DNA from: Leucoraja ocellata
Taxonomy: Eukaryota
DNA: 64,000 nucleotides
Assembly: GCA_036785375.1 (NCBI GenBank)
Contig: JAWMAR010000138.1
Location: 310,001-374,000 of the forward strand
Reading direction: 5' to 3'
Shown here: positions 1-64,000 of the stretch, one piece after another
Layout: the number at the start of each line of letters is the position of its first letter
Numbering within the stretch: position 1 is the first letter of the stretch
The notes under the pieces: model-generated
Told to the model about the DNA's origin: nothing
What the model saw: only the letters and a program-made list of their open reading frames with translations
Databases searched by the model: none
Position numbers and translations under genes: made by a program

Positions 1-340
1 AAAGCCAATTAAGGCACACAATATTCACAATGTTAACTTTCTTCCCATTCAATTACTGCAGAGTAGAAAATTCCATATTGGGTAATGAAGATCCATTCAG
101 TGGTTTTCATAATCGATTTAAAATGTGTCACCTGGTTTTAACATGGGAACCTACTTCAAATGAACATAAAGGTTTTAAGGATGGATTCCGTTATGAATCC
201 CACCTGAGTTTTAATCATCTGAAGCAATTTTATTTATACTACTGGAAAGTTATGGTGGGTTTCTCTGAGGATGAAGGTATCATGTGCGCTTCTTGGAAAC
301 ATGCACTCACCATGAGGAAATTCTACCGATGATTCGCCTA

Positions 341-753
341 ACATAGAAAAGTAGAAACATAGAAAATAGGTGCAGGAGTAGGCCATTCGGCCCTTCGAGC
401 CTGCACCGCCATTCAATATGATCATGGCTGATCATCCAATTCAGTATCCTGTACCTGCCTTCTATCCATACCCCCTGATCCCTTTAGCCACAAGGGCCAC
501 ATCTAACTCCCTCTTAAATATAGCCAATGAACTGGCCTCAACTACCTTCTGTGGCAGAGAATTCCAGAGATTTACCACTCTCTGTGTGAAAAATGTTTTT
601 CTCATCTCGGTCCTAAAAGATTTCCCCCTTATCCTGAAACTGTGACCCCGTGTTCTGGACTTCCCCAACATCGGGAACAATCTTCCTGCATCTAGTCTGT
701 CCAACCCCTTAAGAATGTTGTAATTTTCTATAAGATCCCCCCTCAATCTTCTA
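341..753 (-). mobile_element. CR1-clade LINE (HER1-like), 5'-truncated 3' end
   Basis: ORF 462..746 (RGDLIE.Y.ILKGLDRLD...RTRGHSFRIRG...FFTQRVVNLWNSLP) is a CR1 ORF2 C-terminus. The 3' UTR has GAAGGGCCGAATGGCCTACTCCTGC and a (CTATGTTT)n-type tail. Confidence 0.9.
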
Positions 754-3682
754 ACCTAAACTATGAGGAAGGGAACAGATTCCAGTTGATAATAAGGTCC
801 AAATTCTTTGGAGGACCCTTTATGTAGTAGACATAGAAGAGACAGTAAATGGCACTTAGGCCAAGATGTCACCTGTCAGACACAGAAATCAAAGTGGATG
901 CAATTATTTCTTCAGAATTATAGTGCCTCAAATGGGGCAGTGAGCGTAAAATTGGGAAACATGTGCAACAAGAGCAGCAGCTCTTAGAAAAGCTCCTGTG
1001 GCAAAGCAGGTAATGGTCAACATGATCATGACCTCCATGGAAAGAGTGGTCCAAGCAGAAGAGAATGGTCAAAGTTTCTAGTTATAGACTGTTACACATA
1101 TTAACAATAGTCGCTTGAAATTCTGAGCTTGTGCATGTATTGTCCATCAGTGTGGTTGAGGTAAGATGTTTGTTTTTGTGTCTCTTCCCTTAAGGTCAAC
1201 CCACATGCACCCATAATGATGTATCCAAAGCAGTGTTGCCAGTGATATTGCTACGGAAGCATTCATTAAATCAATATGTCAACAGTTAAACAGGACGATC
1301 TAACTCCTTATTTGTTTAAGCAATACCCTGTAGACTGGAAGATGTCAGAGCAGACTACGATCATGTCTGTAGCTACTCAGTCCAGAATACCGACATCACC
1401 AGAATTATATCATTGAGTATTGAGAAGTGCAACAGACTAGTTCAAATGCAATGTGGTGCTTTGAGCTACAATTTATATCAGTAAAGATGGAATTGGGCAA
1501 TGAACAAACGACGACATGATGCCCTGATTAATTTTGCAAAGTAATGTTTATCACTTATGGCAGTGCTTAGTCCAATATCATAATTTCACCTAGAAATGAT
1601 GACTAAGGCAATTCACCTTGGGTAAAAATAAGTTTTGCGCAATTCAAATTTGGAAAAAACGTGCCCCACAATAAAATATTCAGCATTTCCTTGTTCTCTA
1701 CCAGTATTTCTTCCATGTGCTGCTTCTAAGGGACTGAGGTCAGAGGAGTAGAGAGATGTTTTAAAACATTATGAACTTAGGTGGCCCCAAGTATCTAAAT
1801 AGAAACAAGGCAGGCTGAGTATTTTTCGAAAGGAAAATCAGCTACACCCTGATCCTGAAAAGATGATATCTTCTCTTTGGAGCTGAAAGAGTGTTCCTTT
1901 GTGTCATTGTTGTCAAGGGCAACAAACTCTTCAGTAAACACATTATGAAGCACAATGATATAAGAAACAATTCTGGGAGGGAATTTACATGGAGTTTATA
2001 TATTTCTACGGTTTCAGTGACATTTCTGTTCTATTTACAAGGACAGAATCTTAAGAACCTCATCGAAAATTCACCTCCTTGTATCAGAAATGCTTTATGT
2101 TCCCGAATCTATGTACGACATAGATATTCCAATCTCTCTCTCCTCTATCTGCCAGGTGAATGTTGGCCTCTATGATTGCTCCTGTGATTAGCCCAGAGAT
2201 AAATTGCAGATTTTTACACTTCCTTGCCCTGTATCCCAGTTTCCCCAGAGGTATAATTAGTCTCTGTCTAGCAGAGAAATTTACAGCCACAATCCATTAT
2301 TAGCCAGTGAATGGATAAGTGGAGCAATTGGTGGAATGGACCTAGAATGTATGACCTGAAGGAGCCAGTATTCATCTAGAAATGACAAATCAGGCCAGGT
2401 ACATCGACGCCTAGTTTTAAAGTGAAAAAACGGCTGTGGTAACTCAGCCCACTGAATCAGCCTGAGGAGGGTCCCAATGACACCTATCCATGTTCTCCAG
2501 AAATCCTGACATGCTGAATTATTTCAGCACTTTGTGCCTTTTGTCTATCAATCATCATCTGCAGTTCTTTATTTCAAATACATACATTGATAGTACCTTT
2601 GCTTGGTTATAGTGGACACTCGGCGATAGCAGACACCACTTCCTTCACTATGGTCCGTTATAACGAGGGTTTACTGTAAACAGATCATGACTGCAGATGA
2701 TCGTTAATAGACATAAGGACACAAAGTGCTGGAGTAATTCAATGGATCAGGATCTCTGGGGAACATGGATATATGACATTGGAATCCTTCCTCAGGCTGA
2801 TTCAGACTGATGACGAGGTCGACTGGAAAGAGAGATGGGAGAAGCAGGCGGTGCTGGTTAGGCAGGGGCCACCGACAGCAAGAAATATCAGCATGAGAGA
2901 GGGGAGGGAGCCCCACTGTGGCCGAGAGGGTTCTTTTGGTGTCGGCGGCTTGAAGAAAGCACTGACCCCAGGGGCCACAACGTCATGTTATGTCACCAGA
3001 CCATCTGGTGGGTGAAGGAGAGCTCAGCTCGCTAGTGTACCTCGCGAGTCGGGAATGGGGTCAGAAGCCAGGGCTGTAAACAGCAAGGGAGATGGTGTGC
3101 ACTGGGGATGGGTTGGCAGGTCCATCCGTTATATCCAAAAACTGTTATAACGGGGTCATTAAAGCGAGGGTTCACTGTATTATCTTTGCGAAACAGTTTG
3201 GAGAAAAGATTGAGAGCACAGCTGAAGAAGGAGTTTGGGAAGCAGCCTTTTTAAAGGTGCCCAGTAAATTAGAGAAGGCTTGACAGGAAGTTCAGAGTTC
3301 AGGAAGGTAAGAGGAAAATTGAACGGGTGGGAGGAGGGGTTGTGGGATGGTGTGGGTGTGTGGGGGGCAGGCAGTGTGGAAACATGAAAAACTTAAAGAT
3401 TAAGCCGACAAAGATAGAAATAGACAAGGCCATGGAGAGGTTTCAATGTTTAGATGTAAACAAATAATCATTTCGCGTTCCAGAGGGATCGACAAGAAAG
3501 AACGCTCACCCATCACAACGCCATCTGTGGCCGCTCAGGGAATTACAACTGAGCTCTCGTAAAATTGATTATAGGGGTGGGCAAACCATCAGTTGCCGGA
3601 ATGTCGGCATCTGCAATGAAAAAAAAATGTACTCTTGTGAGCGGTGCTGAGGATTGCCAGAATATATTTTTATCAAAAAACC

Positions 3683-3799
3683 GAGGTGGGAGATTGCAAC
3701 CTACACGCCCTGTTTCGACGAATGCAATCAACAAGATCAAATATAACAAGTTGACCTACAACTTTAGGCTGTGCACGGCATACGCAAGAAGAAGAAGAA
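3683..3799 (+). mobile_element. Short retroposed element (SINE-like), HDV-ribozyme-headed family; copy with internal deletion
   Basis: Flanked by a 9-bp direct repeat CAAAAAACC (3674-3682 and 3800-3808), has a (GAA)n tail, and is homologous to 4472-4604 with the same 5' start. Confidence 0.85.
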
Positions 3800-4471
3800 C
3801 AAAAAACCATATTGCCCACCCGCCCTTGTCTAAAAAATGAATCTTGGACCTAACTTATGAACCATATGGTAAAGATGGAAATCATGCTCATTATCGTAAA
3901 TGAGACAAAGAAAGTATTAAAAAATGAAAATCATCGCTGATCATATACATTAAGAGCATACCTTGACCTCTGCAGTTTCTGGGAATTAGCCTACTTAATT
4001 ATGTATTAAAACCCAAGTTAACCAGGTTATATCCACATAATGCATCAGATATTGGTGCATTCTAATTGTACTTGTTATTAGTGGCCTAAGCATGAAACCA
4101 CAGTAAGATTCTTATTAGGATGGCTCAATTAGAAAGTGAATAGAGGTTAAAATGAGTTGTAAAGAACCACTTTATCCTAACTTTCTTTTTTAATACTTGC
4201 AAAATGTGCAGAAATCCAGCTCAATGAACTTCAGTTTTGTGGTAAGTTTAATATTCCATTGTCTGTTTATCCAGTTTCTGCTGAATAACTATCACCATGG
4301 AAATTAAATGGTCACATTAGGTTCCATTTGCTAGCGAATTGCTGCTCCACTTGGAAGGACTGTTCGGGGAGATGTGTTGGGTGAGATTCTATCATCAGAA
4401 ACATCTTTCCATTCCCTGCTCTTCCAACATTCTGAAGGCAGAGTAACCATTGAGTCCCTGGTCCACTCTTC

Positions 4472-4604
4472 TTCTTCTTTCCTGTGGCGTGCACAGCCTA
4501 AAGTTGGAGGACAACTTGATCTATTTGATCTTCTCTTTGTGCACTAGTTGATTGCATTAGTCGAAACAGGGCGGACCACGTGAAGGTTGCAATCTTCCAC
4601 CCCA
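4472..4604 (-). mobile_element. Short retroposed element (SINE-like), HDV-ribozyme-headed family; intact copy
   Basis: 12-bp TSD GGTCCACTCTTC (4460-4471 and 4605-4616) and a (GAA)n tail on the minus strand. It is inserted into a Penelope remnant. Confidence 0.88.
4550..4603 (-). ncRNA. Minimal HDV-like self-cleaving ribozyme (predicted fold)
   Basis: GGGGUGG-AA-GAUUGCA-ACC-UUCACGU-GGU-CCGCCCU-G-UUUCGA-C-UAA-UGCAAUC. This gives a 7-bp P1 with a G1.U wobble, a 7-bp P2, a 3-bp P3, a 7-nt L3, a mini-P4 UUCG loop and a C-UAA J4/2. Confidence 0.8.
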
Positions 4605-5339
4605 GGTCCACTCTTCATTCTCAAACAATCACTCTCTTCTCAGGACACCATCCCGTGCTGCTGTTGGATATGTAATATCTGTTCTTTCGCCTCATCTCTT
4701 TCCGCAATACAGAGCTTCAAACAGTCCTACAAACTGAAGCAGGAAATCACGTGCACATCTTCCCATCTTGTCTCGTGCAATTCGGTGCTCCTGTTGTTTT
4801 CTCCTCTCCACTGGAGAGAACAAATATGGATTGTGTGATCACTTTGCAGAGCACCTGTGTTCAGTCTCCAGGGAACACATTAGGTTTAGTTGTCTTTCTC
4901 ATTCACACTCTGACCTAAATGTCAATGGCCTCCTGCACTGTTTTAATAAAGTCCAACTTAAGCTTGAGGAACAACACCTCACCGTCCACCTGGACAAATT
5001 GTTGCCTTTCAGACATTGCCAAATTAAAGAATAGTTGGCAATTTGCTTATTCTGCTTGTATAACTAGCTGGTGCTGCAGAAAGGTTGTCCATCTACAATA
5101 CTGCAGATTTTCTCTCTTTTTCACTTTCTCTCTCTGCACAGACACAACTTGATGTCTGCGGTATTTCCAGCCATCCTGTTCATCAGGAGACCACCAGGCC
5201 CTTCAAGCCTGCCCCATAATTCAATACAGTAGTGGCTGGTCTATGCTGACCTCAGCTGCACTTCTTTGCCAACTCTGACCTGTGTTTCACAGCTAGAACG
5301 TGCCCCTTCATTAATTTCTCCCTCACCACCTTACCACCA

Positions 5340-5645
5340 GGGCAGCAAGGTGGCGCAGCGGTAGAGTTGCTGCCTTACAGTGCTTATAGTGCCAGAGACC
5401 CAGGCTCCATCCTGACTACGGGTGCAGTCTGTTCGTAGTTTGTACGTTCTCCCTGTAACGTGGGTTTTCTCTGAGATCGTCGGTTTCCTCCTAAGCTCCA
5501 AAGACATACAGGTTTGTAGGTTAATTGGCTTGGTATAAATGTAAATTGTCCCTGGTGTGTGTAGAGTTAATGTGCAGGGATCGCTGGCTGGTGCAGACTC
5601 AGTGGGCCAAAGGGCCTGTTTCTGCATTGTATCTCTAAACGAAAC
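5340..5645 (+). mobile_element. tRNA-derived V-SINE (HE1-like)
   Basis: tRNA-like head GGTGGCGCAGCGGTAGAG (A box), central TTTGTACGTTCTCCC..GTGGGTTTTCTC..GGTTTCCTCC V-domain-like block, and a CR1-like 3' tail GGGCCAAAGGGCCTGTTTC. Confidence 0.85.
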
Positions 5646-6706
5646 CCCTCATTAATGTGTTGACTAAAATCTATGTAAACAGTGAGATCACCCGGGAAGC
5701 CCTAGCCTCACTCGAATAGACATATCTCCTTTGTCATATCCACCCCCCCACCATCCACCCTCTCTGAAATTTACAAGCAACTGTTTTTTTAAATTTCCCA
5801 TTCCTGATAATGGGTCTTTGACCTAAAAATTGAACTCCACTTCACCTTCCACAGACGCTGTCTGAATCTTTCCAGCATCTTTTATTCTTATTTTAGGTAT
5901 TCAGAGTCAGCAGATTTTTTTTTTTAAGTTATCGTTTGAATGTATCTTCAGTTCTGTTGCATCCTGCAGGATGTAACTGTGACCAATTTACACAGCTTAG
6001 CACAGCATTGCTTGTGGCGGCCTCATCCACGTAGTCTCATCTTTGGGCAGCTGTGCCGCATGGATAGGTCACAGTGCCTCGTTTCTCACTTCATGATCAG
6101 CAAGCTGCCAACAGGGAGTTCCCCTGTGCAGGCAGATCAGTTCACTCATGCAAATGTGGTGCATTCTGGAGAAAGGCGACCTGCCCCTGTTGATTTATCT
6201 GAGCGAGCCCTGCCTTCAACCTGCTGACATCTCACTGGGAGAGCAAAATCGACCCAGAGTTGTTTAAACTGACCTTATATCATAGAATCAATTTTTTGAG
6301 CTTTCTAAACATAATAAATAATTTAAAAACTGAAGTCTTCCCGGGAGGTTTCACATTTCTGTCAAATCGACGTTGGCACTTTTATATGAGTGACTCCTGA
6401 CTCATGAATATTGAACTGACAAACTTATTTGTCAAATTCTCGCTGCAAAAGTTGCTCAATTGAGAATAGCTGCTGACAATCCGGGCTCCAGAATTCTTCA
6501 CACTTTGCATCGCTGTCAGACCATGCTGGGTGTCTGTTATTCCCTTCCTGCCAGCTGTGCCATCATATCACATGCTTCCCAGTCTCACAACTGAATCTAG
6601 ACCTGTTTGAAATAATTGCAAGCTCAATCTGTGATACTTTTGCTAGTTTCGCAAAACAAAATGTTTAAAATCTAAAGTAAATTTAAATGTAAATAGGCAC
6701 TGTAAA

Positions 6707-6921
6707 TAGACACAAAATGCTGGAGTAACTCAGCGGGACAGGCAGTATCTCTGCAAAGAAGGAATGGGTGATGTTTCGGGTCAAGACCCTTCTTCACCCA
6801 TTCTTGACCCGAAACGTCACCCATTCCTTCTCTCTAGAGAAGCTGCCTGTCCCGCTGACTTACTCCAGCAGTTTGTGTCTATCTTCAGTGTAAATCAGTA
6901 TCTGCTGTTCCTTCCTACACA
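6707..6921. mobile_element. Penelope-derived repeat as an inverted pair (hammerhead-like core)
   Basis: AGACACAAAATGCTGGAGTAACTCAGCGGGACAGGCAG...GTTTCGGGTC is followed by its reverse complement, giving a ~175-bp imperfect palindrome. Confidence 0.8.
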
Positions 6922-7329
6922 TTCCTGGTAATGTATTACTGTATAATCAATAAAATGTACATCAAATTAATTTAATTACATTTGAAATACAGCGCAGATC
7001 TGAGCATATAGTACAGGACAGGACTAATAAATGTCGCTTTCAGATTGTTGCTTCTTTAAAATTGTTTTGTGTGACTATTTATCTGCTCTCTGGGTCAGTT
7101 ATGGAGTTAATAGTAAATTTCAGAGGCAGCCCATGAAAAGCTGTTGAATAACTAAATGCACTTTCTTCGAGTTCCTCATGTCTTAAATGTTTCAATCTTT
7201 ACATTCTGCAAAGGACTTTGCTAGAGGTTAAGAAACCCACTGATCGCATATATTTTATACAACCAGTTAACATAACCTATATTTATTTCCAGATAGTTCC
7301 CCCAAATCACCTTTGAACTTTCCTATCTA

Positions 7330-8066
7330 TCTATATTACTAAAAGTCTGTTCTTGACCGGTTTTGGCCATCTGTGCTGCAATTCCCGAGAGATCGCCGCC
7401 ACCTACCGCCGTCATTTTTGGCCAGCTTGCTCAGAGCCCCCCTCCGCCGCATGTGTGCTGAGGATTTTTCCCATCAATAAAAAATGACAGAGATATTAAT
7501 GTTTTTAGACAATTTCCCATTCTCTCTGCTGCCCCCTCTGGCGGCAGGGAGGAGGGACTATAAAACCAGGAAGTGGTGTGCCTCACTCACTCTTCAAGAT
7601 GGAGGAAGGCAGAGGGTCACGTTTCTCTGAGTTGTGAATAACACCGAACACATGTCTACTCAAATGTAAGTGCCCTTAGTGGTTCTAAAATGCTTGCAGA
7701 ATGTGTCTATTGTTTCTAAAGCTAGCAAAAAAAATGTCTATTGGTTCTAAAGCTTGCTAAATGTGTCTATTGGTTCTAAAGCTGGCAAAAAAAATGTCTA
7801 TTGGTTCGAAAGCTTGCAAAAAAAAATGTCTATTGGCTCTAGAGCTGGCAAAAAATCTCTATTGGTTCTAAAGCTGGCAAAACAAATGTCTATTGGTTCT
7901 AAAGCTTGCAAAAATATGACTATTGGTTCCAAAATGATTCATACCAGTGTTCCAGAAGCCCCCCCCCCCCCCCCCCCCCCGGTGGCTTGGCTTGGGTGTG
8001 TCTTGAAATTGAAAGGCACTACTTATTGCAAATGGTGGCATGAAGTTGAAAGGCACTGCTTACTGA
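7330..8066 (+). mobile_element. Non-autonomous Helitron with internal ~30-bp minisatellite; 3' end lost in the gap
   Basis: A|TCTATATTACTAAAAGTCTG 5' terminus. The first ~180 bp are homologous to the complete Helitron at 41780-42533. The repeat GTCTATTGGTTCTAAAGC(T/TG)GCAAAAAAAT occurs about 8 times at 7675-7935. Confidence 0.75.
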
Positions 8067-8266
8067 NNNNNNNNNNNNNNNNNNNNNNNNNNNNNNNNNN
8101 NNNNNNNNNNNNNNNNNNNNNNNNNNNNNNNNNNNNNNNNNNNNNNNNNNNNNNNNNNNNNNNNNNNNNNNNNNNNNNNNNNNNNNNNNNNNNNNNNNNN
8201 NNNNNNNNNNNNNNNNNNNNNNNNNNNNNNNNNNNNNNNNNNNNNNNNNNNNNNNNNNNNNNNNNN
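8067..8266. other. Assembly gap (200 N)
   Basis: Run of N. Confidence 1.
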
Positions 8267-8859
8267 GGTCTCGATCCGAAACATCACCCATTCCTTCTCT
8301 CCAGAGATGCTGCCTGCCCCGCTGGGTTACTCCAGCTTTTTGGTTTGTATGTTATCATCTGAATTATTTTGTTATTACAGGTAAACTTTTCCAGTTTATT
8401 CTTTAAATCTATTGAAAACAAAACATAACTTTAGTAATATATTTGCATAAATGCTTAACATATTGTGTAGACATCTGGATTGTTTGCATGCAGTATGCAT
8501 GAACTCTGGGTTTGGGAACTGGCCAATTAACATAATAACCTAATTATAAATTAATTACTACATTTATAACAACTGATTATTACAGATAATTATTTATTGC
8601 ATTTCATATACTTAACATTGACAAATTTAATTTTAGCAGCCGAATTTCATCAGTTGCCTCTTCTGATTAACAATTGCTCGCAGTAATAATTAAACTATAC
8701 TCACAACAGCCTTGAAAAGCCTTTGTATTGGATTGCAACTTGCAATAAATAAATAGCTGTTTTATCTGTGTTCTATTTTGTGATAATTTGCTATCTGTTC
8801 TTCAACAATCAAGGAGATAAATAAACATTTGGTAGTATTTCTATTATTTGACAAAAATT

Positions 8860-9700
8860 ACAGAGTTATGGAGTTGCACTGTACAGAAACCAAGTCTGGA
8901 GCAACCACTAGGCACCCAGTTACACTAATCCTACAGTAATCCTGGTTTATTATCCCCACATTTCCATTAACTCCTTAGGTCATGGGTTATGGAGTCATAC
9001 GGCATGAAAACAGGCCTTTCGGCCCAACTAACCCATGCCAACCAACATGTCCTATCTACACTCGTCCCACCTGCCTGCCCATAGCCCTCTAAACCTAACC
9101 TGTCCATGTACCTGTCTAAATGTTTCTTAAACATTGTGATAGTACTTGCTCAACTACCTTCTCTGGCAACTTGTTTCATACCACCCTTTGTGTAAAAATG
9201 TTGCCCCTCAGGTTCCAATTATATCTTTCCTCCCCTCACCTTAAACGTATGACCTTTTGTACTTGATTTGCCTACTGGGTAAACATTTTGTGCATTGTAT
9301 GCATCATTGAAAGATTTTCCCTAAAACCCTGGCCCATGAGTCCTCGCAACATCTTCGTAAATACTTTCTGCACCCTTTCCAGCTGAACAACATCTTGCCT
9401 ATAACAGGGTGACCAAAACTGAACACAATACTCCAAATGTAGCCCCATTAATGTATTGTACAACCGTAACATAACCTCCTAACTTTTGTTCTGAAGAAGG
9501 GTCTCGACCCGAAACGTCACCCATTCCTTCTCGCCAGAGATGCCGCCTGTCCCACCGAATTACTGCAGCATTTTGTGTCCACCTTGGATTTAAACCGGCA
9601 TCTTTCCTACTCCTAACTTTTGTACTCAGTGCTCTGACTGATGAAGGTCAATGTGCCGAGAGCCTCCTCCACCACCCTATCTACTTGTGATGCCACTTTT
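8860..9700 (-). mobile_element. CR1 LINE 3' fragment interrupted by a PLE-type repeat (9490-9610)
   Basis: ORF 9272..9472 (LYNTL...HLEYCVQFWSPCYRQDV..LERVQ) is CR1 ORF2. The insert begins CTGAAGAAGGGTCTCGACCCGAAACGTC. Confidence 0.85.
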
Positions 9701-10324
9701 CTTCTAGATCCTATCACTCACCAACACAGTTGGGGCAATATTGATCTAAAATGGCAGAACTAGACTCAACGGGGGGGCCCAATGATGGGGTCACAATGAC
9801 CCCTTGCACACTTCAAGATTCCATTAATGCCAAATCCAGCCATGAAGCAGCAAGAACAAGCCCCTTAAGGTGTAGAAACTCGAGCTGCAAATGCTGGTTT
9901 ACAAAACATAAAGACCTATGTTCTGGAGTAATTCAGCAGATCAGGCAGCATCCGCGGAGAACATGACTAGGTGACTTGTGGGTCAGGACCTTCTTCAGAC
10001 TAATTTAGTGTTGGGGGGTTGAGGGGTGGGGGGGAGAAAACTAGTAAAGTGGAGGGTCAGGACAAAATGTGGCAGATAAATACAGGCAGGTGGTTGGACA
10101 AAGACCAGAGATGGAAAAAGGCATGAGACAAAAGGTTTTATGAGTTACGAATTGTGAAGTCAGAGGAAGGAATGTGAGTGGAGGGAGGAATATTTATCTA
10201 TGCCTCTCAGAACATAAATAATTACAGTCTATGCTAAAAGGTGTAACTATTACATTATATATTGAGAGTTGCAATTCTGCCTTTTTAATCGCTTCAAGGA
10301 AATGCCTCCATATACTGCAATAGA

Positions 10325-10916
10325 TTGGTAGAGTTGCTGCCTTATGGCCCTGTCCCACTGTACGAGTTCATTCAAGTGCTCTCCTGAATTTAAATAAAAC
10401 AAACGTGGTAAGCACGTAGAATGAACGTAGCGGGTACGTCGGAGCTCGAGGACGTCTCTTAGCGGCTCATAACGCTAACGGCAGGTACTCGGAAGACTCG
10501 CTAACGGCAGGTAAGCTCGGGAAGACTCGTGAAGATTTTTCAACGTTGAAAAATGTCCACGAGAGCCCCGAGTGCTTACGAGCGGGCATTACCATAAATC
10601 TCCGAGTTCAAATCGGGACAAACTCGGGGAGAACTCGTGAATGAACTCGTACAGTGGAACTGGGCTTTTACAGCACCAGAGGCCCGGGTTCGATCCCTAC
10701 CATGGGTGCTGTCTGTAAGGAGTTTGTATGTTCTCCTCGTTACCGTGTGGGTTTTATCCGAAATCCAAAGACCTACAGGTTAGTAGGTTAATTGGCTAGT
10801 TAGAAGTGTAAATTGTCCCTAGCGTGATGTTAATGTGCAGGGATCGCTGGTCGGCGCGACTCGTGGGCCGAAGGACCTGTTTCCGCGCTGTATCTCGAAA
10901 CTAAACTAAACTAAAC
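10325..10916 (+). mobile_element. HE1-like V-SINE interrupted by a MITE
   Basis: GGTAGAGTTGCTGCCTTA|CAGCACCAGAGGCCCGGGTTCGATCC continues across the insert; (CTAAA)n tail. Confidence 0.85.
10345..10667. mobile_element. PIF/Harbinger-type MITE
   Basis: Terminal inverted repeats (TIRs) TGGCCCTGTCCCACTGTACGAGTTCATTCA / TGAATGAACTCGTACAGTGGAACTGGGC. TTA target duplication at 10342-10344 and 10668-10670. Confidence 0.85.
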
Positions 10917-11945
10917 CAACAATCTGCATCAACAGGGTGCCCTGTCTTGCACTTAGAACTGCTTTAAGCCTTACATGAAACATCAATGTTACAAGGTGTT
11001 CAACAGTGGCACCCATAGCATTCACATATTTTGCAGACACCCACTTTCCTCCCTTTTGCAAAAGGAGTTGATATGTAGTCAGCATCATCAGCTGCTGTAG
11101 CAGAACAGCAGGGGATAAATCAGGAACTAATTTGGGTTTGTAGGCAAGGTATTGCATTAAACATGGGACCATTTTAATTACACTGCTACCTCACTTAGCA
11201 CACAGTCTGTGCCTCCCTGAACATGACTGCTTACAGAGTCAGTGCTAAAGGTGTCATGATTGAATTCTATATTGAGATTTGCAATACCGACCGCACTGCT
11301 ACACAAGGGGTGCTAAGAATACAGAGAGAACCTTAACATTCCCCTCAACATCCTAAGCAATGACTGGCTGCATGGCTCAGTGTGGAGAGGCTGCTTGAGA
11401 AGACTGGTGTTGGCAGGCCAGGGCAACCAATGCACTGGCAGGTGGGGCTCAGGATTCATTCCAGCCAGTACAATAAGCTCAAGCTATCCTTGTTGCACAT
11501 GCTGAAAGAGTGACAAGATCCTGCAGCATCTCTCTTCACCTTCCCTTGGAAGTGATATCTGCTGTCTCCCTCCCTGTTTGTCTCCATGCTTCTCCCCAAC
11601 ACAAATATTAATCTGTATTCAGTGCCCAGCAATGACCTGCCCTCGCTCTGCCAGGTAGGGTGCAAACCCCTGCCCCTTATCTTCGTGCTAATGGACCACA
11701 ATGCTTGCCCAGCTCACCCAACACCAGGGTAAGAGTTGGAACAAGGTTCTATTGATGCCCAGCACACAACCCAAGTAGATATATTTAATTAAGCATAAGC
11801 GGGCAATACTGATGCGTGTATGTGCTCCAAGATCAGGAGCAATACAATGAATAGTGTGCTGTAGGGATTTGTGTATCATAGAATCATATAGCATGGAAAT
11901 CATATAGCATGCCCCTTCAAAGCCAAGCCCTGTTTTTTTTTTTCA

Positions 11946-13137
11946 AGAGAGGGGACAGAGGAGGTGGGGAGAGAGGAGGGGGAGGCAGGAGGGGGGAGAG
12001 AGGAGGGGGAGTGGGGGGATAGAGGAAGGGGGGAGGGAGGGGGTAGAGGGGAAGAGAGAGGGGGTTGGAGGGGAGATAGGGGGTGTTGGAGGGGAGAGAG
12101 GGGGGTTGGTGGGGGTAGAGAGGTAGAGGAGGGTTGGAGGAGGGGAGAATGAGGGTGGAGGAGGGGAGATGGGTGGTGCGGAGAGAGGGGAGAGGGAGGG
12201 AAAGGGGGGAGGGAAAGAGGGGGTGAGAAAGGGGAGGAGAGCGGGGAGGGAGGGGCGGAGAGAGGGGGAGAGAGCAGGGAGGGGGTAGGGTGGAGATGGG
12301 GGATGGATTTGGGAGGGGCGGAGAGAGGGGACGGTGGAGGAGGGGGGAGGGAGGAAGAAGGAGGGGCAGAGAGCGGGGAGGGAGGAAGGAGGAGGAGATG
12401 GGGAGAGGGGTGAGGAGAGGGGGGATGGAGAGGGGGAGAGGAAAGAGGGGGAAGAGAGGGGGAGGGGGAAGGGGTGGAGATGGGGGAGAGATTTGGGAGG
12501 GGAGGAGAGGGGGAAGGGGGGAGGGGGAGGAGAGCAGGGGGGGAGGGGGAGAGGGGTTGGGGTGGGAGAGGGGGGGAAGGGGAGAGAGGGGTTGGGGTGG
12601 GGAGGTGGGGGAGGGGATGTGAGAGTGGTGGAGGAGGGGTGGAAGGGGATGGGGAAGGGGGAGAGGGGATAGGGAGATGGGAGGGGGGAGCAATGGGTGG
12701 GGGTGGAAGGGGAGAGAGGGATGGGGAGAGGGGAGGGAGGAGGAGGAGGGTGGGAGTGGAGGGGGAGATGGGGAGGGGGTGAGGAGAGAGGGGTGAGGAG
12801 AATAGGGAATGAGAGGAGAGAGGGTTGAAGAGAGAGTGGTGAGGAGGGAGGGGGAGCCGAGAGGAGGAGCGGGGATAGGGGAGAGGGGAGGGGGAGAGAG
12901 AGGGGGATGATGATGGGGGAAGGAGAGGAGAGTGGGGTGGGAGAAGGGGTAGGGGAGATGGTGGTAGAGGGGAGGAGAGAGGGTGGGGAGGAGGTAGAGT
13001 AGCGTGGGGATGGGAAGGGGAGGCAAGAGGAGGGAACGAAGGGAGGGGAGAGAGGGGTGGGGGAGTGTAGTGGTGAGGGGAGAGAGGGGAGGGGGTGAGA
13101 GGGAGGGGAGGGGGAACGGAGAGGAGGGGGGGAGAGA
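11946..13137 (+). repeat. G/A-rich low-complexity purine tract (~1.2 kb)
   Basis: Almost exclusively G and A with dense G3-G7 runs and very few C; no strict period. Confidence 0.95.
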
Positions 13138-13589
13138 TTGAAAATGAATCAACTTCCATGGCTAATCAAAGATGTTAAAATTGAACATAAATATACAATG
13201 TTGAGAAAGTATACTGTTATTCATTCATACAAGTGGACATTAAAAAATGTATTCGGCATCTCTGATTATACTTGAGAAGCTGGTGGTGAGCTGGGCCTTG
13301 AAATGTTACTGTCTGCATGTTGAACATTCTCCCAAACTAATGTTAGGTCCGAAATTCCAAGATTTTGCAACACTGCTGATGAAGAATTCATAATGTATTT
13401 CCAGAGGAGGATGATATATTACAAAGAGTGGAACCTTCTGGTGCTCTTGTCCAATGCCCTTGGTGCCTTTGTCCATTCAGACTAAAGTCAGAATGTCATT
13501 AGTAGTTCCCTGACTGGCAGATAGAAAATAATCTCTGATTTGCCTACTTCTTTTATCCTATTCCTACTGTTGGTCAGCCTTCTCACAAG

Positions 13590-14070
13590 TTATAGTAGAA
13601 TTAGGCCATTCGGCCCATCAAGACCACTCCGTCATTTAATAATCGCTGATCTCTGATCAAATCCCATTTTCCTGCCTTCTCCCCATAACCCTTGACACCG
13701 TTCTAATCAAGAATTTGTCTATCTCTGCTTTGAAAATATCTACTGATTTGGCCTCCACAGCCCTCTGTGGTAATGAGTTCCACAGATTTACTACTCTCTG
13801 ACTAAATAAGTTCCTCCTCACCTCCTATCTAAAAGAGCGCCCTTTAATTCTGAGGTGATGACCTCTGGTCCCAATCCCACTCCCTCCCACTCTATGGCTT
13901 TCATTATTCTGTAAGTTTCAATGAGGTCCTCCCTCAACCTTCTAAACTATAGCGAGTCGAGCCCAGTGCTATCAACCGCTCATCATATGCAAACCCACTC
14001 ATTCCTGGAATCATTCTTGTAAACCTCCTCTGGACCCTCTCCAGAGCCAGCACATCCTTCCTCAGATATC
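13590..14070 (-). mobile_element. CR1 LINE 3' fragment
   Basis: TTAGGCCATTCGGCCCATC tail and CR1 ORF2 C-terminal sequence (CCTCCTCTGGACCCTCTCCAG = LERVQRR on the minus strand). Confidence 0.85.
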
Positions 14071-14756
14071 TTACTGATACCATTCTGCTTCATGCCGGAA
14101 AATCCAGCATCATTTTCCAGCAGTCCAAGTCCGGGGCTGCCCGCCAGCCCAGGGCCACCCTGGACACCTCAGGACAGGGACGGGACTCCGGGGAGGGGAT
14201 GGGGATGGCCCCTACAGCAACTCAACAGCATCCGCAGTGACGGAGAGCCGATCCCGACTACGGACAAAACGCAAGCCTGCACACAATACAGCACCACCGT
14301 TGCCAAGTGTTTTATAGCTAGTGACCTATGACCTGGACATGCCCAGTCGGAATACCGAACTCGCTCATTGAACCTGGGTCTCTGTGAGGAAGTAATTCTA
14401 CAGGCAGCGCCACTACGCTGTGCAATTTGATGATCCTATATCTCAACCTCCCCAGCTGTTGCCAAAGCTGAACTTCATTGTGAATGTGCAACTGGCAATG
14501 GCAAAATCTAACAACAGCTTTTCAAAATACTTTTAGCTCCATTTGCGTGCTCCACACACCCAAAGTATGGCTTTAAAACACCAATGATTTGCTCAGTTAT
14601 TCAACATAAGCTGCACTTCTATGTATGTTGAGTGGAGACAGATGCAGCAGGATGTCCATTGCACCCAGGTAACCATTCTTTGGCATGGAGGTTCAGATTG
14701 GGTTTACACAAGGTGAATGAGACCCGAGCATTTCCCACCTTTGAACATTGATTGTC

Positions 14757-15990
14757 ATAAGATCATAAGGAATAGGAGCAGAATTAGGCCATTCGGCACA
14801 TCAAGCCTACTCCGCCATTCTATCATGGCTGATCACCAATACAATACAATACCTATAATACGTCTTGATGTTGGAGCCCCAGCGGGCGCTAGCAAGTCCG
14901 CGGCAAATTAAAGCCACGCCGGGCGTTGTAAGGCCCCGCTCTAGGTCACTCTCAACCCCGCAATTCGGGCGGGAGAAGTCGCCGTTGCCCCGCAAAGCAG
15001 TCTCCCACCGGAGACCCGCAAGCTCCCGGTCTCACCATCCACCGGAGTCGGGTCGCAGCAGCGCACCACCGCAGCTCCCCACGCTCCGAAGCTGGCCAGC
15101 TCCACGGAGGTAGGTCCACAGCTCCACAGCTCCACGGCTCCACGGCTCCATGACTTGAGCCTCCAGGTCGTTCCGGTTGGAGGTTGCTCCACGGCGCTAG
15201 GCCCCAACGGCAATGGAGACCCGACAGGGAAAAGTTCGGTTCTCCATGCAGGGAAGAGATTAAAAGTTTCCCCCACCCACCCCCCACCCCCCACATATAC
15301 ACATTTAAAAACCCGCTACAAACTAAACCCTCAACAGGACAAAAAATAAAGAATACACAGACAGACTGCAGAGGCCACTGCGACGTCAGTCGCGCCTCCC
15401 ACACACATGTTCTCTCTTTCCTAACCTCATTCTCCTGTATTCTCCCCGTAACCTCCGCACATGTACTAATCAAGAATCTATCTATTTTCTATCTGCCAGT
15501 CAGGGAACTAACTGAAAAATATGCACTGACATGTCCCCCACAGCTTTCTGTGGCAAATAATTCCACAGATTCATCATCCTCTGAATAAATAAATTTCTCC
15601 TCATCTCCTTCCTAAAAGAACGTCCTTTAATTTTGAGGTTATGATATAGATGCTCTAGGGGAAACATCCTCTCCACATCCACTCTATCCAAGCCTTTCAC
15701 TATTCTGTAGGTTTCACTGAGGTACCCCCACATTCGTCTAAACTCCAGCGAGTACAGGCCCTGTGCTGACAAACGCTCATCATAGGTTAACCTACTCATT
15801 CCTGGGATCATTCTTGTAAACCTCCTCTGGATCCTCTCCAGAGCCAACACATCCTTCAGCAGATAGGGTGCCTAAAATTGCTCCTAATATTAGAAAGGCG
15901 GCCTTACCAGTGCCTTATAGAGCCTCAAAATTTACATCCCTGATTTTGTATACGCCTTCTTGAAATAAATGCTTGCATTGAGTTTGCTTT
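14757..15990 (-). mobile_element. CR1 LINE 3' fragment with a nested GC-rich insert
   Basis: ORF 15500..15850 LERIQRRFTRMIPGM...LYSLEFRR. Confidence 0.85.
14837..15400 (-). mobile_element. GC-rich non-autonomous retroelement-like insert with (TATTG)n tail
   Basis: It interrupts the CR1 3' UTR after ATCATGGCTGATC, has a (CAATA)3 tail on the plus strand, and contains internal 8-bp GCTCCAC(A/G) repeats. Confidence 0.55.
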
Positions 15991-16413
15991 TTTGGAAATA
16001 ATTGTAGATGAGATATCGATATTTAAGGAGTAAAACCTCTTGCATTTCTTGTACATTTTCTGATTTTCATCAGGCATGCTCTAGTCAAATGTGGAGCAGT
16101 TGATGTCTTGTACCATTAGAGGAAATCATTTCTCATCGTCCTTTCTTGTCAAATTGCACATATGCACCCTTTTGGCTTCTCCACTTCAGTTCCTGCACTG
16201 GTTATTATCTCCACCCATCTTTATCTCCAATAGTCTCCAATATCCCTAAAATGCATGACACAGATTGAAAAGTCATGCCATATGTCACGACACCATCATG
16301 GAAATGGCTGAAGACCATGGTGAACTTCACTGCACTTGACAATCCAGTCCTCAGTCTACTCGATGGTTTCACTCGTGGCCACAGCATGTGGGCACCTTCT
16401 ATGAGAGATGGAG

Positions 16414-16712
16414 TTTTAGTTTAGTTTAGTTCAGAGATACAGTGCAGAAAGAAGCCCTTCAGCCCACCGAGTCCGCACCGACCAGTGATCCCCGCACACT
16501 AACACTATCCTACACACACAAGGAACAATTTACATTTATACCAAGCCAATTAACCTACAAACTGTATGTCTTTAGCATGTGGGAAGAAACCGAAGATCTT
16601 GGGGAAACCCCATGCGGCCATGGGATAACGTATAAACTCCGTACATTCAGCAGTCGTTTTTGGGATTGAACCCGGGTCTCTGGCACTGCTGTGCCACTGT
16701 GCCGCACCATGC
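16414..16712 (-). mobile_element. HE1-like V-SINE
   Basis: Reverse complement of the 5340-5645 family, with a (TTTAG)n tail. Confidence 0.85.
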
Positions 16713-18561
16713 CAAGTTACCCACACATTGCTGATCACTTGGGAATAGCTCCTCACTTGATGCTCCTCTCCTACTATTAACTGGCCTTGCTCTGTACAGA
16801 TATCCAATCTGTACACACACACATCATAAATTTCTACCTCAATACGCACACAGTACCCAAACAGTTGGCAAAGTGGAGCCCAATCTCATGCTTTAAGCTT
16901 TCATAGAATGCATCTGGAATCCTTTATTTTGAATTTAAATAAATTACATAAATTCTTTCTCAATGTACAAAAATATAGTGCAAAATGTCAGGTAACAGAA
17001 TAATAAATAAGGTGCATTATATACGATGAATATTGATGTTATTCTAGAATAGTTTGCAAGTTATTAAATACACCTGAACACAACCTCTTGCCTTCATATT
17101 TGCATATTCCTATCAATAATGGACGTCCACTATTGTCAAACATGGATTCATACATCTGCTACCAAATGAAAAGTGTCATGCTGGTCATGCAGGAGCAGGA
17201 ATCTACTGTAAGTCATTTTTCTTTTGAAAACAAAATTAAACATAGTAATTTACTCTTGCATCATCTGTCATTTGTACATGTATTTACAAAATGCGAAATA
17301 TTTTGTTGCACTAAGGACTTTGGGGGTTTTTTGCACTAGTATTGAGGGTAATAATTTATTGATTATTAACTGTATTATATGTAATCTATGAGTATGGCAT
17401 TTGAAATAATTGAATTTCTCTGTTGTCAGTACAAATGACAATTAAACACACTTGATTCTTAAAGCATGTACTTCCAAAGGGATGCAAAGATTTGTTAATG
17501 AACACAGGCAAACCAGCGATTCAAAATATCAGTGTTCAATGACTAGTCATCTCTTGGTGCTGCTCAAGAGAGATAAGAACCCATTTATTCTAGGCTTAAG
17601 ATTCTATTTAGATTGTTTTTGATTTATAAAAAGCAATGTAAATTGTACTAAGCTATGGGAGAATACAGGTGCCAAGCCTCTGACAACATGTTACATAAAG
17701 AAACACAAATCACATATTGGAATAAGCTGTTATAGCAGCATAAAAAAAGACAAAGAAAGGTGTAGTTAGAGCAGCAATTACTTTCGCAATTAGTACACCA
17801 CACTGCCCCAGTACTAATTATCAGTTGTTTGAGAAGCTAATCACAGTGTGCACACAAAATCACTTACATTGCAATAACTCCTTAATGAAATTAGTGCATC
17901 TGAAATTAAAACAAAAGGTAAATTCTATCAAATTTGTCTGACCTGTTTTTTGTATTTTTGCTATGAGCTAACAGTGGCATAATTTGATTTCACCAAGTTA
18001 ATGTGAATGTGATCCACAAATAAAGAAGAAAAAAATATTTTTAATCTATATTACCCGATCTTCCAAAGAACAACTTACTAGATAAAGAAATCCGATCTTA
18101 GATATTCTCAGTACATTTTTTCTTTAAACCAGGCAATTCCAAACAAGTAGCATTGTAGCTCATTACAATAACATCCAAGAAAGTTCTGATGGGTCACTCA
18201 AAAAGATGCAACATCTTTGGATTGCATTCTTACCATTCTTAAGAACAAAATTAAGCATGCACAAAACGGACTAAGAGGTGGTTAAAAATATTATGTCAAG
18301 CGAATAAATTACTGTATATTTTACTGAAGTGCACAGTTTCATTTTCTGTTCAATGAACTAGACAACAAAGTAGTTTTTGAGAGTCATATTCTGCTTCCGA
18401 TATTCAGTTCCATTGAAATTAATGGAGACACATTTAGAAAATGGGTGCACTAACTTACATGCCTACAATGCACATGATAAAAAATGTTACGGCCTCACAT
18501 GGACAAATAAACACTTTCAACAGTTGTATCTTACATGTTACAGTACCTCATACCTAGACAG

Positions 18562-18785
18562 AAGGTAGACACAAAATGCTGGAGTATCTCAATGGGACAG
18601 GCAGCATCTCTGGAGAGAAGGAATGGGTGACGTTTCAGTTTGAGACCCTTGTTCAGTCTGAAGAAGGGTCTCAACCCGAAACGTCACCCATTCCTTCTCT
18701 CCAGAGATACTGCCTGTCCAGCTGAGTGACTCCAGCATTTTATGTCTATCTTCGGTGTAAACCAGCAACTGCAGTTCCTTCCCTG
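18562..18785. mobile_element. Penelope-derived repeat, inverted pair
   Basis: Same family as 6707-6921; contains CTGAAGAAGGGTCTCAACCCGAAACGTC. Confidence 0.8.
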
Positions 18786-19257
18786 TCATGCTTAGACAGG
18801 TTAGAAAATAAATTGGATCTCCTTGTATGATATTTTTAAGTGTAAATAGGCCCAAACCAAAAGGTCCAACATTATCAGACTCTATTTAAGGGGCCTAAAA
18901 ATACATTAAATGTCACTTGGTTAAGTTAAAGTTCAGATACTCCTGTCATCTGTCTAAGGTAAACATTAAACAACCATCAACATTTAATGCCAGCTTAAGC
19001 AACCCGTGGTATTTGGTCAACTATGAATTGGATGCACTTTGCTTGGGCATTTATGTTTTGCTATAGTCTCATCAACAAAGTTTGTTGATAAAGAAACTGT
19101 CTTTTAATTATCTTTTTGTGGAGTCAAAGAAAACCCCTTTCACTCCACAAAAGTGCCCCTCTGAAGGCCAATGCTCGCCTATGATCTCCATCCACTTCTC
19201 TCTCAGTGGGGGGGGGGGGGGGGGGGGGGGCATAAGGTGCCCTGATCCCTTTGTCCC

Positions 19258-19410
19258 TTGTGGCTAAAGGGATCAGCGGGCATGGAGAGAAGGCAGGTAC
19301 AGGATACTGAGTTGGATGATCAGCCATGATCATATTGAATGGCGGTGCAGGCTCGAAGGGCCGAATGGCCTACTCCTGCACCTATTTTCTATGTTTCTAT
19401 GTTTCTATGA
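19258..19410 (+). mobile_element. CR1 3' end
   Basis: Near-identical to the reverse complement of 341-495; (CTATGTTT)n tail. Confidence 0.85.
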
Positions 19411-20421
19411 TCAACATCTCACCAGGCCCAAACTGGCAGAGAGCCAAGCAGTGACCCTTGCTGTTTGCAGCAGCCTTGCATTGTGTTAATGAGGCCCAAT
19501 ATATGACCACATACATGAATAATAAATTTAGTGCATTTTAATGTCACAGCCAATCACAATCAGCAACATTATTAGAGGCACAACACGAGGAACTGTGCAT
19601 GACTGTCATTCGAGTTTGCAATGAACTGTGAATGTTGAAAGAATCTTGTCAGAGCCAATTACATTGTATCGCCAATTCTTCAGCTATGAAAGTAGTATTC
19701 TCTCAGAATTTACTACAGCTGTGCTAATATCAGAATTAATGTTAATGACTATCTATTTAAATTATATTTCTTTCACAGTTACCAATAATGTTACAAACAC
19801 TTTATCGATATATTGAACATGTGCAATTAAAATAATGCTGCAACAAATTTGTTTAGATCAGGATTGCTAATTTGCAATGCACCTGAGCCATTATAGTTGG
19901 AGATACAGTAATCGCATTGTAATTTGCAACTAAGAATTCAGTTTTTTGTTGGCAGTTTAGTGTTGGTGCAAAACAATTTCCACTCTGCAGTAGCATTTTG
20001 CTGAACCAGACTCGGAAATCAAGTATTATAGGATTCCCAGGAGTAAGAACTCTCATACCACATTGTTTTCACACTGTTTGAATTGCAAATCCAATGACAT
20101 TTCAAACTCAGTTTTCAAATGCTTGATTTATTGACCGGGATTTTTGTGAATTTAGCCGACTTCGATTATGTCTCCGGTTTGTATGCAGACTGCAAATGCA
20201 CACTCAGCAAGCATGCCCGCACTGATGAAAATTTAATTTGCTGCATGGAGTGTGTGCTTCATACAAATGTCAATTTTACGTATAATTCAATGGTTTCAAT
20301 TGTTTCTTTATTATCACGTGTACCCAGGTACAGTGAAATACCTTTTTTACATATAACTCTGCAAAACTATCCCCATTTATTAACACAATCTACCAGTTAG
20401 AACATAATGTACAGACAACCT

Positions 20422-20726
20422 TAGAGAGGAGGAATGGGTGACATTTCGGGTCATAGAAGCATAGAAAATAGATGCAGTAGGCCATTCGGCCCTTCGAGCC
20501 AGCATTGCCATCCAAAACCAGTACCCCGTTCCGGCTTTTTCCCCATATCCCCTGATTCCCTTAGCCCTAAGAGCTAAATCTAATTATCTCTTTAAACTCT
20601 CTCTCAAGACTTCTCGACCTGAAATGTCACCCATTCCTTCTCTCCAGAGATGCAGCCTGCCCCACTGAATTATTTCAGCTTTTCGTGTCTGTCTTTGGTT
20701 TAAACCAGCACCTGTAGTTCCTTCCT
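20422..20726. mobile_element. PLE-derived inverted pair split by a CR1 3' end (20452-20605)
   Basis: GGAATGGGTGACATTTCGGGTC [CR1 tail] GACCTGAAATGTCACCCATTCC. Confidence 0.7.
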
Positions 20727-22312
20727 GTGCAGAACAACTCAATGAGTCTATATGCAAGTGGCAACATTTTTGGTGCTATTTTACAGTCCCAGCAGCAGCT
20801 GGCCACAAACACCCATTGCACCCATCCCCACCATTCCAGTTGCCCTGCGAACTGTTGTCCCTCTCCTTGCATGGCCTTCTTCAGCCATTGTTTCCCAGGG
20901 AGGGGGGTGCCTACCGCAGCTGACCTTGAGGGTGCGGAAGGTGAGACACCCCGGTTCTTCTTACTGACTCTTACCAGGCCCTTTGTCCAGCGACCTCGAT
21001 CATCTCCCTCTATACTCCTGTCTGTAGCTTCCCTCTCCGAGCGGCTTCCTGGATCTGCAATGAGTGAGCCAGGCTTGTTGTTGGGATGGGACACGGCTGG
21101 CGGGGGCCTTTTGTCCGTATTATGGCCGAGGACAGTACGTATTATGGTCGTGGAGGTGCTGGACTTCCTAGAGTGTGTGTGGCGGAGGGGAGTTGTGGGG
21201 GGGGGGTGTGGTGTATGAGATAATCTGAAGAATGTATTCAAAATTGATTAGTAAGGGTGTCAGGGATTATGGGGAGAAGGCAGGAGAATTGGGTTGAGAG
21301 GGAATGATAGATCAGCCTTGATTGAATGGTATAGTAGACTTAATGGGCAGAATTGCCTAATTCTGCTCCTAGAATTTGTGAATTTATGAATGGATCTGCA
21401 AACTTTATTTGTATTTTCAACCTAGATTACTTCAACCAGGGCCAGAGTTACATGAAGCGTAAATGTGGATTCATATTCTGCTCTTGGCATGGCTGCTAAA
21501 CTTTTACTGTATCTTCCTGGCCAGTGCACAAAATATCCGCCTACTTGCTTGACATGCTGCAGAAACATTTGACATCTTTGCCTGATCTTCAACCTCAAAT
21601 GTTATTTCTCTATACTACCCTCACTTCCAGGATCCCCTTGATACCTACTAATCTATCTTTTGAATTAACACAGTGACTAAGCCTTTACAGACCTGCTGGT
21701 CAGAGAAGTGCAATGATTCATCACAGAGTAAAGAAACATTATTTCCTTTCGCCCTAAGTGGCCTAATTCTTATTTTGTGACTGCATAGCCTGGGGAAACA
21801 TTACCGCTGTATCAACTCTAAGGATTTTGTATATTTCAGTGATAACACAATAATTCTTCTAAACGCCAAACAATTAAGAACTAACCTACTCAATCTCTCC
21901 TCCTATAATTTCTCAGGAACCAATTTGGTCAATCTTCATTGCACTTGCACTATAGCAAGTATATCTTAAAGTAGGCAAAGAGCAAAATTGTATGCAATGT
22001 TACAGGTGTGGTCTCAAAAAGGCCTTGTATATCATGATATAACGACAAAGGAGAGGATTTGAGTATTACAAATAAGAATAATTATTCTTATACATAAATA
22101 CTCTCATTTATCATGAGAGGATTTGGGTGTAGGAATTAAAAGAACATCTTTATTCTTATACTCAAATCCTCTCATAATAAATGCCAACAAACTATTTGGT
22201 TTCCCAATTTCCTATTGCAGCTGTATGTTGGTTTTCAACTTCTCTGCCAATGCGGGATAACTTCCCATTTGTCTATATTGTGCGCCATCAGCCACCCTTT
22301 TCATTCACTTAA

Positions 22313-22520
22313 GGTAGACACAAAATGCTGCTGTAACTCAGCGGGACAGGCAGCATCTCTGGAGAGAAGGAATGGATGACCTTTCGGGTCAAGGCCCTTC
22401 CACAGACTCAAGAAGAAGGGTCCCGACCCGAAACGTCACACATTCCTTCTCTCCAGAGATGCTGCCGGTCCCACTGAGATACTCCAGCATCTTGTGTTTA
22501 ACTTCGGTGTAAACCAGCAC
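22313..22520. mobile_element. Penelope-derived repeat, inverted pair
   Basis: Same family; GAAGAAGGGTCCCGACCCGAAACGTC core. Confidence 0.8.
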
Positions 22521-22721
22521 TTAACAGATGCTCGTTTTCTTTCTTGTTACAGTCTGATATAGCGGGGTCACATTTGCTATTGTGTAATCTGTCACAAATT
22601 TAAGACACACTGCGACTGGTCGAGGTTTTGAAGAGATGTGAAGTCACATGCTTTGTGAAATTTTGGTTCAATGCATGGGAGGAAAGAGAGTTGGGCATAC
22701 ATGCTTCTGACTTAGTTTAAC

Positions 22722-23165
22722 TTAGTTTAGCATTTGGAATGGAATGGATTGGAATACTTTAATGTGACATGTGACAAGGCACAGTGAAATTCTTTGCTTG
22801 CATACCCAGGATATGCAAATAGCGGCTACTAACGGCACTGACAAAGTTACAAAGTACGCCGACTTCTCCTTTGATCTCCCTCTCACGCCCTCTCCCACAG
22901 CGGCTCCCCCACGCCAGGTCCACCTTCGTTCCCGCCCCCCCCAATGGCGGTCCCCCCCCCCCGCTGGGTCCCCATTGTTTAATGTTCTTCCCCCTAACTC
23001 ACGGTGAACCCCCCACGCCAGGTCCTCCATTGTTCTTCCCCTCCCCCCCTCACGGCATTTCCCCCACGCTCTCATCGACCACCAACCGAGGGTCGACCTG
23101 CGAGGCTTCACCGCCGCAAAGAAGCTTCACCGCTGCCGAGGCCCCATCGCCGCAAGGCCACCATG
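22722..23165 (-). mobile_element. Non-autonomous retroelement with (TTCCA)n tail
   Basis: Its 3' end AAAGAATTTCACTGTGCC..ACATGTCACATTAAAGTATTCCA is shared with other LINE-tail copies (about 20290-20350, 33650-33720 and 54600-54670). The body is GC-rich. Confidence 0.55.
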
Positions 23166-25122
23166 GTCTCTTACCAATGACTACATAGTCTTTGCACAAT
23201 GTGTGCAAACACCAAATGAAAATCTGATCCACCATGCTGCAACTATTTCACTTTCTTCTGTGTTTGTGCCAATTTACATTTGTGTCGTTATCCAATCACT
23301 AGAGGGAGCCGAACAATAGAAGCACCGATTTTCTTCAAGTCATCTTTAGGAGATTATGCAAAAGTGGTTTTATCACTCAGTTCTCATTTTTCCCTGTAAT
23401 TTTTCACACTTTCTCAAAATCACACAATGACAGTGTAACGGCAGAGCGCAGTGGAAGTCTGATCCCTGCATGTCCATACATCCCAGCTGTTAAAAAGTGC
23501 TTACTCTCTGTAAGTAATGCCAAGGGAAAACTAATGGCACATTAAAGTTGATTGCCAATCTCTTGAAAAAAATCACCTGATGGTTGATATTAACAGTCAA
23601 GTTTTCCAGTGCTGTGTTTTGATTGATAACCTGAAGAAGGAAGGAAGTCCATGGTGCAAGGGTGCAAGAGTAGGTGAAATGATGTGTCCACAAACCTGCT
23701 AATGTTTAACAACAATGGGTATGTCCCTTTGTGCTCAATGTCACTAGAGGGCACCTTCATCACTAGACACGTATCCTGGGTGGCCACATAGCCTGGCCAC
23801 CCATATCACAACGAGGATGAGCCAGGATGAAAAGTCACCAGAATAGAAATGTCTGCCCCCGCAGGAATCTTTCTAAAGGAGCCGTTTTCAAATATTTAGA
23901 GTCATGGAATCATTCAGCACAGCAACAGGCCCTTCGGCCCAACTGATTAATGCCAACCAGGTTTTAAAGCTAACCTAGTCCCATTTGCCTGCATTTGGCC
24001 CATATTTCTCCAAACCTTTCCTAATCATCTACCTATCTAAATGTTGTTTTAAACTTTGCCATTATACCTGCTTCTACCACTTTCTCTGGCAGCTTATTCC
24101 ATATACCACCCTGTGTGTTTAGCAATTGTCTCCCAGGCCTCAGAGTATTAAAGTATGACAGCACGGAAACTGGGCTTTGTCCCAACTTGTCCACGCTGAT
24201 TAATATACCGATATATGCTAGTCCCATTTGCCCACATTTCTCTCCAAACCTTTCTGAAACTAAAACTGAACACTGTCCACCAAATGTGGCCTCACCAACA
24301 TCTTGGGCAATTGTAACACAACATCCCAACTTCTATACTCAATACCCTGACTGATGAAGACAAATGTACCAAAAGCTTTCTTGACCATCCTATCTTTCTG
24401 TGATGGCACTTTCAGGGAACTATGTAACTGACCTCCTAGATACCTCTGCTCTGCTCTGCAACACTCCCCAAGGCCCTAACATTTACTTTAGCATTATCTG
24501 CAAACATTAATCATGCCTTGTACAGTTTGATCCAAATCACGGATATAAACCATAATCAGAAATGGGACAGTACTGATGCCTGAGGCACATAACTAATCAC
24601 AGGTCCCAGGTCCGAAAAACCAACCTTCCGCCATCAAGTAAAAACAAAGAACTGCAGATGCCGGGTTAAACACTCTGTCATATTCATAACACCCGATCTT
24701 CCACGTAGAAAACCATGCTGACTATCCCTCTATCCAAATACATATAGGCCGTAACCTTCAGAATCCTCTGCAATAACTTCCCTACCAAGAGATGTCAGGC
24801 TCCATTCTCTATAGTTTGCAGGCTTTTCCTTGCAGCCCTTCATAAATAGAAGCTCATTAGCCACACTACAGTCTTCCGGCACGTCATCCGTATCAAATGA
24901 TGATTCATAAATCTCAGCCAGGGCACCTGCGATATTTTTTCTCTAGGTTTCTACAGTGTCATTGGATATATCTGATTAGGCCCATAAGATTTATCCCTCT
25001 TCATATGCCCTAGGAAGTCCAGCACCTCCTTGCCCATAATACACGGACTGTTCTCAAGGCATCACCAAGTTTCCCAGTATTCATGTCTTTCTCTGCAGTA
25101 AAACAATATTAGAAATAAAGAG

Positions 25123-25345
25123 GGTACACAAAAATGCTGGAGAAACTCAGCGGGTGCAGCAGCATCTATGGTGCAAAGGAAATAGGTGACGTTTCGGGCC
25201 GAAACCCTTCTTCAGACTGATAGGGGGTGGGGAGAAGGAAGGAAGGAAAAAGGGAGGAGGAGGAGCCCGAGGGGGCGGGGAGATGGGAGGAGACAGCTCG
25301 AGGGATAAGGAAGGGGAGGAGACAGCAAGGGCTAGCAAATTTAAG
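25123..25345 (-). mobile_element. PLE-derived 3' repeat (variant subfamily) with pyrimidine-rich UTR
   Basis: Minus strand reads CTGAAGAAGGGTTTCGGCCCGAAACGTC...GATGCTGCTGCACCCGCTGAGTTTCTCCAGC; the same variant occurs at 29313-29430 and 57164-57262. Confidence 0.8.
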
Positions 25346-27435
25346 GGAAAGAGAAATAAAGAGGACCTTTCCCATCTCCTGTGGCTCCACATAGCGATCA
25401 TCACTTTGGTCTTGGGGGGACCTATTCTCTCTCTAGTTACCCCCTTTCCCTTAATGTCAATAAAATCTCTATGGACTGTTCTTAATATTATTGGCCAAAG
25501 CTATCTCCTACACCCTTTTTGCCCTCCTGATTTCCTTCTTAAGTATACTTCCATTAAGTCCTCCAGGAATGCACTTGATCCCAGCTGCCTATATCTGTCC
25601 CATCCCTCCATTTTCCTGACCAGAGCATCGATTTATCTCATCATCCAGGATTCCTTACTCCCATCTACCTTGCCTTTTACTCTAACAGGAACATAAATGC
25701 CCTGATCTCGTCAGAACATTTTTTTAAAGCATCCCACTTCCCAGATGTTACTTTGCCCGCAAACAACCTACTCCAATCAACATTAGTAAATTCCTACCTC
25801 ATACCTGTTATATTGTTACAATTGAAACTGGGTTGTAACATGCAAATTAAGTGCATGACGTAGTTAGATCCTGTGATCTAGATAGCGCACACAGTTGCAG
25901 AATGAGACATCTATAGAAGCCATTTTAATAGATTGAACTATTAAAAGAAAACTACGTCACAAAATTCTGTCTCTGATCATTATCTTGAAGATAGACTCAA
26001 GGCAACACAAAACATGACAACACCATCAAAGTCAACCTTGCCCCAAATCAGGATTTTAACGTGGGCCTGCCCTGTCTTTATCCATAACTACGTTTAATGC
26101 TAATATGACACTAGACTGGTCCCAAAAGGCTTGCCTATGGATACTTCGGTCATTTGCCCTTCAAATTTCATAACTGTAGATCCCTTGTAAGGCCCTCTAC
26201 ATATTGCCTGAGGAAACTTTTCTGAAGACATTTGACAAACTACACCCCGTCTAAGCCTTTTTCTACCATGACATTCCCAACCTATATTGGGAAAGTAAAA
26301 ATATCCTACTATAACAATCCCAGTCTGACTATCTGGGGGCCTACAGTACACTCCCTTTTGATTTATCAGGTCCACCCATATAGCTTCACAAAATGAACCA
26401 TCAGTAATGCCATCTTAGACTACTGCTATGACATTCTCCTTAATCAAAAAACAATACGCTTCCTCATTTACCCCCAGCTCTATCTTGCCTGTAGCACCTA
26501 TACCATGGATTATTAAACTGTCAGTCTTCTCCCTCTCATAGCTAGGCTTCCAAAATGGCTATGACATCCCAGTTGCACATACCCTCCATCTGAGTTCAGC
26601 CGCCTTGCCTGTCCGACCTTTCGCATTAAAATAAACTCAATTGAATCCAACATTCCTTCCTGCCAATTCACTGCCATACTCCTGCCTATCCTATCCACTG
26701 AACTTTCTTTTGTCACCTTCCATAAAGACCTTCCAGCCTCGCACCTTCCTCATGCCTGCATTGGATTCCTCCCCGCTGCCAGTTTAAACATAGTTTAAAC
26801 ATACAGAAGTAACAGTAGCAAACCTGGATATTGGTTCTCCTCCAGCTCAGGTGCAACCCATCCCCGGGGGTCACCATTGCCCCAGATGAGGGCCTAATGG
26901 TCCAAAAATCTGAATCCCGCACCAACTGTCCTAGCTTCCTCTTCTTACCCTCACCAGCACATGGCATTGGGAATAATCCAGAGATCACTTGCCTGGAAGT
27001 CCTGGTTTTCAATCTGTGGTCTAACATTCCATTTATTTCACAGAATCTCATCCCTTTCCCTACCCATGTCATTTGTGCCAACATGCACAATGACATCTGG
27101 CTGTTCACCTTCCCCTTGAGAATGTCGTGCAGCAACTCCAAGACATCCTGGTTCCTGGCACCAGCGTGACAACACCACATTCTGGAGTCTTGACTGCTGC
27201 CACAGAATCTTCTGTCTGTCCCCCTAACTAACGATTCTCCTACTACTATGCTCTACCTGACATTACCCTTCCCCACTGTGCCCAGAGCCAGGCTTGTTGC
27301 CACAGGCCTGCTTCTTACTGCTGTTCACCCCTGATGGGTCATCCTCCTTAATACTAACCAAAAGGGTAGACGTGTTTTGAAGAGTAATGGACGCAGGGAT
27401 CACCTGCACTCTCCGTCTACTCCCTTTCTTCATGG

Positions 27436-28443
27436 TAGCAATGTTACAAAATTTTGAGATTTTAAAAATCAAGTCTGTAATTTATCCCATCAGATAAAGC
27501 ATAAAAACATGTTTAATTTGACACCTAATTCACTTGCATATCTTCAGTATTAAAAAAAGTTATGGCCATTTTTATACTTGGAAATTAGCATCTTGTTCTC
27601 TATTGCTTTTCCATTGACTTAACACAAAAGCTGTGATTGAAGACAGTCAAATGGCCATAACTTTCTTAAAGATTAAGAGAAGTAAAATAAATTTTCAGTT
27701 ATTATAGATTGAAGCATTCTGAAACAAATATGAAACAATCTTACTTAGATGACTTGAAATTAAAGCATATAATTAGTTAGTTACCTAATTGTAGCTAATT
27801 ACAAAATTCAATTACTAGATCTAAACATCTATCAATTTCTTAAGAATAGACTGACATTTTTAAATAGCCCAAGGGTCCAAATAACATTCACACAAGAATT
27901 CACAACATAACATAATTTTTAAATCTCATTGTCATGGATTTATAGGCCAAATGGAAGGAATTTAATGTTTAATACTTGTAAATTAATGGCCATTTAAATC
28001 AACTTGCCTATGGGTTTTTCTGGAACGCGACCATTTGGAACGTTGCGGTTTGCAGTGATTTAGATCCCCATATCTGCAAGCCGGTTGGTATGGGGACTAA
28101 ATCACCGTTTCGCAACTTAAAATGTGAACTAAAGGCATCTTAAGGACCACATTTATACATAAAAATAAACCGCTTTCTTTTACCTGCAACCTATATGAAA
28201 TCCGTCCCCGTTGTCAGCGTTGACGGCTTTAGAAGCTGATTTTAAATTGACTCCAGCGCTGAACGAGTCGGGCGATTTAAAAAAAAAAATAGACAGAACG
28301 CCCGTCGGAACGATTCTTCAGCAAAAGCTTGCATTCCAACCAAATATAATCCAGGACAAGGTAAGAAAAAAAATGCGCCAAAATCGCGCACATGGCCAGT
28401 GGCAGAATTGCAGCCCCGCTGAAGGCAAGTATTGTAACACCTA
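27436..28443. mobile_element. Non-autonomous DNA transposon, hAT-like
   Basis: Imperfect TIRs TAGCAATGTTACAA / TTGTAACACCTA. Degenerate ~8-bp duplication TTCATGGT/CTCATGAT. AT-rich non-coding body that interrupts the CR1 ORF1 region. Confidence 0.55.
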
Positions 28444-28894
28444 CTCATGATCACCCACCAACTCTCTTCCTGTACCTTAAGCATGACTACTCCATTCAAC
28501 TCCGATCTATCAAGCTCTCATTCACCTGAACATCCCAGCCGCAGTTCCAGTTCCCCAATGAAGTTTGTCAGGAACAGCATCGGCAGAGCCATTCGGGGTC
28601 ACCAGCAGTTTCTCTGACATCCCACATCCTGCAGGAGGAACACTGTACCATCCTATCCGAGGGAGTAGGATAGGGATAGATGGAAATCAGGGTAAGATTG
28701 AAGATTGATTCCATTAGCCACAATTTGAAATCAGTGGAGCCAGACAGCAAGTCTGACATTTCCCTCAGTGTGGGAATGTACCTAAGATCCATTATCTTAA
28801 CCACAGCCCACAGAACTCTTGGCTCCACTGCAATGTGCAGCTGCTGGCATTTTGCTTGTTCTCTGTATATTCAGGAACACAATTTCAGCTATGA

Positions 28895-29200
28895 TTTAGC
28901 TGCAGCACTCAGTCTCTTGGTCAAGACATTGTGGTTTCAAGCCCCACTCTAGCCAGGCTGGAACACCAGTCTGCGTAGGGAAATAATCTGCTTTTGGAGT
29001 TGCTATTGTTCAGATAAGATGTTAAATGTAGTCTTTGCTCGATCTCTCAGCTGTCAGGTTAGTTCCTGTAATATTTTTAGGAGGAGAACACAGAGTTCTT
29101 GGTGGATCTAGCCAACATTTATTTATTCCTCACAGTTTACCTACTCATGATTCACTGATGATTGTGCAACTGCAAATTGACTGTTGGATTTCCTACTTTA
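28895..29200 (+). mobile_element. Old Deu-domain SINE (SacSINE1/AmnSINE1-like)
   Basis: B-box-like GGTTTCAAGCCCCACTC followed by CAGATAAGATGTTAAA...GAGGAGAACAC.GAGTTCT..TAGCCAACATTTAT...GCAAATTGACTG, resembling the Deu-SINE core from memory. Confidence 0.6.
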
Positions 29201-31896
29201 AATGAATGAGGACATTTCATAACGCACCTCAAGACCTACCGGGGGTGTGAAAAGCACTGAATAAAATACATTTTGTTTTAATGTCTTTAAGCCTGAAATG
29301 AAAATAAAAGAAGTCTGAAGAAGGGTTTCGGCTATTTCCTTCGCTCCATAGATGCTGTTGCACCCGCTGAATTTCTCCAGTATTTTTGTGTACCTTCGAT
29401 TTTCCAACATCTGCAGTTCCTTCTTAAACACAAAAGAATTCTGTGTCTCTATCAAACATTTTGCGCTTCACCTTCAGTAAGTTAGCCCTGTGACCATCAC
29501 AGCATGATAGTTTGGACCCAGAGCTTCTCAGCTAATCAGCAGTCCTTCCAGCGCACTGCTAGTCACCGCACAGATGAGGAGGAAAGGCCAAGGATTTTTG
29601 TACTCCAGGCATCAAGGGAGAAGATTTTAAGACTCTCTTCATAGATTTTCAAGAGCAGCCAAAATAAAATCCTATTAAGGATTTCAGATGGAGCGCCTTG
29701 GAGACTTTTTATTGGAGACCAATTAGATTAAGCAGGTCAAACAAAGCTTAGCTTGCTGATGATGCTTTAAAAGTAATTGAACAGATTCCAAAGTACAATG
29801 TAATAAAGTTCATACAATTCCTTTTCCAATCTTGTAGATAGAGGTGTTTTATTAGTTTTTGACTTTTGTGAAGCAATAAATCTCGTGGTGCTCAGGGCTG
29901 GTATTTCAATTTTCAAATCTTTCTGGATGGGGGATTCCTTGACATTGTTGGCTGCTGGCTTTCAGAAGATATCATCACGCACAAATTACTGTCATCAGAG
30001 GAAATAATTTCAGCTCAGAAGCACACGCTGAGTGGGAGGAGGGACTGCTTTGAATTGGCTGAATGAGTTTTTGAATGATCTGAGGATACCACCAGAACTC
30101 CTTTAAAATAGTTTTCCAGATTTCTTGTCTGCAACACATAGTTTCAGGGACTCTAGGAGCATGTAAACTCAGAAACAGGAGCAGAGGTGGCTCATTGAGT
30201 CCAGGGGTGGTCCAGGCTCCAACATTCAATAAGATCATGGTTACTCCTTAACCTTAACTCCACTTTCTTGCTAATCCCTATATTCGGATCCCTGATTCTT
30301 CTGACAGAATATTTCTTGATAGGGTGCGTGCCCTTACCAGTCAGTGCAGGAGAAAGGTCACTTAACTGAGATGAGGAGAAATTATTCACTGTAGGTTGTG
30401 ATGCTTTGGAATTCTCTGGCCAAGGACTCTGGATTTTTAATTGCTGCAGACTTTCGATTTTCTAATTGTGATCTCTCCTAGTTCCCTTCTTTGTTCAATC
30501 CCTCTTCAAATAACAATCCCTATAATTTTTTTTAGACAAGGAGATCAAAAATATGTGTTCCCACTGCAGGCCTGTACAATTGCAGCAAGACTTAGTCTGT
30601 CAATCACTCCCTTTGCATTAAAGACCAAAATAACATTTTCCATTCTAATTCTAATTCTGATTGACTTGCATATTATCTCTCGGCATTTGTACACCAGTGT
30701 ACTCAGATGCCTTGGAACACCAGTGTTTAATATTTGATGCCCTTGAATGCCACCATTTAAAAAACCATTCTGTTTTCTTGTTTACATATCAAAGTGATTA
30801 ATATCCCATGTTCATAGATTAGACTGTCAGCTTTTTGAAACCTTTCCAGGAAAATTAGTTAGAAGGGTCCCGACATGAAATGTTGCATATGCATGTTCTC
30901 CAGAGATGCTGTCTGACCCACTGAGTTATTCCAGCACTTGTGGTTTACAACATCTGCAATTCCATGTGTCTCAAAGCTAGTTCTATCATAGCATAGCCAG
31001 GACATGAACAAAGGTTCCGTACAGTACACTGAGAATCCACATGGACCAACATTCTCTAACAATCTACAAATATTAAATCTGGATATTGTTTACTTCTTCT
31101 TAGGAAGTGCAAACAGTAGCCTGCGGCGATGAAACTGCATCACTTGGGCAGAGATGCCAAGGCACTTCCAATGATTTAAACCAAAGCAAAACAAAAAGCC
31201 TGTGCCTGCTGCCAATCAGAAACAAGCTAGAAACACTCGGTAACTCGGTCAACATCTTTAAAAACATTGAGACTTCAGTGTTTAACTGGAATGAAATCCT
31301 AGGTTCAGTCACCACTCCTAAGACAGATGGGGGATGGAATGAGTAAGGCATAAAGGTGAGAACTATTATGAAAAAAAGAAACATGCATTAAACTGAATAC
31401 GACCAAGCAACAAATATAATCTCTGCCGCAATTCCAGACTTTAGTTTCCAGTGTTGGACACATTTATTGTGAACTGTGCTTCAGTGTGACTTATAGTTTG
31501 AAAAAAATAATTTCTGAATGGGATTGCAATTAGTCTGCATTTTTCACTCAATGACTTATCGTTTCTCCATATGTGCTGCTGGTCACACTTGTCCCCCGCT
31601 GCTGCTGAATGAATCACAGAGCCATGACCAGGGGGTCTGAGAGGAAGCTGAGGCCAGACGGACGATCTTCCCAGCTTGAAGAAAACGTGTACTTTTTGGG
31701 TGTTTTGTAAATGGAAAACAAATCAGTCTGATTGCAGAGAAATCCAGTAACTATCCAGAGTTATAAAGCAAAAAGAGCCACCCCAAGCAGAAAAAACAGG
31801 AAATTCTGCATTTATTATTCCTAGCTGGCATTCTGCTTTGTCATGTGATGAGATAAATTTCAGTTTTCAGATTGAATTCCAATAAGCATTAAGTCA

Positions 31897-32050
31897 GAAG
31901 ATAGACACAAAATGCTGGAGTAACTCAGCGGGCCAGGCAGCATATCTGGAGAAAAGGAAAAGGTTCTCCGGAGATGCTGCCTGAGCCGCTGAATTACTTC
32001 AGCATTCTGTGTCCATCTCCAGTGTAACTGGCATCTGCAGTTCTTTCCGA
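31897..32050. mobile_element. PLE-derived inverted pair with the central core deleted
   Basis: AGACACAAAATGCTGGAGTAACTCAGCGG...TCTCCGGAGATGCTGCCTGAGCCGCTGAATTAC. Confidence 0.75.
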
Positions 32051-32252
32051 AGCATCAAAGAAAAATGATTTCTAGATAATTACAAATTAGCCTATTTGGA
32101 AACTGTTGGTGTGATTTGGAGTCTTTGATAATTAATAAAAATGATATCCTCTCCAGGGAGATGAATTGACCAGGTCAACTGGTTTCAGCACCATCTAGCA
32201 ACTGCAACTATCAGCTCTCAGGGTCGAGTTATACAAATGTTTCTCAATTTAC

Positions 32253-32324
32253 TGCTGATTGCATTAATCCATTCAGAAAGATCTTATTAATGCTGATTGC
32301 ATTTATCCATTCAGAAAGATCTTA
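32253..32324. repeat. Tandem duplication, 38-bp period, 2 copies
   Basis: TGCTGATTGCATT(A/T)ATCCATTCAGAAAGATCTTA twice. Confidence 0.9.
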
Positions 32325-33133
32325 AAGTCGTCCATTGTAACATTTGTGCTTAAGCAATCCTTAAATGTCAATTACATTACTCTGTCCAAGAGTTTATTCT
32401 TGATCACCTTTAATGTGTGTAAAAAATACTTGACAATGATATAAATCTAACACTGGAAGAAAGAGGGAAAAACGTCTCGAATCATATATATATATATATA
32501 GTCATAGTCACTGATATGTGGCAGCTGAGGGAAGGAGAAAGATGGTGGGTGAGAATGGAAATATCAGTCAAGGTAGCAAAAATACAGTTGCCTCCAACAT
32601 TGCATTTGTTCTCCTATTTTCCTGTGATCCTGCCCACAGGAATAGAACTTCTTTCTTTACTGCAGTTTGTCTGTTGCTACAGTTACAAAAGCTAAACATT
32701 CCTGAAGCGAAAACAACTGATATCGCATGTCATATTTATGATAACATCACTTTCAAGACTATCACAGTGAAGGAAATTATATTCATACATGCCTATGGAA
32801 CTCAAACAAATCTTCTACTTTGGCAACAATTTGTTGAAAAGTTCAAGGATTTATGCAAGATACCATTATTTTTCAATAAATTGAATCAACTATGTGGAAA
32901 TGTCAAGCTTTCTTCACATTGAAGACGTCAGGAGTAATAGAAAACAGAAAATGCTGAAAATACAAGTAAATCAGGCATCGTCTGTGGAGAGTTAACATTT
33001 TAGATCAATGATCTTACATCAGAGCAGAGAAGAGTTAGAAATCAAATATGCTGTAAATGACAGTGAAGGAGGAAGGGAGGAGACTCAATGACACAAGTGG
33101 TAGCTGCGGAGACTGGTGAAACCAGCAATGTAA

Positions 33134-33480
33134 TGGACCTGATCCACTTACGCAACTTTTTCGGTGACTGCCGGCACCCGTCATAGGTCGTCGCAGGTCG
33201 CCGAAAATGTTCAACATGTTGAAAATCCAGCGGCGACCAGAACAAGGTACGACTCTTTAGGCAACTACTCACAACCATACAGACTTCACCCCGCACGTCG
33301 CCTTCACGTCGCCAGGGTATCGTCTGTATGGTCGTGAGTCGTCTTCTCAGCCGTCCAAAGAGTCATAGCGTCTTTCTGGTCATCGCTGAATTTTCGACGT
33401 TGAAAATTTTCGCCAACCTGCAACGACCTATGACGGGTGCCGGAAGTCGGCGTAAAAGTCGTGTAAGTGGGACAGGCCCA
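33134..33480. mobile_element. PIF/Harbinger-type MITE with long TIRs
   Basis: Imperfect TIRs of more than 100 bp ending AAGTGGGACAGGCCCA; TAA duplication at 33131-33133 and 33481-33483. Confidence 0.85.
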
Positions 33481-33639
33481 TAAGTTTATTAAGATTTGTC
33501 AGAAGATAAGATATGGCAAAGAATGGTGAGAAAAATTACTGCAAAACATTTCAGGTGCTGGAAGTTTGAAATGAAAAAATAAAACTGGAAATGTTAATAA
33601 GCAGGTCAGGCCGCACATTTGGAGTGTGAATAATGGTCT

Positions 33640-34420
33640 GGTATTGTTATTAGTATCGGTTTATTATGGTGACCTGTGCCCAGGCACAGCAAAAATCTTT
33701 TGTTTGTGTGCTATTCAATTGAATCAAAACATTCTATACAAAAGTACCATTAAGGAATACCAGGCAATGCAAAAAGAAAAATAGAATGCAAAGTATAGTT
33801 GCACAACTTTGTAGTGTTACAGCTACAGAAAAAAAGTCCAGCGTGCAAAATCAAGGTAGATTGTAAGATTTAGCTTGAGAGGACCATTCATTACTCTGAT
33901 CACTGACGAGATGTAGCTGCTCCTGAGTTTGTTGGTACATGCCTTCAAGCTTTTGATGGGAGAGGAAAGAAGGAGTGACTGGGATGGAAAAGGTCCTTGG
34001 TTATATTGAAAAAAAGACACAAAATTGCTGGAGTAACTCAATGGCTGAGGCAGCATCTCTGGAAAACATCAATAAATGACCCTTCGATTCCGAAGAGTTC
34101 CAATCTGAAACGTCACCTATCCATGTTCTCCAGAGATGCAGCCTGACTCGCTGAGTTACTCCAGTACTCTGTTTTTTTTTTGTAAACTAGCATCTGCAGT
34201 TCCTTGTATCCACATCCTTGATTATGTTGATTACTTTCGCAAGACAGCGTGAAGTGAAGATGGAGTTGATGGTGAGGAGTTTGGTCTGTGTGATGGACTG
34301 TGCTGCATCTGCAGCTGTGTACTTCCGTGCAGTCTTGGACAGAGCTGTTCTCAAAGCAAGCTGTGATGCAACCTATTAGTTTCCTGAAGAGGCAGAGGCA
34401 TTATTGTGCTTCTTTGGCCA
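33640..34420 (-). mobile_element. Rex/Babar-like LINE 3' remnant interrupted by a PLE inverted pair (34014-34212)
   Basis: Minus-strand LKACTNKLRSSY.SSVIR.MN resembles the C-terminus of the 37734..38330 protein. Confidence 0.55.
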
Positions 34421-34924
34421 CCTAAGTTTATGGGTTGATGACATTTTATCATAACTGTCCAGTTCTGATGCAAAATGGAAAGGCTACATCTGTAATTCTC
34501 AAATTCAGCATTGAATCCAGTGCCACTTTGAACTACATCCTCCCCCCTCCTTTAACCCCCATCACCCTCTCCCCTGTTCACCACCCATACTCACACCGAT
34601 TTCTCTTCCCTACCTCCTCTTTTAAATACATCCCTTCACAATTTGCAACTCTCCAATCCTTTTGTCACACCTTCTGCCATTTCACCTCTGTCCTTTGTAC
34701 ATCCACCTGCCCATAACCACCCCCACCCCCTCACCCCCGCTCACCTGTGTCCACCTCTTACCTGCCAGGCTTTTTACAGTTCATCTTCTCTTCCTGCTAT
34801 CTTTACCCTCCTTACAATGAGTCTGAAAAAGGGTCCCGGCCCGAAATGTTACCTATTCATGTTCTCCAAAGTTGCTGCCTGACCCGCTGAGTTATTCCAG
34901 CACTTTGTGCCATTTTCATGTTCA

Positions 34925-36180
34925 AACGTACTTGGAGCAAAATGGGGCCATTCAGCCCATCAAGTTTATTCTGTCATTCAATCTTGGCTGATCTATCTTT
35001 CCCTCTCAACCTCATTCTCCTGACCTTTCCCCGTAACCCCTGACACCCTTACTAATCCATTTTGATTACATTCTTCAGTTTATACTACACGTGTGTACTG
35101 TTGTGTCCAGGTACATAACTAGAAGCAGCAGCAACTCTGATGTACTAAGAAGAGCAAATAAAGTTATATGTACAATGTCTACAACTCTGCCCTCATCAAC
35201 TTTTTTGGTAACATCTACAAAAATCAGATTCATGAGACACAATCTCCCCTGTACAAAACCATGCGGACTATCCTCAATCAGCCTTGTACATCTAAATGTC
35301 CATCTTATCTCTCAGAATACTCCCTGGTAACTTTCCGACCAAAATGTTAGTCTCACTGGTCTATAGTTCCCAGGGTTTTCCTTGCAGCCCTCTTAAATAG
35401 AGGCATAATATTTGCCACCCTCCAGCCTGCTGGCACATTACCTGTGCCATAATGATGACATAAATCTCAGCCAGAGTAACTGCAGTTTCTGCAGTTTCCT
35501 CTCTAGCTTCCCACAGTGTCCTCAGAGATATCTGGTCAGGCCCGGGATATTTGTCTACCTTCATATGAGATAGGACCTTCAGCACCTCCTTATCCATAAT
35601 GCTGACTGCCCTCAAGACTCTTCTATTGACTGCACCAAGTTCCCCGGTCTTTAAGTCTTTCTCCGCAGTAAAAACAGAGGAGAAATACTTATTGACAACT
35701 CTTATTGACAAATTTTTCCTCTCTTTAACCTCTTTCCCTTAATGTAATCTCTTTAGGTTATCCTGTTATCCAGAGCTATCTCCTGCTGCACGTTTGCCAT
35801 CCTGATTTCTTTTCTCGCATGCTTCTCAGTTCCTGAAACACCTCCAGGGATCCACTTGATCCCAACTGCCTATATCTGCCCCATGTCTCCTTCTTATACT
35901 TGACCAGAGCCTCAATTTCTCTCATCATCCAAGTTTCCTTACGTTGACCTGCTTTGCCCTTCACTCTAATAGGAACATGCATACCCTGAATTCTTCTAGC
36001 CACACTTTTAAATACTTCCAACTTTTCCTGCAAACATCCTGCTCCAATTAACTTGAACAAATTCCTGTCAAATACCTTCATAGTTGGCCTTGCCCCAATT
36101 TAGAATTTTAACTTACAGGCCGGCCCTGCCTTTATCCATAAATATCTTATAGCTAATAGAACAGTGGTCGCTCATCCACA
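34925..36180 (-). mobile_element. CR1 LINE ORF2 fragments
   Basis: NKYFSSVFT.E...VLKVL...KVDK.PGPD.I..R.L.E is CR1 ORF2 sequence. Confidence 0.8.
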
Positions 36181-36599
36181 AATACTTCATCCAGAAGACA
36201 CGTACATAGTGCTGGAGTAACTTAGCGGGTCAAGCAGCATCTTTGGAGAAAATGGAGTATGACGTGCCGGGTCGGGACCCTTCTTCTGCCTGAAATTAGG
36301 GCGAAAGGAACTGGAGGAAAGGAAAGGCCAGAACAAAGCAGGGCCAACAACAGATGACCAAGGATTGGTGGAGCCTATAATGGCCCATTGCTGGCTGGGG
36401 AAGAAGGGATAATGAAGGGATTCAAGGATGCAAACAGTGAAACTAGTTCCTCCATCTGCCCCTCCCAGTTTCCCAAGACTAGATCAAGCTAGATAAAGAT
36501 GAAGTAGTAGCCCTCTTTTGTGTAGTGCCCTCTGCATAATGCCTGAGGAAAATTTCCTCCACACATTTGACAAATCTTGCCCAATATAAACCCATCCAT

Positions 36600-36845
36600 T
36601 ACTTGGACACAGGTTATACGTTATCTCACTTTTGCATCCAAAACATGAGGGGCAATTTACAAAAGCCAATTAGCCAATTAGCCTACAAACTTGCGCGCCT
36701 TGGAATGTGGGAGGAAACAAGAGCACCCAGAAAACCCGCCACACGGTCACAAGGAGAAGGTACAAACAAGACACAAATGGCTCGGATCGAACCTGGGTCT
36801 TTGGCTGTGTGAGGAAACAGCTCTACTGCTGTGCCATCGTGCCAT
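36600..36845 (-). mobile_element. HE1-like V-SINE (degenerate)
   Basis: GGATCGAACCTGGGTCT and GGAATGTGGGAGGAAAC are reverse-strand SINE motifs. Confidence 0.7.
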
Positions 36846-37409
36846 ATTTTAAATATAAAATATATGATATGAATGCCTTCAATTTAGACTGCATTATACC
36901 GCAGAGTAAAATGTATCAATTTTTTCCACTTAAAAGAACTTTGTCCACCCTATTGCTCAGAAGCACAATGGGATGAGAAGACAAAACCTATGCTAACCTT
37001 GTTTTTAAGCAAGAAATCATGACTTTTATCTGGTTCATTTTCAGTTTGCCTTTCATCTTTGCCCTTTTGTTCTTTCCTGCCCTGCCTTTGCTCTTAACAA
37101 AACATGTTTGGAGCTAAATCAGATATCACAGAACAACAAGCATGGAACCATGAACTCACATCCATTCATGCTATGCACTAAATCTGTGCTGCCTGCCAGG
37201 AATCATGATTTCAGCATCCAACTATAGATAAGTGCTGTTTAGTAGCTTAAGGAATCAACAGGGGATCTACTTTTATGACTGACCAGCATCAGGCGAAATG
37301 CTTAAAGCCAGCTCACAACTCTGCAACTTATGTTGTAAGTGATTGAAGTTGGGGAAAAGCATGACACAACATCAAAGATGTCGGAATACAATACTGACGG
37401 CATTAGTAG

Positions 37410-38280
37410 AGTTAAAGTAGTAAAGAAAAGTAAAGTAAACTTTATTGCCAATTCAAATAATGCAACAAGTAGTTACACAGAGGATTGAAATTGCGTTTCC
37501 CCATACTCCAAATGCGCTTGTAATAATTATAACACAGACAGACTATATACCAATAAAAATAGACAGGACATATACATTATATAAAATATTCAGTGTGCCA
37601 GAGTGTAGTAAAATTTTGAGGTATGTTATTAAGGTGCAATAATAAAAGGTGCAATATAGAAAAGTGCAAATGGCATACTGCAGACATTGAATTAAAGTTA
37701 TTTCGACAGTCAATTGGTCTTAGTTTGTGATGTTCATGGAATTTTCTTGAGTGTGTTGAGTAGTCTGATGGCCTGAGAGAAAAAGCTATTTTTGAATCTG
37801 GTGGTTTTGCTCCGCATGCTGCAGTAGCACTTGCCGGATGGTAGGAGGGTGAACAGTTTGTGTGCTGGGTGGGTGGTGTCTTTGATGATATTGGTTGCTC
37901 TCTTGCGACAGCGAGATTGGTATAAGTCCTGGATTGCTGGTTGGGGTGATCTGGTGATCTTCTCCGCTGTCCTCACCACTCTCTGTAGGGCCTTCTGGTC
38001 AGCAGCAGAGCAACTGCCATACCAGACTGAGAGACTGCTGGTAAGAATGCTCTTAATGGTGGTGAGGGCAGAAGGGGGGAGGTCGGCTCTCCTCATCCGT
38101 CGAAGGAAGTGGAGGCGTTGCTGTGCTTTCTTAACTAGGGAAATGGTATTGGTGGACCATGTCTGATCATCTGTGATATGCACTCCCAGGAACTTGGTGC
38201 TTTTCACAGACTCCACTGCACTGCCATTGATGGTGAGTGGGGTGTGTGCTGTCTGTTTCTTCCTGAAGTCCACAATAGAG
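37410..38280 (-). mobile_element. Rex1/Babar-clade LINE, 5'-truncated
   Basis: ORF IVDFRK...PL.ING..VE.V...KFLGVHI.DD.TWS.N...VKKAQQRL.FLRR..., ending LLPSG.R/C..SM...T.RFKNSFF..AIRLLN. The 3' UTR ends AATAAAG plus (TTTAC)n. Confidence 0.85.
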
Positions 38281-39019
38281 CAAATGGAGAGGTGGAGATA
38301 TTCATTATCAGCAGGCTGCCTACCTGACATGGTGAAAGTTCAGTCATAGAAGACAAGTACAGAGGTTAAAGTCAGAGATCATACCCCAAGGACTGGCATA
38401 CCATGCTGCAAAATGTTCAACGTGTGGAAAAGGTTACAGTGCTTTGAGCCTTGTATGACTCAAAGCACAGCACCCCATACTGCCGCACTCCCATCACCAC
38501 CCTAACCTCTCATTCACCAAACATAACAAGTAGGGTCCAGAAATAATGCCCCACTCCACACCACCATCCCCACCACACATATTCATCACTATTCCAAATC
38601 TCAATCACATTTCATAAGTTTCACACATTTCCAGCTATTCATCCATGATCATCCAGACACTCATTAATACATCTCCCTCCCTCCCTCTCTCCCTGTCTCT
38701 CTCTCTGTGTCCATCTCACTCTCCGTCCCTCTCTCCCTATGCAGTATAACATTGGTCCTAAGTGAAATAGGGTTTTGCACAAAGCATAATATGATTTCCA
38801 TTCTGTGCAGAAGTAGCTAATTACTCCATTCATATATTTGTTGACTTTAAACATCATAAACTGCCTCTGTTTTGTCTTCCATTGAAGCCGAAACAAAAAC
38901 AATGCAATGCCCGTAGGTTGCAGTGGACACTTGGACTTCTATCTGGGCCTGAGACCAGCATCAAATAATAAATCTATTTCACCTTTCCTTGCCAGTTCTA
39001 ATTCAGAGAACTGCACAGA

Positions 39020-39325
39020 ATCTCTTGCCTAGAGTGGGTGAATCGAGGACCAGGGGGACATAGATTTAAGGTGAACGGGAATAGATTTACTAGGAATCTG
39101 AGGGGTAACATTTACACACAAAGGGTGGTGGGTGTATGGAACTAGCTGCCGAGAAGAGGTAGTTGAGGCTGGGACTATCCCAACGTTTAAGAAACAGTTA
39201 GACAGGTAGATGGATAGGACAGGCTTGGAGGGATATGGGCAGGTGGGACTAGTGTAGCTGGGACATGTTGGCCGGTGTGGGTAAGTTTGGCCTGTTTCCA
39301 CACTGTATCACTCTATGACTCTTGT
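39020..39325 (+). mobile_element. CR1 3' fragment
   Basis: R.RGH.FKV.G...TQRVVGVWN.L motif and the CR1 3' UTR. Confidence 0.8.
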
Positions 39326-41779
39326 ACTTAACCTCCCTCAGAGCCTTCATGCTGTGAAATGTGCATCAGGACAATGATCACCCTCTTCAGAGGAAATCAC
39401 TCACTTTCACATAGTGCATCATTGCAAAGCACAGCCGACAATTCCCCGGAATCCCCCCCCCCCCCCCTTCGATGATGTGGGGCTTAGGACAGGCGTGGCA
39501 GCCAAACACAACTTCATCAGGATTTCCCCGCCCAGACCTCCGATCGGTGGGTTGAATTTGCCACCTGCGGCCAGGGCTCTGGAACTCCGGCCTGGCTGGA
39601 GCCAGTGGATCTGTTCCCATAGCGGACTTCCAAGGCCGAAGTTGCAGGCCGGTATCTCGGTTCCCCAGCAGCCTAGGCGGACTGTTCCAGTACCGTCTGA
39701 CTCATGTTGGAGGCCATGACTTCTGTTGGTCTGGCAAAAAGGATAATCCAGCAAGACTTTGAAGCAAAGGTTGCCGGAAAATCAGTGGTGGACCTGATTT
39801 GGTTTTTCACCTGATAACATCCACTTCACAATTGAACAAGAGCAGATGTTGAAGGGAGAAACCAGATAGTGGAAGGTCTGTATTGAAAACTAGGGAATCC
39901 TCTGATCTTGCCTATCTGTATGGAGACTGCACCTTAGCAACTGTCACTAAACATGATGTTGCTGCATTAGCAACATAAGTGCAGTTTGACGTCCTAGCTC
40001 CAATCTGGGCCCAACACAGAAATCATAGGAATCTGCCTCCAGCATGATTGACTGGATATCGCAGCATCCTTAATGATGTTTTCATCCATAGAGCATCAGA
40101 TGTGAAAAACACATGAGCACTTGTTCCCCACCAAGAGTTTGTGCACCTTAAATTGGATGATAGGTATCCTACCTTTACTGCTCAGTGCCCCCAACCTCCC
40201 TCGATTTGAAACATTGTTAATATGGAAGTAGGAAAGAGCAGGGAAGTTTGGAAAGAGGTAATGGTGAAATTGGGGATAAAAGTAGTGAATTTATTTTAAC
40301 ATTTCCGTCCTACTTTGCCCTTTCCATTCCTCGCAAGCCCTCACCCTGATAAACCTTCTTACACAGGCAGAGATGGAATGTGGTCTAAGGCAAAAGGTTC
40401 TAAAACCAAAGGGATATTAGCCAACATCATCTCTTAGGCTGCAAATTTGAGCAGACAGCTGATACTGCTGAAGCAATTGCTATCACACTAGAAATTCTGA
40501 AAAGAGGGAGCAAATGTATTGTTTATTGCACAACTATATGCATATTGGTAGCATGCTAAATTTCATTTCTCAGATTGACATTTAAATTAGCGACCTTGCA
40601 TTCCCAAGCTAGATTCCCCGATTGCAACCTGATATATTTGTTAAATTGAAATTCAGTATATATACACAGCAGATTTGGACCTGCCACTGCTATGTGTAGA
40701 TTTAATCACCTCACTTCACCATCCCTTCAGCACCCACTTTCAAAAGAGATCCATCACTAGTGCAGATGGAGTTTGACTGATTTATGGATACCCAAGGCAC
40801 AAGGGGATAAGCAGGCAATGCAGGAAGTGGAGATGCAAGATCAGCTGGAAAAGGTTCAGAAGGCCAATGGTGACTGCCTCTCCTATTTCTTGTGCTTCTA
40901 TTTCTGTAGAGTAATATGCTGCTTGGTGTAGACTGGTAACTGATAATTAACAATACTTTCTGACCCAACAACTGTAGTTGTGGATGTAAGAATTTAAAAA
41001 AAGAAAGCAGCTTCCACCGCAAGTCTATTTTCAAAAGTAACAATTGTTTCCGGCAAAACAACATTTGACTCCTATTATTGTTAAATATAGGGAAGCAAGA
41101 CTAAGATTATGTCAGAAAAGTTTCAGACTTAATGTAATTTAAACCATTTAGTCATCAACCGCAGCCAAGCAATAGAACTGACGGATATCTACTGAAAATA
41201 AAAACATCTCAGCGTGCTGTAAACTTTTAAACAAACTCTTGCCTGTTCTCACTAAATTAAATAAAGTATCACGTTTAATTCCATATGATCCAATATTCTC
41301 TTTCCTATCAAGGTCTCGTTTTAATATGTTTACATTATTTGTTCCATTATAGATCGAAATGTCATCTAGAGTGAGTGTGATATTACTTGCAAAGTTTTCA
41401 CATTGAGTCATTTCAAAGGAACAAAATTAATTATAGAATTCACAGATGCAACTCAGTCACACTTGTGACAAATTGTTCCAGTTTGTTAATGAAAATAATT
41501 TTACAGAAACCAAATATGCATTTTGTTTTAATGGAACGAAAACAAAGTGGGGACACTGAAGAAATGAATATAAGAATCAACTCTTTGTGTTCCTTTGAGA
41601 TCCTGTTTCGTTTGTTAGCTCAGATGTAGATGTGGATGGCTCATTCTGAAGAAGGGTCTCGACCCGAAACGTCACCCATTCCTTCTCTCCAGAGATGCTG
41701 CTTGTCACGCTGATTTACTCCAGCTTTTTGTGTCTATCTTCATTCATATAAAACACTGAAATGCTACATACAGATAATA

Positions 41780-42533
41780 CTAGGCTAAGTGGGACCCGTT
41801 GGGACCCGTTGGGTCCCAGCTTCACACGGGAGGGCTGGTCCCCCAATGCAATATTCCACCTCTGCACCAATTCCAATATTGCTGTCCAATGGGGTGGGTC
41901 GGGGAGGGGAGGGCTTTCTGGAGCGCTAGTATGTGTGTTGTGGGCCAAAGGGACTGGTTTCCAGAGGGCTAGTATGGACATTGTGGGCCAAATGGATTCT
42001 TGGGCTGGCAGCTCAGTCACTCAGGCCGGGCATCTCAGACACTCTGGCCGGGCATCTCAGACACTCTGGCCGGGCATCTCAGACACTCTGGCCGGGCAGC
42101 TCAGACACTTTGGCCGGGCAGCTCAGACACTCAGTCTGTTGTGCGCTGAAGGGACTGGTTTCCAGAGGGCTAGCATGGACATTGTGGACTAAATGGATAT
42201 TTGGACTTGCAGTTCAGTGAGTCATGGCTGGTGGGCTGGCAGTTCACTAAGTCATGGGTGGTGGGCTGGCACTTCAGTCACTTACAGCTGGTGGGCTGGC
42301 AGCCCAGTCACTCACGGCTGGTGGTGGCAGTTTACTCAGTCACCCCTCCTCCATTTTTTTAACATTAATATCTCTCTGATTTTTCATCGGTGGGAAAAAT
42401 CCTCCGGTCCCAGAAGGCGGAGGGTGGCTCTGAGCAAGGTGGCCAAAAATGACGGCCGTAGGTGACGGCGTTCTCTTGGAAATCACACCACAGCGAGCCA
42501 AAGCGGTCAAGATCAGACTTTTAGTAATATAGA
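41780..42533 (-). mobile_element. Complete non-autonomous Helitron
   Basis: The minus strand starts A|TCTATATTACTAAAAGTCTG and ends with hairpin GGGACCCAACGGGTCCC plus CTAG|T, inserted between A and T with no TSD. It carries internal 22-bp x5 (42024-42133) and 30-bp x4 (~42215-42340) tandem repeats. Confidence 0.88.
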
Positions 42534-44959
42534 TATTAAGTTTCAAATTCAAAAAAGGTTGCTGCTTTGATACTCTAACCCACTTCTCGACACCCCAAGA
42601 TTTCTTGAAGGATGGTATTCTGGAAAATAAATTATTAATTTTTAACCCTGCAAATAATAAAATATTAACGTTCATAGGAGTGATATCAATGGCAGTAGTT
42701 CCACTTTTCCTGATAAATAATATTTTACGGCATTTATGAAACCCACAATGCAAAAAGATCATCAGCCATTGAACTGGCAAAAGTTTAAAGAGCTACTTGC
42801 AATGGTTTTGCCTTCACTTAACCCATCTTCACAACCAGTCCTTTTAGAAGTGGCACACTGACAAGGCTATTAACACCAGCCAGATTTACAGCACAACAGA
42901 TATGTATCTATTGGGTCCCATGGGACATTTCAGTGGATATTGGCATTGTGCTAAAATAAATTTGCCAGGATGCTGTCGTGAGCAAGGGTATGTGTCTGCA
43001 GGCTGAGTATTTCTATTAGGAAAAACACCATGACTGCTAATAATTTAATTGAATACAAACAATCTGTAAGTGATCTTCTTAATTTTTTTAATTGAAATCA
43101 TTTTACGCAGTGACAATTTCACTCCCAATTGCATCTTTGACTCTTGACACAATGGCTTATGTAATTACTCCAATTTATGTTAAAAATCAAATAACAAAAA
43201 TTCTCCGTCATTGACATCCTTTTCATAAATGGTATTGTGGGACCTTTCCTTTTTCTGTAATTATAGGTAGCGTGTCAGAGGATTTCAACTTTAATAACAT
43301 TATTACAGCAAATAAAAAACATCAGTAGGATTACCTGTCAATTAACCACAAATAATTTCATGAAAAGCTTTCAGTAATCACACTAAGATCATTACTCTTT
43401 GAGTATAGCTATCATTTTACCTCAATGGCAAAGGCACCCTGGCAACATGACAGGCCAGTATTTGCTCCCGAATATTATTTTCTATTTATATCACCTCATC
43501 AATGCTTTTTTTTAAAAAGATAATCTTTCTGCTTGAAATTAAAATTTGTTAAGAGGTATTTCCTCAATCCAAGTGCTTAGAAAATGTGCAAGAAGACAAT
43601 GTTAAAACCAACATCTCCTCTGACAATTAGAACTCTGAAAATTACACACTATTTGTGAGATTCTCATTGTGTGGAATGAAGCAGTTAGTGCATTGTTTAT
43701 ATATTCCCAGTTCTGAAATTGGATTGGAGAGGTGGGGTTCCACTATCAACGGGGAGGGCAGTTACATTTTCAAGCTCTGTGGTTTCATCTGACGCTATGT
43801 GTGAAAATCAAAATGGAACTTAACCGACTTGCTAAGAGAAGCATTGCCTCTAGTGGGGCAGCAGTGCCCATTGCACTTTGGTTGGGAATTCCTCCCTGGC
43901 CAAACACGATGTTCCCATTACACAGCCACCTGCGAGATAAATTGCTTCTAAGCAAGAAACTGAAAATATAATTGATAATGGGTTCTTGATGTTGGAGCAA
44001 CTTTGCTGTAAATGACTGCTTTCCCAATTGCAGCGGACCAATATGTCTGCACTGAGCAGCCAAGACACATGCCAAATCCAGGAATCCTGAAAACAACTGC
44101 AAACAATGACCAGTGTAAAAAAAAACTAAAAGGAAACTAAAGCTAGATTTACCTATTAATTCAGGATTTGAAAATGCAGACAGTGAACAGCATTACGATT
44201 CTACCGTGAGTGTGCCTGCTCTTGGTTTTCAGAGATATTTTCACACGAATGGTCCGCTTCTGCTGATTAGAATATACTTCAGAACAGTGATTAATGCACG
44301 TTCTGTAAATTGAGGATCATCCGCCAGGCTTCAAAATGCTAGTTATGGGTGTTGGAGCTTAATGCTCAGTTCCTGACCGTCCATTTACAGTCAGCTAGGC
44401 TTTACTGTAGTTATCATGCATTTTTATTTCATTCTTCAAGATTACCTAAACTACTAAAGGCAAAGGATAATGAAATGCCTCGTAAGCAATGTTCAGAAAG
44501 TCACAATTTCACAGCAACTGACCTAAAAATGTTCCTGAACAATGTTGAACTCAGCCTGCCTGAGGGAAATAATTGTGGCATGTAAGGAGAGGAGATATAT
44601 TACCCATTCCTCACCTTCAAAACTGTACAACCAAACCACAATGATTTTCATGATCTTAATGTAAGGAAGAATTGTTTCTCTTCCTCCTGGACCTTGCAGG
44701 ATAACGACACTCTATGGTCACTGAAAGTGTAGTGGGCATTAATTCATATCTCACATGAAGTCTAACTTAATCATTCAACTACAACTGGTTTCATGCACAA
44801 CGTTAGAACCACTTTAACATTTCATTTACCTTTACTCCCCAATACATTTTGGCACGTAATCCAATAGCAGCCATTTTAAATCAGGTTTTCTCATTAAATA
44901 AAAGAAAATGGCTGGGCAAATCAGGCCACTTAGGTGACAATGCCCAACCTTAAGAGCTA

Positions 44960-45200
44960 CCTGTAATATGATCATAGCTGATCATCCAAAATCAGTACCC
45001 CGTTCCTGCTTTCTTCCCATATCCCTTGATTCCATGAGCCCTGAGAGCTATAGCTAACTCTCTCTTGCATACATCCAGTGAATTGGCCTCCACTGCCTTC
45101 TGTGGCAGATAATTCCACAGATTCACAGCTCTCTGGGTGAAAAAGTGTTTCCTCATCTCAGTCCTAAATGGCGCACCCCTTATTCTAAAACTGTGAGTCC
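44960..45200 (-). mobile_element. CR1 3' fragment
   Basis: Homologous to 415-645. Confidence 0.8.
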
Positions 45201-45544
45201 AGAACCAGGGGTCAAGGTTTAAGAAGACCCATTAAGGTTGTAGACCAGAGACACAAGAAGCTGCAGATACTGGTACCCCAGGCAAACTGCTGGAAGAACT
45301 CAGAGAGTCAACAGCAGGTGGACAACCACACATTAGACACCAGCTGGTCAACCACCAACAAGGAAATACCATCCTCTTATAGTCAGATTACCACTAGTTC
45401 TTCCGTTGCTCAGTTTATAATCATCTTTGTCCCTTTAATCCCAAAGTTAAATCAACCACCTTCTCCACAAAAAGGATAATTAGCAATTAGTGACCAGATA
45501 CTAAGTCTGGTCTTGCATATTCCTTTGGAAGGCAGCGTACCTAA

Positions 45545-45762
45545 TGTAGATGGTCCATGCATGCAACCAATAATATAGCTACCTCAGTACCACTAACCAC
45601 GCCTTAGCTATCAAGTATAATAACGCTCTCTAACTCTCCCTCCCTCTCTTGGTTCCAGCACAGTTATAGACTGCAAGCAGTCAGTGCTGGAATGTGTCTA
45701 ACCTGAGTGAATCATTAAACAATAAGTAAAGTTACAAGTGTGTCAGACTTAACTTCTTTACA
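45545..45762 (+). repeat. 5' LTR (218 bp)
   Basis: TGTAGATGG...CTTTACA; differs from the 3' LTR by 4 substitutions and 2 small indels. Confidence 0.95.
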
Positions 45763-45772
45763 TGGTGTCAGA
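45763..45772 (+). promoter_or_regulatory. Primer-binding site, tRNA-Leu type
   Basis: TGGTGTCAGA directly after the LTR is complementary to the 3' end of tRNA-Leu(CAA). Confidence 0.75.
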
Positions 45773-45859
45773 TAGTTAAAACGCACGCCTCCTGTTCATC
45801 GGGTTTTATTTCTTTATAAGTGTTGCTTTATCTGAATTTTTTCGTACCCCTCTACCACC

Positions 45860-48800
45860 AAGGCCTCCTCGTGCCACAAACCCTCGCCCCTTGTCTTTGA
45901 TGCCGACATAGCGGAGCGCTGGGCAACTTTTGAGTTGGATTTCACACACTACATTAATATCGTTCACCGTAACGATCCCGACGCCGTCAAAGCATCTCTC
46001 CTGCTGAACCTTGCTGGTCCTAATGCCATGAGGAGAGCACTTGCCTTTGCCTACAATCCCGCGGTTCAGGATGACAACGATCAGGTGCTAGTACCTGCGG
46101 AGTCTGGCAACGATTATGTTTGCTACGGAAGTTTGCTGAAATTTGTGACTTGCCCTCTAACCGCATTTTAGAGCGAGCTAAGTTCTTTACGCGGAAACAA
46201 CAGCCTGATGAGCCAGTTGAGTGCTTTATTGCTGATCTGCGCTATTTCGCCCAGAGGTGCCGATTTGAAAATATGACTGACCAGCTTACTAGGGATATTT
46301 TAGTAATGGGTATGCTGGATCAGAAGTTGTGATCGGAGCTACCGAGAAAGCCAGATCTTACTCTGACCGAGGCCATGCATGCATGCAGGTTGGCCGAAGT
46401 TGTTGACCCGCAGTTCGGACAGCGGGAGTCCGATAGCCGAGCTATCAATTTAACGGTTCTCAACAGACCGCATCCCAAAATAGACAACAATAGACCTGTG
46501 CCGCGGACAAGCTACCTCCCCGGCGGAAACGTTGTTAAAAAGTGCCCCAATTGCAATTATATGCATTTGATGCAGTCACAGTGCCCGGCTTACGGAAAAT
46601 CCTGCAATTTCTGCAAAAAATTTAACCATTTCTAGGCGGCCTGCCGGTCCCGTGGGAAACTTCCCCCAGCTTCTAGACAAGTATTAAACAACCTGGTACA
46701 AGTCGATAACGAGTTTGGTTCCCAGTCCTCTCTCGACACTGCCCACGACTCTGAGCCAATTAGTTCTCAAGGAGATGCTAGTGTATTCACACTCCTACAC
46801 GCACCTGTTCTACTCCCTGATCCATCGGTCCTCGTTACTGTCAACAATTATTCTTTCTCGGCTAAGCTCGACACTGGGGCAAAGGTCAATGTTATGTCAA
46901 CAAGCCTGTTCAAAAAAATTAGACTTAATGAGCTGCTTATAGGGGCGAGGTGCTGAAACCTGTGGGGAAGGCCACTTTCAATTGCGTGCTGCAGAAGTTA
47001 TCGCGGCCTCTCCTGTTCTATGTCCTTCGACCGCACCATCAACGAAGTGCAGGTGTTGCTGGATCCGAAGTCTGAGTACCCAGACCTGTTCGACAATGAG
47101 CTGGGCAAGCTACCACTCGTTTACAAGATCGCCACCGACCCGAAGGTGGTGCCCATGGTCCATGCACCACACAGATTGTCCCTCGCTATGAAGAATAAAG
47201 TTGAGTTAATGCTGAAAAGCATGGTCGCGATGGGAGTGCTGGAAGCGGTTAGCGAACCCACCGACTGGGTCTCCACCATGGTCGCCACCCTGAAAAAGGA
47301 CAAGAACGAGATACGGGTGTGCATTAATCCGAAGGACCTGAACCTCGCGATCAGGCGACCACACTACCCCATGAGAACGGTGGAAGATGTTGCAGCCCAA
47401 GTCGGCCAGGCCAGGGTCTTCTATGTCCTTGATGCCAAGAGCTCCTTCTGGCAAATACCACTCGACAAACGCTCCTCCGACCTGACAATGTTTGCCACTC
47501 CATATGGCAGATTCAAGTTCCTACGGATGCCATTTGGTATTAACTCTGCCAGCGAGGTGTTTCAGCGGTCCATGGAACAGCTGTTCGCCGGCATGCCATG
47601 TGCCATCATCGTGGATGATATCCTAGTCTACGGTAAGAATGCCGCCGAACATGACAAGAACCTCTGCTGGGTCCTGGACCGGGCCCGACAGATCAATTTG
47701 AAACTGAACGAAAACAAATGCAGATTCCGCGTCTCCGAAGTGCCTTACGTCGGGCATATCTTCACTTCTAATGGTCTGAAGCCCAACCCGCAAAAGACGA
47801 ATGCAATCTCCCAGATGTCAGCCCCCACCGACGTCCTCGGTTTGCAACGATTCCTGGGCATGGTCAACTACCTGGGGAAGTTAATCCCCAATCTCAGTGA
47901 ACTGAGCTCGTCCCTGAGACAGCTAACAAAATGACACTGCCTGGTCCTGGTTTCCACAACACCAGCAGGCTTTCGAATGGCTGAACTCTAAGTTGACCAG
48001 TACCCCGACTAAATTTCTTCGACCTGCGCCGTCCCATTGTTGTTACCTGTGATGCCTCTCGTTTTCGACTAGGTGCTGCCTGCCTGCCTGCAGCTCTATG
48101 ACGACGGATCGCTGTTACCGGTCTCGTATGCCTCACGGGCCATGACCGACACGGAGCAACGGTATGCTCAGATCGAGAAGGAGCTCCTGGCGGTGGTGTT
48201 CGCCTGCTCCAAGTTCAAAGACTTCCTCTTTGGCAGCAAATTCACAGGTGAAACCGACCACCTGCCATTAGTGACTATCCTCAACAAACCAATACATATT
48301 GCCCCCGCCAGGCTGCAGCGCATGATGCTGCAGCTCCAGCGTTTTGATTTCCAAATTGTTTACAAGGGCACTGAGATGCATGTGGCCGACACCCTGTCCC
48401 GTGCCCCACTAGCCTCCTGTGACCATCACCCCTACGAGCAGGAGGACATGCTGGTACTGAACGTCAACTTTGTCCCAACGAAGCAGCTACAGTGCCTGAC
48501 TGAGCACACCACCGCTGACCCTGCTTTGCAGCAGCTCGCAGCCGTTATCATGGTGGCCCGACAGATGCACCACTTTGCCCTCGGGTGCCCAGCCTTTCTT
48601 CCTAGTCCGCGATGAACTGGTGATCCAAGACGGTGTCATCGTCAAGGGCCACAAGGTCGTGGTCCCAGCCTCTCTCTACGATCTATACTTCAATGCAGCC
48701 CACAGCGGTCGTCCCGGGGTCGATGCTACCATTTCTCATGCCCAAGGATAATTTTACTGGCTCGGTATGGCCAAATACATCAGGGACAGAGTGTCCTCCT

Positions 48801-49600
48801 GTCCCTCCTGCAACAACATCGCTCCACACCAGCAGCGCCAGCCCCTTTTGCAGCAGCCGGCGCCTACCATACCCTGGACATCGCTGGCTGCCGACATATT
48901 CGAATGGCGGGGCAAGCAGTTTCTCGTCCTGGTCGACTCGTACTCCAACTGGTTCGAGGTGGACATACTTCCCTCCATCACCTCCGAGATGGTCATCAGC
49001 AAACTGCGCAGGCACTTCGCCACCTTCGGTGCCCCTGTCCGCTTGCAGACCGACAATGGCCGGCAATTCGCTAGCGCCGAATTCAAGGTTTTCGCTGCCA
49101 GGTGGAACTTCCATCACTACACCAGCAGCCCTGAGTATCCACAGAGTAACGGCCTGGCCAAAGGGCTGTGCAGAGTGCTAAGGCTCTGCAGGAGCAGTCG
49201 CGCCTGTCCAACTGCGATTTCTACCTGGGCTTGCTTAACCTACGTAACATCTCCTGGGACCCAACCATGGGTTCCCCTGCCCAGCGTCTGATGTCGAGGA
49301 TGACAAGACCACCCATGCCAATCGCCCAACAGGCCCTGCTACCCAAAGTGCTCGAGCCTGCCACTGTCCAACAGCGGATTGACCAGCAGCATGAGGGTCA
49401 ATGACGGTCGCATGACAAGTCCTGCCGCCCGCTGTCGCCTCTACTGCCCGGCCAAGCCATTCGGATGCAAACTACCATCAGCTACTCCCGCCTCGCGACC
49501 GTGGTCGGTATGGCTGACTCTCCCAGATCTTACCTGGTGGACTATGATGGGACTGTCTATCATCGGAGCCGTCAACACCTGCTGGCTGTGAACGAGTCGA
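45860..49600 (+). pseudogene. Gypsy gag-pol with stops and frameshifts
   Basis: Gag FFTRKQQPDE and a double Cys/His knuckle CPNCNYMH...CPAYGKSCNFCKKFNHF; protease KLDTGAKVNV (~46864); RT LDAKSSFWQ, RMPFG, IVDDILVYG; RNase H YAQIEKELLAVVFAC; integrase VDSYS, TDNGRQF, SSPEYPQSNG. Confidence 0.93.
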
Positions 49601-50000
49601 AGCCTGCACCTGCGGGTCCTTATGCCCCTCCGTTGCCGTTCCAGCCTGTCACTGCCAATCGCCCTGCTGTTCCCTGCATGTCGCTGACCCCTCCCCTGTT
49701 GCGTTCTCCTCCTCCTCTGCGTTCTCCTCCTCCTCTGCCGCCAGGTTTTGGCCGGGTTTCTTCACCTCCTCAAAGTTCACCTCCCCCTCCTGCCTTTCCA
49801 GCTTCGACTGCGCTTGATCCTGCTTTAACTTTCTCGCTTGCCTCTGCTACGCCTTCTCTTCTTTCCGATGGGGGGGGGAGGCGTTGTACGCACGCGTTCG
49901 GGTTGCATTGTCAAGCCGCCTGTTCGTTACGGCGACTTTGCTTAAACTCGCATGCTCTGTGCAATTACACTGCCACAGCTCTAATTCTGTTTTGATTTCT

Positions 50001-50011
50001 AAGGGGAAGGA
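50001..50011 (+). promoter_or_regulatory. Polypurine tract
   Basis: AAGGGGAAGGA abuts the 3' LTR. Confidence 0.85.
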
Positions 50012-50226
50012 TGTAGATGGTCCATGCATGCAACCAATAATATAGCTACCTCAGTACCACTAACCACGCCTTAGCTATCAAGTATAATAACTCTCTCTAT
50101 CTCTCCCTCCCTCTCGGTTCCAGCACGGTTATAGACTGCAAGCAGTCAGTGCTGGAATGTGTCTAACCCGAGTGATCATTAAACAATAAGTAAAGTTACA
50201 AGTGTGTCAGACTTAACTTCTTTACA
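50012..50226 (+). repeat. 3' LTR (215 bp)
   Basis: Direct repeat of 45545-45762. Confidence 0.95.
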
Positions 50227-50954
50227 CCTAATATGGTCATCATTATCTCTCTCCTTAAGATGTGTGTAATATCATAATTCCAGCACACCAGCATGTAACA
50301 TCCTATTGAGGTGAAACTGAATTCTCAGTGGCAGCTATGTGTTTGGCTGCAAATGAATCATATTAGCATGTGCGTGGTGAACGAGAGAGAAAAAAAAACA
50401 AATAGGGAGGTGTGGGGCATTGCAGAGGCTGAGGAGGAAATTAAAGATGATGTATTGATGACTATGTCAATACGGGAACAAGGTGTCAGGTCAAATGTGG
50501 CCCATGAGGAGGAATAATGCAAATGACCAGAGGGATCAAAAATGTCAAAGCCAGCATGGACAGACAAAGAGAATGAGTATTCACAGCTTACATTTTCAAT
50601 TGTCTTTACATTGCAAAAAAGCTTACAGTAGTAATAGAACCAGTTTTCTTTTCGTAAGGCTGATGAAAACTATCCAGTTATGCATGGAATTGATCCTGTA
50701 CATTAGTTCATGACATTATAATATCTTCATGTGACACAACAACACCATACTACTTCAAATCATTCTGTATGTTCTGAACATAACAGGTTACCTATGTCAG
50801 GCCAAAGACAGTGATGCACCCCTATGTGCCAGCAAGCTGCAAGAATAGTGTTCATACATCTGTAATTCCATCAGGTATCCTGAGTCAGTTCAATTATTCA
50901 TTCTATCCAAGCTCCTTGAATGGTGAGGAGTGAAGAAAATTACTGTCCACGATT

Positions 50955-51170
50955 ACTGCAGCACAGTTAGTACTGCCGCTGCACAGCCCCAGAAAATCAG
51001 GTTCAATTCTGAGCTGTGGTACTGTATGTGTGGAGTTTGTATGTTCTCCTTGTAAATCCATGGGTATCCCTGGATATTCCAGTTTCCACCCACATGCCCA
51101 AGATCTGTTGTAGGTCAATGGGTTAATAAAGTTCAGTAGATCCCCCTGGTGTAGGTGAGTGGCGGAGTTG
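50955..51170 (+). mobile_element. Degenerate V-SINE
   Basis: GGTTCAATTCTG B-box-like motif and GGAGTTTGTATGTTCTCC core. Confidence 0.65.
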
Positions 51171-52494
51171 ATTCTTCCTGTTGCCAAGTTCCAGGTTTTC
51201 CATACAGAGTTAGCGGTCATCCTACCTTATGTGTGGACACACAATGTATGTTCTCCGAAACTTTTCAATTTGCTAGGTAACTGGATTTGCACAAAAACTG
51301 GTTGCTCCAGATTCACCTGGGCAATGGTTAGCACTAAAATAGCTCTGCTGAGTATGAATAGCAAGCGATACTGCAGACCATGACATTCGCCACACATGGG
51401 GAACAAAACCATCGATCCAGCTCATACTAAAATTTATCTAAGAACATATGGACAAGTACAGCAAATCATTATTGCAGTAGTTTACAAGGAAATCATTCAG
51501 TCAATTGTATCCATGCCAGCTATAATAGACTAATCCTTTTTCCAGTTCTCAATGCATTGTCTTATTGATTAGGGCAAATCAACTGTCTATCCAGGTACTT
51601 TTTAAATGTGACAAATCCTTCAGCTTCCCTATACAAGATAAAGAGTAGAAGACTGATCAAAGTAGGCTGCTGTTAACATTTACTTAATCATACCTGAAGA
51701 TCATTTTAAATGAAGCTAACAGGCGGCTTAATTCCACCAAATAAATCTGTCATGAAATCCCTCAGAAGCTGAAATCCCTGAAGAATTTAATGAGACAGAG
51801 ATGTTCATACACTTGTGAGGATATCAAAATTCACAATGTTTAAGACCCGACAGAATTATCAAGTCTTCAAAAGTAGTAGATGAAATGTTCTTATTGCTCT
51901 TTACAGATCTTGCACATTTTCAGATTTCAACTGGAGCCCAGTGCTATTAAAAAATGTCAATTATATTTTCTTTAGACTCAAAGGATTATGCAGTAAAAAT
52001 ATAATACAATTTTAAAGCTTCAAGGATAACATTTAAAAGACATTTTATACTATCAAAGTTAAAGTGGATTAATTTGGACTTTGCATGGAAAATTTATTCA
52101 TGTTAAATTTAGAGAGTGCAATCACAATACATTTTGAGATAAATGTTTATTCTGTAAAAAGTGCTGCCAGTAGATTTGTAGACATCTGCATTGATAACAG
52201 CTATTGAAAAAATGTAGCTTCTTGGACACTACCATGTTTAAAATCATTTTCTTCTACAATGTCAGTGTAGATCATTTAGCTGTAAATACGCTAATATCTC
52301 TACTCAAATCAGAGAAATACGTTTCAGACGAGCTCGCAGCTCAGTTCAACAATTTCAGTGTTCTAATTTGCTAGAGGGGGTAACCAACACCTCTACTTCC
52401 TGTGAAGACTGCGGAAATTCAGCATGTCTCTAGCGACTCTTGCAAACTTCCACAGACGCACTATAGAAAGCGTGGGTTTTCTCTGAGATCTTCG

Positions 52495-52650
52495 TTTTTG
52501 CGATGTGGAAAGAACCTGGAGGAGGCCTACACAGTCACAAGGCGAACGTGCAAATTCCACACAGACAGCACACAAGGTCAGGATCGAACCTGGATCTTGT
52601 GCGCTGGTGAGATAGCAGCTCTACCAGTTGAGCCACTGTGCCTCCCAATG
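52495..52650 (-). mobile_element. V-SINE 5' part
   Basis: GAACGTGCAAATTCCACACAGACAGCAC..GGATCGAACCTGG. Confidence 0.65.
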
Positions 52651-52919
52651 ATCTTAGCAACCCAGTAACCCGACCCTACTCTACCCAGCCTCAACTCCAC
52701 GTAAATCATTTTATTGGATTAGTCGAACACACTTAATTACCCTCCAACCTGCTCGGTAGGGAAGAGCCACATCAATGATCCGTCTTCAATTGCCTTTGAA
52801 GTTTCTGCCTTTGTGATAAGCTGCCGATTATGAAAAGTTCCCCCATTGTTCCCGCTGCTTCTATCCTACATTGTGTATTATGATCAAGGGATTAGTTACT
52901 TCTAATGGGAGAGGATGTA

Positions 52920-54482
52920 CAGTGGCTTTCAAAAGTATTCATACCCCTTGAACTTTTCCACATTTTGTCACGTTACAACCACAAACGTATTTTATTGGGA
53001 TGTTATGTGATAGACCAACACAAAGTGGTGCATAATTGTGAAGTGGAAGGAAAATGATACATGGTTTTCAAATATTTTTACAAATAAAAAACTGAAAAGT
53101 GTGGCATGCAAAAGTATTCAGCCCCTCTGAGTCAATACTTTGTAGAACCACCTTTCACTGCAATTACAGCTGCAAGTCTTTTGGGATATGTCTCTACCAG
53201 CTTTACACATCTAGAGACTGAAATGTTTGCCCATTCTTCTTTGCAAACCAGCTCAAGCTCAGTCAGATTGGATGGAGAGCATCTGTGAACAGCAATTTTC
53301 AAGTCTTGCCAGACATTCTCAATTGGATTTAGGTCTGGACTTTGACTGGGCCATTCTAACACATGAATATGCTTTGATCTAAACCATTCCATTGTAGCTC
53401 TGGCTGTATGTTTAGGGTCGTTGTCCTGCTGGAAGATGAACCTCCGCCCCAGTCTCAAGCCTTTTGCAGACTCTAACAGGTTTTCTTCCAAGATTGCCCT
53501 GTATTTGGCTCCATCCATCTTCCCATCAACTCTGACCAGCTTCCCTGTCCCTGCTGAAGAAAAGCATGCCCACAGCATGATGCTGCCACCACCATGTTTC
53601 ACAGTGGGGATGGTGTGTTCAGGATGATGTGCAGTGTTAGTTTTCTGCCACACATAGCGTTTTGCATTTAGGCCAAAAACTTCAATTTTGGTCTCATCTG
53701 ACCAGAGCACCTTCCTCCACATGTTTGCTGTGTCCCCCACATGGCTTGTGGCAAACTGCAAACGGGACTTCTTATGGCTTTTTTTCAACAATGGTTTTCT
53801 TCTTGCCACTCTTCCATAAAGGCCCGATTGTGGAGTGCATGACTAATAGTTGTCCTGTGGACAGATTCTCCCACCTGAGCTGAGGATCTCTGCAGCTCCA
53901 CCAGAGTTACCATGGGCCTCTTGGCTGCTTCTCTGATCAATGCTCTCCTTGTCCGGCCTGTCAGTTTACGTGGACGGCCATGTCTTGGTAGGTTTGCAGT
54001 TGTGCCATACTCTTTCCATTTTCGGATGATGGGTTGAACAGTGCTCCGTGAGATGTTCAAAGCTTGCGATATTTTTTTTATAACTTAACTCTGCTTTAAA
54101 CTTCTCCACAACTTTATCCCTGACCTGTCTGGTGTGTTACTTGAGCTTCATGATGCTGTTTGTTCACTAATGTTCTCTAACAAACCTCTGAGGCCTTCAC
54201 AGAGCAGCTGTATTTATACTGAGATTAGATTACACACAAGTGGACTCTATTTACTAATTAGGTGACTTCTGAAGGCAATTGGTTGCACTGGATTTTATTT
54301 AGGGGTATCAGAGTAAAGGGGGCTGAATACTTTTGCACGCCACACTTTTCAGTTTTTTATTTGTAAAAAAATTTGTGTTGGTCTATCACATAAAATCCCA
54401 ATAAAATACATTTACGTTTGTGGTTGTAACGTGACAAAATGTGGAAAAGTTCAAGGGGTATGAATACTTTTGCAAGCCACTG
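52920..54482 (-). mobile_element. Tc1-family IR/DR transposon, Passport-like, full length
   Basis: TA|CAGTGGCTT...AAGCCACTG|TA; ~200-bp IRs with internal AAAAGTATTCA direct repeats; the right IR carries an internal deletion. Confidence 0.95.
53132..54151 (-). pseudogene. Tc1 DD34E transposase (early stop and two frameshifts)
   Basis: MKLK*HTRQVRDKVVEK..., IIRKWKEYGTTANLPRHGRP, WSDETK, FQQDNDPKH-34aa-NPIE, ending GGSTKY. Very close to the Passport transposase as recalled from memory. Confidence 0.93.
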
Positions 54483-54714
54483 TAGATGAGCAACAATGTG
54501 CTACACGCAGATAACTATATTCTGCACTCTGTATTTTCCCCATTGCTCTATCTATTGTACTTGAGTTTGAACTGATTGTAGCTATGTATGATATATCTAA
54601 TCTATTTGAACAGCATGCAAAATAAAGGATTTTACTGTAACGCAGTATATGTGAAAATAATAAACCTAAAGCTAAAGAACATGTTTAGCCAAATATTTAC
54701 CAGGTGATAAGTCC

Positions 54715-56120
54715 AAGAAAAATGGTGGGACTGCATGCAAGTACAGCACCAGCCACTGTTCTTTGTCTTCACCAAAGTTTGTCACTCCATGTCACCTTTC
54801 TTAAATTCAGCTTCCCAGAGAAATGCTTGTCCATCTATTAACTAACTTTTAGGTCAGTATCATGGCTCCACAAAGTCATGCAAGCCATGATACTAACCAA
54901 CAAGCCCACAACAGATTCAATCTCAGCAGGTGTTTTCTTAATTTTCCTTGCCATGAGACTGCGTTTTACCTTCAACAAACATCATGAGAGAATGGATCTA
55001 ATCTTCAAAATGTAAAAAGTATTCAACCTAAAGAGACCACACTCAAGAAACAAGATGACCCGAATCACAGCAGCTGACCTGCCTGATGTAGATGGCACCT
55101 GCATTTCTCATGCACAGAGACCACGCTACACTTTCATTTAAACATGTAAGAGGACTGGCCTTACCCTCAACACCCACCAGACAATGGTCCTCTTCCAACC
55201 TGCCCATCCTGGACTGTCCATCGACAATCAAGGTTCCAAGTGAAACCCTTCCTATATCGCAGGGTCCAGCTCCCAGCAAAAGCAAACATCACTAAAAATA
55301 ATGCATAACAGCCTTCAATGCACTAACAAACACTTGCTCAATTTAGATAAAGATGTCTGAAGTTCAAGGTTTCAGATCAGGAATAACATTTGTCTTCTGG
55401 ACAACAATAATCATTGTTTTCCAAGTGCTTCTGAACCCTGGACATCCCAAGATATCAGAAAATACACTCTTTTATTTAACCTTTATTTAACCAGGAGAAG
55501 TCTCATTGAGATTAAACATCTCTTTTACAAGAGAGCCCTGGCTAAGACAGGCAGCAGCATAGTTCCACAGTTACAGACAATAATTTAAAAACAACAGAGA
55601 ACATATAAATAGAGTCACAGTCAGAACAGAACTATGTCCACAATATTCTCCAGGTACACTGGAAGGACAAATAAATCAACATCAGGTCCGTGTCCCAAGT
55701 CATCATCTCAGATTGAAACTCTAATTACTCTCGGCAGATCATTTCAATCAAATGCTTGGCACCAGAATAAAAAAAACAGTGTCTTCTTTCCAACCTCTGT
55801 CATGGGAAGAGACAGCAAGGTGCACAGAGGAGGATAGACTGATCCTTTCTGGAAGAGATGCCACATCCTTGTTGATTCCTGGGACCCCCTAGCCCATGAT
55901 TGATCACAATGGAAGAGAAGCATTCAGCAGGATTTCAAGAACCTCAAGCTCATGAAGCATAGACACTCTGCAGCAAACACCCAGTCAGCCATCACTCACT
56001 CCCTTCTCTGTGAAATATGAGACCCCCCCCCCCCCCCCATATTGGTCTCATTGGATGCCTCAGAACCTCAAAACCACAGTGGAATCAAATCATCCCCAAC
56101 CTCAAGGTACCACCTAGGAG
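54715..56120 (+). mobile_element. Old RTE-clade LINE remnant
   Basis: Degenerate RT pieces, e.g. GLTLNTHQTMVLFQPA (~55155-55205), resembling RTE GL.I...KT.V..QP. Confidence 0.55.
55468..55810 (-). mobile_element. L2-like LINE 3' end
   Basis: Minus strand TEVGKK..F.YSGAK..(W)NDLP, and a 3' end CTCAATGAGACTTCTCCTGGTTAAATAAAGGTTAAATAAAA. Confidence 0.7.
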
Positions 56121-56744
56121 AAGAGATTTAGCCAGAATGATTCAATTCCTCATTTTAGATCATAATTGAACAAGATAAGCACAGGCAGCAGTAATCCTTC
56201 AAGCACTCTGTGCGACATCTCTTTCAGTTTATATCATAAATTCTATAAAAGCCTCTCCACTGTTCGGTGTAATCTACCCAATTCTCCTTCCTCTTCTGAA
56301 GCCATATTTCATTCTGTGCCTACAAAACTAGTGGACTGAATATCTTTATACCACCGTGTCAAAATCCTTGCTGAAATCTAATTATGCCAGAGTCAATGTT
56401 ATGTCTTAGATATGTAACAGTACATTGATTTTTAAGGCCTTCCTAGAATGTCATCTGGGAGGCCCCAAGGATTTTAACACAACTTTTGCAAAATGTCCAA
56501 ATAAAATAAATGGAAAACAGCTCTCTACTTGTGAAAATCAAATAGCAGACAGCTGTCACAACAGACCAAAAAGAGATCTGAGCCCATCAGAGTATTGCAG
56601 CCGTAGTGATGTCAAATCAGGTCTGGATTTCACAACTCCTTTTAAACTTTGGATTCTAATTCATTTCAAAAAAGCAACAAAAGGTATTTTGGAATTTTGT
56701 GTAAATTGCTGGTAAGTAGTTCAAAAAATGTTATTTTCAACGAC

Positions 56745-57930
56745 ACGAGGAGTATTGTGTGTAGTTCAGGTCACCCAGTTTTCGGAAGGATGTTATTAAG
56801 CTAAAAAGGATTCAAAAAAAGATTCACAAGGATGTTACCTCCAGGGCTGGAGACTTTGATTTATAAGGAGAGAATGGATAGGTTAGTTTTTTTTTCCCAG
56901 GGTGTGTAGGAGGCTGCAGTATCTATCTATATATACTTATTAAACTCTGATCTTGGATGTGTATGTGTGTATTTGTGTATTTTTGTGTTTGTCTGCGTTT
57001 CACATCTCCACGAAAACACAACACGCTAATGGTGAAATCTTTACATATTCTGATAGAGATTTATGCCATTATGTCAAAAATTGCCTCATCTGAAAATTTG
57101 ATACATTATTTCCCGAGTTATTTATGAAAATGTTCACAAATGTGCAAAAATAACTACTTTTCATCAGTCTGAAGAAGGGTTTCGGCCCGAAACGGCACCT
57201 ATGTCCTTCGCTTCATAGATGCTGCTGCACCCGCTGAGTTTCTCCAGCAATTTTGTGTACCTACTTTTCCCCTTTGCTTAGTCCTGCACACAACATTGTT
57301 GCTATCCAAGTACACTGAATTCTGCCCGCCCTAGCAAGTGCAAATGCATTTTTTAAAAGTTTAAAATAAGGGAGGCTGAATAAGACGAAATGAGCAGCCC
57401 CTGCACAGTTGTCGGCTATGGGTGAGTGTAGGAATAAGGGGAATGGCTTGCGTTGGGGGACCAGGCCTCCCATGTGACAGAGACCCAATGGGTCCCAGTT
57501 GGTCTAGTATAAAGTAAATTATAGAGGAACTTAAAATCATAAGGGACATAGATAAGGTGAATGGGCACCATCAAGTAGTGGAGTCTAAAACAAAATGGCA
57601 GAAAGATGAAAAAGTCTAAAAGGTGAGTGCAGAAAGTGAAAAAGAAACTTGAGGTGTAACTTTTTCATAAGGAGGGTGATGAGTGCATTGAATGAACTGC
57701 CGGAAGCAGGTACAATAATAATAATAATAATAAATTTTATTTATGGGCTCCTTTCAAGAGTCTCAAGGAAACCTTACAAAAATTTAGCAAAGACATTGGG
57801 ATAGGTGGATGGATGGGAAAGGTTGATGATATGGGCCAATGCAGACAAATTCGACTGGCTCGGTTACACAACTTGGTCGGCACGGATGGGTTGGGTTAGT
57901 AGGGCCTGTTTCATTCGGTTTAACTGTATG
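56745..57930 (+). mobile_element. CR1 3' fragment hosting a Helitron
   Basis: EYCV.F.SP...KDVIKL.RIQ..FTRML and CR1 3' UTR on both sides of the insert. Confidence 0.75.
56922..57507 (+). mobile_element. Non-autonomous Helitron (third subfamily) containing a PLE repeat
   Basis: A|TCTATCTATATATACTTATTAAACTCTGATCTTG start; ends GACCCAATGGGTCCC-AGTTGGT-CTAG|T. Confidence 0.8.
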
Positions 57931-58019
57931 GCCCTGACATCATGAGCATATATGGGCAAGAATTTGGAAGCACTTTTATTGCATTGTGTAATTACGATGT
58001 TTGCTGTAAGTGTACCGTG

Positions 58020-58296
58020 TGGAAAGGCCTCTCAGGCCACCGAGACCCTGCCGAGTAATGATCAACCGTACACTAGTTCTATCCTACACACTACAGACAA
58101 TTTACAGAAGCCGATTAACCCACAAACCTGCACCTCTTTGGAATATGGAAGTAAACAATAGCACCCAGAGAAAATGTCACACGGTCACAGGGAGAACATA
58201 CAAACTCCGTACAGACATCACCCGTAGTCAGGATTGAACCCGGGTCTCTGGTGCTGTAAGGCAGCGACCCTGCCCCTGCGTCACCAAGCCACCCTT
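58020..58296 (-). mobile_element. HE1-like V-SINE
   Basis: GGGAGAACATACAAACTCCGTACAGAC..GGATTGAACCCGGGTCTCTGG. Confidence 0.8.
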
Positions 58297-59337
58297 TGTT
58301 AAGCTACTAACCATAAAATCACCTCTTTCAAATGTATTTGTACCATCCTTCTTTCAGGTATTTTTTTAAAGGACAACCTCAATTGCAAAGAAGCATAGTG
58401 TAAATAACAATCTGCCTTTGTTACCACATATTGGCTGTCTACTCCTAAACAAAAACAGGATAGATTAATTCTGATCATCCCTATGTACAGTCCAGCATGT
58501 GCGACTTGTTTGGTTTATCACATATTACAGACGTGTTCTATTAAAAGTAAAGTTTAAAAGACTGTACCAATAAAATAAATCTATTACTTATCATGCATTC
58601 CTTTAATTCCTGCCACCGTCCTAAGGCAATCCGTGCGTGGAATGCAAAGTTTCATCAGGCAGCGTGATTTCCAGTGATCAGATATTCAGGAGAGTTTTCA
58701 AAATAACTTGAGCAAGTTGATACATAATGAGTCGTGGCCTGAAATGGAATCCGAGTTTCTCGTTCATTATTTGAAGTGTGTTAAGAGTTTGATCCGTCTG
58801 AAGAAGGGTCTCAACCTGAAACATGACCTATTCCTTTTCTCCAGAGATGCTGTCTGACCTGTTGAGTTACTCCACACTTTTGTGTCTATCTTTAGGATAA
58901 TAGAGGAATTCCATGTCAAATATCAATGAGCCATGACCCTAAATTATCTCGCAAGGAACAAGAGAAACATTTCTTTTAAAATTAACCAGAGTATTTTATT
59001 ATTCTCATTGTAATTTATTTTGCTACAGATTCCCAGAGCTGTTGTCCCACTTTACAGGAGCTCTTACATAGACGCGGCAATGGTGAAACAAAGAGAAATA
59101 GCAGTAGAAAATATAGATAATTAATAGAAAATTAAATCAACACAAAATTAATATTAATCACCTTGTTCCCACCACTATACATATTGCTGTTCCATGCAAT
59201 ACAATAGTATGTTTGTATCACCTGCTTTGACAGTGTTCATTAAAATTGTCTCAATACAATTTCCAGCACAAGCTTTAAGTCCAAATATTTTATGCTAATT
59301 TTTATACTCAGTTGGATATATAGTATTTTATGTGTAT

Positions 59338-59497
59338 GAAGGAACTACAGATGCTGGTTTAAACCAAAGATAGACACAGAATAGTGGAGTAACTCAGCGA
59401 GACAGTCAATCCGAAGAAGGTTCTCGACCCGAAACGTCACCCATTCCTTCTCTCCAGAGATGCTGCCTGTCCCACTGTTACTCCAGCATTTTGTGTA
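59338..59497. mobile_element. PLE-derived inverted pair
   Basis: Same family; GAAGAAGGTTCTCGACCCGAAACGTC. A single plus-strand copy also lies at 58797-58892. Confidence 0.75.
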
Positions 59498-60444
59498 TGT
59501 GTATAGTATTTTAGTTGTTTCGTCAAAGATAGAAACATTTTACAGATCTTTGAGACATTAGTTTTCCACTTCCTTTATTATGCTGCTTTGATTTCATTCA
59601 TTTTCCACAAGCCTTTTTGCCATGAAATTGTAGGGAAGAGTAAAATAAATTTGAAGCAGAAATGTAAGAGACTGTCACCTTACAAAAGCCTATATTACAT
59701 GGAATATTCACTTTACTGGGCTTTGTAAAGGTGCATTTAGTCAGAGAATACTAATTACAATTATGATTAACACAGCTTTCACATCAATAAGAAAGCATCA
59801 AACTGGAACCACTTTCCTTTTGGAAGTTCATATTTCTATTGCAGAGGGGAATCCAAACATAAATTTCATCTAAAATTGCATCCCTGAATCTAATTTTTTT
59901 TTAGAAGTATTTGCTTTCTTGAGTTTTCATTCTCCAACATAGACTTGAATTCAAAATGTGTCCTATATGAGATAACCTGGCTATGTTTTAATTGTTCTCT
60001 CCTACTCTCAAAATCTTCAGGGAATCTTCAAATTTGGTGGTCCTCAGAAATTTGTTGCCATTCTAAATTTGCTGCACAATGATCTGAAATGCATGATTCT
60101 AACGACTGAGATCATTACATACCTAAGTGAATAAACACTTATCAAAAAACAAACCACGGGAAGAACTCAGCAGGTCAACAAGCATCTTTGAAGGCAAAGA
60201 GGTGGTTGACGCTTTGGATCGAGACCCTGCACCAGGACTGAGCGTAAAGAGGGAAGGTAGCCGGTATAAAGAGGTGAGTGAGAGGGAAAGGTGAGTGAGA
60301 GGGAAAGATGAGAGAGTGCCTTAGGGCAGTGGGTGAAACTGTAAATAGCCCCCCCCCCAGTGTAGTTTCAGTCAAAAATCACTGAGTCAAGCACTTGCGC
60401 ATCTAAACTTTATTTTGACAAAACACAATTACAGTTCCCACTAC

Positions 60445-60952
60445 TATAGGGTGATTTCACTAAAGGCCACTGGAGCATAGATCCGCACCCACGTGACCAG
60501 AAATCTCAAGTGGAGGACATTCTAGAGTTCCGGTACATGTTAGTGAATGGGAAAACACGCACGTTCCCACCCGTTAAAAACATAGAAAACGGCCAGGTTT
60601 TGATCTGCAATTTATTGTGCCAGTCGGGGTGACCGTGAGGCACAGCTACCTAGATTTACAGGGGAAAAAAAAGATACAAACTAAGGTAAATTAGAGGGAG
60701 CTGAAGGTGCCAATCCAGTGGAAGTGAACAGCCGACATTTGCCGTGGAGATTTAAAGGTCCAAAATATCGGGAATTATCACGTTTGCTCGCTGAATTTCA
60801 TCAAAAGTAAGGCATTATTGTCAGCGAGCAAACGCGATAACATGTACCATTCACTAACATGTACCGGAACTCTAGAATGTCCTCCACTTGAGATTTCTGG
60901 TCACGTGGGTGCGGATCTATGCTCCAGTGACCTTTAGTGAAATCACCCTATA
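60445..60952. mobile_element. Foldback / MITE-like element with 106-bp near-perfect inverted termini
   Basis: 60445-60550 versus 60847-60952 has one mismatch. Ends are TATAGGG...CCCTATA, consistent with a TA or TATA target. Confidence 0.85.
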
Positions 60953-62974
60953 CCTAACCACCGCGGGTTTGATCCTCGTATATGCCTGATCAAGCCCTTT
61001 TGGCCTCGCTCAAACAGAGACACTCCAGAAGATCACGCAGTCCTAAGCGCTCTCCCATATCGACACAGGACCTCGTGGCAGCGGAATGTTATAGGTCCCC
61101 GGACCTCGAGGGGCCGAACCACATGGGGGTCGTCTCTCCAATTGCAGATATCGATTAACCCCATACATGACAGACATTTCCCTAACCCAATAATACAGTG
61201 GCTAATACATTGTATTCAAAGAGTGTTTCTCAGAGGAAACGAACATGTGCCCTGATATGCAAGAAAACCAGGCAAGGCTCAATATTTAATCCAATCAACA
61301 TCCAACAAAATAAAGTTTTGCAACATTATTTTCAATGTGTATGTCTGGTTTGCATTCATCCAATCCATTCTATGCATTTTGCACCTAATTGTCAGGGTCT
61401 GTAGATATTCCCATTCTCTTCCTCCAGCTCTGATCTAGGCTCTAGACAAACTGGCACCATTCTGCAGCTTGTCCCATTTCTACAGAAGGCACTTTTAAAT
61501 TGACCAAATGGCCTAGCAGCCCAGAAGCCTTTACTCAATTTTAGGGTCCTAGCCTCTCTAATTTGACCAGGATTAACAAAACCAGGTGAGGCAGAGAATG
61601 GTCGGTTGATGGAGCCAGATGGGAAGGGAGGCAGGAGTATTGAGATAGAAGCTGGCGGGTGAAAGGTGGAAACGGATAAGGAAAAAATATTGGTCTGGTG
61701 GAGCCAGGTGAGGAAGTGAGGGGTAAGGAGAGGCAGCAAATGGTGGATGAAAAGTGGAGCCAGATGAGTGACAGGAAATGGGCAGATGGAACCCAAATAG
61801 AGGAGAGAATACGAAAGATAAGCCAAGGGACAGGTTGGTGGGCGATGGACAGATGATTCTCAGTAACAGGGTGATGAGAGAGAGAGAGAGCCTACTGTAG
61901 ATAGACTAGAGGGAGTGGGAATGAATGCAAGAGGTTGCAGATTATCTGAAATGAAAATTCAACACATACCATTGGCTGTAGGCATCAGAGGCAGAATATA
62001 AGGATAAAGTTTACACTTAGTTTCACTTCCTTTGGACAAGTCGCACCATTATGATGTATTGTAAATTCAACCCACATCCTCTGTGTATACGACGCTCATC
62101 TTGATAACTCTTTGGAAAATAGTTAAAGGCAATGTCTAATATCATGCTACCATAACATTCCTGGCAAGTTACAACTTCTAGGTTGATGTATTTTCAATCA
62201 TTATATACAATAGATAAGAGCATGGATCTCATCAGAAATTCATGAATTACTACAACTATTGAATTTACCCCGGAAGCTAATTTCACAACATTTCTAAGGT
62301 AATAAACGCTGCATATTTCAGATTGCTAAACCATTATCTACACAGAAAGTAATCGCATTTGGGTAAATTAGCCAGGCTTTGACCTTTGCAGGATAGGGAG
62401 CTTTATAATCATGACCAAATATTTATTACTCTCTTTCTAATGAAATCTACTTCGATTTTTTTTTAAAGTTATAGCAAAGTCAAAAACTTTTCCTTAGACA
62501 GAAGTTAAAGCCACACAAATTGTGTTGAAATAATTCCATCTCACTCCTGATTTTAGATTTAGGAAATATTCTAATGTCCACATTAACCTATATATGAAAA
62601 GTAAAATATGCAGAAATCTGAAACTGGAACCCTTCATCAGAACTATCTGAAGAAGGCAGCATAGAGCATCAACAAATGAAGCTGGTATATATTCACTGTA
62701 ATTAAGCGCCTTGTTTTGTGTTGGAACAATTTAATAATTCACAGTTTGCAAATTCAGAGATGTACGTCAGAGTTGAGAAATTCGGATGTTATTTGAAGGA
62801 GTGACTATTAAAGGATATGAGGATCAAAGTAATTCCATGGTACATGCCCCAGGAAATGGGAAAATTTATGACAGGGAAAAAAATATAATTATAGCATTAG
62901 TTCACCATAAGACTCAGAGCAGCAGAGAAATGTACTTCAAACCAAAGGCTGCCTCACAGCTACCCTAGCTTCAA

Positions 62975-64000
62975 TTGGAAGAGATTTGGATGATAATGTA
63001 GATGACATAATTACTAAGTTTGCAAATGACACTAAAACTGGTGGAGTGGCAGACATTGAAGAAGGTTATGGAGTCATAGAGACATAGGGAAACTAAGGGG
63101 TAATTGTTTTTACACAAAGAGTGATGGGTGTATGGAACGAGCTGTTGGAGCAGGTAGTTGAGGCAGATACTATCGTAATGTTTAAGAAACATTTGGACAT
63201 GTACATGGAGAGGATGGGTCTAGAGGGATATGGGCCAAATGCAGGCAGGTGGGACTAGTGTAGATGGGGCATGTTGGTTGGCATTAGCAAGTTAGGCTGA
63301 AGGGTCTGTTCCAAAGTTGTATGACTATGACTCTCTGACTCTATAAGGTTATCTAAGGCTACATACAACAGGATCTGATTCAATTGGGAAAGTGGGCCAA
63401 GGAATGGCAGATAGAATTTAACTCAAACATGTGCAAAGTAATTCATTTTGTGAAGTTAAACCATAGCAGGACATATGATAGGGCAGAAAGAAAAACCCAA
63501 AGGGTACAAGTACAGATCCTTGAACAGGGTTGCACAGTGCAAAAAGATGGTGAAGAATGCATATGGCATGCTGACCATTCATTAGTTGGGGCATTGAGTA
63601 CAAGAAGTAGGACATCATGTTACAACAGTACAAGATGTTGGTAAGGTCATATCTGAACTATTGTGTGTAGTTCGGGTCACATTACTATAGGAAGGATATG
63701 ACACAGCTGGAGAGGGAGCAGAAATGATTCACAAGGATGTTACCAAGGCTTGAGTTTTCAAGAGATACTGGCTGAGTGTTTTCGCTGGAGTGAAGGAGAC
63801 TGAGGGGGTCACCTTGCATATGTAGATTTATTAAATTATGATAGGCACAGATAAGGTGGACTATTACAGCTCATTTCCCAGGGAGGGGTGTCTTAAACCA
63901 GAGGGCAAAGGTGAGAAGTGATAGAAACAGTGGGGGCCTGAGCCGTGTTTTGTTTTTTAAAAATGTGGTTGTTATATGGAGCACGCTGCCAGGGGACATG
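62975..64000 (+). mobile_element. CR1 ORF2/3' fragments, one nested within another
   Basis: I.KFA.DTK.GG, WAKEWQIEFN...CKVIHF, with a CR1 3' end inserted at ~63070-63345. Confidence 0.8.

Follow-up and report, generated by a model that had tools for sequence, protein, structure and literature searches.

A short retroposon with a 54-nt HDV-like ribozyme fold at its 5' end in Leucoraja ocellata is an internally deleted derivative of a Vingi-type LINE

Introduction

The minus strand of the stretch of Leucoraja ocellata DNA analysed here (64,000 nucleotides, hereafter the window) carries a short retroposon whose 5' end seems to fold into a self-cleaving ribozyme of the HDV type. The locus raises the question of whether this fold is genuine, from which element it derives, and whether cleavage by the ribozyme could account for the way in which the retroposon has spread. 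A preliminary description, made from the sequence of the window, had proposed a "ribozyme SINE" mobilised by a partner LINE, and its main points are taken up below together with the explanations that compete with it.

Results and Discussion

The ribozyme fold at the window locus

The HDV double pseudoknot had been proposed to form within 54 nt, and every one of its helices was found at the proposed position on the minus strand. The minimal HDV-like ribozyme occupies positions 4550..4603 (minus strand), with G1 at 4603 and the catalytic C44 at 4560, and is identical to the majority sequence of subfamily A. P1 is formed by 4603-4597 paired with 4574-4568, including the G1.U36 pair, and P2 by the 7 bp between 4594-4588 and 4556-4550, whereas P1.1 consists of the single pair C22-G37. 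P3 is ACC/GGU, L3 has 7 nt (UUCACGU), and J1/2 has 2 nt (AA). The position of P4 holds U38-UUCG-A43, which is one pair with a UUCG loop, and C44 is followed by UAA in J4/2. Hence, the nested double pseudoknot of P1, P1.1, P2 and P3 by which HDV-like ribozymes are recognised is present, as are the core features of the class (the G1.U pair, an L3 starting U-Y-C with G, and a catalytic C with adenines in J4/2). The absence of a P4 helix is the defining feature of the minimal (P4-less) delta-like ribozymes.

A descriptor that had been composed after the element was seen matched the 4603-4550 locus alone when both strands of the window were scanned, and on controls it gave one match in 150 dinucleotide-shuffled windows and none in 20,000 shuffled elements. 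The Rfam models, on the other hand, stayed below threshold: the scan of the window returned no family at gathering level, and in a search at E<=10 the HDV-F-prausnitzii model aligned exactly to 4603-4550 with 16 bits (E 1.8), against a cut-off of 44 bits. This model has a 20-nt P4 region that is absent from the window RNA, which does not reach the gathering score for an HDV-type model.

In the window copy, base pairing is possible between the upstream target site duplication (TSD) and the 3' strand of P1/P3, and this competing helix may slow the predicted cleavage of the copy in its place. Regarding J1/2, a mosquito HDV-like ribozyme is described in PMC4908430 as showing little activity with 1 nt in this junction and more with at least 3 nt.

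Insertion site and parts of the element

The window element is real and not a product of chance. A 12-bp TSD, GAAGAGTGGACC, flanks 4604-4472, with its upstream copy at 4605..4616 and its downstream copy at 4460..4471 (both minus strand), both based on the repeat match and the empty site. A related organism carries this site in its empty form: a run X5 contig passes from 4459 to 4605, skipping 145 nt, with 12 letters that fit both sides, and holds the TSD as a single copy. The predicted cleavage site had been placed within 1 nt of the TSD, and just one extra T at 4604 (minus strand, offset 1), probably untemplated, was found between the TSD and G1.

Behind the ribozyme, all on the minus strand, a remnant of the parent LINE 5' UTR (about nt 55-72) lies at 4535..4549 and, in the short RNA, is base-paired to the 3' UTR, and the deletion junction at 4515..4534, which is altered in later subfamilies, consists of LINE nt ~73-80 and a short duplicated linker. 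They are followed at 4481..4514 by the parent LINE 3' end, with its last codons, the stop TAG at 4500-4498 and a short 3' UTR, and at 4472..4480 by a (GAA)n tail like that on Vingi-type LINE families of the same genome. The preliminary description had assigned this whole part to a LINE-like 3' end with a (GAA)n tail, which is correct for 4514-4472, the ~43 nt that precede the TSD, but not for the remainder, where 4549-4535 is LINE 5' UTR and 4534-4515 the reshaped junction. The 3' domain (4549-4472, minus strand) folds with a closing helix between the 5'-UTR and 3'-UTR remnants and with a small hairpin that covers the stop codon. In subfamily B (L105:1546-1628) the closing helix is lengthened to 10 pairs, with z -3.96 versus -1.49 for the window copy.

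A second, older copy of the family lies at 3683..3799 (plus strand), 700 bp from the main copy and in the opposite orientation, with its TSD at 3674-3682 and 3800-3808. Its fold is broken by a 9-nt deletion through L3/P3/P1. The whole window locus is duplicated at 98% identity on a different contig (L002), in which the second copy does not have the 9-nt deletion and the main copy has a P1 mismatch.

The parent LINE and the internal deletion

A search with an RT motif gave 330 sites (control 0) belonging to about ten LINE families, and forty stretches around the motif were inspected. Where their 3' end was visible, these families mostly had (GAA)n tails, and their ORFs have a Trp nine codons before the stop. 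None of these Vingi-type families has the ends of the element and they were rejected as its parent. From the position of this Trp in the related LINE ORFs, a Trp codon nine codons ahead of the shared stop was predicted and sought upstream of the element's 3' end, which gave 403 sites. These sites mark the 3' ends of a LINE with an ORF terminating in WMSTLDLQL-stop, after which its sequence continues as in the short element. A walk upstream from these ends reached copies beginning at the same ribozyme, and in the LINE copies L242 and L243/L244 both element ends lie inside one TSD. The long partner LINE sharing both ends that had been postulated was thus found, and its architecture is of the Vingi rather than the Ingi type.

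The parent LINE is ~3.1 kb long and has a single ORF, starting at nt 116, with APE and RT. Its RT motif differs from the one used in the first search. The ORF is decayed, and the genome copies examined included no parent in which it was intact. APE and RT domains were recognised in pieces of this ORF, which is colinear with an intact database protein of 1019 aa at mostly 50-75% identity. No match to RNase H was found in this intact relative, and the intact relatives of the parent protein carry the Pfam families PF03372, PF14529 and PF00078 and no RNase H family.

Concerning the clade, the RT motif DL[ST][AS]AYDT and a C-terminal CxC..H..C knuckle, which we take to be Vingi signatures, are both present in the parent. 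Furthermore, the parent shows the compact single ORF with APE and RT and without RNase H that is described as the Vingi architecture (PMC13708176). No database protein match, PDB and the protein atlas included, carries a clade name. RTE elements have the same domain list (single ORF, no RNase H), and the name Vingi is a probable assignment based on architecture and on these motifs.

The short element is an internal-deletion (bipartite) derivative of this Vingi-type LINE, as both of its ends come from one autonomous LINE and the interior is missing. In the founder subfamily, LINE nt 1-80 are joined through a 13-nt linker to the final ~47 nt. A pattern from LINE nt 54-76 has 613 sites in the genome; the first 30 of these loci include 21 founder-type short copies, 2 full-length LINE copies, 3 inverted 5' pieces on LINE 3' fragments and 2 loci (one insertion) with 5' pieces without a visible partner. 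Internal deletions of the parent arose more than once: L280 and L281, the other 2 of the 30 loci (one insertion), contain a separate two-part copy, made of LINE nt 1 to ~92 and the 3' end, with its own TSD and a junction unlike that of the founder. The TSDs, the simple tail, the many loci and the empty site are those of a unit that spreads through RNA. A long-range helix between the 5' and 3' ends of the full-length LINE RNA was also considered and is possible, but 14 of 83 control windows scored at least as well and it was set aside.

The proposed "ribozyme SINE" is therefore ribozyme-headed and LINE-partnered, as had been said, but it is an internal-deletion derivative of a LINE and not a true SINE. 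We give hardly any credence to the explanation that it is a Pol III SINE after all, with a tRNA-, 5S- or 7SL-derived head and only an apparent ribozyme. Such an element would be short, very abundant and share its tail with a LINE, as this one does, and TTCGA at nt 39-43 resembles part of a B box. However, the head derives from the 5' end of the LINE itself, neither a tRNA nor an Rfam family was found, and an A-box search with up to 2 mismatches gave no match inside the element except one that overlaps the tail and TSD. A strict SINE, with a tRNA, 5S, 7SL or snRNA head and a Pol III promoter, is excluded by the 5' end shared with the LINE.

Copy number, 5' ends and the proposed route of insertion

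The element is 135 nt long. Exact matches to two 28-mers, one from the ribozyme core and one from the 3' half, were counted in the 3.44 Gb assembly and numbered 4,021 and 3,859, respectively. Both counts are lower bounds that include some loci repeated by the assembly, and reversed control 28-mers gave 0 occurrences. The high copy number expected from a genome-wide search was thus obtained: the family has more than 4,000 copies, and its 5' and 3' 28-mers are about equally common. Divergence from the subfamily majority is about 2% and 5% in the two main subfamilies, the figure of 2% being biased low. One of the insertions sits in a ~2-kb tandem repeat of at least 15 units (L122-L130, G000:C1:19.26-19.43 Mb).

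The 5' ends proved as uniform as had been anticipated. Among 60 distinct insertions, part of which were selected by full-length score after 8 matches had been skipped (3 without anchor, 5 partial), the TSD ended exactly at G1 in 47, one base before it in 7, and two or three bases before it in 3, and was not found in the other 3. Its length was 10-13 bp in 50 of the 57 insertions with a TSD. An unbiased set comprised 40 of the first 47 copies listed for the 3' pattern alone (the 7 left out had already been sampled and were full length), and five pairs in it are the same insertion twice. The start of the ribozyme was reached in 36 of these 40 copies picked by their 3' half, and 4 were truncated; the TSD ended at G1 in 21, 1-3 nt off in 8 and 6 nt off in 1, and in the other 10 no TSD was identified. 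Moreover, contig ends accumulate at 4603 and 4604 in all four public runs (4/4), among the matches listed. The base before G1 was T in 40, C in 9, A in 9 and G in 2 of the 60 insertions, counts that are partly biased by the query, and T in 14, C in 6 and G in 1 of 21 in the unbiased set.

Of 36 unbiased copies, 13 had all 18 pairs and every core base intact, the rest carrying damage, and C44 was retained in 33 of the 36. About one third of the sampled copies thus look intact, judging from their bases, and could cut host transcripts. A lower divergence in the ribozyme than elsewhere was discounted, since many copies had been selected on the ribozyme part.

The best explanation of these data, in which we have good confidence, is that a read-through RNA made by Pol II is cut at G1 by the ribozyme, bound by the protein of the parent and inserted by target-primed reverse transcription (TPRT). 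Copies would be transcribed by RNA polymerase II, mostly within longer transcripts, and the HDV-like ribozyme would cut 5' of G1 to leave a defined, uncapped and folded 5' end. The APE/RT protein of the LINE would then bind the 3' end and the (GAA)n tail, copy the RNA by target-primed reverse transcription and join the copy at G1. With less certainty, the protein might also hold the 5' domain near the target, which would create a hot spot at nt 70-81 where template jumps would give two-part elements and second-strand priming would give inverted 5' pieces.

Sharp 5' ends alone are no proof of cleavage, because full-length insertion is also usual without a ribozyme, as in about 80% of Alu insertions (PMC2912911). 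They are equally compatible with an element of the same origin in which an internal Pol II promoter within nt 1-80 starts at G1 and so defines the 5' end. In that case the fold would be a back-up only, or a protein-binding or protective structure, as in the dual role of L1Tc Pr77. We consider this unlikely. Copying of a cap is expected to add G at the junction, and the extra junction bases are mostly T, which argues against a start at G1. The element had been proposed to be promoter-less; there is, however, a precedent for an internal promoter in the 77 nt of L1Tc Pr77, which are ribozyme and internal promoter at once (PMC3383444; PMC8256844), and Kojima 2018 regards bipartite LINEs as very likely Pol II transcripts (PMC5786205).

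Conservation in masters, a second family and distant relatives

Along the master lineage the ribozyme changed at three places: A32G keeps its pair, G8A lies in J1/2, and U45G is the free base of J4/2. These three parent-to-master changes lie at tolerant places of the ribozyme, which probably came from the parent and has remained intact across three later master lineages.

A second Vingi-type family of the genome, family H, has its own two-part derivative of ~200 nt, headed by an HDV fold with a 5-bp P4 at the position where the first family has U38-UUCG-A43. This derivative has several hundred copies, the 716 pattern matches including mutated copies of the first family. Its short copies were found in L327, L328, L331, L332, L336, L337, L339, L340 and L342, and its parent in L092, L141 and L335. 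Between the first family and family H, both sides have changed in 7 of 18 pairs (P1 3/7, P2 4/7), and 96.4% of cells are paired, versus 31-46% in slid controls. The P1/P2 covariation anticipated in the preliminary description is in this sense present, with pairs conserved and covarying, as one contrast between two lineages in which the count of double-changed pairs was reached by 207 of 500 shuffles.

Parent-like proteins are also encoded at 77 metagenome loci, 27 of which have an N-terminal match and 23 of these enough flank. A complete HDV fold precedes the ORF in 11 of the 23 relatives (8 distinct), versus 1 when the reverse strand was read and 0.1 in shuffled sequences, and the TSD ends at or beside G1 in L365, L370, L377 and L378. 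The catalytic C and the J4/2 adenines are retained in the first family, in family H and in the 8 distinct distant elements, and this retention speaks against an internal promoter as what sets the 5' end. The opposite case is a Vingi-type family (L084, L086, L341) with P1, P3, L3 and P1.1 but no catalytic C in 3/3 copies; its 5' end may be a dead or atypical ribozyme, and it is the kind of structure that would be kept if the internal promoter set the 5' end.

The ribozyme could also be active in the parent LINE and a mere passenger in the short element, its 54-nt form being weak or misfolded and the copies coming from a few masters with a host promoter ending near G1. The minimal P4, the 2-nt J1/2 and the one-pair P1.1 would fit such a passenger, as would the damage in most copies and the folding of the 54-mer alone, which equals that of shuffles when the pseudoknots are left out (z -0.04). 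But the parent LINE has the same 54-nt form, so that its size is no handicap specific to the short element. In addition, at least three successive masters have kept the core and the 5' boundary, which would hardly result from separate host promoters. A mere passenger is thus very improbable.

Inverted 5' pieces

The survey of parent-LINE insertions covered 66 distinct insertions at 90 loci, with the ambiguous groups L228/229/231/235 and L239/240 left out of the inversion count. An inverted piece of the LINE 5' end was joined to a downstream fragment in 10/66, and 4/66 had an ordinary internal inversion. Seven of the ten inverted 5' pieces start at nt 70-81, the same place as the deletion junction of the founder. 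Among the insertions selected by their 3' part (n=47), there were 7 inverted 5' pieces versus 1 ordinary inversion. The inverted-piece loci, which are truncated copies of the parent LINE, are L153, L165, L166, L183, L190, L192, L193, L213/L252, L227/L248, L237/L253, L257 and L266, the last of which has a clean 12-bp TSD with short microhomology, as predicted by the twin-priming model (PMC2912911). Inverted pieces reach nt 116, 225 and 358, and their source must therefore be LINE RNA. Apparent inverted pieces at reference nt 2618-2716 were dropped as an unrelated repeat inside the reference copy.

This pattern suggests, more weakly than the cleavage itself, that the ribozyme end is kept close to the second nick by the LINE protein. 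Part of it may be explained by the A-rich, unpaired nt 70-81 together with the preference for T at the TSD end (14/21).

A possible link to the mammalian CPEB3 ribozyme

The ribozyme at L370:2617-2689 (plus strand) reached 55.6 bits (E 1.9e-12) on the Rfam model of the mammalian CPEB3 ribozyme (RF00622), for which the cut-off is 35, and was the only match above cut-off among 13 sources scored with Rfam. It agrees with the CPEB3 consensus in 35 of the first 38 bases, and P1, P2 and P3 are identical. This ribozyme heads a TSD-flanked Vingi-type element in a metagenome contig, and the same insertion is found in L371 and L372. The window copy gave no score on the CPEB3 model in a search at E<=10. 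The CPEB3 ribozyme shares with the window ribozyme the one-pair type of P1.1 and, in the Rfam consensus, the same 7-nt L3; unlike the window family, it is a single copy in an intron and has a P4 helix.

The match of L370 hints at a retrotransposon origin of the mammalian CPEB3 ribozyme, with convergence as an alternative. Given such an origin, the mammalian ribozyme would be the stranded 5' end of an L370-like Vingi-type element. L370 makes this origin testable.

Comparison with known systems

The internally deleted LINE derivative is a known kind of element and not a new class of SINE, being comparable to R2 SIDEs, NARTc/RIME and the derivatives of Vingi-1_EE. In R2 SIDEs of Drosophila, too, an internal deletion has brought a 5' HDV-like ribozyme next to a LINE 3' end, and they spread by TPRT in trans (PMC3414825), a mode of spread that would also apply here. 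R2 is described there as site-specific for rDNA, with a restriction-like endonuclease, rare copies and a large ribozyme (PMC3414825), whereas the window family is dispersed, of the APE type, present in more than 4,000 copies and headed by a 54-nt ribozyme. In trypanosomatids, NARTc/RIME/SIDER (L1Tc/ingi) are short two-part elements with a 77-nt HDV-like ribozyme at their head and TSDs (PMC4035085; PMC3383444). L1Tc/ingi, the sister clade of Vingi, belongs to protist hosts, and activity and promoter function have been tested there (PMC4035085; PMC3383444). The window family differs from them in its animal host, a parent without RNase H, the (GAA)n tail and the lack of a P4 helix.

Vingi LINEs such as Vingi-1_EE share with the parent the compact ORF with APE and RT and no RNase H, and they too have two-part derivatives (PMC5786205; PMC13708176). 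As to the ribozyme itself, minimal delta-like/theta ribozymes have no P4 either, their catalytic C comes first in J4/2, and their cleavage site lies at the edge of a functional RNA (PMC10879173). Nearly 99% of them are reported from tailed phages, beside tRNAs (PMC10879173), whereas the one described here heads an animal retroposon. Some non-autonomous animal SINEs are mentioned, without names, as using HDV-like ribozymes (PMC6765202), and the SINEs described from the elephant shark are other, L2-partnered ones (PMC5499810).

No earlier report of the window family or of Vingi ribozymes was found in the literature searched. As far as these searches reach, the ribozymes on Vingi-type LINEs, the P4-less ribozyme in an animal genome, the inverted 5' pieces that begin at nt 70-81 and the scoring of a Vingi-type ribozyme above the Rfam threshold for CPEB3 are new. 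Vingi-type LINEs hence join the ribozyme-bearing clades, and an HDV-like ribozyme without P4, a form hitherto described almost exclusively from gut phages, is now seen at thousands of loci of an animal genome. Furthermore, the element is a natural minimal template of 135 nt for a LINE clade that is entering RNA-based gene-insertion tools. Vingi-1 templates with native 5' and 3' UTRs are described in PMC13708176, in which ribozymes are discussed for R2 only. The inversion hot spot also makes testable why only some clades yield two-part elements, a question left open in PMC5786205.

A broader proposal, which we put forward only tentatively, is that ribozymes head Vingi-type LINEs throughout animals and have two functions, freeing the RNA and being held by the protein beside the second nick. 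If this were true, it would explain why priming and jumping are so frequent at nt 70-81, immediately past the ribozyme domain, and also why two-part elements arise only from ribozyme-bearing clades. The window element would then be the smallest self-processing retroposon in an animal.

Other mobile elements in the window

Further decayed mobile elements are located at 46957-49291 (+), 53132-53842 (-), 37734-38339 (-) and 15500-15871 (-) of the window. The types among these four are an RT/integrase-bearing LTR-type element, a Tc1-like DDE transposase and LINE fragments.
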